DNA of 64,000 nucleotides, from contig CBDDIJ010000003.1 in the NCBI GenBank assembly GCA_965228855.1, positions 480,001 to 544,000 on the forward strand. The letters run 5' to 3'. This document shows positions 1-64,000 of the stretch, piece by piece; position 1 is the stretch's first letter, and every line of letters begins with the position of its first letter. The notes beneath the pieces are model-generated. The model did not search any database, was not told the DNA's origin, and was given only the letters and a program-made list of their open reading frames with translations. Source of the stretch: Candidatus Obscuribacterales bacterium. Its GTDB lineage: Bacteria; Cyanobacteriota; Vampirovibrionia; Obscuribacterales; Obscuribacteraceae. The position numbers were made by a program, and so were the translations under genes.

Positions 1-66
1 AATTCTTCTTCCGATTTTTCTCCGACAATATTCGGTCCGGTAACTTTTAAAGACTGCGATTCGGAA

Positions 67-1683
67 ATGAAGCGCCAGGGGTTGGAACGTCTTCTCACCG
101 CAGTTTATAAACGTGAAGTTGGAATCAATCTGTTGCTCGTGGAAAACGGCGCATCACAGACGGTGCTCGATAGCTTGAAGCATCGAAACATTGCAAACGT
201 CGCCGATTCGATCATTGGTGACATTAAAGCAATGATTGGAGAAGCGGACGGGACTGAGCGACGCTGTCAGATTATGGAGCGCTACTATGGTCTCGATGGC
301 ATGAGACCGACGCGCCTTTCTGCTCTAGCAACTCGATTCAATATTTCCAGAGAACGGGTTCGACAGATTAAAGAGCGTTCCTTAATCTCTCTGCGCTATC
401 GGAAACGAGAAATAGAGCGCCTGATTGTGGAGCACTCCTCGCGATTGCTATCACGCCGCGCGGTTGGACTGCAAAGTACCGAATCGCTGGTCGGTGAATT
501 GGAACCTCGAAATCTATGCAGTCATGAGGCGCTCCTGATGATGCACGAGAGCACGGCACCCTGGACAATCGAACAATCTGCAATTTTAAACGCTGTCGAC
601 TCGTACAACCGAGCGCGCATTGTTGGTTGCGCCGGTAGTGGCAAAACAATTCTTGCATTGACGCTGGCTCGACGCTATGCCTGCGCCGGTGAGAGAACCG
701 TACTGACCTGTTTCAGTCGCGCACTGGCTGATTGGTTGAGTTCGCTGCTACAAGGGCAGGAAAACTTGGAAATAATGTCTTTTCATTCTCTGTGTTTTCG
801 CGTTGCTAAACAAGCCGGAATCAAAGTTCCGGGAGGGTGGAACAATCGTGTTTGGCTCGAAAAGTTTCCGGACACACTCTCCAAGGCAATCAAAGCAAAC
901 CCATCCTTGAAGTTTGACAATATCATTGTCGATGATGGTCAGGACTTTCGCGATAACTGGTGGCTTGCTCTGCAAAGCGCGATCAAACCGCGCGGTAGGC
1001 TATTATATTTTGTCGATGATAATAAGCTCTGCAACCCGATGCAGAATGAATTTCCCGACATCGATTTCGATTCTCATCTCTCGATAAACCTCAGAAGCCC
1101 GGCGATAATCTCGCAGCTGCTCCGTGTTTGCCACGCCTCCGAGCGACCCATGCGCTATGCTCGCAGTTTAAATGCACCGCTTGAATTTTACCGCTGTGAC
1201 ACAGACGACGAAGTTAAGTCTACTTTGAGTCATGTGTTCGTGGAGCTTGTGGAGAAAGGTCGCTATCAGGGATGTGATGTGGCAGTTCTGACCCCCCGAA
1301 TCGCTCGCTTCTCATCAGTGGCGAACCATAAGCTGCGGTGCGGAGCCAGGCTGGTTCGCAGTCATTCGGACATGCCTGCTAACACTTTGTTGTCTCGCTC
1401 TCATGCTTTCAAAGGCTTCGAACGCAAATGCATAGTTTTAGTCGACCTGGACAAGAAATTTGCAGTGATGAACGATGATGAAATTCGGATTTTTGTGTAT
1501 GAGACCTTCTCGCGGTTTACCGAGCGATTGATCATTCTTGGCGATGTCGAGGTCTGGAATCGTATAGTCTCTTTGAGCCCTCCAAATTCTGCTCGACATT
1601 ATGCCGAGGCGCGCGAGCGCTGGCTTGATAGAGCTGCCGACATCGTGCCTGCAGTCTGCGAGCCTGTTGCAGAATTTTCTTGA
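67..1683 (+). CDS. Sigma-70 region 4-like HTH fused to an SF1 (UvrD/DUF2075-like) helicase/ATPase
   Basis: RYYGLDG..TRLSALATRFNISRERVRQIKERSL is a sigma-70 region 4 signature. The C-terminal part has Walker A GCAGSGKT, Walker B-like IIVDDGQDF, NLRS, motif V-like HAFKGFE and motif VI-like YETFSR. Confidence 0.75.
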   Translation: MKRQGLERLLTAVYKREVGINLLLVENGASQTVLDSLKHRNIANVADSIIGDIKAMIGEADGTERRCQIMERYYGLDGMRPTRLSALATRFNISRERVRQIKERSLISLRYRKREIERLIVEHSSRLLSRRAVGLQSTESLVGELEPRNLCSHEALLMMHESTAPWTIEQSAILNAVDSYNRARIVGCAGSGKTILALTLARRYACAGERTVLTCFSRALADWLSSLLQGQENLEIMSFHSLCFRVAKQAGIKVPGGWNNRVWLEKFPDTLSKAIKANPSLKFDNIIVDDGQDFRDNWWLALQSAIKPRGRLLYFVDDNKLCNPMQNEFPDIDFDSHLSINLRSPAIISQLLRVCHASERPMRYARSLNAPLEFYRCDTDDEVKSTLSHVFVELVEKGRYQGCDVAVLTPRIARFSSVANHKLRCGARLVRSHSDMPANTLLSRSHAFKGFERKCIVLVDLDKKFAVMNDDEIRIFVYETFSRFTERLIILGDVEVWNRIVSLSPPNSARHYAEARERWLDRAADIVPAVCEPVAEFS

Positions 1684-1791
1684 CGGACATCATATTTAGT
1701 GGCATGCTGATGTAGCGAAAGTGCCACCATCCCCGGTTCCCTTTTGTCGGTCATTGTCGATTACTTGATGTAGAAAGCGGTAGACGTAAGC

Positions 1792-1884
1792 ATGGAATCT
1801 ATCACGGTTTTTACTGCGTTATTTTTGGTCGTGCTTGCACTGTGTGCCGGCTACAGCATCATTCGCGAACTGCTTGGACTTTAG
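1792..1884 (+). CDS. Putative 30-aa single-TM small protein (MESITVFTALFLVVLALCAGYSIIRELLGL)
   Basis: Translated by hand, ATG 1792 to TAG 1884. One hydrophobic helix; fills an otherwise empty intergenic gap; below the ORF-track length cutoff. Confidence 0.45.
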   Translation: MESITVFTALFLVVLALCAGYSIIRELLGL

Positions 1885-1899
1885 CGCTGCAAACTTTCG

Positions 1900-2724
1900 C
1901 TAGATGTTTTTGTACGCAAGTATCTCTTGCGCTTTGGTTCGATCACCGGTGCAATTGATCATGCGCGGCGCATCGAGAATATCGATTTTGAAGTTGTAAC
2001 TCTTGTACAGTTCGACAATTCGATCGGTGGCTTGATTAGATACGACTACCGGACCTCTGTGTGCAGCGAGCCAGCGAGCCAGTCTCAATTGATCGTTCCA
2101 ATCGAATCCTTCTTGCGAATACTGGGTGAATTCGACATCGTAGGGCGGATCGGCATATACGAAGTCTTTTGATGTGACATCGAGAAGCTCAAAATCGCCA
2201 AGTGCGAAATGCCAGTCTTGAAATATGTATCTGTAATCTCTGAAGTCGCGTTTGTAATTGATGTTTTTATACTTCCCGAAGGGAACGTTGAAGAAGCCCT
2301 TTTTGTTAAAACGGCAAAGACCGTTGAAACCGGTTCTATTCAAATAGTAAAAGAGCTCTGCAGCCATGCGGGAGTCTGCTCGCCCCTCTTCGATGAGACG
2401 GTTGAAGCTCTCGCGATGTCTGTAATAGGTAATTTCGTCGTTGCTCATTTCGAGCCCGATAATCATTCCACGCTTAAGCCAGGTATAGAAGTTGATGGCG
2501 TGAGGGTTGATGTCGTTGACCATCGCTTTGTCAGGCAATAAACCTAGCGTTACTGCAAGGCCACCGCAGAAAGGTTCTACCAATCTCTGGCGGCGGAACG
2601 AGTCGTACATTGGTTTCACATGCGATACCAGCCAGCGTTTACCGCCGGCCCACTTTAGAGGTGGTCTGATACCACGCTCGTTGGGGAGATATATCTCCGA
2701 GTGGCGAGGAACCGATTCGACCAA
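1900..2724 (-). CDS. dam: Dam-family (D12 class) N6-adenine DNA methyltransferase
   Basis: PPLKWAGGKR, VEPFCGG (motif I), NDIN, YLNRTGFNGL.R.NKKG.FNVPFG and catalytic YADPPY. Confidence 0.9.
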   Translation of the reverse strand: MVESVPRHSEIYLPNERGIRPPLKWAGGKRWLVSHVKPMYDSFRRQRLVEPFCGGLAVTLGLLPDKAMVNDINPHAINFYTWLKRGMIIGLEMSNDEITYYRHRESFNRLIEEGRADSRMAAELFYYLNRTGFNGLCRFNKKGFFNVPFGKYKNINYKRDFRDYRYIFQDWHFALGDFELLDVTSKDFVYADPPYDVEFTQYSQEGFDWNDQLRLARWLAAHRGPVVVSNQATDRIVELYKSYNFKIDILDAPRMINCTGDRTKAQEILAYKNI

Positions 2725-2993
2725 GTTGTTCCGATCCTTCCTGTGCGATCAAACCCGGGTGCGACAATCCGAGCTGTCGCACTATCATAATGCATCTATT
2801 ATATTCGTTTTATTTATCAGTGATATTTGATAGTAATATATTCGATAAGTATTTGGTCGAATTTTGTTAATCGCGAGACTGGTAGCGCGATTGCGAGTGT
2901 CGATGCTTCTGTGGGTTGAGCCCCGGAATCATCATTAAGCCGCATTATCAGGCTCCGAAGTTCGACGGCTGTTAGTAGAGCGCTGGAGTTACC

Positions 2994-5372
2994 TTAGCGT
3001 TCCGACCAGCTCGATACGATGTTTTCCAACAGCTTTTGCTGGCAATCGAGCGGTGTTGAATCTGGTGGCACGGGCAGCCGGACGTAGCTGCCGTCCGGTT
3101 GCATAAATCTGGCGCGCAATGAATCAGTCAGATAACAATCGAGAAGTTGTTCGCGAATGTAGCGATTCAAGCCCGGATCTTCTATCGGGAACAGCACTTC
3201 TACGCGGCGGTCCAGGTTGCGCGGCATCGTATCGGCGCTGCCTATGTAGATCTCCTCATTGCCTGAGTTGTGAAAGAAAAAGATGCGGCTGTGTTCAAGG
3301 AAGCGTCCGACGATGCTGACCACGCGAATGTTCTCGCTGATGCCTTGAATTCCGGGACGCAGGCAGCAGACTCCTCGGATAATCAGATCAACTTTTACAC
3401 CAGCCTGCGATGCTTCATACAGTAGCTGAATGATGCGTTCGTCAATGAGTGCGTTTGCTTTGAAAATTATGTGTCCGATCTTGCCATTCTTCTGGTGTTC
3501 GATTTCTCGGCGAATCAAACCTTCCAACCGTTCTCTCAAATTGATTGGTGCAACCAGCAATTTGCGATAGTCGGTTTTTGCTGAATAACCGGTCAAAAAA
3601 TTGAATAAATCGCTGACGTCCGAGCCGATATTCTCGTCCGTGGTGAGCAACCCGAGATCCGTATAGGCGTGCGCCGTCACCGAGTTGTAGTTACCTGTAC
3701 TCAGGTGTATGTAGCGTTTTATAGAATCGCCCGACTTTCTGACAATGAGCAAAACTTTGGCGTGAATCTTGAGACCGATAAGTCCATAGACCACGTGAAC
3801 ACCTGCACTTTCCAATGCTCTCGCCCATTCGATGTTGCTTTCTTCGTCAAATCTGGCTTTCAGTTCTACAACGACGGCAACCTGTTTTCCTTTTTCCATC
3901 GCTCGCAAAAGCGCCTGTACAACAGGAGAGTTGCGCCCGACACGATACAGTGTCATCTTGATTGCCAGCACATTCGGATCGTCCGCGGCTCTGTTGAGCA
4001 GGTTGACGATTGGTTGGAACGAATCATAGGGATGGTTGAGCAGAATGTCCCGGCGCGAAATCGCTGTAAACTCGTCCTCGTCGTGAGAGTCCTGGTTTAA
4101 AACTTTTGCTACATGCGGCACGAATTGCGGATATTTCAATTCTGGCCGATCGAGTGAGCCGATGTGTTTTAAGCTCGAGAGTGGAAAGTGACCTTCCACG
4201 AGGTAAACGTCACCGGGCTCGATTTGCAGGTTCGTCATCAAAATTTCAAGAACGTGCGCAGGCATAGCGCGATCGACCATCAGTCGAACCACGTCACCGA
4301 ACTTCCGCTGGCGAAGACCCTCTTCAGTGGTTTCAAGCAAGTCGCTCGCTTCCCATTCCTGAATTTCAACCTCCGCATCACGTGTGATGTGGAAAGGATG
4401 CGCCTCGATAATGGTCATGCCCGGAAAGAGCGCGTCGAGATTGGCTTGAATGACTTCGTCTATCCAGATGTATTGTTTGACCGGTCGACTTTGATTCGTC
4501 GAAGGTCTCGCCAGAGGAATCAGCTGCGTCAAGCTGTCCGGAATTTTCAACCTGGCGAAGCGGACGTCTTTGCTGGTTTTGCGCACAGAGACCGCGAAGT
4601 TCAAACTTAAATTCGAGATGTGCGGGAACGGATGCCCCGGATCAAATGCCATCGGCGTGAGCACGGGGAAGATTTTCTGCAGGAAGTACTGACGCATATC
4701 GTCGCGCTGTTCGCTGCTCAGCTCGTTATAATTGACGATCTTGATGCCACTTTCGTCGAGAGCCGGCATAAGTTTTTCTTGCAAACATTTTGTACTTTCA
4801 GCGATGAATCGATTGACCTCGGCTTCAACGGCCTCTAGCTGTTCCAGAGGGGTTAAGCCGTCCGGACCCGCTGTGAGACTGCCTGCTTCAACCTGTCTCT
4901 TCAACCCGGCAACGCGGACCATGAAAAATTCGTCCATGTTGGAGCCGCAAATCGATAGAAACTTGAAGCGCTCCAGTAGAGGATTTCGCTCGTCCTGGGC
5001 CTCCTCTAAGACGCGCCACTGAAATGCCAGAAGGCTGAGTTCTCTGTTGATATAAAGTCTTGGGTCGGCAAGTGACGACACATTCGAAATCGCAATCGGC
5101 TCGAATGTATGGGCTATCGAGGGATGCTTGTCGACGTCGGTAGGCTGTCCCTGTGCCGTATTTGCTTGAACTTGAGGCTGAGTTGGTTGGGCGGGCACCG
5201 CGGCCTGCTTCTGGTCCGGCTCTTGGTCCGGCTCAAAGTTGCTTTCTTGTGTCAGTTTGGAGTCGTGGACCATTCTATCCGCTTTTCCGTCGGGCATCGG
5301 CTCAGGTGCGTTCGACGAACCATTGATGTCAGTTTCGATTTCGATTGTCTGTTCTGTTCCCATTCTATCCAC
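2994..5372 (-). CDS. ppk1: Polyphosphate kinase 1 with a ~100-aa low-complexity N-terminal extension
   Basis: YINRELSLLAFQWRVL, NMDEFFMVRVAGL, HPFPHISNLSLN, HPYDSF, ELKARFDEE, KIHAK, STGNYN, GRFLEHSR and RNLDRRVE. Confidence 0.97.
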   Translation of the reverse strand: MDRMGTEQTIEIETDINGSSNAPEPMPDGKADRMVHDSKLTQESNFEPDQEPDQKQAAVPAQPTQPQVQANTAQGQPTDVDKHPSIAHTFEPIAISNVSSLADPRLYINRELSLLAFQWRVLEEAQDERNPLLERFKFLSICGSNMDEFFMVRVAGLKRQVEAGSLTAGPDGLTPLEQLEAVEAEVNRFIAESTKCLQEKLMPALDESGIKIVNYNELSSEQRDDMRQYFLQKIFPVLTPMAFDPGHPFPHISNLSLNFAVSVRKTSKDVRFARLKIPDSLTQLIPLARPSTNQSRPVKQYIWIDEVIQANLDALFPGMTIIEAHPFHITRDAEVEIQEWEASDLLETTEEGLRQRKFGDVVRLMVDRAMPAHVLEILMTNLQIEPGDVYLVEGHFPLSSLKHIGSLDRPELKYPQFVPHVAKVLNQDSHDEDEFTAISRRDILLNHPYDSFQPIVNLLNRAADDPNVLAIKMTLYRVGRNSPVVQALLRAMEKGKQVAVVVELKARFDEESNIEWARALESAGVHVVYGLIGLKIHAKVLLIVRKSGDSIKRYIHLSTGNYNSVTAHAYTDLGLLTTDENIGSDVSDLFNFLTGYSAKTDYRKLLVAPINLRERLEGLIRREIEHQKNGKIGHIIFKANALIDERIIQLLYEASQAGVKVDLIIRGVCCLRPGIQGISENIRVVSIVGRFLEHSRIFFFHNSGNEEIYIGSADTMPRNLDRRVEVLFPIEDPGLNRYIREQLLDCYLTDSLRARFMQPDGSYVRLPVPPDSTPLDCQQKLLENIVSSWSER

Positions 5373-5513
5373 TTTTGAGGTGAGCGGTCCGGCAAATAAT
5401 CTCTGGTGATGGCTTTGTCGAACTGTAGGTGATGGATCCGGGTTCCCTGGTTTAACGCTGACCGGCTTGACTAGCCGAATTACCTGCTATTGAGTTCGTT
5501 TATCGGTCGCAAA

Positions 5514-5969
5514 TTACTGACCGAGTGGGGCTTGATTGCCGCCATTAAGTCCGTTATTCATCATTTGCTGGACGCCCTGACGGAAGATGCCGCCCCACAT
5601 TCCACCTTTACCGGTATCACCTGTGGTGCCGGTGTTGTTATTGTTTTGCATTAATCCGCCTGTCGCCTGGTTCAACAACGTCGAGCCAATGCCTCCACCA
5701 CCAAGGCCTCCGCTGGATGTTCCAATCGGTGCCACGTTGAAGTTCAAAGAGCGAGGGTCCTGCGCCATCAAGCGTCCGGTGGAGTCTATTTCCACGTACA
5801 CGGCTTGACCGGTTCTCATGTTCGTGACCATGTATTGTCCGGCTGGCAAACTGCAATTGCCCATAGGGATAAGTCCGGCAGTCTGGCATATCGCCGGAGC
5901 GCAGAGGTAGAAAACAGCTGCCAATACTGCCAGGCAGAGGGATGAGAGCATCAGCTTACGGTTTTTCAT
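5514..5969 (-). CDS. Secreted Gly/Asn-rich hypothetical protein
   Basis: N-terminal signal peptide (MKNRKLMLSSLCLAVLAAVF..A), low-complexity C-terminus, AGGAG RBS upstream. Confidence 0.7.
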   Translation of the reverse strand: MKNRKLMLSSLCLAVLAAVFYLCAPAICQTAGLIPMGNCSLPAGQYMVTNMRTGQAVYVEIDSTGRLMAQDPRSLNFNVAPIGTSSGGLGGGGIGSTLLNQATGGLMQNNNNTGTTGDTGKGGMWGGIFRQGVQQMMNNGLNGGNQAPLGQ

Positions 5970-6115
5970 CGTGCAAATTCTCCTGGAGGTCTCGGCGACC
6001 CCGCACTGAATTGAGCCAGACCATCATTTTATGGCAGAAGGCGCTTTCTGTCCGGTTGTTGTGAGAGGTTGTTAACTCGAATGTGAGATGTTTAAAGCGT
6101 GGGCTCACCGGGCGC

Positions 6116-7057
6116 TCACTGGCGTTCAGTTTCTTGTGCGGGCGCAATCACCCCGGTTCGAATGTGGATGTCCCTCTGCGGGAAGGGAATTTCTATGCCT
6201 TCAGTCTTCAATCTTTCGAATATTTCATAATACAGATTGCTTTTCAGGACAAGAGGGCGACGAGTGAAGTCGCAAGTCCAGACCCACAAGTCGAATCGCA
6301 GGGCGCTGTCTCCAAAACCGCTGAAAATAAGCTCGGGTCTGGGATCTTTTAGCACGCCGTCATGCTTGCGTGCGACGTCCTCGATCAGCTCTTTCACTTG
6401 GCTGGGGTCGCTTTTATACGAAACCGTTACTGGTATCGTCAGACGGATGTTGGGCGAACTGTGACTCCAGTTGGTCACTTTCTTGGTGATGAACTGCGAG
6501 TTTGGAACTATGATTTCGATATTCTCATCGGTGAGAATCGTCGTCGCTCGAAAGGTTATGTTGGTGATATCACCTACGGTACCATCAACCTCAACACGGT
6601 CACCGATCTTCACAGGGCGCTCAGTAAAGAGGGTGACGCCGCTCACGACATTGGAAATCAGGCTCTGCAGACCTACAGTCAGACCCAGACCGATAGCACC
6701 CGCTATGATCGTCAGTGAGCTTAAGTCGACGCCTGCGCTTTGCAATATAACCAGGAAACCGATGCCGATCATCAAATAACGAACTACGGTACTGATACCA
6801 TGTGTGGTGCCAATGTCGAGATTGGTTCTCGTTTCCGCTTGCTTGATGATGAAGCGCTGCATCTTGCCGGTTAAAATCAACAACAGTATCGTCAGCACTG
6901 CCAGATACAGGATCGACCACCAGGTCAAGCCCGTATTACCGACTTTCATAACTGGTTGCGAGAGGAGATTGCTTATGCTGCCCAGGTATTCCAAACTTCC
7001 CCTCCTTCTCTCCGTTGTACCGGCTCTCGACTGTTTCTGGGAAACGGCGCTCGTCAA
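6116..7057 (-). CDS. mscS: Small-conductance mechanosensitive channel (MscS family)
   Basis: Three TM helices, GAIGLGLTVGLQSLISNVVSG, ERPVKIGDRVEV, IIVPNSQF, VTNWS and GIEIPFPQRD. Confidence 0.93.
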   Translation of the reverse strand: MTSAVSQKQSRAGTTERRRGSLEYLGSISNLLSQPVMKVGNTGLTWWSILYLAVLTILLLILTGKMQRFIIKQAETRTNLDIGTTHGISTVVRYLMIGIGFLVILQSAGVDLSSLTIIAGAIGLGLTVGLQSLISNVVSGVTLFTERPVKIGDRVEVDGTVGDITNITFRATTILTDENIEIIVPNSQFITKKVTNWSHSSPNIRLTIPVTVSYKSDPSQVKELIEDVARKHDGVLKDPRPELIFSGFGDSALRFDLWVWTCDFTRRPLVLKSNLYYEIFERLKTEGIEIPFPQRDIHIRTGVIAPAQETERQ

Positions 7058-7069
7058 TCCTTACAACAC

Positions 7070-8206
7070 TTAGAGCGTCGCCATTTCGATGTTGTCGAAA
7101 TTTCGACGATAGTATTTCATGTAATCGACTTTTCTTTCGAGTGCATCGATGACCGCATGACTGAAATTTACGCCTTCGAATTTCTGTGCGCTGCCCAGTC
7201 CTCCGGGGCTGAAGACGTTGATCTCCATAATTTTCTTTCCGACGATATCGAGTCGAACGAAGAACATTCCGTCCTGCACCAGCTTCGGTCGCACCATCTC
7301 TGCCAGTTCGAGCATGTCGTCGGTAACTTCCGTTTGCGTAACGTTTCCGGCTGCTTGATGCAGTCCGTTTCCGCCATCCTCTTCGATGTGCTCACGACGA
7401 AAGGCCGCGACCTTTCCTTTGTAGCGAAGAGGCTGACCATTCATCAAGAAGAGCCTGGTATCACCTTTTGCCGCTTCCGGCAAATACTCTTGAGCGATTA
7501 TATAACCCTCGTCGCATAGCGCATCGACGATCTGGTTCAGATTGGATAATTCGTTTTTCTTCACCAGAAAAACGCCTTGAGAACTCGATGCTTGCAACGA
7601 TTTCAATACGATGTTGCCGCCCTCTTCCTTGGCGAACTGCTTTACCGCGGCTTTGCTCCGCGTGATAATTGTTCGCGGGCGAACCTCTTCGGGGAAGAGT
7701 TGAAAGTACATTTTGTTCGTCGCCTTGGCCAGACCATTGGGATCGTTGAGCACGATTACGCCATGTCTCATGGCTACACGTCCGAAGTTGATGCCAACAT
7801 TTCTTGCCCAGGAGCGCGCCGCAATCTCCTGAGACGGATCGCTGCGAAGCAGCAGAATGTCCAGATCGTCGACGCAAATTTCTTCGGTCAGAGCCTTCTT
7901 GCTTTGTATGTCCGACAGATAGGAGGCTGCCGATTTGTAATTCTTTTTCGGCGCATGCTTAGCAATCGCTCGGATGCGATCGTCTTTGTCGTATTTGAAA
8001 CCGTCAGCGTTGATGATCCAGGCTTCGTGTCCGCGATTGATTGCGGTCATGGCGAGGCGGCTGTTTGTGAAGCCGACTTCTTGAGTCATGATGTCGTTGA
8101 CGAAGAGCGCAATTCTCACTGGCTCGCTCCCTCGTATAGCCGAGCGATCGGCGGAGTATGGATATGATTTAAACAGTTTCGCAGAAACCGCTTCAACCGA
8201 ACTCAT
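7070..8206 (-). CDS. Glutathione synthetase (GshB)-like ATP-grasp protein with atypical active-site loops
   Basis: LLLRSDP, VLNDPNGL, NKMY, IAQEYLP, KGDTR, LDIVG and EINVFSPGG match the GshB family. The Gly loop and RSN loop are altered (see findings). Confidence 0.75.
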   Translation of the reverse strand: MSSVEAVSAKLFKSYPYSADRSAIRGSEPVRIALFVNDIMTQEVGFTNSRLAMTAINRGHEAWIINADGFKYDKDDRIRAIAKHAPKKNYKSAASYLSDIQSKKALTEEICVDDLDILLLRSDPSQEIAARSWARNVGINFGRVAMRHGVIVLNDPNGLAKATNKMYFQLFPEEVRPRTIITRSKAAVKQFAKEEGGNIVLKSLQASSSQGVFLVKKNELSNLNQIVDALCDEGYIIAQEYLPEAAKGDTRLFLMNGQPLRYKGKVAAFRREHIEEDGGNGLHQAAGNVTQTEVTDDMLELAEMVRPKLVQDGMFFVRLDIVGKKIMEINVFSPGGLGSAQKFEGVNFSHAVIDALERKVDYMKYYRRNFDNIEMATL

Positions 8207-8399
8207 ATGTTATGCGGATATCGCCGGTTATTTCAATGTGATATCGAGTTTCGAACGAAAAACAATCGATCGAGACGTCAAAGCGGTCGACTGGTTTCGG
8301 TTTGTAAGTTGCCCCCTCATTGTTTACAATTGGCTTCTCTTCGAGATTACTACCGTTCTTCGTGGTTTCTAAGACCGTGGGAGAGCGGAAAGGTACTTA

Positions 8400-10595
8400 A
8401 TGCGAGTTCTACCTGGTAAACCTTATCCCCTCGGCGCGACCTGGGATGGCTTGGGCGTCAATTTTGCGATCTTCTCGGAAAACGCCAGTCGCGTTGAGCT
8501 GTGCTTCTTCGACTCTCCCGACAGTCGTGTGGAATCACATCGTGTGATTATGCCCGAGTATACGAACCAGGTCTGGCATGTCTACTTAAAGGATGTTCAG
8601 CCCGGTCAGGTTTACGGCTACCGAGTTTATGGACCTAATAACCCCAAAGAGGGTTTTCGGTTCAATCCATACAAGATTCTCATTGACCCATACGCTAAGT
8701 TGATTGCACGACCTCTTGTATGGCATGAGAGTCTCTACGGCTACACTATCGGGCATAAGGACAAAGACCTCAGTTTCGACAAACGGGACAGCGCACCATA
8801 TGCGCCACTGTGCGCCGTAGTCGACGATGCTTTTACCTGGTCGAACGACGCTCGTCCGAACACTCCGTGGTACAAAACCGTTATCTACGAAGCACATGTA
8901 AAAGGGCTTTCCAAGCTACACCCGTTGATTCCGGCGGAACTGCAGGGCACATACATGGGTCTGGCGTCCGAGCCTGTGATTCGACATCTAAAAACTCTAG
9001 GCGTCACCGCAATCGAATTGATGCCGATTCATCATCGCGTCGATGATCACAGGCTGGTCTCAGCCGGAATGGCTAATTATTGGGGCTACAACACACTTTC
9101 GTTTTTTGCTCCGGACATTCGATATTCACGTCCGGGAAGTTCTTTGAACGCCGTTCAAGAATTCAAAATGATGGTTCGTACCCTTCACGCGGCCGGAATC
9201 GAAGTGATACTGGATGTGGTGTACAACCATACGGCTGAAGGCAGCGAACTCGGACCCACTCTTTCATTTCGTGGAATCGACAATCTTTGTTATTACAGAA
9301 CGCAGCTCGACGAGCGGCGCTACTATATGGACTATACCGGTTGCGGCAACACGCTCAACATGATTCATCCGAACGTGTTGCAGTTGATCATGGATAGCCT
9401 GCGTTACTGGGTCGAGGAAATGCACGTTGATGGTTTCCGATTTGACCTTGCCAGTGCACTTGCTCGAGAGTTATTCGATGTTGATAAACTGTCCGCGTTT
9501 TTCGACGTCATTCAGCAAGATCCGGTAATTTCTCGCGTCAAACTGATTGCAGAACCTTGGGATCTCGGTATGGGTGGTTACCAGGTGGGCAATTTCCCTG
9601 TTCTCTGGACGGAATGGAATGGGAAATATCGTGACACCATACGCCGCTTCTGGCGCGGGGATGCCGGCGAACTCGGGGAAATGGCGACTCGGATGACCGG
9701 TAGCAGCGATCTATACGAACACAGCGGAAGAAGCCCCCACGCCAGCATTAACTTTGTCACCGCCCATGATGGCTTCACTCTGAATGATCTTGTTAGTTAT
9801 AACCACAAACATAACCTGGCCAACTTGGAAAACAACAGGGACGGTGAGGAGCACAATAGCAGCTGGAACTGTGGTGTCGAGGGCGTTACCTCGGATGAAG
9901 ATGTCATTGCGGTTCGGCTACGCCAGCGCAAAAATTTCATCGCCACGCTGATGCTTTCGATCGGGGTTCCGATGATAAGCGGTGGTGATGAACTTGGACG
10001 GACTCAATCAGGTAATAATAATGCGTACTGTCATGATAGCGAATTGAGCTGGACGCATTGGAACCTGGACGAGAATGACAAGGAATTTCTCCGCTTCTTC
10101 AAGACGATCGCGTCAATCAGAAAGTCTCAACCGGTTTTGCAGAGGCGGCGGTTTTTCCGGGGGCGCGTTGGAAGCGTCGCTGAAAATATTCGTGATGTAA
10201 TCTGGCTCAATGCCGACGGTTCCGAGATGACGCAAGCTGACTGGCAGCAGAGCGACCGCCGATATCTTGGTGTCATATACGATGGCAAAGAGATCGACGA
10301 TTTCGATGAGGAAGGTAACCTTCTTGTTGGCAGCAGCTTGTTGATCTTGATGAACGCATTTTGGAAGGATATCGAGTTTACTTTGCCGCCCAGAGAAACA
10401 GAGTCTTACGCGCGCTCCAGCATCTTCCTGGCTGACAATCTATGCTGGAAACTTCTTGCCGAGACCTCCGGAAATCTTTCTCCCAGTTGCTGGGAATTGA
10501 GTTCGATGTTTCTTCTGGAAGCACGCAGTTTGGCAGTGTTCGAACTCGGCGCGAAGGACGAAAACCTGCCGTACAGCTCCGAACTCATTCACTAG
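8400..10595 (+). CDS. glgX: Glycogen debranching enzyme (isoamylase, GH13)
   Basis: PYPLGATWDG.GVNFA, YWGYNT, DVVYNHT, DGFRFDLA, LIAEPWD, NFVTAHDGFTL and GNNNAYC. Confidence 0.97.
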   Translation: MRVLPGKPYPLGATWDGLGVNFAIFSENASRVELCFFDSPDSRVESHRVIMPEYTNQVWHVYLKDVQPGQVYGYRVYGPNNPKEGFRFNPYKILIDPYAKLIARPLVWHESLYGYTIGHKDKDLSFDKRDSAPYAPLCAVVDDAFTWSNDARPNTPWYKTVIYEAHVKGLSKLHPLIPAELQGTYMGLASEPVIRHLKTLGVTAIELMPIHHRVDDHRLVSAGMANYWGYNTLSFFAPDIRYSRPGSSLNAVQEFKMMVRTLHAAGIEVILDVVYNHTAEGSELGPTLSFRGIDNLCYYRTQLDERRYYMDYTGCGNTLNMIHPNVLQLIMDSLRYWVEEMHVDGFRFDLASALARELFDVDKLSAFFDVIQQDPVISRVKLIAEPWDLGMGGYQVGNFPVLWTEWNGKYRDTIRRFWRGDAGELGEMATRMTGSSDLYEHSGRSPHASINFVTAHDGFTLNDLVSYNHKHNLANLENNRDGEEHNSSWNCGVEGVTSDEDVIAVRLRQRKNFIATLMLSIGVPMISGGDELGRTQSGNNNAYCHDSELSWTHWNLDENDKEFLRFFKTIASIRKSQPVLQRRRFFRGRVGSVAENIRDVIWLNADGSEMTQADWQQSDRRYLGVIYDGKEIDDFDEEGNLLVGSSLLILMNAFWKDIEFTLPPRETESYARSSIFLADNLCWKLLAETSGNLSPSCWELSSMFLLEARSLAVFELGAKDENLPYSSELIH

Positions 10596-10667
10596 ACCAT
10601 TCCAATCCAATTATTCAAATGACTGTATGTCTCGGGCACGTTCCAAACCGGTGATGCTTCGGCTGAA

Positions 10668-11249
10668 CTACTCTCGCGGCGTCTGTCCAAGCTCGTTCTC
10701 AATAACGTTAGTTCCAAACACCTTTTGAGTTTTAATGATAAATGGCAGGCAGAGCATAAACGATAGCAAACCCTGCATTAGGCAAGCCTCGAGAAGATCC
10801 AGTTCGTCTGAGAACAAAAGCTTATCTTTGAAGAACGTGGCAACCAGTGCAAAAGTTATCGCTGGCACCACGCATGGTGTCAATGAAATAAGCCACCTTG
10901 GTTGGTTGCCCAGCAAAACACGAATTGCGATCGCTTTGGCGATGTCCGGATTACGAACGTCAGACATCGAGAGCTTCCGAAGGTTTTGGGCAACTACGAA
11001 CATTATGGCAAAGTAGCCGCTTATCGCTAAAAATAGAAAAGTTACGAGGATGAATGCCACAGCGAAGATAAACAGGAACAGACCCTGATCCGTAAGTGAC
11101 CCGGTCCACGATATATTGAGCACCGATGGAAGTACCAGGTTCATATTTAGTACTACTGCGATCATCTGCGAAATCGCATAAAGCGGCGAGCTGAATGGAT
11201 ACTCAGGTCGTTTCGTCGGAATATTTTGTTGCGGAAGCTCTTTGACCAA
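10668..11249 (-). CDS. Hypothetical membrane protein (about 4 TM)
   Basis: 193-aa ORF with several hydrophobic segments, filling the gap between glgX and the kinase. Confidence 0.6.
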   Translation of the reverse strand: MVKELPQQNIPTKRPEYPFSSPLYAISQMIAVVLNMNLVLPSVLNISWTGSLTDQGLFLFIFAVAFILVTFLFLAISGYFAIMFVVAQNLRKLSMSDVRNPDIAKAIAIRVLLGNQPRWLISLTPCVVPAITFALVATFFKDKLLFSDELDLLEACLMQGLLSFMLCLPFIIKTQKVFGTNVIENELGQTPRE

Positions 11250-11408
11250 AGTAAAACCAAAACGAACTCATAAAGTATTCTACCAGCCTCTAGCCCCAGT
11301 AGATAACCCTTTCAGCATATTTGCAGGAGCTTTCAATTCGCTTCCAAAGCGGATTCCATCTGGATTGATATCAGTCCGCTTGCTGCACACTTTCGAGGCA
11401 AAACGCGG

Positions 11409-12494
11409 TTAGAGAAGGTGATTTATTTTCGCCAGGAATACTAGAGTGCCAATCCCCGCCGTCAACAACAAAATTGCGATTACGAATAAAATCACGAGTT
11501 TTGATCGTGGGCAGGTCGCAGGCAAGGGGCGCGCAGGTGTCTGTTCATTCCGGAAACATTCTTTATTCCTGATCAGTTCAGCTGCACTCTTCAGCATCTC
11601 GAGCATTTCATCTGCTGTTTGAAATCGATCTTCCGGATTTTTCGCTACCGCTCTGGCTACTATCTCTTCCAAGATAGGAAGGAAACTGCGTCTTGGTGCT
11701 GCTTCCGACAGGGTCGGCGGTGGCATCATCACATGCATGCTCATGGTTTGAAGAGACGTTTTCCCTAAGAAAAGTGGTTCGCCAGTCAACAACTCAAACA
11801 TAATGCAGCCAGTCGAGTAGATGTCGCTGCGGGTATCAAGGTGTTGTCCTTTCACTTGTTCCGGACTCATGTAGACCGGGCTTCCAACAATGTGACCGGT
11901 TTTTGTGATTGGGCGGGCCGGTTCGACCGGTATCGCCAGCTTGGCTAACCCGAAGTCTAAAATCTTGACGGACGGGTTGTCGCTTTCGATCTCGTCGACC
12001 ATGATGTTCGCAGTCTTCAAATCCCTGTGTACAAGAGCGTTTGCGTGAATTGCCCTGAGCCCTTCGCATATCAGGATTGCGATTTGAACAGCCTTACCCG
12101 CAACGAGCGGACCTCGCTCCTGGACTGCTCGGCGGAGGGTCGAACCGTCGACGAATTCCATCACCATGTATGGGCGTTCGTCGGGCGTCATGCCGAAGTC
12201 GTACATCTGGACGCAATTTTCATGTTTTACTGCGCAGGCGGCGAGCGCACCGCGATGAAACCTGCGCAGTTCCTCATCAGAAACAATCTGCTCAGTCAGA
12301 ACTTTGATTGCGACTGGTCTTCTCAGAGCTCGGTCATTAGCCTTGTAAACTGAGCAAGAACCGTGTTTGGCCAGGCATTTGATTAATTCGTATCGCCCGG
12401 CTAGTGCATGATCTGAGTCGTTATTGGTTGATAAATCTACATCCGTGGTCATGGTCGTGTGCCAAAGTAACAAACCCTGTCTCAAGTCGAACAC
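11409..12494 (-). CDS. Hanks-type Ser/Thr protein kinase with C-terminal TM (start possibly ATG 12452)
   Basis: VAIKVL, HRDLKTANI, DFGLAK, GSPVYMSPEQ, DIYSTG and a C-terminal hydrophobic helix. Confidence 0.9.
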   Translation of the reverse strand: MFDLRQGLLLWHTTMTTDVDLSTNNDSDHALAGRYELIKCLAKHGSCSVYKANDRALRRPVAIKVLTEQIVSDEELRRFHRGALAACAVKHENCVQMYDFGMTPDERPYMVMEFVDGSTLRRAVQERGPLVAGKAVQIAILICEGLRAIHANALVHRDLKTANIMVDEIESDNPSVKILDFGLAKLAIPVEPARPITKTGHIVGSPVYMSPEQVKGQHLDTRSDIYSTGCIMFELLTGEPLFLGKTSLQTMSMHVMMPPPTLSEAAPRRSFLPILEEIVARAVAKNPEDRFQTADEMLEMLKSAAELIRNKECFRNEQTPARPLPATCPRSKLVILFVIAILLLTAGIGTLVFLAKINHLL

Positions 12495-12624
12495 GGGTGC
12501 TGGGCCGGGTGGAAAGAAGACAGAGGTTTAGGATTAGTAAGTTCGAAATGCGAAAGAGGCCAGCACCTTATCCATAATTCTATTTATAGAATGTGGCTAA
12601 AAAGTACCTTGACAGCCTGCGGAT

Positions 12625-13392
12625 TTAATTTTTGCCTGAGGCTCCAGCCGTTTCCGTGTGTGAATTAGTCGGTGGTTCGGTGACGGTTAACCAGTTTAAC
12701 TGTTTGATCGGTTTCGCTTTCTCGTTGCCGATGTCCAGCAAGGCTCCGGAATCTGGATCTCTAATCCAGCTTTCTTTCCATGGACCCATGTCGGTGTAGA
12801 GGAGGTCTTGCACTCCGAGTGCCACCATATCCGATGCAAACTTTTGCAGAGTAATCCAGCTTTTGCTTTCCACCAGAATCGGTGCGCCGCTCGAAAGGTG
12901 TCCGATTGCTCTTCGTAAATACTTGCCCTTATCTTTGAATACTTGTGCGTTCCGGTCTTTTACGATCGTGAATTGTTGAAACAAACATCCGCCCTTTCGG
13001 GCTATCTTATCGAGATATTGCGGGGTGAAACCGGCACCGTTATTGGTATCAATAAGTTTGAACTTCCCTCCCAAAATTTCAAGCGCGCCGCCCAGTTTTG
13101 GATTGACCCGGTTGTGAACTTCGCCGTTAAAGACCAGCACACCGATTGGCTTTTCATCGGCTGTGACAAAACCAGCGGGAATGGCAACAAGGATTTCCGG
13201 ATTTTCGCGTTTCGGTTTTTCAACCGTAAAATTTACCGATGCTCCGTTCAAAAGTACAAAAAGATATTTCTCTCCGGATGGCGCAGTTCTAGTCTCCAAA
13301 CTGAGCGGATTTGCTGCCATAACCGGCATTCCGCAGCCAACAAAGAACACTGCGGCGAGTAAAGACGAAAGTTTAGTACGATGCAAATTCAA
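12625..13392 (-). CDS. Secreted hypothetical protein, possibly phosphodiester glycosidase (NAGPA)-like
   Basis: Signal peptide; motifs PAGF..PIG, RRAIG and LGVQDLLYTDMG resemble a degenerate NAGPA-family pattern. Confidence 0.55.
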   Translation of the reverse strand: MNLHRTKLSSLLAAVFFVGCGMPVMAANPLSLETRTAPSGEKYLFVLLNGASVNFTVEKPKRENPEILVAIPAGFVTADEKPIGVLVFNGEVHNRVNPKLGGALEILGGKFKLIDTNNGAGFTPQYLDKIARKGGCLFQQFTIVKDRNAQVFKDKGKYLRRAIGHLSSGAPILVESKSWITLQKFASDMVALGVQDLLYTDMGPWKESWIRDPDSGALLDIGNEKAKPIKQLNWLTVTEPPTNSHTETAGASGKN

Positions 13393-13815
13393 TTACTTTG
13401 CATATTGTTCTGCGAGATCTCCGATGATTGGCAGCTTATACATCTCGCGTTGATTTGCCTTGAGCATCAGCACTACGCTCACGATGAACCAGACGGCGCA
13501 AATGCCGAACCACGCCAGACCGCTGATAATCGCGAAAATCCCTCCAAGTACAGGAATCGCAGACAACAGTCCCACGATGTACACGGCGATATTGCCGACG
13601 ACAAGGACGCCCAATAGCATCAATGATTGAATTGCATGAAAGCGAACGAACAGGTTTGCTTTGGGCTCTGTCATTAGCCAGACGATGCCCGCAATAAGGC
13701 TGAACATCGGCACCGGCAAGTAACAGATAAGTGCGGCGACGTTGTAGTCCAAACCCAATGTCTGTGTGGTTCCGACTAATTCATGCTTGGTTTTGTCCGG
13801 AAATTGATTGTTCAT
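13393..13815 (-). CDS. DUF4870-like membrane protein
   Basis: GLDYNVAALICY, FVRFHAIQS and YKLPIIGDLA with three TM segments. Confidence 0.8.
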   Translation of the reverse strand: MNNQFPDKTKHELVGTTQTLGLDYNVAALICYLPVPMFSLIAGIVWLMTEPKANLFVRFHAIQSLMLLGVLVVGNIAVYIVGLLSAIPVLGGIFAIISGLAWFGICAVWFIVSVVLMLKANQREMYKLPIIGDLAEQYAK

Positions 13816-13980
13816 GACCCTGCCTTAGTACCTATTGGGGAGCCCCATTCACTTCCGTGATTCTACGCGAATTCGGTGGAAATTAGCCGAAAAACTTGAG
13901 ATGTCAGCATGTCATAATTAACCTGAGATGCTGTTTGCTGGTGTTTAACAGCGTTTTAACTGACCTCGTTCGACCGCCAG

Positions 13981-14877
13981 GTGAAAGAAGGATTCAAGAT
14001 AGTGAAACGATTTGTCGCTTGTTCTCTGTTAATTATGCTCGGAATGGGTTTCAGTCCGCTGGCGGCGTCTGCTCAATTGCTCACTTCTCCGTCAAACGAA
14101 CCCGAGGTCGCTGAGCCGAAAAAAGAAGATCCTGTGGTGAAAAAGGAAGAAGCGAAAAGCGATGGCTCGTCCGATTCGAAGGATGAGAAAAAGGCGAAAA
14201 AAGCGAAAGAAAGTTCGGATAAGGCTGCGAAAAAGGCTGCTGCTGCTGCCAAGAAGGCTGATGCGGCGGCAAAGAAAACCGCTGAAGAAGCGAAGAAAAA
14301 CAGCGACGCGTCCGCAGACACGTCGTCCTCGGCAAAACCCAATAAAGCGGGGCGACCAGACGACCGGATGCAAACTCCTGATGCGGAAGACATAAAACTT
14401 CTTGAGCAAAGGCTCGAGAAGAAAGCCGCTAAGAAGTCTAAGAAGGATGAGAATGATTCTTCTAAGAAGGCGGATAACAACACGGATAAAAAGGCGGACG
14501 ATAAACCTACGGACAGCAAGGGTACGAAAAAAGCATCTGAGGGGGACGACAGTATAGGCACCGAATCCGGTGATAAGCCTGTTAAAGCAGATAAGGTTCC
14601 CTTCGGTAAACGCATGGCTTCGTTTACCTGTGGAGCGGTTTTAGGTTATCCGGTAGCTATGGCAAAACGAAGCGTGTACCAGACGAGAAATGGCACTCGT
14701 GATTTCGTCGGGGAAACTCGCAACCCCTTCCTTCTGATACCGGCTGTGGTGGTGAGCGCCCCCTATGGATTTGTAGGTGGTTTTTTTGAAGGCGCTCAGT
14801 ATTCAGTAATGAATAGCTGGAAAGCCAGTGGGGAAGAGCCGTTCAGCAAAGAGACCTTCAGTCTCGACGACGATTAA
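13981..14877 (+). CDS. Secreted/membrane hypothetical protein with a long K/A/D/S-rich low-complexity linker
   Basis: Signal peptide, KKAAAAAKK-type linker and a hydrophobic, globular-looking C-terminal domain. Confidence 0.7.
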   Translation: MKEGFKIVKRFVACSLLIMLGMGFSPLAASAQLLTSPSNEPEVAEPKKEDPVVKKEEAKSDGSSDSKDEKKAKKAKESSDKAAKKAAAAAKKADAAAKKTAEEAKKNSDASADTSSSAKPNKAGRPDDRMQTPDAEDIKLLEQRLEKKAAKKSKKDENDSSKKADNNTDKKADDKPTDSKGTKKASEGDDSIGTESGDKPVKADKVPFGKRMASFTCGAVLGYPVAMAKRSVYQTRNGTRDFVGETRNPFLLIPAVVVSAPYGFVGGFFEGAQYSVMNSWKASGEEPFSKETFSLDDD

Positions 14878-14887
14878 GAGGTTAAAA

Positions 14888-16966
14888 CTAAACCGTCGGT
14901 CTGATGTGTTCTTGCGTGACACGAATTGCTCGGCGACGGCTTAGCTCCGTCACCACATGAGAGAGTATAGTCTCGATTCGAACGCAACCTACCAGGTGGT
15001 CGTTTTCGTCAACTACTGGTAAGTTCTTCAATCCGTGCTCTCGCATTGTGTTGACCGCACATGCGGTTCCCTCGCCTCGTTTTATAACTATCGGTTCGTG
15101 TCCCATGATGTGGTGCACGCGGACGACATCATCCTGTCCGACCTCGAATGTGGAGGCCGCTTCAATCGTCCTGAGCAGATCACTTCTGGTGACGACCCCG
15201 ACTACTTTGTCCGAGGCGTCAAGGACGCAACAGAAGTCGAGGCGATGCTGACAAAAAAGTTCTAAGATGCCGTCCAGAAAATAATCGGTTCGCAACACTT
15301 CGCCTGGAACCGGCTCCATCACATCTTCAAGAGAGAGGGTATCCAACACCTTGCGCACATCCGGTAGGTCTTTCCAGACGTTGCGCCGACGCCTGACTGC
15401 TTTGGCAATCGCGTCTCTGAGCGGACCGAGATTCGCAGACATTTCCGTAAACAAACTTCTGCCCATGGTGACCACAAGGACGTTAGAACGTGCGCGTACC
15501 GAGGCATTTCTACTCCTGCTCGTAACAAGCGCGGCCTCTCCGAAGAAATCCCCTGGACCCAGAACCGCTACCACCTCCTCAGAGCCCTTTTCCTGATTGT
15601 AGGTTACAACTTCGACATCACCCATCTCGATAACGAAAAAGTCCGTAGCCGGATCTCCCTGTTTAAATATGTAGTCACCCGCGCCGTAGAATGCTCGTGA
15701 TACCGCCCGTGATGTGTCTGTTTTCACATAGACCAGGTCGCGTGGGAAAACCAGATCGCAGAACCATTCGATTCCAACTTTAATGCGCTGCACCATTGAT
15801 GGTAGCTTGAACAGGTAAATCGCGCGCCACATAAACCAGGCGATAAAACCTGAGAATAACATGCCCTGAATTTCGGCTACAGCATTGTGTCCGCCGATGG
15901 CGCAAAGGCTGCCTTGTGAAATATGTGAAAATGGCTTGGTCGGTTTTCCATTGATGGTGTTGACTATGTTGTGAGCGAGTTGCACTCCCTGGCGCTCCGC
16001 AAACTGGGCAACCGGCGGGCTCAATTGACCGCTAGCTTCGTTGGGAACTGCCGCACAATCGCCGATCGCCCAGACATTTCGGAAGCCCGGAACGTTCATA
16101 TCTTTTGTTGTAGCGATCCGTCCTTTGATGTTCTCTACGGGCAGCCTCGCGACCAGAGGGTGCGGCGTGGTGCCAATGGTGCAGACAATGGTGGCAGAGG
16201 GGATCAGTTCTCCGGAGTCCAGAGTCACTCCTTCACGCGATGCCTGCACAGCGCGCACGCCGAGGTGAAATTTCACTCCGTGTTTTTCCATCTCGCGCTG
16301 CGCGAAATCCCGAAGGCTGGAATTGACTTCCGGTAAAATCTGTTGTCCAGAGTGAATCAGATTCACGGTAATCATGTCGCCGGTGAGCGTTTCGAAGAAC
16401 TTGCTCGACTTTCGCACAAATTCATTTATTTCACCGGCTACTTCGACGCCACTGAATCCGCCACCAATTACGGTAAATGTCAGATACCAGTCTCGCTTGC
16501 GCGGATCGTCGCAAACTTCTGCCTTCTCCATCATATCGATGATGTGGGCCTGCAGCTTGAGCGCGTCTCCCACATTTTTCAACGGGAATGCTTGCTCGTC
16601 CATTCCGGGCACGATTCCGAAATTAGCTCTGTTGCCGCAGGCGATTACGAGATGGTCGTAAAACATTTGTCTGCGTGTGCGATCGTAGGCCTCGTACTCG
16701 ATGAAGTTCTTTTCGAGATCGACGTTGATCACTTCTTCCGTGCGGCACTTCACGCCATGCAGGAGCTGGCGGAGCGGTGCCGCGACGTGTTTTGTCTGAA
16801 TCGCAGCAGAAGCGACTTCAGCTAGAAGTGGATGAAACACCATATGATTTTCCCGATTGAACACAACCAGTCGGTAGTGTTCTTTCGGGAGAAGTTTCCT
16901 CAGCGTCTTTGCGCATTTAACTCCGGCGAATCCGCCGCCGAGAATCACGATAGTCGCTTTCGACAT
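14888..16966 (-). CDS. Type II NADH dehydrogenase-like flavoprotein fused to cNMP-binding and CBS-pair domains
   Basis: GGGFAG (FAD), GGGFSGVEVAGE (NAD), WAIGDCA and AQFAERQG; cNMP domain IFKQGD..GDFFGEAAL..RNASVRA; two CBS motifs VVGVVTRSDLL and LPVVDENDHLVG. Confidence 0.9.
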   Translation of the reverse strand: MSKATIVILGGGFAGVKCAKTLRKLLPKEHYRLVVFNRENHMVFHPLLAEVASAAIQTKHVAAPLRQLLHGVKCRTEEVINVDLEKNFIEYEAYDRTRRQMFYDHLVIACGNRANFGIVPGMDEQAFPLKNVGDALKLQAHIIDMMEKAEVCDDPRKRDWYLTFTVIGGGFSGVEVAGEINEFVRKSSKFFETLTGDMITVNLIHSGQQILPEVNSSLRDFAQREMEKHGVKFHLGVRAVQASREGVTLDSGELIPSATIVCTIGTTPHPLVARLPVENIKGRIATTKDMNVPGFRNVWAIGDCAAVPNEASGQLSPPVAQFAERQGVQLAHNIVNTINGKPTKPFSHISQGSLCAIGGHNAVAEIQGMLFSGFIAWFMWRAIYLFKLPSMVQRIKVGIEWFCDLVFPRDLVYVKTDTSRAVSRAFYGAGDYIFKQGDPATDFFVIEMGDVEVVTYNQEKGSEEVVAVLGPGDFFGEAALVTSRSRNASVRARSNVLVVTMGRSLFTEMSANLGPLRDAIAKAVRRRRNVWKDLPDVRKVLDTLSLEDVMEPVPGEVLRTDYFLDGILELFCQHRLDFCCVLDASDKVVGVVTRSDLLRTIEAASTFEVGQDDVVRVHHIMGHEPIVIKRGEGTACAVNTMREHGLKNLPVVDENDHLVGCVRIETILSHVVTELSRRRAIRVTQEHIRPTV

Positions 16967-16986
16967 ATGAGGTTTGCCTCATGGTG

Positions 16987-18159
16987 TTAGTCTGAACCAC
17001 CTAGCGATTCAGTGTTTTTCAAGTTCTCCGAGGTATCCTGGTCACCGGGACCTCCCGAGCCGTTGGAATCGGTCAGGAAAGTTTCTTCCATCCAGCGATC
17101 CGGGTTTTTCGGATCGTCTTCAAAGCGAATGTCTTTGGGTAGCGACGGATTGAAGAATTGCGCGCGCTTTATATCTTCTCGTGCCAAAATCGACTTCCCT
17201 TCTTTGTGCCAGAGAAAGGCGCGCGCCATGTAATAGTTTGCCTGGTTTGGATCGATTCTGATGGCGTCCTCTAAAGCTTGCATGGCGAGCCCATTGCTGC
17301 CGAGCTGCATTAAGGCTTTTGCTTTGTGATAGAAAAGATCAGAATTTGTCGGATCTAGTTTTAACGCTGCATCGAAATCCTCGAGAGCTTGCTTGGCGTT
17401 TTTCAACTTGTAGTATTCACGACCTCTGCTCTTCTTCAAATCTGCGTTGTCCGGATCGTATTGAAGCGCTTTATCGTAATCTTTGACTGCATCTTCCGGT
17501 CTGGATATGCCACTGAATGCGGTGCCACGATGAATGTAACCAACATTGTAATCAGGAGCCAGCTCGATAGCGTAGCTGTAATCTTTCAGGGCATCCTCGT
17601 TCTTTCCGAGAACTTTCATGATGTCGCCGCGCCCGATGAGGGCGTTGACGTTTTTCGGATCGTGCTTAAGGGCCTGGTTGTAGTTTGTCAGAGCGACATC
17701 ATTTTTACCAGTCGCCATGTAGGAATCACCTAGCCCGCGATAGGCATCAGACAGTTTCGCATCCAGAGTAATTGCTTTTTGAAAATCTTCAATTGCTTGT
17801 GGATGGTTGTTTAGCTTGGCGCGAGTGATGCCACGCGACAGATAACCGGCGGCATTGTTAGGGTCATACTGAATTGCTGCGGTAAAATCCGCTTCGGCCA
17901 GTTGATATTTTTTCTCTTCGAAGAAACACTGACCTCTGCGCATAAACGCGCGCGGATCGGTCGCTGCCATGCCGATTGACATATCGAACGACTGGATCGC
18001 GTCAGCATAATTCTTCTCTTTCATCTGTTGGACGCCGGCGTCGTAATAGCTTCCCGCTGTTTCACCGTCGGCCCAGGCCGGTAGGCTTGAAAGTGCAAGC
18101 ATAGAGCCGCTCACGACAAGCCCCGCCATAACTTTCTTGTTCCAGCTTTTGTCAAACAT
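16987..18159 (-). CDS. Secreted TPR-repeat protein
   Basis: Signal peptide after ATG 18159 (GGGAGG RBS) and about 9 TPR motifs (A..RG..Y..A..DF..AI..DP). Confidence 0.88.
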   Translation of the reverse strand: MFDKSWNKKVMAGLVVSGSMLALSSLPAWADGETAGSYYDAGVQQMKEKNYADAIQSFDMSIGMAATDPRAFMRRGQCFFEEKKYQLAEADFTAAIQYDPNNAAGYLSRGITRAKLNNHPQAIEDFQKAITLDAKLSDAYRGLGDSYMATGKNDVALTNYNQALKHDPKNVNALIGRGDIMKVLGKNEDALKDYSYAIELAPDYNVGYIHRGTAFSGISRPEDAVKDYDKALQYDPDNADLKKSRGREYYKLKNAKQALEDFDAALKLDPTNSDLFYHKAKALMQLGSNGLAMQALEDAIRIDPNQANYYMARAFLWHKEGKSILAREDIKRAQFFNPSLPKDIRFEDDPKNPDRWMEETFLTDSNGSGGPGDQDTSENLKNTESLGGSD

Positions 18160-18250
18160 CAATTTTAGCCCTCCCGGCACCCCTATTTCTGTTATCGCAC
18201 CGATTTGCATCGATCGATGAAGTCGTGTTCGATTTTGTTTATATGCCACG

Positions 18251-20797
18251 CTAGTCGGTGGTCAAACGACACGAGACGGTGAGCTCTGCTGTAGCCTGAG
18301 CGTAATCCGAGACTTTGACTTCGACCGGCTGCGTCTTCCAGATGCGCTCGCGATATTCGCGAATTGATCTATCAGACGAGAAGTACCCCATTCGGCTGAC
18401 ATTTAAAATGGACATCTTCGTCCATTTAGTTTTATCAAGATAGGTCCGACCGAGATCTCGTTGACAGTCGACGTAAGCCTGATAATCGGCGAGCAGCATA
18501 AAGTCGTCGCGGCTCAGCAACGAATCGACGATCGGTTTAAACAGATCGCGATCGCCTTCGGACCACATTCCCGACACCAACTGATCGAGTACCATCTTCA
18601 AGTCTGCATTGTTTTCATAATATTGTCTCGGGTTGTATCCGGAGAACTTGAGGGCATCAACCTCCGCTTCGTCGAGGCCGAATAGGAAGAAGTTTTCTGC
18701 TCCGACCTTTTCGCGGATCTCGATGTTTGCACCGTCCATGGTGCCAATTGTGAGCGCACCATTCATCGCAAACTTCATGTTACCTGTGCCGGATGCTTCT
18801 TTCCCAGCAGTCGATATCTGCTCGGATACGTCAGCCGCCGGGTATATTTTTTGCGCGAGAGAGACGTTGAAGTCCGGGAGGAAGACGACCTTCAAAAGCT
18901 CGTTTACATCCTTATCGTTATTTACGACGTCGGCGACCGAGTTGATGAGTTTGATAATCAGCTTCGCAATGAAATAACCGGGAGCTGCCTTTCCGCCGAA
19001 TATGAACGTTCTCGGCGGGAAGTCAGTAGGCTTGTTATTCTTCAGATAGTTGTATAGGCTGATGATGTGGAGAACATTCAAATGCTGACGTTTGTATTCG
19101 TGGATCCGTTTGACTTGAATGTCAAAAATACTTTCCGGATTAACGATTATGCCGGTCGCCGAGCGTATAGTGCGTGAGAGGCGCTCTTTCTGGTGCACTT
19201 TGATTTGACGCCATTCATCATGGGCGTTGGTATCATCTGCAGTGGCTTCCAGTTTTTCGAGCTCGTCCAGATGTTTGAGCCAGGTATCGCTTCCGATTCT
19301 CTTGGTGATGAAGCTGGACAGTTCCGGGTTGCTCAGCGCCAGCCAGCGACGCGGGGTAACTCCGTTTGTCACATTGGTGAATTTTTCCGGATATAGCTCG
19401 TAAAAGTCGTGAAGAACTCTGTTCTGCAAAAGTTCAGTATGAAGCTCAGCCACACCGTTTATGGTACTGCTTCCGGCGCATGCCAGGTTCGCCATGCGAA
19501 TGTAGCGTTCACCATAATCATCGATTAAAGACATCCGTCTCAGCAATTCGGGATCATTCGGTCTCTGTTGACGGACCGTGTCTAAGAAGCGTCGATTGAT
19601 TTCGTAGATTATTTCCAGATGACGCGGTAGCAGTCGCTCAAACAGCGAAACCGGCCAGCGTTCGAGCGCCTCCGGCAGGAGTGTGTGGTTTGTGTATGCA
19701 AAAGTTTTCTTAGTCACTTCCCAGGCGTGATCCCATTCGAGATCTTCTTCATCCACGAGAAGTCGCATCATCTCAGCGATCGCGATCGAAGGATGAGTAT
19801 CATTCAATTGAATGACAAATTTTTCGTGGAGAGTTTCAGGAGATAAGCCAGCATTTTTATGAAAACGCAGAATCGTTTGAAGACTGCAGGATACGAAGAA
19901 ATATTGTTGTTCGAGACGAAGCTGCCGGCCTTGAGATACGTTGTCGTTCGGATACAGAACTTTTGAGATGTTCTCTGAAACGCATTTGTCCCCTACCGCG
20001 CCGAGGTAATCGCCCATATTGAAGATTTGGAAGTCGAAAGCTCGTGGCGCTTCTGCTTTCCAAAGACGAAGTGTATTGGTAGTTTCAGTGCCATAGCCTG
20101 GAATGGGTGTGTCGTATGGAATTCCCATCACTTCGCGCTGTGCTTCCCAACGCACTCTGTATGCGCCTTTTTCATCCATGTAGCTCGTCGTTCTTCCACC
20201 GAACTTGACGATCATCGATTCGTCCGGCTTTGCCAATTCCCATGGATTGCCGTTGTGTAACCATCGGTCTGCAACTTCTACTTGCCAACCGTTCTTAATC
20301 AACTGGTCGAATATGCCGAATTCGTAACGGATTCCGAAGCCGATAGATGGAATGTTTTCTGTGGCCATTGAATCGAGGTAACACGCAGCGAGGCGTCCTA
20401 AGCCTCCGTTGCCCAGACCGGGTTCCTCTTCGTGATCTATAAGTTCATCGAAATCGAGGCCGGATTCCTCGCATGCCTTTCGCATGTCATCAGTGATACC
20501 GAGGTTCAGCATGTTATTGGCCAGGTGTGGTCCGAGCAAAAATTCCGCCGAAAGGTAGCACACGACCCGGGCCTTGTGCTCTAGATAGCTCTCCAGCGTG
20601 TTGATCCATCGGTGCAGGAGGCGGTCTCTGACAGTCAAAGATAGCGCCATGTAATAGTCATTGCGACTGGCGATTGCCGGGAACTTGCCAAGTCCATAGT
20701 ACAGGTTGTCAGCCATTGCTCGACGCAGAGTTGGAATACTCCGACCCGTTCTGTCGTCTTCTACGGACACGCCGACGGTGCCTTCTACTTGTCCCAT
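18251..20797 (-). CDS. glgP: Glycogen/starch phosphorylase
   Basis: GLGNGGLGRLAAC, LNDTHP, AYTNHT, TNGVTPRRW, KRIHEYKRQ and PLP-site EASGTGNMKF. Start ATG 20797 has a GGAGAGG RBS. Confidence 0.97.
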   Translation of the reverse strand: MGQVEGTVGVSVEDDRTGRSIPTLRRAMADNLYYGLGKFPAIASRNDYYMALSLTVRDRLLHRWINTLESYLEHKARVVCYLSAEFLLGPHLANNMLNLGITDDMRKACEESGLDFDELIDHEEEPGLGNGGLGRLAACYLDSMATENIPSIGFGIRYEFGIFDQLIKNGWQVEVADRWLHNGNPWELAKPDESMIVKFGGRTTSYMDEKGAYRVRWEAQREVMGIPYDTPIPGYGTETTNTLRLWKAEAPRAFDFQIFNMGDYLGAVGDKCVSENISKVLYPNDNVSQGRQLRLEQQYFFVSCSLQTILRFHKNAGLSPETLHEKFVIQLNDTHPSIAIAEMMRLLVDEEDLEWDHAWEVTKKTFAYTNHTLLPEALERWPVSLFERLLPRHLEIIYEINRRFLDTVRQQRPNDPELLRRMSLIDDYGERYIRMANLACAGSSTINGVAELHTELLQNRVLHDFYELYPEKFTNVTNGVTPRRWLALSNPELSSFITKRIGSDTWLKHLDELEKLEATADDTNAHDEWRQIKVHQKERLSRTIRSATGIIVNPESIFDIQVKRIHEYKRQHLNVLHIISLYNYLKNNKPTDFPPRTFIFGGKAAPGYFIAKLIIKLINSVADVVNNDKDVNELLKVVFLPDFNVSLAQKIYPAADVSEQISTAGKEASGTGNMKFAMNGALTIGTMDGANIEIREKVGAENFFLFGLDEAEVDALKFSGYNPRQYYENNADLKMVLDQLVSGMWSEGDRDLFKPIVDSLLSRDDFMLLADYQAYVDCQRDLGRTYLDKTKWTKMSILNVSRMGYFSSDRSIREYRERIWKTQPVEVKVSDYAQATAELTVSCRLTTD

Positions 20798-21034
20798 GAC
20801 AAATATCCTCTCCGGGAAACCATTAAGTGGAGAATTATATTCGTTCCTGTTTGTCAATAAATTAGAAATACGCTGCAATCAGCCATTTGTCGTCGAAAAC
20901 GTACAAAAATGTAAACATACCCTGACCGGCGCCACTGGCCTGATAACCTTCTCGAAGGTGCTCGACGTGTGCTATCGACTAATGACTTCGATGTCTTTGT
21001 AATTTACTACGTCGTCAAATCGGGGGATTTGTTA

Positions 21035-23437
21035 ATGTCTAAAAACAGAAATATCAAGCGCGCGATGCGGAAACTCGGTTTAGTAGCCGTTACTTGTGCT
21101 CTCTCCGCTGGTCCTTCCCACGCACAGATGAACTGGACCCAAGTCCCCAACTACATCGATGTGCAGGGGCGAATGACTACAGTCGAGCAAACGATCATGG
21201 AATCGCTTGCGGCCGGCAGGCTAACGGCTACCCAGGCGGATAGTTTTAAAAATGCTCTGGAGCAAATCAAATTGCAGGATAAAGCGTACAGAGCCGATGG
21301 CAAGCTCAGTATGTGGGAGCGCGTGAAAATCGTAATGGATCTGGATAAGCTTAGCGCAAGTATTCAAAGTGGTTTAACCGATCGCAAGGTTGCCATAACT
21401 GACATCAACGGACACGAAGCAGACATTGAGAGAGTCATTCAAGAATCTCTTCTCAGCGGGCGTTTGACTAATCTCGAAGCTCTTGGTTTTAAGAAATCCC
21501 TTTCTGATATCAAGGCTAAAGAGCAAACCTTAAAAGGTGATGGCGCGCTTTCTGCCAATGATCTCTTGCTGCTGTCGCAAGATCTCGATAAGCTCTCGGC
21601 AAACATTGAGCAGAGCTTGAGAACGCGTGTGATCTCAGATCCGAATATCGATTCTAAGCAAACAGAAATAAAAAATCGCATCAGTCAGTTGTCTTCTACC
21701 GGACGAATCCCGGCGCAGCAAGCCGAACTTTTCAATCAAGAGCTAAATCGAATTATCGCTCGAGAAGCCTCCTTCAAAGCATCCGGAAACGCTCTGGATA
21801 ACGAGGAGAAGTTGACGCTGGCGCTTGAACTCGAGCGTTTGCGCGGGCAACTCGATCGGTTTGAACCTGAGTCCAGCTCAACGTCGAATAAAGGGATTGA
21901 CGAGCAACAAGCCGAAATCAAGAAAGCAATTGAGGATGCGAAGATTTCCGGACGACTTTCTGTCCAGGACTCCAATGACTTGCTTCAGGAATATGCTCGA
22001 ATCGAGGCTTTGGAAGCCATGTTCCGCGCAGACGCAAAGTTGTCGGATAACGAACAGTTGACGTTGAATCGCGATCTTGCAGCCCTGAACAAAGCGGTGA
22101 CTGACATTTCGAGCAGAACTCAACCAATGAGTCTCGCCGATCGTAAGACTGCTCTCAAAACAAAAATCGTCGATGCTCAAAGCGCTGGCCGAATAAAACC
22201 TGAGAGCCGCGCCACTGAATTTCTTGACGAATTCAGCAGACTTGACGCCAAGGAAAACTTCTACAAGCAAGATGGTTCGCTGGACAGCACGGAATCTCTA
22301 ATTATCGCCAACGATATCGATGCGCTCAGCGCGAAGGTCGAGAGCTCGTTGACTGCGCTGCCCAGCCCCGCGCAACAAAAGGATTCTATCGAACGCACGA
22401 TGAATGATGCTCTGGCATCCGGGCGACTGGAGCCGGCCAAGGCTGACGAACTTCGCCAGGAGATTCAGCGGATTGCATTTCTGGACAGCGCTTTTCGTGG
22501 CAACGATGGGGTACTTGATGAACGTGAATCCGTCGCGCTCCACAAAGAGTACAACAACCTAGAGGCACGTTTAAATCGCGCGCTGCCTGCGCTTCCGGAT
22601 ATCGATACCATTCAAGCAGATATCGAGCGACGCCTGGCCGAAGGTCAGGCAAACGGTTCGATTGATGCTACCAATGCAGCCGCGATGAAAAAAGAATTTG
22701 ATCGTATAGCCACTGTTGAAGCCTCATTCCGCGCAAGCGACCAGGCACTTTCCGAGTGGGAAACAATGGCTTTGAAGCGCGATCTGGACAGACTAACTTC
22801 GGACATAGAGCGTGTTGCGAAAACAGAACCGGTCACGACTGTTGATCTGAGTGGCGGTTCCTCGGACATTAATGGGCACTGGGCTCAGAAGTACATTGCG
22901 ATTTTGCAGAAGCGTGGTACCATCGGCGGTTTTCCTGATGGTTCATTCAAGCCGGACCAGGGCATCACGCGATCTCAGTTTGCGGCAATCGCCGTCAAGG
23001 CGCTAGGATTACCGCAGGGAGGACGAGAAGTCGAATTCCGAGACCTGCCCAAAACTCACTGGGCTTACAAAGCGATTTGCTCTGCTAGCGATGCCGGTCT
23101 TGTTGGCGGATTTCCCGATGGATCTTTCCGTCCTGAGGACAAGTTAACCAGAGCCCAGGCGCTGGTTATCCTGGCAAAGGCGATAAACAAAGGTTCAAGC
23201 GACACATCTGTGCTCGATAAGTATAAGGATGGCACCGGGGTGGCCGCCTGGGCTGCTCCGAGTGTCGCGAAAGCGGCGTCTGCCGGAATTATTGTCAACC
23301 ACCCTGACCCCTATCAGATCCGACCGGCGGATCTTGCCACTCGCGCTGAGGTAGCGGCATTGACCTATCAGACAATGGCGAACCTTGGTCAAAAACTGCC
23401 GCGGGTCCGCATCGGCTTGGAAGCCAGCGGTAATTAA
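21035..23437 (+). CDS. Exported protein with seven ~80-aa helical repeats and three C-terminal SLH domains
   Basis: Signal peptide; repeats with consensus I..AL.SGRL....A..F..E...I...E..FR.DG.L...E...L..DL..L; SLH motifs HWA..GFPDGSFKPDQGITRSQF, GFPDGSFRPEDKLTRAQ and RPADLATRAE. Confidence 0.88.
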   Translation: MSKNRNIKRAMRKLGLVAVTCALSAGPSHAQMNWTQVPNYIDVQGRMTTVEQTIMESLAAGRLTATQADSFKNALEQIKLQDKAYRADGKLSMWERVKIVMDLDKLSASIQSGLTDRKVAITDINGHEADIERVIQESLLSGRLTNLEALGFKKSLSDIKAKEQTLKGDGALSANDLLLLSQDLDKLSANIEQSLRTRVISDPNIDSKQTEIKNRISQLSSTGRIPAQQAELFNQELNRIIAREASFKASGNALDNEEKLTLALELERLRGQLDRFEPESSSTSNKGIDEQQAEIKKAIEDAKISGRLSVQDSNDLLQEYARIEALEAMFRADAKLSDNEQLTLNRDLAALNKAVTDISSRTQPMSLADRKTALKTKIVDAQSAGRIKPESRATEFLDEFSRLDAKENFYKQDGSLDSTESLIIANDIDALSAKVESSLTALPSPAQQKDSIERTMNDALASGRLEPAKADELRQEIQRIAFLDSAFRGNDGVLDERESVALHKEYNNLEARLNRALPALPDIDTIQADIERRLAEGQANGSIDATNAAAMKKEFDRIATVEASFRASDQALSEWETMALKRDLDRLTSDIERVAKTEPVTTVDLSGGSSDINGHWAQKYIAILQKRGTIGGFPDGSFKPDQGITRSQFAAIAVKALGLPQGGREVEFRDLPKTHWAYKAICSASDAGLVGGFPDGSFRPEDKLTRAQALVILAKAINKGSSDTSVLDKYKDGTGVAAWAAPSVAKAASAGIIVNHPDPYQIRPADLATRAEVAALTYQTMANLGQKLPRVRIGLEASGN

Positions 23438-23469
23438 CATGGCGGTGTGGCTCTAAAGTCAATAGAATC

Positions 23470-23530
23470 AAGAGCTTCAGGTTTCTCACCCTCCCCCATC
23501 ACCCTGGAGGGGGGTGGGAGAGCTCTTTGT
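23470..23530 (+). terminator. GC-rich hairpin followed by a T-rich tract, probable intrinsic terminator of the SLH gene
   Basis: Outer stem AAGAGCT/AGCTCTT and inner stem TCTCACCCTCCC/GGGGGGTGGGAGA, followed by TTGTTT. Confidence 0.45.
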
Positions 23531-23738
23531 TTATCAGGATTTTGATAGATTAAAGCGCTCGACCAACAATTAATAAAGCGCTGTCTCTTAGTGCCGGTCC
23601 TGAAACTTTCGAGAAGGTAAGTAAACTCTGGCAGGGTAACCTACTTCCATTGTCGCGAGTCTTTCGTTAGTCTGGGGAAAGCTTTGAATAGTCGAAGTCA
23701 CTTTTCCTGGTGAAAACGTCTGCTGTGGCAGAGAGTTT

Positions 23739-23984
23739 ATGAAAGACGAGAAAGACTATGGAATGTTCTGTTCAGTCGCCGTGATTTTGTTGGCGATAAC
23801 ATTCGGCTGCAGTCTCGTTCTTTATATCGATCAGCAAGCCATCGTCGATTACAAGCTCGAATGCGCTCTTCAAGAATTCGAACAGAAGTTCTTGGGTCAG
23901 CAGAAGACCGTCAAGCAGCGTCCAGTTGCGACCGTGGAAGAAGCTATTCCTACGGGCATGATTCAGTCTATGGTTCTCCAGTAG
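23739..23984 (+). CDS. Small hypothetical protein with N-terminal TM helix
   Basis: 81-aa ATG ORF with hydrophobic segment FCSVAVILLAITFGCSLVLYI. Confidence 0.55.
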   Translation: MKDEKDYGMFCSVAVILLAITFGCSLVLYIDQQAIVDYKLECALQEFEQKFLGQQKTVKQRPVATVEEAIPTGMIQSMVLQ

Positions 23985-24185
23985 AAACTGCTGGTCTGAT
24001 TCACTCCGCGGCAGATTTTTGGCGGTATAAACCTGACGCTCCGTTAGCCTTCGAAGTCACCCGGGTGAGTTTAAACCTCAGTGAGGTTTTTGCGATTTAC
24101 CATCCGGCAGTGGGCGTTTATCGTTTAAATTCAGTTCCTATACCTGTGGAAACCGATCGCTCAAGATCGGCTCGAGGTGTTGTCT

Positions 24186-24812
24186 ATGAAAATAAGCGAT
24201 TTACAGAACGAAGTGAACAAGATCGTCATTAGAAATCCCTGCGCCGCGAACTGGGATGACATGCAAGGTGATCAAACCGTTCGATTTTGCGGGCAGTGCA
24301 GTAAGAACGTTCATAATCTCAGCGCCATGAATCCTGACCAGTTAGCTTTCACGCTTGAGCTGCGCGAGCGGCAACCAACTTGCGTTTTTATGGCGCGGGC
24401 AAACGATGGAAGTGTCATCATCGATAATTGCCCCAAGTTTTTAAGAAAACAGCGCGATAAAATCCGCGCCTACGCATACTCTGCTTTGTTGACCATTGCC
24501 TGGCTACGCGCGCAAGAGGCTTGCGGGCAAACGCTGGTCGGTGCTCCAGTTGACCCGAGGTATGGGCAGGCGGTCGAGGTCGGTGCACTTGCTGATTTCG
24601 GCTATGATACCGCCCGCGATATCTCTCGCATTGTCACAGCATTGTCGGCGATTCTTGTATGGTTTATCTTTCCAATCAAAGCCAGGCACTCTACGACTGC
24701 AACCCGCCTGGTCCTGGCAGTTCTCGAACGGCTAGCCGTGCCATTGTTAGTCCATTTAGCGGGAACCTACATGCTCAATAATTATGGTGGGCTTGGTGGT
24801 GGCGGAATTTAA
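24186..24812 (+). CDS. Hypothetical membrane protein with N-terminal Cys-rich (PCxxxWxxM..RFCxxC.K.V) domain
   Basis: NPCAANWDDMQGDQTVRFCGQCSKNVHNLS motif, C-terminal TM helices, GAGGTG RBS before ATG 24186. Confidence 0.7.
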   Translation: MKISDLQNEVNKIVIRNPCAANWDDMQGDQTVRFCGQCSKNVHNLSAMNPDQLAFTLELRERQPTCVFMARANDGSVIIDNCPKFLRKQRDKIRAYAYSALLTIAWLRAQEACGQTLVGAPVDPRYGQAVEVGALADFGYDTARDISRIVTALSAILVWFIFPIKARHSTTATRLVLAVLERLAVPLLVHLAGTYMLNNYGGLGGGGI

Positions 24813-24885
24813 CACGTAAGTGAGCCCGCCCTGGCACCATTGGCAGTGGCACGAGCAAATTTAAGCGGGAACGGAACGCTCTCGA

Positions 24886-25416
24886 TTAAAAAACGTCCGG
24901 CAGCGGAAGTGTAAGTTGCCGAGGCGCTTTAATACGACCTTCCTTTGCTGGAGACACTGCTTTGAAGATTGCTTTTCGCACCTTCTTGAACAGCAGTTTG
25001 CCTCTGGACGGACCACATTTCTTGCAGTACATCCCGCTGAGCATCTCGGGTTTTCTATGACGACTGAATAACGTCATGCAGTTTGCGCAGCGAGCCTGCC
25101 ATGCCCCTTGTGGAAGGACCGCCGTGCTGTCGCAAGCTTTCGGGTTGCATCCAAGCCGTATGCACATTTCTTTCCAAGTATCATCATGACCATGCTCTAC
25201 GCCGACTATCGCGTGGGCGATTTCGTGGAGAATGGTATCACGCACATGTGCCTCGTCATTTTTGAAGACGTAGGCATAGGATAGCTCGATACGCTTGGTG
25301 CCTGCTTTGCAGATACCAAGCATGCGTTTGCTTTTATTGAACTTAAACGACCAGCCGTTTAGACCATAACTGCTCATCAGGTCTAGCGCAATCTGTTTTG
25401 CAAGTTCAGGTTGCAT
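24886..25416 (-). CDS. SprT-like zinc metalloprotease
   Basis: HEIAHA zincin motif, HGHDDTWK and a C-terminal CxxC..CxxC zinc ribbon. Confidence 0.88.
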   Translation of the reverse strand: MQPELAKQIALDLMSSYGLNGWSFKFNKSKRMLGICKAGTKRIELSYAYVFKNDEAHVRDTILHEIAHAIVGVEHGHDDTWKEMCIRLGCNPKACDSTAVLPQGAWQARCANCMTLFSRHRKPEMLSGMYCKKCGPSRGKLLFKKVRKAIFKAVSPAKEGRIKAPRQLTLPLPDVF

Positions 25417-25587
25417 GTGCGGAACTCGAAAGTGGTGCCAATTAGTCGCCGCTGGATAACGTATTCAACGCGACGCTTCCATGATTATAAGGCAAACGGG
25501 AACGCTGGCAACTACTGGATTTTGCGATGATCCGTTTCTATATTTTGTGCATATATAAGTCTAAGAGAATTTAAGTACCATCGATTC

Positions 25588-26274
25588 TTGACGAGCGTTA
25601 CTATTGTTGAAAGAGATCCGTTTCTGCTGGAAAGCAAGCGAGGCAAAATGTCTGGGGCCGATTTGGCGCGCAAGATTCTGCGTAACCTCACATCTGGTGG
25701 CATTGATAGTTCCGGAGTGCGCCCGGACTATGTCGAGCATTTGACCAATAAGTCGAAGGCATTCTTCAAGAGCTACGAAAAAGGTTTCGGAATAGTCAAC
25801 GACGATGACATCCTTCGCGATGCGACACTCCGGATGGTTGAGCGTATCTTCAACTTGATAGAACCGTATGTAGTGCACTTCAACAACGCTGTTGATTCTT
25901 CGCAGCTCTGTCTTGCCGCGACTCCACCGGATGAAATTCTGGAGACCGTCGAAGGTGAGTGGCCCTTTCGTGCAGCTCAAGAGGTGTCGTTTTACAGGGC
26001 ACGTTTTTCGTTTCACAACATGAGTCTCGTATTGCGTGGCTCTGACGACCGTGTTGAATTCTACGTTTTGCCGGTCGATCAAGTCATGCGAATGAGCGCA
26101 GTCGAAGACCAGTACGGTGCGCTTATGGTCTATAACGCGAAGGTGTTCAATGGAAAAGTTGAGTGGGAGGTAGAGGGTAAGCCGCTCACCGATGAGCGTT
26201 TTGAACGCTACTGTCTACTCATGTTCGAATATTTTGTCAAAGAATCACAGGAAGAATTGATGCGCGCTTCTTAA
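25588..26274 (+). CDS. Hypothetical protein (start may be ATG 25648)
   Basis: 228-aa ORF with natural composition, co-oriented with the downstream genes. Confidence 0.65.
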   Translation: MTSVTIVERDPFLLESKRGKMSGADLARKILRNLTSGGIDSSGVRPDYVEHLTNKSKAFFKSYEKGFGIVNDDDILRDATLRMVERIFNLIEPYVVHFNNAVDSSQLCLAATPPDEILETVEGEWPFRAAQEVSFYRARFSFHNMSLVLRGSDDRVEFYVLPVDQVMRMSAVEDQYGALMVYNAKVFNGKVEWEVEGKPLTDERFERYCLLMFEYFVKESQEELMRAS

Positions 26275-26303
26275 AATCGAAGGCGCTATGGCAAGGAAGA
26301 AAA

Positions 26304-26648
26304 GTGCTCATCTACGAAGTCAATCTCGAAGTTGACGAAGAAATCAACTACAAAATGGCGGCGTACTTGCAAGAACACTTGCAAAAAATGCTGACCTTCA
26401 AGGGTTTTCGCACGGCGTACTGGTTCTTTCGTCGTCCTGAAGATGAGCCTGATGCCCCTCCCGAAAAGACTTTGTGGACGATTCAATATGTCGTCGAGTC
26501 GAGGGAGGATCTGGACGACTATCTGGCGAATCATGCAGAAGCAATGCGCGGCGAGACCAACGAAAGGTTTGCCGATAAATTTAAGGCTACGCGCCGGATT
26601 TTGAATTTGCTTGGTGTTGCGGGTCTGTCCGCCGAGCAGAATGCATAA
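26304..26648 (+). CDS. DUF4286-family protein
   Basis: LIYEVNLEVD..., TIQY.VES..DLDDYL.NHA..MR.E...RF pattern; AAGGA RBS. Confidence 0.8.
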   Translation: MLIYEVNLEVDEEINYKMAAYLQEHLQKMLTFKGFRTAYWFFRRPEDEPDAPPEKTLWTIQYVVESREDLDDYLANHAEAMRGETNERFADKFKATRRILNLLGVAGLSAEQNA

Positions 26649-26755
26649 CAAGGCGATTTAAAGATAATTGAGATTAGGTTGTGCTCCCACTCGGTATAAG
26701 AAATAGTGGGAATGGCCTGGTTTAAGCCCACGATTTTGGGCGAGGTGTAAGAGAT

Positions 26756-27172
26756 ATGCGAATCTTTCTCGGCTTGTGCTGGGCTCTATTGCTGACCCTG
26801 TCGGCACCGATAGGTTCAATTGCGGCGGATTCCCCATCGCCGAAAGCGAGTGATAAAGTGCTTGTGGTAATGGTTTACGACGGCGGGTGTCACATCTGGT
26901 GTGATGAAGTACGACCAATTATCAGTGGTGTGACGAAGGCGTACGGCGACAAAGTCGAACTTCACGAGATCGATGTGCAGAAATCAGTGCTGAAGGAGTC
27001 GCTCGGAAAGGCTAACGAATTGGGCGTAAAGTCTTTTGTTGAGGGCGCCCTGGCATGGGTTCCGACTGTTGGTGTTTTCGACCAGAAACGCAAGCTTGTG
27101 AAGTCGATCCCCGGCGTCAGCAAGAAAGACACCTACAAAAGAATGATTGATAAGGCCTTGAAGCAGGGTTAG
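26756..27172 (+). CDS. Exported thioredoxin-fold protein with CxxxC motif
   Basis: Signal peptide, VMVYDGGCHIWCDEVRP and cis-Pro-like WVPT. Confidence 0.75.
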   Translation: MRIFLGLCWALLLTLSAPIGSIAADSPSPKASDKVLVVMVYDGGCHIWCDEVRPIISGVTKAYGDKVELHEIDVQKSVLKESLGKANELGVKSFVEGALAWVPTVGVFDQKRKLVKSIPGVSKKDTYKRMIDKALKQG

Positions 27173-27193
27173 TAACAGTCTCGTGAGAGAACA

Positions 27194-29134
27194 ATGGTCC
27201 GTGTAAATCCAAATCTTTTGAAGGGTTTCAGCTGGGTCGCTATCGGTCTGGTTTGTCTCACCATCGCACTATCCGGTCTTGTCTTATTCGGATGGGCAAC
27301 CAACACTGCGCTGTTGATGGACTTGTGGCCGGATATCTCGGAAAACCAGGTTGGGCGTGTCCTGTCTGCTGCGGCGGTGACGCTGATCGGATACGGCATC
27401 GCTACTCTGACTTTCATCTTCGGCAAGACTAATAAATTTGCCATCGCCGTGGGTGAGTTTATCAATGCTTTGATGCTTACCGGCGTTGGTATTGCGATTT
27501 ACTTTATCTGTACGCAGGATGTTTTCGAAAATGAGCTCGTTCTTTTCCCTGGCCCGGACGGTGCTGCTCAGGGAGCCACCTATCCGACTCCTCTATCCTA
27601 TGAAGTGGCTGGTTTGCTTCTTCTTGTTGGTCTTACGGTTGCTGCGATACCATTTGGAAAACCAAAGAAGTATCCGCTGTTCCAAATACTTGCGATAGTC
27701 TCGCTTGTGGTTCCCTTTCTGATAATCCTTTCTGCGTCGACTAATATCGCGCAACTTTGTGCGGCAACCGGGTGCATAAAGCTATCACCGGGATTCGCAT
27801 TGTTGTGCGTTACCATGCTTGTCGGAATATTCTTTTCGCGTCCTGAGCTGGGCATCGCGGCATTATTCTCGCGCTCATCTCCAGCTTATGCGTTGATGAG
27901 ACGTGTGACTGTTTTTCTCTGTATTGTGCCACCACTCATGATGGCACGCTCAATGATTACGCGTCCACCGCTCGAGGTCGAGACTGGTTTTTCCTGGGCG
28001 TTATTCGTTCTCTTCCTTCTCGTTGCGCTCGGTGCTGTCATCGCATCTGGTGTCAACATATTTAACCGAGTTGAAACCGAACTTACCGGTCAACTCGCAA
28101 ATATGAGAGACGAGTTGGAGAGAACTTCCGGAACTAGCGGTTCGGGCACGATCGATATGGCCGGTTCCATCAACTATAAGGTTCGCTATAAACGCATTTG
28201 TCTTACTTGCACGGCTGAGTACGGTGACGACATTGAACTCTGTCCAAACGATTCGTCGAAGTTGAGCCGCGTCATGAACGAGTCGATGATCGGAACTGTT
28301 TTCCTCGATAAGTATGAAATCACGGAGCGGCTCGGTGCAGGTGGCATGAGTACTGTGTATAAAGCCAAGCACAAATACATGGATAAGTATTTCGCGATCA
28401 AGGTGTTGAAAGGAAATACTGCCGAATCGCGTGATGGGCTGAAACGGTTTCAGCGCGAAGCGCGTGCAACAGGCTCGATTTCGCACTCAGGTATTGTCGG
28501 GGCGGCGGATTTTGGATTGACGCAGGACGGTCGAGCTTATCTGGTAATGGACTATTTGGAAGGCGAGAGTTTATCTCACTTCCTGGACCGCACCGGTAGT
28601 ATGAGTGTAAGTGACGTGATTGGTTTGACCGAGCAACTTTGCGATGCCCTGCGAGTCGCTCACGATAACGGCATTGTTCATCGCGATCTCAAACCGAGTA
28701 ACATCATGCTTGTTAGTGGCGAGAACGGGCAGATCGTCGCGAAGATTGTCGACTTCGGGCTTGCCAAAATTCTCGAGGATGACGAGTCTCCCGAGCTGAA
28801 GATTACCCAGACAGGCGAATGCTTCGGAAGTCCGCTCTACATGAGTCCGGAACAATGCATGGGCAAGAGGGTAGATTTTCGCTCCGACATTTATTCGCTG
28901 GGCTGCATCATGTTCGAGTGTCTAACTGGAAATCCTCCTATAATTGGTGCGAATGCTGCAGACACCATTGCTAAGCACGTCAAGGAGCGTCCCGCGGCTT
29001 TTCCTGACGCTTTGCAGATACCGAATGAAATCAAGCTCGTTGTCTACAAAGCGCTGCATAAGGAGCCGGTGTGGCGACCTCAATCAGTGACTGAGATCAA
29101 GGATTCTTTATCCGGCTCTTTGAGACAGCTTTAG
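27194..29134 (+). CDS. Polytopic membrane Ser/Thr protein kinase
   Basis: About 8 N-terminal TM helices, CLTC..CPND linker, LGAGGMSTVY, AIKVL, RFQREA, HRDLKPSNI, DFGLAK and GSPLYMSPEQ. Confidence 0.93.
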   Translation: MVRVNPNLLKGFSWVAIGLVCLTIALSGLVLFGWATNTALLMDLWPDISENQVGRVLSAAAVTLIGYGIATLTFIFGKTNKFAIAVGEFINALMLTGVGIAIYFICTQDVFENELVLFPGPDGAAQGATYPTPLSYEVAGLLLLVGLTVAAIPFGKPKKYPLFQILAIVSLVVPFLIILSASTNIAQLCAATGCIKLSPGFALLCVTMLVGIFFSRPELGIAALFSRSSPAYALMRRVTVFLCIVPPLMMARSMITRPPLEVETGFSWALFVLFLLVALGAVIASGVNIFNRVETELTGQLANMRDELERTSGTSGSGTIDMAGSINYKVRYKRICLTCTAEYGDDIELCPNDSSKLSRVMNESMIGTVFLDKYEITERLGAGGMSTVYKAKHKYMDKYFAIKVLKGNTAESRDGLKRFQREARATGSISHSGIVGAADFGLTQDGRAYLVMDYLEGESLSHFLDRTGSMSVSDVIGLTEQLCDALRVAHDNGIVHRDLKPSNIMLVSGENGQIVAKIVDFGLAKILEDDESPELKITQTGECFGSPLYMSPEQCMGKRVDFRSDIYSLGCIMFECLTGNPPIIGANAADTIAKHVKERPAAFPDALQIPNEIKLVVYKALHKEPVWRPQSVTEIKDSLSGSLRQL

Positions 29135-29243
29135 TGTGACCGCATGAAGCAGGAGATGGATAGCGATTCCTTCCTGATTCGTTTGACGTTTATAGATCCG
29201 ACGAAAGCTTTTATGGCTATTCTTAAACGCTTGTCCCTTGTCA

Positions 29244-30710
29244 TCAATGGCTTCGGGGAATTTTGAACCAGAAAGTGCTTCCTTCGTTCAAAACTGATGT
29301 TACGCCGATTTCACCACCATGTTGTTCGACAATAGTTTTTGAAATTGGGAGTCCTAAGCCGGTACCACCTTTAGATGTCTGGTCGCTGCTCTCGACCTGT
29401 TGAAACGGTTCGAATATTTGCTCCAGTTTGTCTTGTGGAACACCCCGTCCTCTATCCGTGACGCGAAATTCGTAGTCTTCGTCATACTTAAGAACTTGAA
29501 CGGTGATCAATCCTTCCTTGGGCGAAAACTTAATGGCATTCGACAAGAAGTTGATGAGCACTTGAACCAAGCGGTCTTTGTCTGCTATGAATTGACCGCC
29601 GACGTCGTTAATCTCTAGTTTGACGCTATGACGATCAGCCATGTCTTTGACGCTTCCTATGGCGGCTTCAATGACTTCGCTGCTCGTTGTTTCTTTCAAA
29701 TCTAAGTCGAATCGAGCGCCTTCCATGGTTTCAATGCTGAGCAGGTCATCGATCAGACGCATTACCCGGTCTGTGTCGCGTGCGGCTAAAAGAATGCGAT
29801 TCTCCGCTTTCTCACTGAGATCGCCGAGCACTCCCTGCGAAAGATTATGCAAAGTGTACTGCACCGTACGTAGTGGCTCGCTGAGTTCATCCTTGACGAG
29901 GGATACGAGGTGTTTACGTTGCTTATCCACCTGTATCAGGTCCTGAGCCGCGGCGTGAAAAACTTCGTCGATATGAGCTAGTTCGTCATCTCCGCGAATC
30001 CGTGCCGCCAGCGGTTCTCTTCTTACGAGCCGACGGGTATTTTCCGAGAGTATTGCGATTGGTGTTGTGATTGTCCATGCAAAGATAACTGCTAGCACCA
30101 CTGTCAGTATCACATGCGCGCCCACTCCGTAAATTATAAATTGGCGAATATACTCGCGGTAAAGCTTTTCTTTAGCTTGAACTTTGGTTTGTGTATCTTG
30201 CTCCATTGTAAGAAGCTTATCGATGACTTTGAACGAACCTGTCATTCGAGAATACACGCGGTCCGATTTTTTTGTGGTGCCGGCGACCTTTTGAAGATCT
30301 GCATCCGGTTCGAACTCGCCTGTAAAAATAGTCCGCAATCTGTTCAGCGTTGTAGTTACAGTGGACTCTACTTCAAGGCTCAAGCTCCTGCGAGGCTCGG
30401 TTCTTTCGCAAAGACGTTTCAACTCTATGAGTTGGTTGCTGATGAAGTGAGCATCCTCATCGAAGCGAACGTCGAGCATCGGAATCTTCATTGCGTTGTA
30501 CAACATAGAAAGAAACTGGCAGTCGATTACTCTAGTACCGATGGTAGTTGCCACTGCGACAATTTTCTTAGATTCGATCCGGCGCTGAATATCACCTTCT
30601 GCAACAACCAGCAGGTAAACGAGGACGCTCATGAAAATCACTTCGAAGACTAGAGGTACTATCACGAGAAACAATCCCTTCTGGGCAATTTTTGATTTGA
30701 CCTTAATCAT
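29244..30710 (-). CDS. Membrane sensor histidine-kinase-like protein: intact HATPase, no phospho-acceptor His
   Basis: 2 TM + HAMP. DHp reads VKDELSEPL (His replaced by Asp). N box NFLSNAIKF, G1 DRGRG, F box IFEPF and G2 GGTGLGL are all intact. Confidence 0.9.
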   Translation of the reverse strand: MIKVKSKIAQKGLFLVIVPLVFEVIFMSVLVYLLVVAEGDIQRRIESKKIVAVATTIGTRVIDCQFLSMLYNAMKIPMLDVRFDEDAHFISNQLIELKRLCERTEPRRSLSLEVESTVTTTLNRLRTIFTGEFEPDADLQKVAGTTKKSDRVYSRMTGSFKVIDKLLTMEQDTQTKVQAKEKLYREYIRQFIIYGVGAHVILTVVLAVIFAWTITTPIAILSENTRRLVRREPLAARIRGDDELAHIDEVFHAAAQDLIQVDKQRKHLVSLVKDELSEPLRTVQYTLHNLSQGVLGDLSEKAENRILLAARDTDRVMRLIDDLLSIETMEGARFDLDLKETTSSEVIEAAIGSVKDMADRHSVKLEINDVGGQFIADKDRLVQVLINFLSNAIKFSPKEGLITVQVLKYDEDYEFRVTDRGRGVPQDKLEQIFEPFQQVESSDQTSKGGTGLGLPISKTIVEQHGGEIGVTSVLNEGSTFWFKIPRSH

Positions 30711-32175
30711 CTTGCTTTCCTCTCGGAGGAAGCTTCAACGCGAAATGACTTGTCTGAGAGTCAGACACCGCTGTCAGTGAACCACCATGAGCTTGTGCGA
30801 TTGCCGCTGCCAGGGCGAGAAATAATATTCTCCCTTTGACCTCGTTCTCTTCCGTTTCTCGGGTCCTGTCGAAATAATTCGCTGCTTGTACCGGAGACAG
30901 TGGCGGACCATTGTCCAGAAACCGGATGTCTACGAATCCTGCACTGTCGATAGTACCGGTAATTGTCAAACTTCCTTCGGAGGGAATTCTGAGTAAGCAG
31001 GTCTCAATCAGGATCTCAGTGGTTTCTTTTAGTTTGTCCCAATCTCCAACCAGAGGCAGTTCTTCAAACTGACAGTCCACCGATATCTGTTTCTCTTCGA
31101 TGAATTGCTCATGGGCATCAAGTGCGTCAACGATTATGTGTCCGATGTCCAGCTCCGCTTGTTTAAGAATCTGGCTTCCTGCTTCCAGGCGCTCCAGCAA
31201 GAGCAAATTGTTTATGAGTTTAATCAGGCGATCGACGCTCTGCTGCGCCCTTACTATCTCAGGGGTGGCTCGCTCGGAAAACTGTCCCATCGCTCCTGCC
31301 TCGAGCAAGGTCAGAGTGCCCTGGACGGAGGTCAATGGTGTTCTCAGCTCGTGACTGACTACAGCAACTAATTGTTGTTTGAACTTCTCGAATTCGAGAA
31401 TTTCATTTGCGGTTTCGTGCAGAGCGTGGTCCAGATCCGCGATCTCATCGGTTCCGCGAAGAGGAGGGTCAAGAGGCAATCGAGCGCCGAATTTGAATGT
31501 GTTGTTCAACACGTTTTCCATTCGTGCCGTGATCCCGCGCATCACGAAGGTCGCAAGAAATACGGTGATGGCAATGTTCGCGATGAAGCCGAAGAGAAAG
31601 AAAATTTGCAACTGCACAAGGGTTTGCTGTCGCAGTTTTGGTTGAATCGTCAGAATCTTCTGCTCCTTCTCAAGAATCACAGATGCTGCGGTTTCTGGTC
31701 GCTGTTGATTCGCTGAAGTGAGGCTGGCTAAATTGAAGAATGAGCTGACTCTCGCTTGAGGGGCGCTGTTGAGGGCGCGGTCTTGCTGGCGCATCCACTC
31801 GTCGGCGGCGTTGCGAAGCCGGCTGGCAGACTCAAGTTCGGCAGGATCTTTGGCGCACAGCTTTACTAGTTTGGAATATGCTCGCAACAATTTTGCGCGT
31901 GACTTTTCGTTGCGCTCCTTCATTTCGTTGCGACGCGTGATGTTGTAGAGAATCGCTGACGTCATCGAGTCTGAAATCTCTTTGACCATTGTCTCAACGG
32001 CGACGATCTTATCTTGCGAGGCAATTTCGCGAGCGATGTGCTGACCTGATTCGTCTAGCAGGTGAATTAGAACGGCGACAAAAAAGAGCTCGAACACCAG
32101 CGGTATCGAGATTATTAGCAGACCCTTTTGCAGGATGCTCTGTCTGCCGCTTTTATTGTCGCCTCTATAAGTCAT
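30703..32175 (-). CDS. Membrane sensor histidine-kinase-like protein: intact H-box, degenerate HATPase
   Basis: 2 TM + HAMP; H-box VSHELRTPLT. The N box is replaced by EILIETCLLRI, G1 reads DNGPP and G2 is replaced by GRILFL. Confidence 0.9.
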   Translation of the reverse strand: MTYRGDNKSGRQSILQKGLLIISIPLVFELFFVAVLIHLLDESGQHIAREIASQDKIVAVETMVKEISDSMTSAILYNITRRNEMKERNEKSRAKLLRAYSKLVKLCAKDPAELESASRLRNAADEWMRQQDRALNSAPQARVSSFFNLASLTSANQQRPETAASVILEKEQKILTIQPKLRQQTLVQLQIFFLFGFIANIAITVFLATFVMRGITARMENVLNNTFKFGARLPLDPPLRGTDEIADLDHALHETANEILEFEKFKQQLVAVVSHELRTPLTSVQGTLTLLEAGAMGQFSERATPEIVRAQQSVDRLIKLINNLLLLERLEAGSQILKQAELDIGHIIVDALDAHEQFIEEKQISVDCQFEELPLVGDWDKLKETTEILIETCLLRIPSEGSLTITGTIDSAGFVDIRFLDNGPPLSPVQAANYFDRTRETEENEVKGRILFLALAAAIAQAHGGSLTAVSDSQTSHFALKLPPRGKQDD

Positions 32176-32347
32176 TCAGATAGTGAGCTATAGCTTAGTC
32201 TCAGATCCGAGACCTCGTTATTATCTAAATTCCCTGTTTCACGAGAATTCGATACGGCTCAGGCGTTGTTATCGGCAACTCGCGGGCTTTGTTTTCGCGC
32301 AAGCGTTTACTGCGATCGCTCGTTTAACTCAACCGACTTCTGGTTTG

Positions 32348-35300
32348 CTATCTGCGACTGCCTGGTTTAGGCGGTACGTTTTGACCTTGTGGTCCCTGCG
32401 GACCGGGTTGGGGACCAGGTGTTTGCGTCTGCGACAATTCCGGGAACCAGGCATTGAGTTTGGCGCTGTCAAAGCCAGTGCTTGCCAGCTTTGCCATAAT
32501 GGACGGCTCCTTACAGAGTGCCGGACGTAACTCCAGACCCTTGTGAATATCGGCGATTCCCGCTTCCGGATTTTGTTGATTTGCTGCCATCTTTCTTACG
32601 CCCATGGAGACGTAGAGTAGTCCATCCGCTTGACCGATTTTCGAATAGTTAGCTGCATCCTGATTAATCTGAGTTAGCTCTGCTTGAGCTTCTGGTGTAA
32701 GCTGACCACCATTTGCATTTGTTGTGGATACGATGACCTGGCGTCTGGTTTCCAGAGAGGACAGTGCCGTTTGCACATCGACCGGATTTACTTTGCTGGC
32801 GGACTCGATTGCTTTGGCATAAGCATCCATTACTTGCTGTTCTGTTGGCTGTTCCGGAAGGTCCGCGAACGGCTGCAAGTTTTTAGCATGCTGCTCGCGC
32901 AGACGCTCGAATGCCTGCTGAACCTCTTGCGTCACGGAAACTTCCTGAGGCTTATCGCCCTGGAGCGGCAGTTCCGGGAACCATGCCTTCAGCTGACCAT
33001 CCGCTACTCCAGTGCTCTTCAATTTCGAGAGCACCGCCTGATCGTTTGCCAGTTCCGGCCGCATGGTCAGACCTGCCTTGATGTCAGCTTTTCCTGCTTC
33101 AGGGCTGTCCGGCGTCATCTTCAGTCTGACTGCGCCACGTGAAATATTCAAGTAGGCTTCTGACTGATCGATGCGTTTGACCATCTTCAGGTTCGACTCT
33201 ACTTTAGCCAATTCCGTTTTGGTGGCATCATCCGGCTCACCGCCCGTGATACTGCCAATGATAGCTTGCTTTTTCGCTTCCAGAAGCTGGTTGGCTCTTG
33301 CGATATCTTCAGGACTTACCTGTTTGGCGTTTTCGATCGCCGAGCTAAACGCTGCTTCGATCGCGGTGGCGTCGGATGATTCGTTGAGTGATTTCAACGG
33401 CTCCAGGATCTTGCGATGGTTCTCTGTCAGTCTTTCGAATGTCGCTTGATCGGCTTGCGCCTGGCTATCTTCCGGCTTCGCTTCCGGTTTGACCTCCGGT
33501 CTTACTTCCGGTTGCGGTGTAACCTCCGGCTTAACCTCAGTCTGCGGTCCCTCGGGTTTCGATTCCGGTTTGACCTCGGCTTGTGGGACCTGAGGCTTCG
33601 TTTCCGGTTGCACCGTATGTGGTGTCTCCGTTGAGGCAGCAGGTTTCGCCAACTGTTTCTTAGGTTCGGTCAAATTTTCATTGAGGAAACCGTTTAACTT
33701 CTCCGCGCCGCGTTCTTCGGCTGTGTGCGGCTCAAGTTTCCCGACTACGCGACCCTTAATTTTTCCGGATTCGTCTTTGTAAGGTTCCACAACGACAACG
33801 GTCGGCCAGGAGTTTGCTTGCAGTTCATCTACAAGGTCCATGCGCTGTTCGCCGTTGATATCGGTGAAAACCGCTTTGTCTTTCAAGCTTTTTTGAATGC
33901 GATCGTCCGGCCATGCCTTCGCTGTCATATCTATACAGCCTGTGCAATCCGGTGACCCAACTTTTCCTACCAGTCGCCGGCCAGATTTAAACGCGTCCTC
34001 GAGAGCCTTCTCGTACTCAGATCCATCGTATTTCAACTTCTCCGGCTGCACGACCGTCATTTCCGGTTTTGCTTCCGGTGGTGTCGCTGGTGGTGTCGTC
34101 TCCGTTTTACTTTCCGGCGTGGTTTCCGGGTTGTTTTCCGGCTTGACCTCCGGCTTAACTTCCGGCGGTTTGTTCGCGGCGACAAACTGGTCGATGGTTC
34201 CGTCTTTCTTCGCTTTGAGGTAGTCGTCGAATTTGACTTCCGGCAGTTTCTCTTTTAACTGATCGAGCTCATAAGGTGTGCGCATCAGCTGTTCAATGAA
34301 TTGCGGGCTGTTCAGATAAGCCGGATTGTCTTTGGCGCCTTCTTTGATTTTGGCAACTCCCTGGTCGAGTTGCGAGAAGTGCATCTGACTAATGCCGTGG
34401 TTCATCTTCGTCCACGCTGGAGCGTTCGCCATCAGATCGAGTACGCTCTGGCGAGCTTTGAGAGTATCGACCTTTTGCTGGTCGGCGCCTGCACCTTTGG
34501 CGACTTCTGTTTCTAACTCACGAGAAGTTTTTTGCTTAACCAGAGCAACGTCTTTAGGATCGAGCTTGGCGGCTGCGTCTTCGGCCTGGGCATACAAACC
34601 TTCACGCTGAGAGTAGGTCGAGCCTTTTAATTGTTTGAACGAATCTATGATTGTTTTCGCGTGCGGTGCGACCCTTGCTTCGGCCTCTGATTCTTGTAAA
34701 CGAAGCCGTTCTTGTTCGTTTGCTTCCGGTTTCACCGTAGCATCGGAACCGGGTGGAGGAGCATCGGGGGTGATACCACGACTGCCATCCGGTTTTGTAT
34801 CTTGGGCGGCATCCGGTACGTTGTACGAACCCTTGCGCGAGTCCATTGTTGTTTGCGCATGACCAAGCTGCTGCTGGATGATCGTGCCAATCTCCGCGCG
34901 CGAGCCCCAGGTATTTGCAATATGATTTTCGAGTTGAGGTCTGCCATCCGCCCCGGCTTTCGGTGCAAAGATAGCTGTGTACGGGTGATTTGCGTCACCC
35001 CGACTTGCTGCGACTTCTCTTCCTAATTCTGAATTTGGGTCCAATTGTGACATCTCTGCGTAGACATAGACGGCTTTTTGAGCTCCGCCTTTGGCACCAG
35101 GGATAACACCATCGACGAGCTGCTTTGTTTCAGCACTGTTTTTGTTGCCCACGACAACAACAAGTGGAACGCCATCGCGGGCGGCCTTCGCTTTAGCCGC
35201 TTCCATGTCTCCACTGGTGAAGTCGAAGTTCTTCTTGATCGAGTCGTTATACGCCGCGTCAGAAGTCCAACCGACACCTTTGGCTCGGTCTCCGTCAATG

Positions 35301-35404
35301 ATCGTGAAGCCATCACTCATTCCCGGCTTTTTGCTGGGATCGTAGATTTTATTGGCTTCTTTTAAGATCGATAACGGATCTGGATTTAATACTCTGGGAT
35401 TCAC
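32348..35404 (-). CDS. Large repetitive protein with two thioredoxin-like domains and three helical repeats; the frame extends to ATG 35533 through a UGA
   Basis: GSPDCTGC..WPTV thioredoxin domain, a Cys-less Trx-like N-terminal domain, P/E/V/K-rich linkers and three ~130-aa repeats. Confidence 0.8.
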   Translation of the reverse strand: MNPRVLNPDPLSILKEANKIYDPSKKPGMSDGFTIIDGDRAKGVGWTSDAAYNDSIKKNFDFTSGDMEAAKAKAARDGVPLVVVVGNKNSAETKQLVDGVIPGAKGGAQKAVYVYAEMSQLDPNSELGREVAASRGDANHPYTAIFAPKAGADGRPQLENHIANTWGSRAEIGTIIQQQLGHAQTTMDSRKGSYNVPDAAQDTKPDGSRGITPDAPPPGSDATVKPEANEQERLRLQESEAEARVAPHAKTIIDSFKQLKGSTYSQREGLYAQAEDAAAKLDPKDVALVKQKTSRELETEVAKGAGADQQKVDTLKARQSVLDLMANAPAWTKMNHGISQMHFSQLDQGVAKIKEGAKDNPAYLNSPQFIEQLMRTPYELDQLKEKLPEVKFDDYLKAKKDGTIDQFVAANKPPEVKPEVKPENNPETTPESKTETTPPATPPEAKPEMTVVQPEKLKYDGSEYEKALEDAFKSGRRLVGKVGSPDCTGCIDMTAKAWPDDRIQKSLKDKAVFTDINGEQRMDLVDELQANSWPTVVVVEPYKDESGKIKGRVVGKLEPHTAEERGAEKLNGFLNENLTEPKKQLAKPAASTETPHTVQPETKPQVPQAEVKPESKPEGPQTEVKPEVTPQPEVRPEVKPEAKPEDSQAQADQATFERLTENHRKILEPLKSLNESSDATAIEAAFSSAIENAKQVSPEDIARANQLLEAKKQAIIGSITGGEPDDATKTELAKVESNLKMVKRIDQSEAYLNISRGAVRLKMTPDSPEAGKADIKAGLTMRPELANDQAVLSKLKSTGVADGQLKAWFPELPLQGDKPQEVSVTQEVQQAFERLREQHAKNLQPFADLPEQPTEQQVMDAYAKAIESASKVNPVDVQTALSSLETRRQVIVSTTNANGGQLTPEAQAELTQINQDAANYSKIGQADGLLYVSMGVRKMAANQQNPEAGIADIHKGLELRPALCKEPSIMAKLASTGFDSAKLNAWFPELSQTQTPGPQPGPQGPQGQNVPPKPGSRR

Positions 35405-35708
35405 AACCTGTGAATCGGGTCTGACATCGTTCGGTCTTGGCTGCGGATTATCCGGATAAGGCCTCGGTTGAGGCTGTGGATAATAAGGCTGCGGATAGTA
35501 CGGTGTCGGACATGGACGCGGACCTCAACCCATGGACCTGTTTCCTCTTGAGCTACTACATCGAGAGGCGGAATGCCTCTGTCCGACAATAATAGAAGGC
35601 GGTCGTGAACAATTTGTACCCAAAAAAGCGCTGTGTTCGTAATAACCGCACCATACCGGCTTTTCAATATCAAAACTTTTTGAGAACCAAATTCTTTTTT
35701 TAATAAAC

Positions 35709-36650
35709 CTAAACCGCTCGGCCGGAAAGCATCAAGTCTTCGATCTCGGCTTTTGTCGGCAATGAGGCAGCTGCTCCCATTTTTGTTGTTGCGAGCGCTC
35801 CACCGGCACACGCGAAACGCAATGCGGTTTTGATATCGTCGCCTTCAGCGAGCCTTGCGGCCAGAGCCCCAACGAATGCGTCGCCTGCGGCCGTTGTGTC
35901 CTGAACTTTCACAGGGAACGCCGGCGCGTAAAGTTCATTCTTTTGTTCATCCAAACCAATCACGCCCTTGTCCCCTAATGTGACGAGGACCGTTTTAATA
36001 CCGGTCGCCTGCAGTTGTTCTGCGGCTTTAAGTGCGGTTTCTTTGCTGTTTACTTTTATACCGGTGAGCAATGATGCTTCCGATTCGTTTGGAACGAATA
36101 TGTCGATGTTGCGCAATAGTCCCGGCGGTAACTTCCCATCTTGAGGGGCTGGAGCTGGGTTTAGAAGAACGATTTTGCCTTCCTCCTTGCAGACTTGCGC
36201 GGCATGCGTCACTGTCATCAAGGGACTTTCCAGTTGAAGAACCACTATTTTGCTATTGCGAATTTTGTCCATGGCATCGTCGATGTCCTGCGGGCAAAGG
36301 TTTTCATTTGATCGGGTAGCGATCACGATGCTATTGTCGCCTTGCGGATCTATATAAATGTTAGCGAGTCCTGTACCGACATCAGGATCTTTGATGACGG
36401 AGGATGCGTCTGCTCCTGCTTCTTGCAAAGTGCTGATGATCATGTCGGCGTAGGAATCATTGCCAACGCGACCGATCATCGCAGTTTTGGCGCCTGCTCT
36501 GGCTGCCGCTAAAGCCTGGTTGTTACCCTTTCCGCCTACGAATGTTTGGTATGAGTCTGCTTTGATTGTTTCTCCACGTGCCGGTCGATACGGAACGCCA
36601 AAAACCATATCGAGACTCAAACTACCAATTACAAGAACTCCTTCAGACAT
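35709..36650 (-). CDS. rbsK: Ribokinase (PfkB family)
   Basis: GSLSLD, GGKGNNQA, GRVGND, LQLE, NPAPA, PNESEA and DTTAAGDAF. AAGGAG RBS before ATG 36650. Confidence 0.93.
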   Translation of the reverse strand: MSEGVLVIGSLSLDMVFGVPYRPARGETIKADSYQTFVGGKGNNQALAAARAGAKTAMIGRVGNDSYADMIISTLQEAGADASSVIKDPDVGTGLANIYIDPQGDNSIVIATRSNENLCPQDIDDAMDKIRNSKIVVLQLESPLMTVTHAAQVCKEEGKIVLLNPAPAPQDGKLPPGLLRNIDIFVPNESEASLLTGIKVNSKETALKAAEQLQATGIKTVLVTLGDKGVIGLDEQKNELYAPAFPVKVQDTTAAGDAFVGALAARLAEGDDIKTALRFACAGGALATTKMGAAASLPTKAEIEDLMLSGRAV

Positions 36651-36688
36651 GCGACACTCCTTGCGACTTTGAGACCCTGAGAGCCCTT

Positions 36689-36790
36689 GCGTGGCGAGAA
36701 ACCTCTGCCAGCTTATTGGGTTCGCAAACCTGAACCCTCGGTGGTGGAGTACCGTCGGGTTCGGTTGCGAACGTGCCACGCCCGATTATA
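36689..36790 (-). promoter_or_regulatory. TATAAT -10 box plus structured 5' leader upstream of ribokinase (candidate cis-regulatory RNA)
   Basis: Minus-strand TATAAT at 36790-36785, closing stem GCGTGGC/GCCACGC and a long internal hairpin at 36720-36772. Confidence 0.45.
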
Positions 36791-36823
36791 TTCGCTTGAC
36801 TTCGCCTCCGGTTTCGAACATGC

Positions 36824-37054
36824 GTTGCGGAAACTCGTTAAGCTCGTTCCGCTAATAGGTGAATCAATTTGTTGCGTTTCCAGCTTCGCAAAAACGAGAT
36901 TTGGCTCTAAGTGTACGTCGGTGCTTGCTTTTCAGCATTTCCCTTGTGGAGGGAACCTCCTTAAGAAGTTATGCGCACCTACGAGTCCTGTTACCTCAGC
37001 AACCAATGAGTGCTTCTTTGCTTGGTAGCCTTCGCTCTGCACGACGATTCGCTG
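36824..37054. repeat. Copy 1 of a ~230-bp non-coding repeated element (candidate structured RNA)
   Basis: Hand alignment to 39115-39346 gives about 30 differences (~87% identity), same orientation. Confidence 0.9.
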
Positions 37055-37104
37055 GTCTGTATAATTGCTTCCTTTGCCGCTACGATTCAATCCAGGTGAC
37101 ATCC

Positions 37105-38100
37105 ATGCCAAAGATAATCAAACTCCACGCGCTTGGCGGAGTTGAAGAACTAAGAGTCGAGGATGTGGAACCTCAAGAGCCCGGTCCGGGAGAAGTTCGC
37201 ATCAAGGTGAAAGCGATTGGTTTAAATCGAGCAGAGGTTTTATTCCGCCAGGGGATGTATCTGGAGATGCCTAAGCTGCCGTCGCGAATCGGATACGAGG
37301 CGTCAGGGTACGTCGACAAGGTTGGCTCCGGCGTGAGCGAATTCAAGGTCGGCGAGTATGTCAGCACCATCCCTGCGTTTGCAATGAGTCAATATGGCGT
37401 TTATGGTGAGGAAGCTGTAGTCCCAGCAAGAGCTCTATCACACGTTCCAGCCAGCTTGACACCGGCTGAGGCAGCGAGCGTCTGGATGCAGTATCTCACC
37501 GCAGGCGGTGCTCTCATTGAGATCGGCAAATTACAACATGGTCAGTTCGTGGTGGTCACCGCAGGCAGTAGCAGTGTCGGTCTAGCGGCGATTCAAGTTA
37601 TTAAAGACGCTGGTGCCATCTCTATTTTGACGACTCGGACAACGAAGAAAAAACAAGCTCTTCTCGATGCCGGTGCGGACCACGTGATTGTGACTGATGA
37701 TGAGAAACTGTCCGAGCGTGTAATGCAAATCACCAATGAAAAAGGTGCCGACATCATCTTCGACTCAGTTGCCGGAGGGCTAATAACCGAACTTGCGAAG
37801 TGCGCGAAGCTCGAAGCGCAGATAATCATCTACGGTGCGTTGAGCCTGGAAACAACTCCATTGCCGTTTAAGCTCGCGTTGAAAAAAGGCCTTATCATTC
37901 GAGGCTATACGATGCATCTAGTGACCGATGACGATGACCGCTACGCGCGCATGCGAAAGTACATCACTGACCGCCTGGAGAGTGGTGTGTTTAAACCGGT
38001 GGTCGATTCCAAACTCTTTGATCTGGAGCACCTCGGAGAATCGCATACATACATGGAGTCAAATCAACAACTCGGTAAGGTCGTGGTGCAAGTGAGCTAG
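37105..38100 (+). CDS. NADPH:quinone oxidoreductase / zeta-crystallin-like MDR family protein
   Basis: PGPGEVRIKVKAIGLNRAE, IGYEASG, TAGSSSVGLAAIQ and MESNQQLGKVVV. AGGTG RBS before ATG 37105; TATAAT at 37060. Confidence 0.92.
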   Translation: MPKIIKLHALGGVEELRVEDVEPQEPGPGEVRIKVKAIGLNRAEVLFRQGMYLEMPKLPSRIGYEASGYVDKVGSGVSEFKVGEYVSTIPAFAMSQYGVYGEEAVVPARALSHVPASLTPAEAASVWMQYLTAGGALIEIGKLQHGQFVVVTAGSSSVGLAAIQVIKDAGAISILTTRTTKKKQALLDAGADHVIVTDDEKLSERVMQITNEKGADIIFDSVAGGLITELAKCAKLEAQIIIYGALSLETTPLPFKLALKKGLIIRGYTMHLVTDDDDRYARMRKYITDRLESGVFKPVVDSKLFDLEHLGESHTYMESNQQLGKVVVQVS

Positions 38101-38211
38101 TAGAATGTCCTTCAAAAAATGGGAGATTCCCTTTCGCACAGCTTAGCGTGAAATCACCCTTGCCGACCAAGCTCCTACGTGATGAAATTGGTGTTACGAG
38201 AGGACTGAAAC

Positions 38212-38949
38212 ATGCATGCGAGACACCCGGTCGTTTTAATCTTGGTTGTTCTGAGCACTCTGTATTTGGTGGATCTATTCGTTGGCAGATTGTTGTTTAT
38301 CGATGAAGAACCAAAATCTTTTTTGCACGTGGCACAGGCAGGAGTCGAGTGTTCGGAGTGCAAGTCCATGTACGAGATACTTCCTAGGAACACGGCGTTT
38401 ACTAGATTTTCCGATTGCTTTCACTCGGTAAGTTGTTGTGGCTACGGACGTAAGCGCTTCTATCGTTTTCCTGCTTTTAGCGACGGAATCGAGCGAGTCA
38501 AAAGGGCGATAAAACTTAGAAGAGCAGCCGCGCGTTCTGCGTCCTTGAGCGATTATTCAGAGTTTCTCATTGAGAAACCCTTCAAGGGACTTACCTTTGA
38601 ACAAACGATAGACATGCTCGGTTGTCCCAGTGTACTCGGCAAGCAGTCATTGTTGAAGGACGCTGATATGACGGTGCCGTTCGATGCCTATAATCTTTCT
38701 CTCTTCTTCGACGATGGAATTTGTTTAGGCGCAATTCAATGGAAACCTTCCACTGCCGGAAAGAATCTCTGGGAGCCTAAATCTGCTAAAGACTTCGATT
38801 TGACAGCTGTATTTGAACCTCCGCCGGGCTCAGAGTTAGCGGGTCGGCTGCTACCGTCAACAAATTTCAGCAAGATGGCGAGTTCGGGTAAACCCCTCAG
38901 ACTTGAAGAGATTCCAGTTTTGACCAAGCCATATCACAATCACGAGTAA
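38212..38949 (+). CDS. Hypothetical protein with N-terminal TM anchor
   Basis: 245-aa ORF with GAGG RBS, hydrophobic N-terminus and several Cys residues. Confidence 0.6.
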   Translation: MHARHPVVLILVVLSTLYLVDLFVGRLLFIDEEPKSFLHVAQAGVECSECKSMYEILPRNTAFTRFSDCFHSVSCCGYGRKRFYRFPAFSDGIERVKRAIKLRRAAARSASLSDYSEFLIEKPFKGLTFEQTIDMLGCPSVLGKQSLLKDADMTVPFDAYNLSLFFDDGICLGAIQWKPSTAGKNLWEPKSAKDFDLTAVFEPPPGSELAGRLLPSTNFSKMASSGKPLRLEEIPVLTKPYHNHE

Positions 38950-39114
38950 GTGTCGGCTTTGAACACCATATATGGTGCTTCGCGGAGCTCTTATGAATAC
39001 ACCATCGTAGACGGGCTAATTGAACGCATGGATTTGGAAAGCCCAGACTCAGACTCTGTGAGCCGCTCTGAAGCATTCTCAAAAGATTAATGACGTTCCG
39101 CACATGGGTCAGGT

Positions 39115-39346
39115 GTTGCAGACACTCGTTAAGATCCTTCCCCTATTAGGTGAATGTATTTGTTGCGTTTCCAGCTTCGTAAATGCGAAAATTTGCTCTA
39201 AGCGTCCGTCAGTGTTTGCTTTTCGGCATTTCCCTTGTGGAGGGAACCACCTTAAGATGTTGCGCGCACCTACGACTCCTGTTACTTCAGCAACTAATGG
39301 GTGCTTGTTTTGCTTGGTAGCCTTCGCTCTGCACGATGATTCGCTG
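39115..39346. repeat. Copy 2 of the ~230-bp non-coding repeated element
   Basis: ~87% identical to 36824-37054. Long imperfect stem between GGGTCAGGTGTTGCAGACACTCGTTAAG and CTTAAGATGTTGCGCGCACCTACGACTC. Confidence 0.9.
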
Positions 39347-39507
39347 TCTCCGTAAATTTTTGGTTTCGGGTGCTTTTGTGCGCGACACGCAAGAGCTTCG
39401 GTGATGGGTGACTTAAGTCATATGATTTTATGACGTGACGCAGATGCGACGTTGTCTAGGTTTCGCCATACTGCTAGAAGATTTCTTCGTTTGCAGGATG
39501 GCTAAAG

Positions 39508-40047
39508 ATGACGATTTTTATTGACGTCGTTTCTAGATTACTAGTTCATGGTATCACTGTTGGTGCCTCGATTCTTGGAGCTGCTCATGTGCTTAGCTGT
39601 TTCAACGCGCCAATCAGGCAAGATAATAACGGTGAGGCATTTCTTCAAATACTTGCTCGCTATCACATGCGGGTTGAATGTCACGCGCCGTGTGGAAACG
39701 ACTGGGGCTACGATTATTTTGCTCAATCCGCGCCTTTCCAGATTATCGCTATGATTGTTTGCACCGCGGTGATTTATCTTGGTCTCTCGCTAATAGTTGG
39801 AATTCTTCCAGGTCGCGACGAGTCTTATTTGAGGTTTTTCATGCGCAGACTGTTGGTCGTTTTCGTCGTTGCCGGCACGGCAGTAAGTGGTATCTACTCA
39901 TGTGTTAGCGCAGCCGTGGACAGGGCGCAGTTCAAATATAATTACGGACTTAACGCATCGCCATCAGTAGCGAACGTATTAACCATAACAGAAGACGTCG
40001 TGCGCGATGGGATGACTGGCTATTCGCCTTCGGTCGGATCGAAATAG
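39508..40047 (+). CDS. Hypothetical membrane protein (3 TM)
   Basis: 179-aa ORF with three hydrophobic segments; its 3' end overlaps the convergent gene. Confidence 0.55.
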   Translation: MTIFIDVVSRLLVHGITVGASILGAAHVLSCFNAPIRQDNNGEAFLQILARYHMRVECHAPCGNDWGYDYFAQSAPFQIIAMIVCTAVIYLGLSLIVGILPGRDESYLRFFMRRLLVVFVVAGTAVSGIYSCVSAAVDRAQFKYNYGLNASPSVANVLTITEDVVRDGMTGYSPSVGSK

Positions 40048-41162
40048 GCGCGGTCCGTGCTGGTTTCATCGACTTGAAAAATGGCGAAACGGTTTCCGCT
40101 TGGATCCTCGAAGCTGTAGGCTTCACCGTTTGGAGTACCGAATGGCCCAGCTACAGGTTTCCATCCGCGAGCAGTCAGGTCGCGAGCACAACTCGACAGA
40201 TCAGACACTCGAAAGACAGGCTGGCAACTCGGCGCTTGACGCGAGTCCGAGAGTAGAATGAGCGGACCTGCCGAGAGGCTGAAAGCTGTGATTTTGGAGC
40301 CGAAGCGATCGAATTTCCACACCTCTTGCGCACCAAGCACTTCGCGGTAATATGTCAGATCACGTTCATAGTCCGACGTTCCCATGTACAGGTACTCGAC
40401 GGAGAGGAACGGTAGTGCGGTATCAATCGCAGTGGCAGAGCTTTGTATTCGGGTCTGGTCACCGGCGGCGGCGATCTTTGCTGCGTGCGCATCGACCGAG
40501 AATGGTTCAATCTCCCGAGTATCGACACCGATTAGGCGAGACGGACGGGATGCGGGTGCTGTTGGTGCAGAAGAAGCAGCTGGCGATGAGGGAGCAAAAT
40601 TACTTTGCGCGGCGGATAGCGATCGATCTTGCCCAGTTGAGGTGCTCGGGATGTTGGAGCCAGTATTGGTGGCGCTGGAATTTTCGCCGGAGGAGTTGTG
40701 ATTTGAAGAGCCGGCACCGATAATCGTGCCTCCTTGACCTGGCGCCCCGCTACCAGTACCGCTGGTACCTGGCGCACCAATAATGGTGCCGGAGGAAGCT
40801 GGTGCTCCGATGATCGTTCCTCCGGATGGGCGCGCCGGAGCTGCTGGACTCACAGAAGCTCCGTCTGCTTTCGCCCCTTCAAGCTTCATTCTGCGTCGGT
40901 CTTCCATGCTGATTTCCAGCATTACCGCGCATGTTCTTTGTTTAAACTCGAAGGCTTCGGTCGATAAACCCTTTTCCTCGATCGCCTTGGCGAGATTCTG
41001 AAGTTCGCCTGCAATCTCTTTCTGATTTTTATTGCAGAGAATAGTGATGGTTTGCACTATGTCGCGATAGAGTTCGTTTGACCGCGCTGCATCTGAAGTC
41101 GCGATCGCTTCGTTCGCTTTTGCGAGGAGCTCTGCTCTTTGCGTGTCGTCTACAAATGGCAT
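40020..41162 (-). CDS. Protein with helical N-domain, low-complexity linker and C-terminal VOC/glyoxalase-like domain
   Basis: TSDYERDLTYYREVLG..., FRVSDL...L.ARGW...GPFGTPNG..YSFEDPSGNRFAI. Confidence 0.78.
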   Translation of the reverse strand: MPFVDDTQRAELLAKANEAIATSDAARSNELYRDIVQTITILCNKNQKEIAGELQNLAKAIEEKGLSTEAFEFKQRTCAVMLEISMEDRRRMKLEGAKADGASVSPAAPARPSGGTIIGAPASSGTIIGAPGTSGTGSGAPGQGGTIIGAGSSNHNSSGENSSATNTGSNIPSTSTGQDRSLSAAQSNFAPSSPAASSAPTAPASRPSRLIGVDTREIEPFSVDAHAAKIAAAGDQTRIQSSATAIDTALPFLSVEYLYMGTSDYERDLTYYREVLGAQEVWKFDRFGSKITAFSLSAGPLILLSDSRQAPSCQPVFRVSDLSSCARDLTARGWKPVAGPFGTPNGEAYSFEDPSGNRFAIFQVDETSTDRAYFDPTEGE

Positions 41163-41171
41163 TGGGGTTAC

Positions 41172-43352
41172 CTAACTTTGACCGAGACCGTAGAATCTTC
41201 GACCTTCTTTGTGAAGGTTGCGCAGGAAGTCGCTAATTTCTCTGTGTGGTTCGTACTTTGAATAAATCATTTCGAGTCGCTCAACGACGTAATCAATTCC
41301 GAGGTCGTCCGCATATCGTAGCAGTCCCCCGCGGAATCGAGGGAAGGCGATACCTAGTCCGAGCGCCAGATCTATCTCACGAGCTTTGCGAACGACTTTG
41401 TCTTCCAGGCAGCGCGCCGCTTCATCGATCATTGGAAGGAACAGTCGATCTCTGATAAGAATCGCAGTTTCCTCGTCTGGTTTTTCATCGGATACACAGA
41501 TGCCCGCTTCCGGCATGAATTCGGTGTTCCAGCCCAGCCGCTTACCCGTCTCATCCCAAAGGTAAAGACCGGCATTCGTTCTCTTACCATCGAAGCCGAA
41601 TGGCAAAATGTTGTCGAGCATCAATGGAGGCGTGTAACGCGGACCAAAACTTTCGTATAGCAAACGGCAAACTTTATTGCACAGGTCCCAGCCCAGATCG
41701 TCGAATAGCCAGAACGCTCCGATCGGTAAACCGAAGTTGATTGCCGTGTCATCGATCCAGTTAAGCGGAATTTTTTCGCTTCCCATGCGAGCTGCGTCGT
41801 TGAGGAACATGCAGAGCAAGCGGTTTACCAGAAAGCCCGGGCTATCTTTGACTGGTACTGGAACCTTTCCGAGTTGACTTACAAACCCGACGGCTCGCTT
41901 CAGAACCGCGGCGTCTGTTTTCTCGTGCGTCACAACCTCAACCAGCTCCAGTCGGTCGATTGGGCTAAAGAAGTGCAGTCCGATGACGTTTTCCGGATGA
42001 GTGCTGGATTGAGACATCGTGGAAATCGCAAATGACGATGTGTTGCTTGCAATCAGTGTTGTTGCAGGCACCACCTGTGATACTTCTTGAATAATGTTGT
42101 TTTTGAGATCGAGATCTTCGTAAACCGCTTCTACAATGAGCTGCGCAGGCGAAAACGCATCATAGTTTTCAACCGATTCAATACTCGGTTGCGCTTTACC
42201 TTGATAGTCTAAATTTTCCGTGAAGAGCGTTTCGATACGCTTAGTCAGCAATTCTGCTGCAGCGCTAGCCTTCTCTGCCGAACTACTCTTGAGCAGGATA
42301 TTCATATGTTTCGACGCTGCATTCTCAGCCAGCTCGGCGCCCATTCGACCACTGCCGATCACACCGAGGGTGGTGACACCGCCTGCTTCAAGCGCGCGGC
42401 GTGCGGACTGCACTGCCATCTCCTTCGAGATGTAGAAGTTGATCATGTTCTTGGCGATCGGTGAAACCGCTAGTTCCGCGAAGGCATCGGTCTCATGCTT
42501 CAGCCCTGACTCCAGACCTTCGCTCAAGCCCTTTTCGATCACTTCCATGACTTTCTTCGGGGCGGGATATTGACCACGTGTGCGGACGCGCACGGCTCGA
42601 TCGGTAATCTTGAGGGTGCTGAGTCGTTTCTTGAGTCCACCGTCAGCTTCGTCGGTTTTTGCGTCTTGAGCTGCGCGCTCCTTCACTCTGTCAAAGCCTG
42701 ACTTCAATAAGTCTAGCGCGAGTTTTGAAGCCGTCTCAATTAACTCCTCCTGTCCTACAAGTTTATCGACTATTCCAAGTTCCAAGGCTCGCAGGGCAGA
42801 AACCGGCTCACCTGAGAGGATAATTTCCAGGGCCGGCTTCAAACCGATCAGGCGGGGCAACCGTTGTGTGCCGCCCAAACCGGGCAGTAAGCCTATGTTC
42901 ACTTCCGGTAGCCCAATAAGTGTGTTGGGATTTTTTGTGGCGACGCGCTTATCGCAGCAAAGTATGAGTTCTAAACCAGCGCCGAAACAGATGCCATCAA
43001 CCGCTGCGACGACCGGCACCTGAAGTGCAAGCAGTTTGTTTAGCCCGACATGACCTTTGTCGGTCAGCGCGCGCGCAATGTTCTGGTCCGTGGTCTTTAA
43101 AATCTCGCGTATGTCCGCGCCGGCGATGAACATATTTTCTTTGCCGGACGCGAGGATGAGAGCCTTGATCTGCGGCTCCGTTGCGATGAACTCAAGACCT
43201 TCCGTGAAGCTTCGAATGACTTCCGATGACAGTGAATTGACGCCGGCTCTGCAATCGAGCGAGTAAACGGCGACGCCATCAGGTCTGAGTACCAGTTTTA
43301 AATCGCCCCAGGCACCCAGCACTATATCTTGCTCTTTCACGGCTTGACTCAA
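41172..43352 (-). CDS. fadJ: Fatty-acid beta-oxidation multifunctional enzyme (enoyl-CoA hydratase + 3-hydroxyacyl-CoA dehydrogenase; FadJ/FadB type)
   Basis: FIAGADI, GAGLEL, GLPEV..GLLPGLGGTQRLPRLIG, VIGSGRMG, EAVYEDL, ASNTSS, GLHFFSP and PGFLVNR. Confidence 0.9.
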   Translation of the reverse strand: MSQAVKEQDIVLGAWGDLKLVLRPDGVAVYSLDCRAGVNSLSSEVIRSFTEGLEFIATEPQIKALILASGKENMFIAGADIREILKTTDQNIARALTDKGHVGLNKLLALQVPVVAAVDGICFGAGLELILCCDKRVATKNPNTLIGLPEVNIGLLPGLGGTQRLPRLIGLKPALEIILSGEPVSALRALELGIVDKLVGQEELIETASKLALDLLKSGFDRVKERAAQDAKTDEADGGLKKRLSTLKITDRAVRVRTRGQYPAPKKVMEVIEKGLSEGLESGLKHETDAFAELAVSPIAKNMINFYISKEMAVQSARRALEAGGVTTLGVIGSGRMGAELAENAASKHMNILLKSSSAEKASAAAELLTKRIETLFTENLDYQGKAQPSIESVENYDAFSPAQLIVEAVYEDLDLKNNIIQEVSQVVPATTLIASNTSSFAISTMSQSSTHPENVIGLHFFSPIDRLELVEVVTHEKTDAAVLKRAVGFVSQLGKVPVPVKDSPGFLVNRLLCMFLNDAARMGSEKIPLNWIDDTAINFGLPIGAFWLFDDLGWDLCNKVCRLLYESFGPRYTPPLMLDNILPFGFDGKRTNAGLYLWDETGKRLGWNTEFMPEAGICVSDEKPDEETAILIRDRLFLPMIDEAARCLEDKVVRKAREIDLALGLGIAFPRFRGGLLRYADDLGIDYVVERLEMIYSKYEPHREISDFLRNLHKEGRRFYGLGQS

Positions 43353-43421
43353 TTGGCTCCCCTTGTGGTCTTGCGCAGTTTCGCGGCTTTGGTTGTCTTT
43401 TGTGGACTTGAAGTTTTTGGT

Positions 43422-44414
43422 TCAGTTTTTCGAAAAAGTTGTCAGCGCATAGCCGTAAACAACTTTTTCCGATTGCATCTCTTTCGGCAGCAGGTAAGCG
43501 TTTACAACGGCGTCGTCTGATTCGTCGCAAAGTTGATGCAACTGTTCAAAACCTTGAGTAAAATTTTGATCGACTATCGAGTACGAGCCGAACGGTTTCC
43601 CCTGATGCACGAAACCAAGAATCCGAGAGGGTTTATCGGTAGTGGACACCATTACGCATGCAGTATCGTTCTTCTCTGCAAGTGATGGCATCAAGTCTTT
43701 GATGTATGCCTTCGGATCGCCTGCATCAGCTGTCTGTCCCGCGCCTATTGGCACTCCGAGAAACAATGCGGACATTGCAATAACAACTTCGTCAGGCAAT
43801 TCGTAAACCTGCATCTCTGTGCTTTGCAGCATCAAGTCGTCCATCATCGCTTTCAGAGAGGCTTCCAGCACTTGAGTCTGCGGTTGAGGTTTTCTACCAT
43901 AAATGCAGCCCACGACTCGACCCTTGTACAACAGAGCGGCGGATCTGGAGAGCACCTCGGACGATTCGGCTTTGATACATCCAGTAAGTTCGCTTGCGGC
44001 GAGGTCGGCTAACAGCCGTTTTACATCGAAATCTGCGCTCTTGACCGCGTGGTTCAATTTGCCCGTGAGGCTGGGCATGATGATGTCAACGGCTCTTCTC
44101 AATCTAAAATTTCTTGGATACGAATCCGCCCAGACCGCAAATGCCGTCTCTTGCTCGCTCGGCAAGCCGAACTGCACGCGCTCGGTAGTGCCTATCATGT
44201 AGGCAAAAGTCATAAGCGCACGGTTTCCAGACATGCAGACGAAGGTTGCCGGGACGATCTGCCCGATTTGAAGTTCTTCGCGGCTCGGCAGAAATGCTTC
44301 AAGATCGTAGTTGAGGATCGTTGCGGTGTAGCCGCCCGGCTCCGGTGCTTCGACGCGACAAACCACGCTCTGTCCGGCTTTTAGAGACGAAATATCCTTG
44401 GAATCTTCAGCCAT
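43422..44414 (-). CDS. Hypothetical protein with N-terminal S1/OB-like segment
   Basis: LKAGQSVVCRVEAPEPGGY..AFLPS..LQIGQ resembles an S1-like fold; GAGGGG RBS before ATG 44414. Confidence 0.65.
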   Translation of the reverse strand: MAEDSKDISSLKAGQSVVCRVEAPEPGGYTATILNYDLEAFLPSREELQIGQIVPATFVCMSGNRALMTFAYMIGTTERVQFGLPSEQETAFAVWADSYPRNFRLRRAVDIIMPSLTGKLNHAVKSADFDVKRLLADLAASELTGCIKAESSEVLSRSAALLYKGRVVGCIYGRKPQPQTQVLEASLKAMMDDLMLQSTEMQVYELPDEVVIAMSALFLGVPIGAGQTADAGDPKAYIKDLMPSLAEKNDTACVMVSTTDKPSRILGFVHQGKPFGSYSIVDQNFTQGFEQLHQLCDESDDAVVNAYLLPKEMQSEKVVYGYALTTFSKN

Positions 44415-44564
44415 ACCCCTCCGGGGCAACCAAACGCAAACCAGTATCGAACGGCAATATTAGCATCTTGACATTAGTGCTAAACCTATTCATTGCTTTT
44501 CATAACTGCTACATCCGCAGGCTGTCCGGTCATATAATGCTTCAATACGATCCTGGAATTTATT

Positions 44565-45233
44565 GTGTTTCGCAAATCTTTGGTTAGCTTAGTTGCCATT
44601 CTGTCGCTCTCCGCGGTTGCCTGCGGGACTTCTGCGAGTCCATCGGCCGACACCGCAAATAGGGTGAAAGAAAAGCCGGTTGCAGAGATGACTCCTGAGG
44701 AGAGAGAGCAATCTATTCAGCGACTTTTGAAAGAGATTGAGTCGGTCGCGGAGAAGGCTGACGGAACTTTCGAAGACGGCTGGATTTGCAATCGAAACGC
44801 TCGCGTGTTGAAAACTGGCTATGCGCGTGTTCCTCCATCGGGCAAGGCGAAATTTGCTCTTGAGTATCGAAAAATGATCGAGGCTGCCGGTGAGAACCTG
44901 GCTCTCGACACATCGACATATGTTTCCTACAGCAAACGCTCGGATTTTACTCGAGACTATTGGAAAAACTCGGAGTACGCAAAAGCGTTCGATGCTGAGA
45001 CGAAAAAGAAGAAGGTTCAATGGATTTACGAATCCATGCTGGATGGGGGCGAGTTGTTCTGGAGGGCATATGAAAGCCTGCATCCGGAGCAGGTCAACTC
45101 TGCTGCGGTTTTGGCCCATTACAAAGAGCAGGACATGGTTTTCAACTATTCAGAAGACGACAAAACGCCTGGTACTTTTAGCGAACAGTTTATAAAATGG
45201 GGCGACGAGGGAAAGGCTGCAACTGACAAATGA
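44565..45233 (+). CDS. Putative lipoprotein
   Basis: Signal peptide with lipobox-like AVAC; TATAAT at 44533. Confidence 0.7.
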   Translation: MFRKSLVSLVAILSLSAVACGTSASPSADTANRVKEKPVAEMTPEEREQSIQRLLKEIESVAEKADGTFEDGWICNRNARVLKTGYARVPPSGKAKFALEYRKMIEAAGENLALDTSTYVSYSKRSDFTRDYWKNSEYAKAFDAETKKKKVQWIYESMLDGGELFWRAYESLHPEQVNSAAVLAHYKEQDMVFNYSEDDKTPGTFSEQFIKWGDEGKAATDK

Positions 45234-45913
45234 GCAGAGACGAAGAAGATTTGCGCAGAGAAGCGCTGTTTCAAAAGCGTTTGGCAGAGAGACGATTGGA
45301 ACAGAATCAGTTTCCGTGGAGCACCGGCGGTGGTGACTCAGCTGAATTCGATATTCCGAAGGACGAATCGAAGTTGTTCGCTGATCGGTCAATTGAGGAT
45401 GCCAGCTTATCTGATGACGAGGTCGAGCGGCGGGCCTTGTTGGATTTGACGTCTTACAATTTTTGGACGTTCTACAAGAGACTGAATTATGAAACCCGTC
45501 GAGCGCGAAGATACAAACGCGACCTGACACTGCTTTTAGTATCAGTTGACGGTTTACATGCAATTTCTGAACGCTATGGACTGCAGTGCGAGAACAACGT
45601 TATCCTGAGTTCCGGAAGAATTTTGCTGAGTTCTATAAGAGATGTCGACATCGCTGGTCGATGTCGCGATGACACCTTTGGTGTGATTTTGCCGGAAACA
45701 CCCGTATCTGGCGCCGAGGTGGCGGCGGAACGTTTGCGAACCAAAATGGAAGCGCATACAATCATGCACGGTCTCGATCGAATCTCGATCACCGCCAGCG
45801 TTGGCGGCACCAGCTTGCTGGAGACTGATAAGCAAGCGGATGTTATCGTGGCGCGCGCTATCGAAACTTTGAAGCGTTCAATGGTGCATGGCAACATGGT
45901 CTCGCTCGGTTGA
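45230..45913 (+). CDS. Degenerate GGDEF-domain protein
   Basis: DLTSYN, RARRYKRDLTLLLV, RDVDIAGRCRDDTFGVILPET, AERLR and ITASVG. The GGDEF motif reads RDDTF; ATGA overlap with the upstream gene. Confidence 0.85.
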   Translation: MSRDEEDLRREALFQKRLAERRLEQNQFPWSTGGGDSAEFDIPKDESKLFADRSIEDASLSDDEVERRALLDLTSYNFWTFYKRLNYETRRARRYKRDLTLLLVSVDGLHAISERYGLQCENNVILSSGRILLSSIRDVDIAGRCRDDTFGVILPETPVSGAEVAAERLRTKMEAHTIMHGLDRISITASVGGTSLLETDKQADVIVARAIETLKRSMVHGNMVSLG

Positions 45914-45966
45914 AACAAAAGCGCGTTTCAATTGCTCTCAAGACCTGAACCGATAGCCTGAGCCTC

Positions 45967-47082
45967 TCACCGGTTCTCAACGATGCGTTTCCATGCCGGG
46001 CCGATTCCCTGGAGACCTTCGCGAATGCGCTCAATCGCTGCCTCGACTTCGAGGCGAACTTCGAATTCGCTATCGTTAATAGCTCGTTCCAAAAACGGTA
46101 GGGCTTCATTAGTGCCGACGTCGAAGAGGAAGCGAGCTGCGCGCCATCGGACCAGCTTATTTGCGTCTTGCAAGGCTTCGCACATCGCTGGTTCCGCCAG
46201 CGGATCGCCGATGTCCGACAGGGCATCGCCTGCGGTGCGGCGAACGCCTACGTGCGGATCTGTTAATACGGCCGTGCAAAGAGCCGGAATTGCGTCGATA
46301 CTACCCGTGGTGCCGAGCGCCGCGGCTGCCAGCCGGCGAACTTGTTGATTCTCATCTTTAAGGGCACGAGCTAGAAGCGGAACGGTTTCCTCAGATGCCT
46401 CAATCTCTTGCACCGCTGCCAGTCTTCGGCTCCAATCTTCATCATCGAGCCAGGCAGTGAGTGTTTCAACCGCAATCTCAGGCTGTTCAGTGCCGCTTGT
46501 TGCAGAATGCTTTGTTTGCTCCAGAGACTCAGTTGTGAACAGTCCCCTCAATTCCTCGGCTACTTCGTTGGCTACTTCGTCCCGACTGCCGTATCGAACA
46601 CCATGGTCAGCCCAGTATCTTTCCTTCAGGAAGTCCGCACCTGTCGAGTCCTGAATCGCCAGCGCCGCTTCATTGAATTGATTGCCCAGGCTAACTCTCG
46701 ATTCACCGTCCGTGGTGACCGCTTTAACTTGAATTGGAACACTTCGGAAGGTTTGAACAAAAACGTGAACTTGTCCTTCCTTTTCAAAAGCCTCTCGAAT
46801 GCCTGTTTCAGGAACCGGTGTAGAACTTGTTCCAGCTTCGAATAGTTGCGTAGCCTGTTCCAGAATCGTCTTCCAGTCCGATCTTGGATCGCGCGTGACC
46901 GTCACAAAGTCATTACAGGCGAAGACGCTTTTGACGCCTGTGATGGCAAGTAATTCTGATATGAACGGCGGGCAATTCGCAACGTCTTCAGCTGTATAAG
47001 TCTTTGTGACCGCCAGCTTCTCGCTGAGGTTCAACTTCATACTGTTAGGGTTCGGAGTGGTCTCTACTGACTTGAGTTGCAT
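45967..47082 (-). CDS. Nfu/NifU N-terminal domain + virulence-factor domain + HEAT repeats (CvfC/YpgR-like)
   Basis: ETTPNPNSMKL, GVKSVF..DFVT, W.D.GVRYG, VRRTAGDALSD and KLVRWRAARFL. Confidence 0.85.
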   Translation of the reverse strand: MQLKSVETTPNPNSMKLNLSEKLAVTKTYTAEDVANCPPFISELLAITGVKSVFACNDFVTVTRDPRSDWKTILEQATQLFEAGTSSTPVPETGIREAFEKEGQVHVFVQTFRSVPIQVKAVTTDGESRVSLGNQFNEAALAIQDSTGADFLKERYWADHGVRYGSRDEVANEVAEELRGLFTTESLEQTKHSATSGTEQPEIAVETLTAWLDDEDWSRRLAAVQEIEASEETVPLLARALKDENQQVRRLAAAALGTTGSIDAIPALCTAVLTDPHVGVRRTAGDALSDIGDPLAEPAMCEALQDANKLVRWRAARFLFDVGTNEALPFLERAINDSEFEVRLEVEAAIERIREGLQGIGPAWKRIVENR

Positions 47083-47173
47083 GCTGTTCCTCAGCCAATA
47101 TTGCTTACCTGAGCCTATCTCACTGTTTCAACACTCACGGCAAGTTCGATTCGCTTGCGCTGCAACTGGCCTG

Positions 47174-48262
47174 CTAGTCGCCTGGCGGCGGTACGTAAGT
47201 GTCTTTCAGTGGATCGACTTGCAATGCCTTGATTGACTTCGTAAATTTCAGAGGGTCGATGTCGGCGCCGGTTTCCATATTGCCCGACAGGCAGTCCGTT
47301 GTCGTAATTTCGGTAACGACCTTCTGGATGCCTGAGCAGATTTGATCTAGCGGCAAGTCATCGCCATCTAGACCGAACGGATCTTCGATGTCTTCAGCGA
47401 TCAGCTCCAAACCTATGAGGAAGTATGATGCAATCAGGACCAGCGGCAAACTGAACCAGATGTCTAGATTCGGACCAACGTACCATGGCAGGATCAATAA
47501 GTTCAACGCAATTCCCTGACGCATGAATGCGCGATATGACACCGCCAGTGGTGTCGACTTGATGCGCTCGCACGCGCCGGAAATATCCATGAACGCTCTC
47601 AAATGTGGGTCAAGAATGAGCATTGTCATTTCATTGATATGACCGCGCTGCTGCCAAAGGCTTACGGTCTCATAGATTCTGAGCGCGACTTGCGAAGGCA
47701 AGTGATATGACTTCGGAATCTGGTCGATGGGTTTTACGCCGGGAAGATTCTTTGTGGGTCTTGAATCACGCAGATGGTGCTTCAATGCGTAGGCGAACGA
47801 AGTGATCTGTTCGCCAATTCTGAGTTTGTCCGCCTGCGGTACGTTGACATAGGATTGCACTTTCAATGCGAGGTTTCTGGAGTCGTTGACCAGTTGTCCC
47901 CACAATCTGCGACCCTCCCACCAACGCTCGTATGCAGAGTTTGTGCGGAATACGAGCAGCAAGCCGAAGACAGCTCCGATAAACGCCGCGTTGGTTGCTT
48001 CTTTCAAGATCTGTTGCGATATGCCATGTTCCGATACCCAGCTCACGAACATGTCATAGACGCCCATCATCGCGATGTAGATCCACAGCCGCCGGAATAC
48101 TGGAATCTTGTGCATTCTCGTGAATGGATGCACGAATATCGACATGGTTTTCTTCATGCCCTTAGCTGTTTCCATGCTGGGCAATGTCATTGTGGCGCGC
48201 GGTGATGACGGCGGCGCTACTGCGGAGACACGCTGAACTTTTTCTTGATGCAGGTCGGACAT
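47174..48262 (-). CDS. Bestrophin-family anion channel
   Basis: LLLVFRTNSAYERWWEGRRLWGQLVN, CERIKSTP and IEDPFG.DGDDLPL. Confidence 0.93.
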   Translation of the reverse strand: MSDLHQEKVQRVSAVAPPSSPRATMTLPSMETAKGMKKTMSIFVHPFTRMHKIPVFRRLWIYIAMMGVYDMFVSWVSEHGISQQILKEATNAAFIGAVFGLLLVFRTNSAYERWWEGRRLWGQLVNDSRNLALKVQSYVNVPQADKLRIGEQITSFAYALKHHLRDSRPTKNLPGVKPIDQIPKSYHLPSQVALRIYETVSLWQQRGHINEMTMLILDPHLRAFMDISGACERIKSTPLAVSYRAFMRQGIALNLLILPWYVGPNLDIWFSLPLVLIASYFLIGLELIAEDIEDPFGLDGDDLPLDQICSGIQKVVTEITTTDCLSGNMETGADIDPLKFTKSIKALQVDPLKDTYVPPPGD

Positions 48263-48574
48263 GACGTTATTTCCGGCTCCGAGTGTGGGCTTGGTGGGGA
48301 TTCCCAGTAGATTAATACTATACCTTTATTGTCAAGCGTCCATATTAGCCCGATTAAACGTTGTTATATGTCGTTATTTAGCAATTGCGAAACTTTGCAG
48401 GCTGCTGACTGGCTGGACGTTTATGAAGGCATCGGGTGCTGTTTCAACGAATCAAGGTCTTTACGCCGAGACCCGGTTCCTTAACATGACGCTTGGACGC
48501 TTGAAGGATAAACGTTTTTGCCGATGGATCTAAACCAATTTTTCAAAGCCAATCGCGACCACCGCGAATTTGGT

Positions 48575-50284
48575 TTACATGTGCTGGAGCTTCTCTTCCA
48601 CTTGCTTCTTACGCGGATCGTTCGGGTCAGCGCATCGCAGGAATTGGTGCAGTTCGTCTTTGGCACCTGTCAAATCGCCGGACTTCTCCAGTGTTTTGCT
48701 CAGAAGAAAGTGAGCGTTCGCATCCTGCGGTGCCAGTTTTGTCGCTTCCAAATAAGCTTTTGTCGCCTGGTTCAAATCGCCGGACAACATCAGAGTGGAA
48801 CCTAGATTCAGTTTCGCCGAAAGGGATTTCGGATCGAGGCTAACTGCTTTCTGGGCGCTCTGTACGGCGTCAGCAATGTTGCCGGATTGCACCTGTGCAA
48901 AACTAAGTTTGTCGAACAAATCAGCAGAGTTTGGATAAAGTGCAATCGCTTCGTTGATTACTTTAACGGCGCCCGCCGTGTCTTTGTCTTTGAGGTGATA
49001 AGTCGCCAGAGCCGTCAGCACAACCTTGTCTTTGGGATTGAGTTGATATGCCCTTTCCAGTTCGGTTTTGCTCTCGGTAATCCGCCCCAGCTGCGCTAGC
49101 ACGCGAGCATAGTTGGTGCGAAAGAGCGCATCATTTGGTTTCTCTTTGATGGCGCGTTGGTAAAGCTCAGCAGCTTTGTCCGGCTGTTTCTGCAGAGAAT
49201 AAATGGCGCCGAGGTCGGCTAAAGCGTCTGCATACGCCGGATCTGTCTCAATCGCTTTTTGATACTGGGCTATCGCTTCATCAACTTTTCCTTGAGTAAC
49301 CAGATCGTTGGCTCTGAAATAATATGACTCCGCAGCAAGGAAGTCGGAGATGTTGACCGGGATGTCGGAGGCTTCTTCGACGGCTTTAGCTCCGATTATC
49401 AAATCTTTGCCCTTCCAATCCGTCTTCAACATGGGTGTTTGCTTGGCTGTGAATTGTTTGCCGGCAGTCTCCTGCTCCGTCTGCGTTCTAGTCTTCTCGA
49501 ACGCCTCCCCAAGTGCGATCAGACCTTCCTTTTCTTTGAGGGCGGCGATCAAATTAGTGGAGAAGATATTGCTCCAGCTCATTTGATCAGGTTCGCATGA
49601 CGTCATCACAATAAAACCGCTGCCCGTTACAAGAGAGTTGCCGCCACCTGCTTTGGCTGGTTTTGCTTTGCCACCGCCGGCGAGGTCAGTGGCGCCACTG
49701 TACGAGGCTTGAACGACAAGTAAAATCCGCTCGGCCTTGACGTTATCCTTGATCGTTTTCATCAGGTCTTGCATCGATATGCAGGTCCCATAGATGTTGT
49801 CGAGCGCGCAGTCGTAAGCGCCGAGATAGGCGCTTCCATCTGTTGTTGGAAAGCTGTTGGTCGAAACGAAGACAACAACCAGGTCGTCAGGGCGCGCTAG
49901 TGAGCCCAGCCACTGAGGTCCAAGGCTGTTCAGAATGGCTTGTTTAGTTGCTTTTGAATTGGTCAATGTCCTGACATGCTTCGAGTCGAACCGACCACCC
50001 TTCGGACTGGTGAGATATTCGCTGAAGGCTTTCGCTGCTGAATCCTCTACCGGATCGTTGGAAACTAGACGCGTCTCTTTGAACTTGGATATTCCGACGC
50101 AAACCGCCCACTTCTGTCGAATGGGGCGGTTTGGTCCAGCTTTATTCGGGTCTAGATCCTGTACCTTGGTGAACTTGACGCCTGGTAGAGCCGGCTGACT
50201 CGTATTATCGGCTGCCATTGCCGGTGGTATCACTGCTAAGCCCAACCCGATGTTTAGTAAGGCAAAGAGTTTTTTCGAGCGCAT
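48575..50284 (-). CDS. Secreted caspase-like (C14 fold, catalytically degenerate) domain + TPR repeats
   Basis: KWAVCVGISKF, LTNSKATK, DDLVVVFVSTNS (His position) and VQASYSG (Cys position), then about 7 TPRs. Confidence 0.8.
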   Translation of the reverse strand: MRSKKLFALLNIGLGLAVIPPAMAADNTSQPALPGVKFTKVQDLDPNKAGPNRPIRQKWAVCVGISKFKETRLVSNDPVEDSAAKAFSEYLTSPKGGRFDSKHVRTLTNSKATKQAILNSLGPQWLGSLARPDDLVVVFVSTNSFPTTDGSAYLGAYDCALDNIYGTCISMQDLMKTIKDNVKAERILLVVQASYSGATDLAGGGKAKPAKAGGGNSLVTGSGFIVMTSCEPDQMSWSNIFSTNLIAALKEKEGLIALGEAFEKTRTQTEQETAGKQFTAKQTPMLKTDWKGKDLIIGAKAVEEASDIPVNISDFLAAESYYFRANDLVTQGKVDEAIAQYQKAIETDPAYADALADLGAIYSLQKQPDKAAELYQRAIKEKPNDALFRTNYARVLAQLGRITESKTELERAYQLNPKDKVVLTALATYHLKDKDTAGAVKVINEAIALYPNSADLFDKLSFAQVQSGNIADAVQSAQKAVSLDPKSLSAKLNLGSTLMLSGDLNQATKAYLEATKLAPQDANAHFLLSKTLEKSGDLTGAKDELHQFLRCADPNDPRKKQVEEKLQHM

Positions 50285-50358
50285 GTGTCGGTTTTACCTT
50301 TTGTTGTGCCGGTACTCGGCAGACCTCTTTAAATTGATTGTTGTGACCCTACGAGCCA

Positions 50359-52158
50359 TTATTGGTGGAGCAACGCTACGTCCACGGCGAGAGTTCCGTC
50401 CGGGTTATCGAAAACCAACTTGACTTGACTGGTACCTCCGCCATGCGAAGCTGTCGCCGATGAACTTGCGACTTCGTCAGGCATGATGATCGGATTGCTT
50501 TCGTCCCACGATAATTGCATGCGGGTTCCGATTAAATCCTTCGCTCCATTCATATCCGGTGAAACATACGCGACTTGAGTTTGATCTCTGGGTTTTAATT
50601 TGTCCAGCGCGATTTCTGTTTTTGAGAACATGATGCGAACTTTTTCTAGACCCGGATGCTCATCAAAGGCGAGCCAATCATCGTACGGCAGCGGGTAGTC
50701 TTGCTGGCTGCGCAGGAAATTCTTCTCGCCTGTTTCCTTGGACGGGAATAGTACCGCGTTGGAACCGGTACTGCCTTGCTGGAGTACGACATAAGCGAAA
50801 CCATCGACTTCTGCCATCACGTGAAAGCGAATCGCGTCACCGGACTGGAAAGTGGTTTTGTTGTTGCATCGATAGATTTTGCCTTTTCGTTTCAACTCTA
50901 TCCAGTAAGATAGCGCGGTTTCACGTGACGATCGGGCGGTGCTTGTGACAGGCTTCGTTTCTGCCGGCTTCGAAGCAATCACGGTAGCGCCCGTGGTGCT
51001 GGTCGAACTGCCACCTCCGGAAGATGTGCCACTGCCTGTGGTTGTCGCTGTCGATTCTGCAGTGATGGTGGCAGCGGCACTTGATGATGCTGCTGCTGTC
51101 TGCTGAGAACCACTGTCGACTGGCTTTTCGTGCTGCTCTTTCTTCTTCGCGACTGTTGCGGAACCCAGTGGAGAGATGTTGTTGGAAATCCATCTGCTCA
51201 CAAATTTCAAATCTTCGTTGTTAAACTGCCCATCTTCGAAAATTAGATGCTCCGCCGTTTTGCTCAACACGATTTCGCGATGCGGCGTAGCCAGGCTTCC
51301 GAAAAGCTTGTAGGTGCCTGCCGGTCTTACGAGCTTGTCATTGCTTCCCTGAATGAATAAAACTTTCGTGTTCTTGATTCTTGGCGCCATCTCAAATGTG
51401 CTGTTCATGAAGTTCTTGAACGCGATCAGTTCGTTCGGTGTCACTTCAGTTCGCGAGAGAGGGTCATTGAGCCAAGTCTGACGAAGTGATTCTTTCTTCG
51501 TCGCGCGCCCGACGATCGCCGGACCGACGTTGAGCGGTGCGTCGAAGCCGTGAAGCAGGACGTGTTTGACCACGCCCATCTCAGAGTTCGACTTGTCATA
51601 TCGATCACCCGCCGGCACCGAGGATATAAGTCCGGAAACCATTTCCGGATACATCTCTGCCGCCTTCATTGCGATCGCTCCACCCATCGATTCGCCGAGA
51701 ACGATAATCTTTAGATCCGGATGCAAACGCCGAATTTCGTTCAGTGCTAAACCGACGTCGGTCATGGTGCCGTCAAAGTCGATTTTGTTTCTGCCCTTGC
51801 GAACCCAGGCGCCAAAACCGCGAACGTCAATCGCGTAAGTGGCTATGCCCTGCTTCGCCATCTCGTTGGCGAACGCATCATAGGTTCCTTTGTGCAGACC
51901 AAAACCGTGAATGCATAGCATTGCCGCCTTCGGTTGCATTTTGTCGACCCAGACCATGCATGGAATTTTTTCCGGGGTCTGAGGAGCGGCGCTCATGGTC
52001 TTGGCGCCATCGATATCCGCAGGATCCAGCGTAATTTCAGAAGCAACGCTGTTCTCGACGACGCGCTTGGCGCTTGCGTCAACGGCGGAACTCGCCACAA
52101 GGGCTGCTACCAGACCAGCTAGAACAGCGGCTCTTTTGCCGCCTTCGAACTTTTTCAT
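50359..52158 (-). CDS. Secreted alpha/beta hydrolase (lysophospholipase-like) with C-terminal DUF4384-like domain
   Basis: CIHGFG, DVRGFG, nucleophile elbow GESMGG, GSNDKLV and AEH; S/T-rich linker; FQSGDAIRF..DGFAYVV.QGSTG...LFPS..PGLE. Confidence 0.85.
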   Translation of the reverse strand: MKKFEGGKRAAVLAGLVAALVASSAVDASAKRVVENSVASEITLDPADIDGAKTMSAAPQTPEKIPCMVWVDKMQPKAAMLCIHGFGLHKGTYDAFANEMAKQGIATYAIDVRGFGAWVRKGRNKIDFDGTMTDVGLALNEIRRLHPDLKIIVLGESMGGAIAMKAAEMYPEMVSGLISSVPAGDRYDKSNSEMGVVKHVLLHGFDAPLNVGPAIVGRATKKESLRQTWLNDPLSRTEVTPNELIAFKNFMNSTFEMAPRIKNTKVLFIQGSNDKLVRPAGTYKLFGSLATPHREIVLSKTAEHLIFEDGQFNNEDLKFVSRWISNNISPLGSATVAKKKEQHEKPVDSGSQQTAAASSSAAATITAESTATTTGSGTSSGGGSSTSTTGATVIASKPAETKPVTSTARSSRETALSYWIELKRKGKIYRCNNKTTFQSGDAIRFHVMAEVDGFAYVVLQQGSTGSNAVLFPSKETGEKNFLRSQQDYPLPYDDWLAFDEHPGLEKVRIMFSKTEIALDKLKPRDQTQVAYVSPDMNGAKDLIGTRMQLSWDESNPIIMPDEVASSSATASHGGGTSQVKLVFDNPDGTLAVDVALLHQ

Positions 52159-52247
52159 TCCTTTTGACCTCACAGAAGACAACCTCCCGGTTGCTCGATA
52201 GTTTAAGTAGGATACTGTCCGCGTGTGAAAAATTAGGAGAGGATTCG

Positions 52248-54308
52248 TTAATCAACTACTTCCGGCTCTACGGCATCCCCGTCGCCTGCGCCCTTTTCCC
52301 CTTTAGTGCTCTTCGCTTCGGATGTTTCCTTTTTCTCATTTTCGTCGGCGTCAGATTTGACGTCGCTGCCGTTAGAACCGTTTTCGTCGTTCGCGTCGCC
52401 TGCGCTATCGCCGGCATCATCCGCATTTTCCCCTGACTCATCGGTGCCTTCGGCTGAGCTCTCGTTGTCAGCCTTCTCGTCGCTAGCCGCTGCGGCCTTT
52501 TGCTTTGCCTCACTTACTTCCTGACCAATTATGACGAAGAGACCCCGCAGGTCATTCATTGTGTTCTTAATTGTCTCTTCGGAAGCTTCTGCAAGCAGTT
52601 CCGCCCGTAGTTTGTTTATAACGTCTCTAACGCGATCCTTCGTGGCTTGCGTGACTTCGGCATCGTTGTCTTTGATTTCTCTTTCTATTGAATAGATAAT
52701 CGAGTCAGCCTCATTGCGAAGCTCTACAAGCGCTTTTCTGTCCTTGTCTTCGCCAGCGTGTGCTTCTGCTTCACGCACCATCTTGTCGATATCTTCTTTA
52801 GTCAGGTTTGTGCTGGCAGTGATTTTGATCTTCTGTTCTTTCCCGGTATTCAGGTCTTTGGCCGTGACGTTCAAAATACCGTTGGCGTCGATGTCGAAGG
52901 AAACCTCGATGCGTGGTACTCCCCGTGGTGCTGGCTGGATTCCATCCAGGCGGAAATTGCCGAGGGATTTGTTATCCTTCGCCATCGCACGTTCACCCTG
53001 ATATACATAGATGTCGACGGCGTTTTGATTGTCTTCTGCCGTTGAGCACATCTGGGTTTTATGAGTTGGAATGGTTGTGTTCCGCTCGACCAGTTTTGCA
53101 AAGACACCGCCCATGGTTTCAATACCCAGGGATAGGGGTGTGACGTCGAGGAGGACGAGGTCGGTGACTTCGCCGGCAAGAACGCCAGCCTGAAGCGCCG
53201 CTCCAACTGCCACAACTTCGTCAGGATTGACGCTCTGGTTAGGTTCTTTCCCACCGGTCAGCGATTTCACAAGTTCTTTGATTGCGGGAATTCTTGTAGA
53301 GCCGCCTACCAAAACGATCTCGTCCAGGTCTTTGAATTCGAGTTTTGCGTCCTTGATTGCCTGTTCTACCGGTCCTTTGCAGCGTTGTACAAGCGAGCGA
53401 GTCAAATCATCAAACTTCGCGCGAGACAGGCGCATGTCTAGGTGTTTCGGTCCGCTTTCGTCGGCTGTAATAAACGGCAAGTTGACGGTGGTTTCAGTAA
53501 CGGAAGAAAGTTCAATTTTGGCCTTCTCCGCCGCTTCGGTGAGCCTTTGCAACGCCTGCGGATCTTTTCTCAAGTCTATAGTGTCTGATTTGACGAATTC
53601 GTCCGCCATCCAGTCGACGATGGCATGGTCGAAGTCATCGCCGCCCAGGTGTGTGTCGCCGGCAGTGGAGCGAACCTCGATCAGGCCTTCCGACACTTCT
53701 AGAACCGAAACGTCGAATGTGCCACCGCCGAGGTCGAAGACGAGGATAGTTTCTTCAATACCCTTCTTCTCGATGCCGTACGCCAGCGCTGCGGCGGTGG
53801 GCTCATTGATGATTCGCAGTACGTCCAGCCCGGCGATGGTTCCTGCGTTTTTCGTGGATTGACGCTGGGAGTCGTTAAAGTAAGCAGGCACGGTTATAAC
53901 TGCGCTATCAACCGACTCGCCAAGGTACTTCTCGGCATCTTCTTTGAGTTTGCGGAGTACCATGGCCGAGATTTCTTCCGGCGAATAATCTTTTCCTTTG
54001 ATTGCGACGCGGCACCCGCCGTCGGGCGCTTCTTTGACTTTATAGGAAACGATACGCAGCTCTTCAGCAACTTCATCGTAGCGACGACCGACAAATCGTT
54101 TGATAGAGTAAATTGTGTTTTGCGGGTTGACGACCGCTTGTCTGCGGGCTAACAGACCGACGAGCCTTTCACCTGTTTTGTTAAACGCCACCACGGACGG
54201 TGTGGTGCGTCCCCCTTCCGCGTTGGGAATGACTGTTGCCCGTCCGCCTTCCATTACGGCGACAACGGAGTTGGTAGTGCCAAGATCAATGCCAACGGTT
54301 TTACCCAT
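52248..54308 (-). CDS. dnaK: Chaperone DnaK (Hsp70) with acidic C-terminal tail
   Basis: [50 protein letters not shown] and [17 protein letters not shown] before ATG 54308. Confidence 0.97.
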
Positions 54309-54548
54309 GTTTTCTCCCCGACTGCTTACTGACAAGCGGTTTTGCGGTCTATAACGTAGTGTCGCATTGTATCAGAAGCTACTTTTCCGATCCCGAATCA
54401 TAGCTTTCTCCTTATGTATGGAAATTGAAATATGGGGAATGATATATGTGGTGTAGAAGCTCGGGTCTGAAGATACGGATATTTGAGATAGAGAATTTTT
54501 TGTTCAAACACCTTTACTAACGAATCGATTTTTGGAGGATGCCGGCTC

Positions 54549-54944
54549 ATGAGTTACGGCGGAAACGATCCCGAAGGCAATCAAGAATTTGAACGGCAGG
54601 AGCTTGTGGATATGGTTCATGAGCATCGCGGTGTGACACCGGGGCAGGAACCGGAGCAGCAGACACCGCGCCGACCGACTCGCATAACGCATCACGAGAT
54701 TAAGGCGATGAAGGTCACAGTGCGTAAGGAGTCCTCTCCCGTAGTCGGATTGTTCCGGCAGGTGGGCGGATTCTTCAACGGCATCCTGCAGGCTATTGGC
54801 GGGCTATTCAGCGGACGATCGGCGCGGGTGAACCCGTGCGAGGTTAACGGGCACGTCTTTCCAAAGGCCTGGAAGGGTGATTTCCCCCGCTGTGTGCACT
54901 GCAGGACGGTCATAAAGAGTCCTGGTGAGATCAAACCAAAATAG
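54549..54944 (+). CDS. Hypothetical protein with a C-terminal C..H..CxxC putative Zn site
   Basis: GGAGG RBS; PCEVNGH...RCVHC. Confidence 0.6.
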   Translation: MSYGGNDPEGNQEFERQELVDMVHEHRGVTPGQEPEQQTPRRPTRITHHEIKAMKVTVRKESSPVVGLFRQVGGFFNGILQAIGGLFSGRSARVNPCEVNGHVFPKAWKGDFPRCVHCRTVIKSPGEIKPK

Positions 54945-54984
54945 TGCTTGACCGAGCGTTTTTGAGAAGATACCATACATATTT

Positions 54985-57429
54985 ATGGATGGTGTTAAGA
55001 GCGATTTGGAAGTGCAGACTATTTCCCTCGGCGTGAGGGATTTCGCACTACCAATTCCGCGGAGCGGCAGTATAGAGACTCATAGCGGTTACGGACCGTT
55101 GCCAATCACCGGGCAGGAGGTTCACGACGAGTTTTTGCGCAAACGCAAGGCTTCGCTGACTGCCTATCAGACAGAGTTGCGCATAAAGCACACATTCAGC
55201 CATGACGGCTATCAGATCGCTGTCAATGGACGTGTAGATGGCGTTGCCAGTCGGTTGAACTCAGGTTTTGACAACGTCTGCCTCGAGGAGGTTAAAACCG
55301 ATTTCAACGCTGAAGCGCTTGCACGCTTGTTGCGCGCAAATCCGCAACACCCTTACTGCATGCAGCTCCGAATGTATGGCTATATGTACTGGCTGGAGCA
55401 CAACTACGTCCCGGCTATGCAACTACTTGTGGTATCAATCCGCGATCAGAGTTTTGAAACTGTTTTAATTGAACTGAACCTTGAGGAGTTCGAAAGCTGG
55501 CTCGAATTGCGTATCAAGGAAGTAATCGCCGAGTACGTAGCCGAAGAGCGGATCATCGACCGCCGGATTTATCAAGCAGGCTTTCTCGCCTTTCCATTCG
55601 GTGCAGCTCGCGAAGGTCAGCAGGAATTGATGTCGGAGGTGAGCACCTGCGTAAAGAAAGGCAGCTCGCTAATGGTTCAGGCTCCGACCGGTTTAGGCAA
55701 GACGCTGGGCGTGATGTTTCCGGCCTTGCGCTCATCGCTTTCGCGCGGCTCTCAGTTGATCTATGTCACGCCGAAGAATAGTCAGCATGCCGTCGCGCGT
55801 GACGCGATTCAGAGGATGCAGAATGAAGGGAGTAAACTGAAAGCGCTTGTCTTGACCGCGAAGAAAAAGATGTGCCTCAAGGAGGAGACCATCTGCAATC
55901 CCGAGTACTGCGAGTTCGCTCGCGATTATTACGCGAAAATGGAGCGGCACGATGTAGTTAAGAAGTGCTCCAAGGTCGACATTCTCGATAGGCATCGTTT
56001 TATCAAGTACGCGAAGAAATATCAGGTTTGTCCGTTTGAACTTTCGCTCGATTGCATCAAACAGGTTGACGTGGTCGTTGGAGATTACAACTATGTTTTT
56101 TCTCCGTTCAACATCATGGGACGTTTTAGTCGTCAGATGACAGGCTCGATGGACAAACCGGATCTGGTTATTGATGAGGCTCATAATTTGCCAGGTCGCG
56201 CTTGCGGTTACTACTCGGCTGCGCTTTCCGTCACCTATCTCGAAGACCTTGCGAAGCGGATGGAGAATTTGCAGCCGTACATCTCAATTTCTGCACGAGC
56301 TGCGATTGCTGATGTCATTAATTGCATCAAGTCGCATAAACCGATGAAGACTTTGAACAATCGCGGCGACGGCGAAATTATCATCGACAAAGTTCAGTTT
56401 CTCATGCTGATGGCTAAAGTCGCTGAAATCTCAACGCGGCACATGGAAGGGCTGTTGGTGCCGCCTCTCAATGACCCTCTTCTTGAGCTGCATCGCACAC
56501 TCGATAGTTTTATCTCTGCATTATCGAATGCGGAGCGCCCCGAGTTCGTTTCACTGTATCAGGGCACCGCAGGCGGTACCTTGAAATTGGTATGCTGCGA
56601 TGCGTCGGACATGTTGAAAGATTCGTACCGCGCAGTTCGGTCTGTGGTCGGCTTTTCAGCTACACTCAAACCATTCCAATACTACAGCGACTTGATGGGT
56701 TTCGATTCCGCAAAGGTCGCAACCAAAGAATTCCAGTCGCCATTTCCAAAGGAGAATCGGAAACTGCTCGTGATACCGCAGATTTCTACGAAGTACTCCG
56801 ATCGAGAGAGGAACTACGGGAAGATCGCAGAGACCATCTCACGAATTACGGCTCTTCGGCAGGGTAATTACATAGTCTTCTTCCCGAGCTTTGATTTCCT
56901 CTGGAAGGTCAAATCTCTCGTGAACCTGCCTGGTTTCGAAATTCTCACGCAGCAGCGCGAGATGCCGCAAGCGACTACGGAACAGTACTTGAACACGCTG
57001 CGCTCGAACACAAATCCGGTGATACTATTTGCGGTGCAGGGCGGTGTCTTCTCCGAGGGCGTGGATTACGCCGGCGATATGCTGATAGGCACGATTATTG
57101 TCGGACCGGCTCTTCCAACTTACGATTTCGAGCGCGAAACCTTAATGCGCTACTATCAAAACAAATATGGCGACGGCAACGCGTACGCGTGCATCTATCC
57201 GGCTATGACGAAAGTTGTACAGAGTGCAGGACGGGTGATTCGGTCGCAGGACGAGCGCGGGTTGATTGTTTTGCTCGGACGCCGATTCATTGAAAAAGAT
57301 TATGTTGTTGCCATGCCGGGTGATTGGTACGATAAGTCAGTACAGGAGCTTGTCTCTTGCAGCATTCTGTCCGATATCGAGCAATTCTGGTCGAGAGAGG
57401 GTGTGGATGAACTCGTCCAGCAACGTTGA
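54985..57429 (+). CDS. DinG/XPD-family Fe-S helicase with N-terminal PD-(D/E)xK (RecB/Cas4-like) nuclease domain
   Basis: Nuclease motifs GQEVH, GRVDG, LEEVKT and QLRMY. Helicase motifs AREGQ, APTGLGKT, four Fe-S Cys (MC..IC..YC..VCP), IDEAH, SAT, FSEGVD and QSAGRVIR. Confidence 0.9.
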   Translation: MDGVKSDLEVQTISLGVRDFALPIPRSGSIETHSGYGPLPITGQEVHDEFLRKRKASLTAYQTELRIKHTFSHDGYQIAVNGRVDGVASRLNSGFDNVCLEEVKTDFNAEALARLLRANPQHPYCMQLRMYGYMYWLEHNYVPAMQLLVVSIRDQSFETVLIELNLEEFESWLELRIKEVIAEYVAEERIIDRRIYQAGFLAFPFGAAREGQQELMSEVSTCVKKGSSLMVQAPTGLGKTLGVMFPALRSSLSRGSQLIYVTPKNSQHAVARDAIQRMQNEGSKLKALVLTAKKKMCLKEETICNPEYCEFARDYYAKMERHDVVKKCSKVDILDRHRFIKYAKKYQVCPFELSLDCIKQVDVVVGDYNYVFSPFNIMGRFSRQMTGSMDKPDLVIDEAHNLPGRACGYYSAALSVTYLEDLAKRMENLQPYISISARAAIADVINCIKSHKPMKTLNNRGDGEIIIDKVQFLMLMAKVAEISTRHMEGLLVPPLNDPLLELHRTLDSFISALSNAERPEFVSLYQGTAGGTLKLVCCDASDMLKDSYRAVRSVVGFSATLKPFQYYSDLMGFDSAKVATKEFQSPFPKENRKLLVIPQISTKYSDRERNYGKIAETISRITALRQGNYIVFFPSFDFLWKVKSLVNLPGFEILTQQREMPQATTEQYLNTLRSNTNPVILFAVQGGVFSEGVDYAGDMLIGTIIVGPALPTYDFERETLMRYYQNKYGDGNAYACIYPAMTKVVQSAGRVIRSQDERGLIVLLGRRFIEKDYVVAMPGDWYDKSVQELVSCSILSDIEQFWSREGVDELVQQR

Positions 57430-59233
57430 GAACACGAGAATGGAGCTGTTCACTGGAGTTGAAGAACGCCCGGTGACGGGTTTGCGCGGGGCGAAACTAT
57501 CCGATCACATCTGTCTCTTCCTCGACTGCCAGACTACTGGCGCCAGTGTAACTAGCGGTGGAAACTTGCTTGAAGTGGCATGGTGCTACGGAGCGTCCGG
57601 CGACTTGAGCTCGGATGTTCATTCTTACCTGGTGAAACAACCTGACGAAATTCCGATTCCGGGTCGCATCCAGATGTTGACTGGTATCACGGATGATGAC
57701 ATGGTGGCTGGTGTCGAGTCCCGGGAAATTCTTGATTTCCTGTTGCAGAAGTCGCGCGAAATTTCAACTCCGCAGCTTTGTATCGCTCACTATGCGCGGT
57801 TTGAAACGCACTTCATGACTCACCTTGTGGAACAGCATGGCGATGGTGCAGATTGGCCGTTTCTCAATGTTTGCACTTTTGAGATTGCTCGCCGATTGTA
57901 TCCCAATCTGCCGTCACGCGGTATTCGCGCGCTAGGTGGCTATATCGGCTTGGATATGGAAGAAGTGAAGCGGTCGAATAGCCATGTTGCAGCCACTCGG
58001 GTGATCTGGCAACACCTTGTTGAACGTTTGGCTGAGGTCGGCGTTGAAACGCTAGATCAATTGCAAGAGTTTCTTGCCACCAAAGCTGGTGCTCGAACCG
58101 GCCCACCGGAGTACAAGTTGGAACGTCTGAAGCGTCTGGACTTGCCGAACTGCCCTGGTGTTTATCGCATGAAGAACCAGAGCGGGCGCATTCTTTATGT
58201 GGGCAAAGCAACGTCTCTGAAAAGCCGAGTAAACAGTCACTTCAGGGGGCGGAAAGGAAAGACTTCAAAGTCGAAGGAATTGCTTACCCAGGTCCACTCT
58301 ATTGATGTGACGGAGTGCGGATCTCCGCTTGAAGCGGCTTTGCTGGAAACCGACGAAATAAAACTCTACGACCCGCCATATAATGTTAGTTTGAAACAAA
58401 GAAACAGGAAGCTAGTTTTTGCCTCCTGGGATTTCTTGTCCTTCTGCGAGGAGCAGGACGAAGATCATGTTATTGGTCCGCTACCTAACTTACGCGCGCT
58501 CGATGCGCTTTTGCGATTGAATGAAACTATCAATAGCGGCGTGGTCGATCCTCATTTGCTTTTTGTGGAGATCCCTATGGAGGACCTCTCCGAGGGAGTT
58601 GCGATCTTTGTTGAGCGGCATGATATCTCTCTTGAGGAGGGAACCACTCCGCGTAGTCTTCTGGCTCTGGGTTTGCGATTTTTTAGATCTACGAAACGAT
58701 TGATGCGCCAACTGGCGATGCAACGCGCTCTCGAATTGGTGCTCGAACAGCGACGCAAAGATGCTGGACTGGAGGACGTCGAGCCCCCAACCAGCCCAGA
58801 AGTAGAGGAAACTGTTCTAGCTGAAGACGATGACGATTTTGACTTTGACGAGGATGACCTTACTCCTGAAGAGATTGCCACAAAATTGGAGTCGCTCCTG
58901 ACAAGCATTGCCAGAACCTACCTTGCTTCAAAAGATTTGACCTGTCTTCTCAATTCGAATATTCGGTTTAACTACAAGAAGAGTCGGCGCGAGGTTAGTG
59001 TTAGGAACGGGCAGATAGTCGATGGTTCTACTGCGAGCTCAATAAAGAAAAATAGTTCCGCAGCATATGGTGACATCGACGCTCTGTGCGACGAGGCGGT
59101 TCGAGACTGGGCTGGTTTGAACGTCAGAGACTATGATCGAATGCGGGTTTTGTTGACTGAAGTCACGAAAATGTCTCAAACACAGCCGGACGTCGAGATT
59201 GAGCCCCGACTGCGCTATTTGAGTCGCTGGTAG
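57407..59233 (+). CDS. DnaQ/DEDDh exonuclease-like domain fused to GIY-YIG (UvrC/Cho-like) endonuclease
   Basis: LDCQTTG, MLTGITDD and AHYARFE; PGVYRM..LYVGKATSLKSRV.SHF..EAALLE..EIK..PPYN. Overlaps the end of the helicase gene. Confidence 0.85.
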   Translation: MNSSSNVENTRMELFTGVEERPVTGLRGAKLSDHICLFLDCQTTGASVTSGGNLLEVAWCYGASGDLSSDVHSYLVKQPDEIPIPGRIQMLTGITDDDMVAGVESREILDFLLQKSREISTPQLCIAHYARFETHFMTHLVEQHGDGADWPFLNVCTFEIARRLYPNLPSRGIRALGGYIGLDMEEVKRSNSHVAATRVIWQHLVERLAEVGVETLDQLQEFLATKAGARTGPPEYKLERLKRLDLPNCPGVYRMKNQSGRILYVGKATSLKSRVNSHFRGRKGKTSKSKELLTQVHSIDVTECGSPLEAALLETDEIKLYDPPYNVSLKQRNRKLVFASWDFLSFCEEQDEDHVIGPLPNLRALDALLRLNETINSGVVDPHLLFVEIPMEDLSEGVAIFVERHDISLEEGTTPRSLLALGLRFFRSTKRLMRQLAMQRALELVLEQRRKDAGLEDVEPPTSPEVEETVLAEDDDDFDFDEDDLTPEEIATKLESLLTSIARTYLASKDLTCLLNSNIRFNYKKSRREVSVRNGQIVDGSTASSIKKNSSAAYGDIDALCDEAVRDWAGLNVRDYDRMRVLLTEVTKMSQTQPDVEIEPRLRYLSRW

Positions 59234-59462
59234 AGCAGTAGGTTTCTTCGCCCACACTCAGGGGACCGTTGTCTTGCGCTCTCATTGGTCTGGCGCGCGG
59301 TTTTGGAACATTTGCAGTCAAAACGGTTTCTTCGAATGAATTTTGAAAGAACTGTGAGTTTATAATATTCGAATTATTGAATGTATTGCTCGCAGGGCGT
59401 TTAGCGTTCTGCCGGCTTTGCTCGAAATAAGTGCTCCTTTCACCTCAAGAAGGATAGTTAAA

Positions 59463-61094
59463 ATGCTGAAAACCCTTCCTAGCAACGTTGTTGGCGATGT
59501 TATGGGTGGAATGATGACCGCCGTGGTGGCACTTCCAGTTGCCATGGCTTTCGGCGTTGCATCCGGTCTTGGTGCCGCTGCGGGCCTATACGGCGCCATG
59601 TGTTGCGGACTTCTGGCATCGGTCTTCGGCGGGACTAAGGGGCAGCAGTCCGGACCCACCGGACCTGTAGCCGTAATTATCGCGACGTTGCTAATAGATT
59701 GTGGTGGCAATCTTCCTGTGGTTTTTGCCGCCATTATTCTTGGTGGCATTTTGCAAATCGCAGCGGGAAAATTGAAGTGGGGAGAACTCGTGCGATATCT
59801 CCCGTATCCGGTGATTTCTGGATTTATGACCGGCATCGCAGCAATAATAATTTTGCTGCAGATTAATCCGCTGTTTGGAATCAAAGGCAGCAAGCAGGTA
59901 ATGGAGTCCATACAGAGCTTTCCAAACATTCTCCTTCACATGAAAGTCGAAGCTCTGTTAATTGGATTGCTGACATTCGCAATCATCTTCATCACCAAAC
60001 TCATATCCAAGAAACTGCCGGCATCACTTATTGCGCTGGTTGTCGCAAGCGTAGCAAGTGTGGTGCTGAATTTAGACATCCCTAGAATCGGAGAGATACC
60101 TGGTCAGCTGCCGGTGCCCTCGCTTCCAGTCGTCGACTTGAAAGCTATAACCATAATCGTAAGTGGTGGCGTGACTATTGCCCTTCTAGGCTCAATAGAT
60201 TCTCTATTGACGTCGCTAATTGCCGACAAAATTTTGCATACCAATCACGATAGCAATAAGGAACTCGTCGGTCAGGGCATTGGCAACATCGTTGCCGGCT
60301 TAATGGGCGGAATGGCGGGAGCTGGATCAACTACACGAACTCTTGCCAATATTGACGCGGGAGGTCGCACGCCTCTTTCCGGCGTTATCTATGCGGCAAT
60401 CATTCTTACCGTGATCACTGCTCTTGGTGGCGTCGCCGCTCAGATACCGTTGAGTTCGCTGGCTGCAATATTGATTGTCCTCGGTTTTGGAATCGTTGAC
60501 TGGCGTTCTCTGAGTCATGTTAAAAAGGCGCCGAGATCCGATGTTTTAGTCATGTCAGTTGTTTTATTCATGACCGTTTTCATTGATTTGATCTCTGCTG
60601 TTTTGCTCGGAATGGCGCTCGCATCAGTTCTCTTTGTCAAAAAGATTACCGATGTTCATCTTTCGGACTTCGGGTCACTGGAAAGCAAGTCCGAACTCAA
60701 CCATTTGTTCGACATGCTTCCGCTCAACAGTTTGAGAGAAACCTTCATGTACTCGTTTGACGGTCCAATCTTCTTTGGCGAAACTAAAAACCTGGCAAAA
60801 GCGCTTAAGGCAGCCGATAATGCACAAACATTGATTCTTAACTTCGAGCATGCCCATCACTTTATTGACCAGAGCTGCTGCTATTACCTTGAGGACCTTA
60901 TTGGCGGTTTCCGTAAAAGTGGCCGTCTAGTGCTTGTGCTTGGGCTTGACGGTGATATCAAGGCTGGACTCGAGCGCATGGAATGTCAGCTTGTACTGGA
61001 CAGTGAATTTGTGGTCTCCGGCTGGAGCGAGGCTGTCGAAAAAATTAAATCTAAGTCCGAGAATTTAAGCCTGGCTGGATCTCAAACCGCTTAA
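59463..61094 (+). CDS. SulP/SLC26 anion (bicarbonate/sulfate) transporter with STAS domain
   Basis: GDVMGG..AVVALP.AMAFG.ASG, SGPTGP, PYPVISGFM, SIDSLLT, ELVGQG and DGPIFFG. Confidence 0.94.
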   Translation: MLKTLPSNVVGDVMGGMMTAVVALPVAMAFGVASGLGAAAGLYGAMCCGLLASVFGGTKGQQSGPTGPVAVIIATLLIDCGGNLPVVFAAIILGGILQIAAGKLKWGELVRYLPYPVISGFMTGIAAIIILLQINPLFGIKGSKQVMESIQSFPNILLHMKVEALLIGLLTFAIIFITKLISKKLPASLIALVVASVASVVLNLDIPRIGEIPGQLPVPSLPVVDLKAITIIVSGGVTIALLGSIDSLLTSLIADKILHTNHDSNKELVGQGIGNIVAGLMGGMAGAGSTTRTLANIDAGGRTPLSGVIYAAIILTVITALGGVAAQIPLSSLAAILIVLGFGIVDWRSLSHVKKAPRSDVLVMSVVLFMTVFIDLISAVLLGMALASVLFVKKITDVHLSDFGSLESKSELNHLFDMLPLNSLRETFMYSFDGPIFFGETKNLAKALKAADNAQTLILNFEHAHHFIDQSCCYYLEDLIGGFRKSGRLVLVLGLDGDIKAGLERMECQLVLDSEFVVSGWSEAVEKIKSKSENLSLAGSQTA

Positions 61095-61210
61095 TATCCG
61101 ATGAATCTTGCCTCCAAGAGTAATAAAATCTAGACTGAGCGACTGATTCCTTGCAAGAAACAGTCGGCAATGTTGTCAATCCCTGCATGATGCGGGCTTG
61201 GAGTGCTTTC

Positions 61211-62548
61211 ATGAATTTCAATCAGATCAATCAAAACATCCCCGAGGAGGTCAAGCAGATCATCCGCCATTCGAGCGAGGAAGAGGTCGTTGAGATCATG
61301 CTTCAGTCTCTGAAAATGGCGCTTGAAAATCCGGACGAGATGGCTAAGGCTATGCCCGGCATGCCGAAGCAGATGATGGACAGCATGAAGCTTTTCCCGA
61401 AAACGGACGCTACGTTGCGTCCGATGGCTAAGGCCATGGCTAAGCTCTTGATTCAGCAAGTGAAGCACGGCAAGAATCCTACCGAAGAAGAAGTCAACAA
61501 AGCTGTCACTGAGGCGCTATTTGGCGGCGGTGGCATCCCCGGAATGGGTGGCATGGGCGGACTTCCAGGGATGGCTGGACTGGGTGGTTTGCCCGGTATG
61601 GGAGCTCTTCCCGGTATGCCGGGAACAGGTGGCATACCCAATACTCCTGCCGCACAGCGAGCCATTCCGCAAGGTCCGCCGTTAGATCTGGAAGTCGCTT
61701 CTAAGGTCGACACGTTTATTTCAAACGGCAAGAATCGACTTGCGGAGCAGGAGTTCGAAGAGTCGGAAAAAGAGTTCGCGAAGGCGATTGAACTTCTCGA
61801 TGAGCATCAGCCGGAAGGTGACCTGATTTTTACTGCGCTTCAGCATCAGTCCATTGCCCAACTGGAGCAAGCTGAATACCTCAAAGCTGAGCCTGTTTTG
61901 AAGCGCTGGTTGAGACTCGGTGAGAAGATCTACTCTCCTGAACATCCGCTGCTTGCTGGTGCCTATCTCGGTCTCGCTCGCGTGCGCGAAAGCCAGCAGA
62001 AGATGGATGATGCTGAATTGTTATACAAGCGAGCGTTGGCAATTGCTGAGCGCAATGGAGAACAAGACCCTGAGGCGTTCACCGCAACTATTGATTCTGT
62101 CGCATACTTCTACGAATCACGAAAGCGCCACAAGAAAGCAGACCCGCTTTTTGAGAGATCTTATGAAGTCAGGAAAAGTGCATACGGTGAAAAGTCGCTT
62201 GAAGTCGCCGATTTCGAGATTGAGTATGCTCTCGTTCTGAACGAGCGTGCGCAGCATGAGGATGCGGTGAAGTGGTGCCAGCGCGCGATCGAAACCAAAG
62301 AAGCGGAACTTGGAGATCAAGACCCCGAGACCATCGAAGCGGTTGTCCAACTGGCTGAAATTTATTTCGATGCTAAAGACTTCGATGCCGCCGACAAAAT
62401 CTTGGTCGCAGTTATCGACAAGATGACGCCGTGCGCCGAGGGACGATTCGAAGCAATCGAACTGCGTGCCCAGGTGCTTCGTGAAGCGGGTCGCGACGCT
62501 GAGGCCGCCGAGCTCGAAAAGGAACTCAGCGCTGCGGAAGAGTCCTAG
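61211..62548 (+). CDS. TPR-repeat protein with Met-rich N-domain and GGLPGM linker
   Basis: Kinesin-light-chain-type TPRs (AEPVLKRWL..GEK..SPEHP, AELLYKRALAI) and GGxPGM repeats. Confidence 0.85.
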   Translation: MNFNQINQNIPEEVKQIIRHSSEEEVVEIMLQSLKMALENPDEMAKAMPGMPKQMMDSMKLFPKTDATLRPMAKAMAKLLIQQVKHGKNPTEEEVNKAVTEALFGGGGIPGMGGMGGLPGMAGLGGLPGMGALPGMPGTGGIPNTPAAQRAIPQGPPLDLEVASKVDTFISNGKNRLAEQEFEESEKEFAKAIELLDEHQPEGDLIFTALQHQSIAQLEQAEYLKAEPVLKRWLRLGEKIYSPEHPLLAGAYLGLARVRESQQKMDDAELLYKRALAIAERNGEQDPEAFTATIDSVAYFYESRKRHKKADPLFERSYEVRKSAYGEKSLEVADFEIEYALVLNERAQHEDAVKWCQRAIETKEAELGDQDPETIEAVVQLAEIYFDAKDFDAADKILVAVIDKMTPCAEGRFEAIELRAQVLREAGRDAEAAELEKELSAAEES

Positions 62549-62569
62549 TTTAACTGGTTCGACAAATGC

Positions 62570-62803
62570 TTATAGCGTCGACTTTCCGGAGTCGGCGATT
62601 GACAGTGAATCGAATTGGTTTACGAACTGGCTGGCGACTGTAGAGACAGTCGAGAGCATTCCGCCCTGAAACGCTGCGAACAGTGCGAACAATGCGATAG
62701 CGGCGACAAGGTACAGGTTGCCGTGATCGGTGCTTCCGCTTCCGTCTTCTTCGATTATGAATTGGGCTACGTGTGCCAACATCAACCCTGCTCCAGAGAT
62801 CAT
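62570..62803 (-). CDS. Small hypothetical membrane protein (Flp-pilin-like layout, uncertain)
   Basis: FIIEEDGSGSTD followed by one hydrophobic helix loosely resembles the F..DE.G.T..EY prepilin pattern, but the EY is missing. Confidence 0.4.
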   Translation of the reverse strand: MISGAGLMLAHVAQFIIEEDGSGSTDHGNLYLVAAIALFALFAAFQGGMLSTVSTVASQFVNQFDSLSIADSGKSTL

Positions 62804-62878
62804 GGTTTTCCAGACTACGCGATGAGTATATTAAACTCGTCAGTAGCTGACAACACGGAAATTACGCACAATTTATCC

Positions 62879-64000
62879 TTAGCCGCCGCTGAATTGGACT
62901 TGAACGGGCGCTGACTGTGGGCTGGCATTCGCTTTGCTAAGCGTACTATGAAGTATCGCTGCTGCAATGATCCCAACTCCCAGCGTGATTCCACCGCCGT
63001 TGAGGAAACGAGCGCCGCGTCCAGCCGTTGTGGCTTCCGATTTGACGGGAACTCCGAGGTCTGCGCGTAGCCGGTTGAAGAGTTCAATCTTTGCCTCTTC
63101 CTGGGCGACGGCGTCAAGTGAATTGAAGTGGTCGCGCACTTGTTGCCACTTGGCTCTCTCTTCGGAGGTTTTAGTCGAGTCGTGAGCAGCTGTTTCGAAT
63201 ATTTTTGCAATGTCCTCGATTCCGAGCTCACGCTCCATAGTGTTTAACATTCTCGGTACGTCTCGCTTCGCGACCTTAGCTATTAAACCGCCAGGCAGTT
63301 GAATTTCGACTCGCTTCGCTTGCTCCATGGCGGCTTCGGGGCGTTGAAGTTGCGGGCTTGAATCCCCTTGAGCGTTTTGAAAAGGCGATGTTTCGATTGG
63401 AATCTCGTCCACCGCCGGCGGTGGCACCACCCGTGTTTCTATTCTTGGTCTGTTAATGTTTTCATTTGCGTAATTGCGCTGTTCAGCCAGCCGTTGCTTC
63501 AGATCTTCGACTCGTCTTCCGGATGCTCTGATCTCACTTTCTGCAAGGCGAAGACGCTCTTCAAGCTTAGCTTCTCTCGTTTCGGCCTCTGTCTTTTCGC
63601 TGCCTGCGCTATCCCGTTCTGTCTCCGTTTGTTGTAACCGTTCCCTGAGAGCGCTCTCGCGTTGTTGCGACTCTGCGCGTTCCTGTGCGGCTTTGACCGC
63701 GTCTGCTTCTCTCGCCGCCTGCATATCTCTGAGTTGTTGCTCCAGTTCTGCCTGCCGTTTCTGAGCCGCCTTCAGGTGTGAATCTGACTCGGTTCGCTCT
63801 CGCTGGGCGTCGGCAAGAGTAGTTTCCAACTCAGAAACTTTTTCTTTGGCTGATGCTCCTTCTGTTTCAGATTTTTGGAGAGCTGTCTCCAGTTCAGTGA
63901 CTCTTGAGTTCGACGCATCAAGTTGTTTTGTGAGTTTCTCGGTTGTCTCTGTTTTCGCGGTTTGCGCCTGCTCCAATTGCGTCGACAAGTCAGTAATGCG
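62879..64000 (-). CDS. C-terminal part of a long coiled-coil protein (5' end outside the window)
   Basis: The frame is open to the window edge; E/Q/A/K-rich heptad pattern and a hydrophobic segment near the C-terminus. Confidence 0.8.
   Translation of the reverse strand, partial: RITDLSTQLEQAQTAKTETTEKLTKQLDASNSRVTELETALQKSETEGASAKEKVSELETTLADAQRERTESDSHLKAAQKRQAELEQQLRDMQAAREADAVKAAQERAESQQRESALRERLQQTETERDSAGSEKTEAETREAKLEERLRLAESEIRASGRRVEDLKQRLAEQRNYANENINRPRIETRVVPPPAVDEIPIETSPFQNAQGDSSPQLQRPEAAMEQAKRVEIQLPGGLIAKVAKRDVPRMLNTMERELGIEDIAKIFETAAHDSTKTSEERAKWQQVRDHFNSLDAVAQEEAKIELFNRLRADLGVPVKSEATTAGRGARFLNGGGITLGVGIIAAAILHSTLSKANASPQSAPVQVQFSGG

Follow-up and report, generated by a model that had tools for sequence, protein, structure and literature searches.

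Two adjacent sensor kinase genes, each lacking what the other has kept, raise the question of whether they make a single receptor that works only when both proteins are present. Sensor kinases are taught as homodimers, and half-dead genes of this kind, read singly, are labelled as normal kinases or written off as pseudokinases. The genes, here called A and B, lie on the minus strand of a 64-kb window (the whole stretch of DNA that was analysed), with the following features:

30703..32175, minus strand: gene A (P0001), 490 aa, predicted phospho-acceptor subunit; two transmembrane segments (TM), CHASE3-like periplasmic domain, HAMP, intact DHp, degenerate CA
31177..31380, minus strand: DHp of A, residues 266-333
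31351..31353, minus strand: His275 codon (CAC) of A, in the H-box
30721..31158, minus strand: dead CA of A, residues 340-485
30718-30724: purine-rich, ribosome-site-like stretch near the A/B overlap
30703..30710, minus strand: stop/start overlap of A and B, 8 nt
29244..30710, minus strand: gene B (P0002), 488 aa, predicted catalytic subunit; two TM, periplasmic domain, HAMP, His-less DHp, intact CA
29721..29924, minus strand: His-less DHp of B, residues 263-330
29889..29891, minus strand: Asp274 codon (GAT) of B, at the His position
29253..29702, minus strand: intact CA of B, residues 337-486

An earlier, sequence-only reading of this DNA had proposed two tandem paralogues of 490 and 488 amino acids with an 8-bp overlap, and both are confirmed as minus-strand open reading frames. 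They are approximately 26% identical to each other. Hydrophobic segments occupy residues 14-42 and 185-215 of A, and 8-42 and 190-222 of B. HisKA and HATPase_c domains are detected in both chains, one in each chain falling below the Pfam cut-off: A matches HisKA above the cut-off (E 4e-17) and HATPase_c below it (E 8e-5), and B matches HATPase_c (E 1.5e-31) and, below the cut-off, HisKA (E 5e-4). A also has a weak Pfam match to CHASE3. HAMP was assigned in both proteins by motif and alignments; the Pfam search of the two gave no HAMP match. The gene overlap, together with the purine-rich stretch, suggests that translation of the two may be coupled. A promoter scan at the locus did no better than chance, and neither a minus-strand terminator-like site nor an RNA holder for the locus was found among the matches listed. 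The contigs of two runs are identical in sequence to the stretch, but may be its source.

The motif losses are those that had been read from the sequence. In A the H-box is kept, with an acid at H+1, Arg at H+3, and Thr at H+4 and H+7 in all 13 members of the lineage, and its DHp has a mean identity of 71% among orthologues. We note that the H+1 acid to the H+4 Thr form a phosphatase-type ExxT motif. The ATP boxes of A have decayed: the N box reads EILIETCLLRI, DxGxG is now DNGPP and GxGLGL is now GRILFL, such that the N-box Asn residues and the G1 and G2 glycines are gone, while the G2 Leu is retained (13/13). This dead CA is A's least conserved domain (mean identity 38%), and its pN/pS of 0.20-0.35 indicates that it is under relaxed, non-neutral selection.

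B is the converse. Its N, G1, F and G2 box residues are retained in 12/12 orthologues, while its H-box reads KDELSEPL and its His position is occupied by D, E, N or Y. The His-less DHp is nevertheless the most conserved domain of B, with a mean identity of 76% and 33 of 68 columns invariant. Within it Arg315 (H+41) and His288 are kept in 12/12 orthologues and His267 in 11/12, and H+3, H+7, H+11 and H+15 differ from A and from the intact members of the family. His288 is also present in a distant pair (G058).

The sequence-only reading had proposed a search for the same reciprocal losses in related genomes and a test of selection, and both came out in its favour. The A/B pair with these losses is found in 14 genomes of five genera, apparently all Ca. 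Obscuribacterales, and the order A then B and both losses are kept in 14/14. The frames are open and full-length at 34-97% identity, and dN/dS of A and B is 0.045-0.25 in five of seven genome pairs (dS is saturated in the other two), indicating that both genes are under purifying selection.

The pair is not alone. This genome holds eight half-dead pairs, in which every His-containing, ATP-dead kinase gene (8/8) overlaps a His-less, ATP-intact one; the pairing is therefore not due to chance. Two further overlapping kinase pairs have both members intact. Shuffling the labels of the 41 family genes 200,000 times never gave more than five reciprocal pairs, against eight observed, a comparison that overstates the significance because four of the eight pairs co-duplicated. 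One entry in the genome's kinase census, C3:378835, proved to be a receiver protein and not a kinase. At a set of fetched loci we counted 288 distinct modules, 172 of them intact, in a census that is enriched, the loci having been retrieved with pair members as queries. Where the motifs of a module row were all dashes the alignment was at fault, and such modules were classified by another method. Here a His-less module is adjacent or fused to 42 of the 43 His-containing, ATP-dead modules; the sole exception stops 11 nt from a contig end. Similarly, 42 of 45 His-less, ATP-intact modules are partnered; of the other three, one proved to have a partner once a longer stretch was taken, and the remaining two are at contig ends. 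At these loci no intact module (0/172) adjoins either half-dead class.

The same division occurs within single chains. The family genomes contain three reciprocal fusions, one of which is, module by module, the sister of a fusion with both modules intact. Among the matches listed (162 hits ranked by kinase core, less 42 that fell outside) there are 118 two-module proteins, comprising 65 intact, 48 reciprocal, 5 with a single loss, and none with both losses in one module. All 48 double losses among these matches are thus reciprocal, and they occur in both polarities with at least eight origins. A check independent of the core gave 20 intact proteins, 1 reciprocal, 2 single-module and no same-module one, a set of 23 that is too small for a test of the rule. 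In one fusion, L264, most of the dead CA is deleted. A model of the fusion P0048 from a 52-row alignment retains the fold of the dead CA with a low-confidence ATP lid; its mean pLDDT is 79, and its pTM of 0.57 does not establish that one half packs against the other. A scan for size covariation between fused modules (40 dereplicated proteins) gave a signal that is mostly kinship. In the window lineage there are large/small swaps at F262/V261, F265/Q264 and A251/V250, which are only suggestive.

Trees, which were quick LG+G4 or FastTree runs, suggest that the gene pairs arose separately at least five times. The tree of sensor plus HAMP needs eight changes for each half-dead class, and its starred branches force at least six and at least five. 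A single clade was rejected both for B types (AU p 1.8e-5) and for A types (p 3.6e-111), with the rows for these tests chosen after the result of that tree. The CA-only tree, whose signal is too low, does not reject a single origin of B types (p 0.397).

Further evidence comes from the residues around the active site. In the window lineage, R/K at H+3, Thr at H+7 and K/R at H+54 (Arg329 in A) are each found in 13/13 A and 0/12 B proteins, while Arg at H+41 is found in 4/13 A, 12/12 B and 102/104 intact singles. Matching by motif alignment, we take H+50 and H+54 to correspond to Leu292 and Arg296 of CpxA. In the trans complex of CpxA, the chain bearing the His supplies His248, Glu249, Arg251 and Leu292/Arg296 (accessible text of PMC3904827). 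The residues of one composite active site thus appear to be divided between A and B as they are in that complex.

Whether such a site could work depends on geometry, since the handedness of the DHp loop determines whether autophosphorylation is in cis or in trans. By both sequence and fold, the solved relatives that come nearest are WalK/YycG, VicK and HK853, of which VicK and HK853 are cis kinases; if the parent kinase was cis, an A-B heterodimer would be inactive. The fold search with the P0048 model ranked HK853 and WalK at the top, and loop handedness is not readable from it. The reciprocal pattern of loss in the fusions points to trans.

We consider it probable that A and B form an obligate heterodimer in which the ATP domain of B phosphorylates His275 of A, and the phosphate then passes to an unlinked OmpR-type regulator. 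An obligate heterodimer is likely because A keeps only the acceptor His and B only the ATP-site motifs, and the two likely work only together because the same division of functions appears again and again in this group of bacteria. The sequence-only reading of a heterodimer with one active site is to this extent supported. Coupled translation would yield both chains, which would pair along their periplasmic, TM, HAMP and DHp helices. A periplasmic signal would then move the dimer to an asymmetric kinase state, with the CA of B as the mobile catalytic domain and the dead CA of A fixed, docked and inactive. To the site A would contribute His275, Glu276, Arg278 and the end of helix 2, and B its N, G1, F and G2 boxes and Arg315. 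The regulator would dock at helix 1 of A, where the ExxT motif probably gives phosphatase activity too.

As had been claimed, no response regulator was found in the window: there is no receiver domain in the 64 kb by candidate scoring (the best 150 of 200 candidates) or by our own profile. The nearest is 55 kb away, and none of the 11 neighbourhoods of the pair that were examined holds a regulator linked to it. For two of the eight pairs in the genome an OmpR regulator belongs to the same operon-like run, and these runs contain no intact kinase; the pair at C5:787192-791749 has such a linked regulator. Among the genome's 44 OmpR-type regulators, the orphan G000:C3:98654-99325 is a possible though doubtful candidate for the regulator of A/B; in other genera it adjoins an intact kinase of its own.

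Other explanations were weighed against the A-B heterodimer. Two homodimers, with B2 transiently phosphorylating A2 in the manner of CheA4 and CheA3 and no stable heterodimer, would give the same reciprocal motif pattern and work with any loop handedness, and that precedent is biochemically shown (accessible text of PMC3591291). However, the fusions tether one A module to one B module; the positions that have relaxed, Arg at H+41 in A and H+54 in B, are easier to reconcile with a single shared four-helix bundle than with two; and the most conserved domain of B is its His-less DHp. We regard this explanation as unlikely. We find it quite unlikely that there is no autokinase at all, in which case another kinase would feed the regulator, A would act on it as a phosphatase or as a sink for its phosphate, and B would be an ATP-binding pseudokinase that tunes A. 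DivL and RetS behave in this way (accessible text of PMC12189002), the H-E-x-x-T motif of A is kept in 13/13, the candidate regulator has its own kinase elsewhere, and there is a cis kinase among the nearest solved relatives. Against this, B retains every scored catalytic CA residue (12/12), including the first N-box Asn, which in CpxA contacts the H+1 Glu of the partner; A keeps Arg at H+3, which in CpxA contacts the ATP gamma-phosphate; the regulator-docking residues are gone from B; and the operon-like runs of pairs and regulator lack an intact kinase.

The conserved His288 and His267 of B, the former shared with the distant G058 pair, could mean that B is a complete kinase using a shifted His, with A as an accessory subunit. 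This is very unlikely: between -11 and +19 a His is absent from 25 of the 33 other pair members that are His-less and from 34 of the 48 His-less modules in fusions, His288 lies four helical turns from the canonical site, and the perfect H-box of A is left unexplained. Finally, GAT is one base from CAT and the CA of A is its least conserved domain, as might follow from a sequencing error or from two redundant duplicates that each decayed neutrally. In 14 genomes, however, B has four different residues at the His position and never His, dN/dS is far below 1 and the frames are open and full-length; this explanation is refuted.

The likely history is that an intact kinase was duplicated in tandem or fused, formed a heterodimer and lost one His, after which the facing ATP site would decay; every state on this path (one gene, a tandem or fusion with both parts intact, one loss, the reciprocal losses) appears to be preserved. 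An ordinary kinase dimer has one site in use at any time, so a neutral ratchet could freeze an asymmetry that normally alternates, and such a ratchet on half-of-sites activity could account for the pattern without the AND gate that the sequence-only reading thought possible. On balance, we lean towards the broader view that one bacterial order repeatedly (at least five times as pairs, at least eight as fusions) made homodimeric sensor kinases into obligate one-site pseudo-heterodimers with two different sensors. If true, these are natural kinases of locked asymmetry and receptors with two inputs or a composite site, and the way the losses fall would be a genomic test for trans autophosphorylation. 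Natural one-site dimers would test whether half-of-sites activity suffices for signalling; as a series they would show which subunit's sensor is in control, and how homomers turn into obligate heteromers with no adaptive gain. Structural studies, and the engineering of two-input sensors, could draw on the fusions as asymmetric kinases already at hand. A full-text literature search, with most subscription journals and supplements outside its range, listed no report of kinase pairs with reciprocal degeneration, or of two-module fusions, in Obscuribacterales.

Broader analogues may be the pseudo-heterodimers of adenylyl and guanylyl cyclases and the ABC transporters with a degenerate site. A and B share their domain order with canonical HisKA homodimers and with CpxA as the trans model, DHp and CA standing behind a membrane sensor with two TM in each chain. 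The canonical homodimer has His and the N, G1, F and G2 boxes in one chain, whereas A is without the boxes and B without the His. In CpxA one CA is mobile and the other is sequestered via Phe403/Leu419, and approximately one site per dimer reacts (accessible text of PMC3904827). That asymmetry is dynamic and between identical chains, while that of A/B appears to be fixed in the genes.

In HK1/HK2 the ATP and His domains are on separate partial proteins, not on two full-length paralogues. In such split kinases, CheA3/CheA4 included, each protein lacks the other's domain, while A and B each keep both. HK1/HK2-TcrA of M. tuberculosis (Rv0600c/Rv0601c) has two kinase genes and one regulator (accessible text of PMC3544749 and PMC9321153). 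CheA3 and CheA4 of Rhodobacter sphaeroides are soluble class II proteins with whole domains missing and transient contact; neither autophosphorylates alone, and a mixture labels the His-bearing one (accessible text of PMC3591291). A and B, by comparison, are membrane receptors of full length, each with a sensor of its own, and their dead domains are kept under selection. DivL-type pseudokinases have the His replaced and the regulator-docking face kept; B differs, its docking-face positions H+3, H+7, H+11 and H+15 being changed. In DivL-CckA and RetS-GacS a kinase-like chain without one function partners another kinase (accessible text of PMC12189002); those partners are complete kinases and the pairing is regulatory or inhibitory, whereas neither A nor B is complete. 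HmrABCX (accessible text of PMC11481889) was set aside as a comparison.

The closest precedent is FasB/FasC/FasA of group A Streptococcus, for which the heterodimer idea is already published. Its two adjacent membrane kinase genes, one supplying the His and one the active CA, are an arrangement that A/B share as far as their sequences show. By two-hybrid analysis they form hetero- but not homodimers; His246 of FasC is required and its kinase domain dispensable, giving a model in which FasB phosphorylates FasC, and heterodimeric sensor kinases are called rare (accessible text of PMC12675982). FasB keeps H284, not tested there, and the authors do not exclude phosphorylation in cis (same text). 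Reciprocal loss is not shown for FasBC, because FasB keeps its His and cis is possible. FasB retains its own H-box His and a regulator lies in the locus, whereas B has no H-box His and no receiver was found in the window; a regulator in the locus, as in FasBC, is seen in two of the eight sister pairs. FasBC is one locus with a ComE-like regulator, whereas A and B belong to a HisKA/CHASE3-like family in which the split has many origins and fusions occur naturally.

The sequence-only reading described two tandem kinase genes with an 8-nt overlap, and the open reading frames, both on the minus strand, bear this out. The genes and their neighbours are as follows:

30703-32175, minus strand: gene A, 490 aa, H-box kept, ATP-site motifs lost
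29244-30710, minus strand: gene B, 488 aa, His lost, ATP-site motifs intact
32348-35404, minus strand: repeat-containing protein of 1018 aa with a thioredoxin-like domain
26756-29134, plus strand: small thioredoxin-like gene and membrane Ser/Thr kinase, both in convergent orientation to A and B

A and B are about 26% identical, each with two hydrophobic segments. Pfam finds HisKA (DHp) in A at E 4e-17 and HATPase_c (CA) at just 8e-5; in B, HATPase_c is found at 1.5e-31 and HisKA at just 5e-4. The CAC His codon of A and the GAT Asp codon of B lie where that reading placed them and, as it had stated for response regulators, profile searches found no receiver domain inside the 64-kb window.

Among 41 genomes searched there are 11 orthologous loci, the window's own counted, at 41-100% identity; 16 of the 41 belong to other families, and in these the pair had no match at E 1e-40. 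All 11 loci have the order A then B; A combines an intact H-box with a dead CA, and B lacks the His (in G006 B is cut at a contig end, with its H-box still visible). B was matched in 13 of all 104 family genomes at E 1e-105, and the same reciprocal pair occurs in three added genomes (G060 and G075, plus G058, a more distant case with 34% and 39% identity), making 14 genomes in five genera. Two checks proposed from the sequence gave the expected result: reciprocal loss and adjacency are kept in 14/14 genomes, B having D, E, N or Y in place of His, and both genes are under purifying selection, with whole-gene dN/dS well below 1 (A 0.06-0.25, B 0.045-0.13) in the 5/7 genome pairs with unsaturated dS.

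Mean identities by domain are 58% (sensor), 77% (HAMP), 71% (DHp) and 38% (dead CA) for A, and 48%, 66%, 76% and 63% for B, so that the best-kept part of B is its His-less DHp. The dead CA of A is relaxed, not neutral (pN/pS 0.20-0.35). Both sensor domains are constrained (pN/pS 0.03-0.16), which fits two inputs and one composite site equally. Most of the 11 neighbourhoods also have the 1018-aa gene upstream of A and B, and the thioredoxin-like and Ser/Thr kinase genes are kept near the pair in most relatives, joined in several by a protein of 352 aa that matches no Pfam family.

The pair arrangement is real, conserved and repeatedly evolved. The unbiased count comes from the window's genome (G000; the window is C3:480001-544000), where 106 kinase-core matches include eight His-bearing, ATP-dead (A-type) genes, each overlapping a His-less, ATP-intact (B-type) gene. 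These pairs vary in sensor architecture (no, one or two PAS domains) and in order (A first in two, B first in six); in two cases an OmpR regulator belongs to the same operon-like run, and in another such a regulator lies 731 nt upstream. Sister pairs are kept in other genera, for example at each of the 12 C5:787192-family loci; the closest relatives of that family are intact kinases encoded singly next to a regulator. Among 288 distinct modules at fetched loci, a census enriched because its queries were pair members, 42/43 A-type and 42/45 B-type modules have a partner of the opposite kind, and 0/172 intact modules adjoin either type; one missing partner was recovered on a longer stretch, and the other three cases are at contig ends.

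In the same genome, two further overlapping pairs have all genes intact (C2:2414976-2418676 and C3:2881627-2885222; L038, L039). Their first and second genes form separate clades and were thus duplicated as a pair; they may be heterodimers prior to degeneration. We also note an intermediate pair (L253:1288-5007, G055), in which a B-type gene precedes a His-bearing gene with a partly decayed G2 box; four genes in the order A-B-A-B, two tandem reciprocal pairs (L237:2566-8443, G058); and two lone His-less kinase-like genes of G000 with no adjacent partner (C2:1273485-1275920 and C5:110976-112541; L046, L045), of which one has a dead CA as well and one carries a GAF domain.

The trees, quick runs without a mixture model, indicate several origins. 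The tree of sensor and HAMP only (111 rows) needs eight changes for each class, and its starred branches force at least six for B types and at least five for A types. With rows picked after viewing that tree, a single B-type clade was rejected (AU p 1.8e-5; 14 B types vs 24 intact rows), as was a single A-type clade (p 3.6e-111; 12 A types vs the same 24); on the CA domain only, a single B-type clade was not rejected (p 0.397).

Both half-dead modules also occur in one chain in three family genomes (L251, L259, L264), and both-intact fusions occur at six loci. Each L264 module is sister to the matching module of the intact fusion L263. The fusion L264:1778-4327 (G042) has lost or shortened most of its dead CA and its second sensor region, and marks an intermediate stage on the way to a true split kinase. 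Such proteins belong to a large family (P0003-P0122; L251, L257-L264) in which a chain of about 1000 or 1250 aa contains two complete 2TM-sensor-HAMP-(PAS)-DHp-CA modules; our literature search found no description of this family. A search ranked on the kinase core gave 162 matches; among the best 120, 118 have two modules (65 intact, 48 reciprocal, five with one loss), and no protein of these 118 combines the two losses in a single module, lacks both His or has two dead CA domains. The His-less module comes first in 43 of the 48 and the His-bearing one in five. The fusion tree needs four and five changes for the two polarities, its starred branches forcing four and four. Assuming equal viability of reciprocal and same-module losses, 8/8 reciprocal origins would have p ~0.004 by our own arithmetic. 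A sensor-only query returned 23 proteins (20 intact, one reciprocal, two single-module, no same-module), a set too small to establish the rule. In a model of P0048, a natural fusion (pTM 0.57), the dead CA retains its fold, its lid (residues 425-431, 442-469) being of low confidence; the model does not show packing.

The kept residues can be compared with CpxA, a trans-autophosphorylating homodimer. PMC3904827 describes a trans complex with His248, Glu249 and Arg251 from the His-bearing chain and Asn356, Asn360 and the G boxes from the other chain's CA; Phe403 of the active CA contacts the opposite Leu292 and Arg296, the second CA is sequestered via Phe403 and Leu419, and about one site reacts per dimer. 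In the window lineage, numbering from the His, A keeps the acid at H+1 and H+3, H+4, H+7, H+50, H+53 and H+54 in 13/13, and the G2 Leu in 13/13 with the glycines gone; B keeps H+3, H+7 and H+54 in 0/12 and all scored CA residues in 12/12. By motif alignment, we tentatively take H+50 and H+54 to be CpxA Leu292 and Arg296. Arg H+41 on helix 2, present in 102/104 intact singles, is kept in 12/12 B and drifts to 4/13 in A; in other lineages the counts for B vs A are 13/13 vs 0/13, 8/8 vs 0/6 and 35/35 vs 1/35. The catalytic chain probably uses this Arg to line the active site.

A and B likely form an obligate heterodimer with one active site. Weighing against this, the closest relatives with a solved structure are WalK/YycG, VicK and HK853, and HK853 autophosphorylates in cis. 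VicK also autophosphorylates in cis. DHp loop handedness decides between cis and trans (PMC6798134). B moreover retains two other histidines, His267 and His288; a substitute His is absent from most other His-less modules.

For the predicted heterodimer, a candidate partner regulator is an orphan among the 44 OmpR-type regulators of G000 (C3:98654-99325; L276:5655-6326), the best match to the regulators adjoining the intact kinases most closely related to the pair (L059, L061). Its identity is 86% or more in the 12 further genomes with close pair orthologues and in G045, 75% in G058, and 94-100% across the genus. In other genera it is encoded next to an intact kinase of its own, and helix 1 of that kinase is similar to that of A. 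Kinship alone could yield this co-occurrence, so the regulator is only a lead.

Our literature search, mostly of papers outside subscription journals, found neither reciprocally degenerate pairs nor two-module fusions described for Obscuribacterales; background was taken from PMC5956149 and PMC12189002. M. tuberculosis HK1/HK2-TcrA is a further system, mentioned in passing in published work. CheA3/CheA4 show phosphorylation only when mixed, and whole domains are missing from them (PMC3591291). The closest precedent is FasBC of group A Streptococcus; according to PMC12675982, the FasB-FasC heterodimer is seen by two-hybrid, the FasC His is required, the FasC kinase domain and the FasB transmembrane part are dispensable, and the FasB His is untested. 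A-B is predicted to work like FasBC and the split kinases while belonging to neither; the arrangement is a variant distinct from both.
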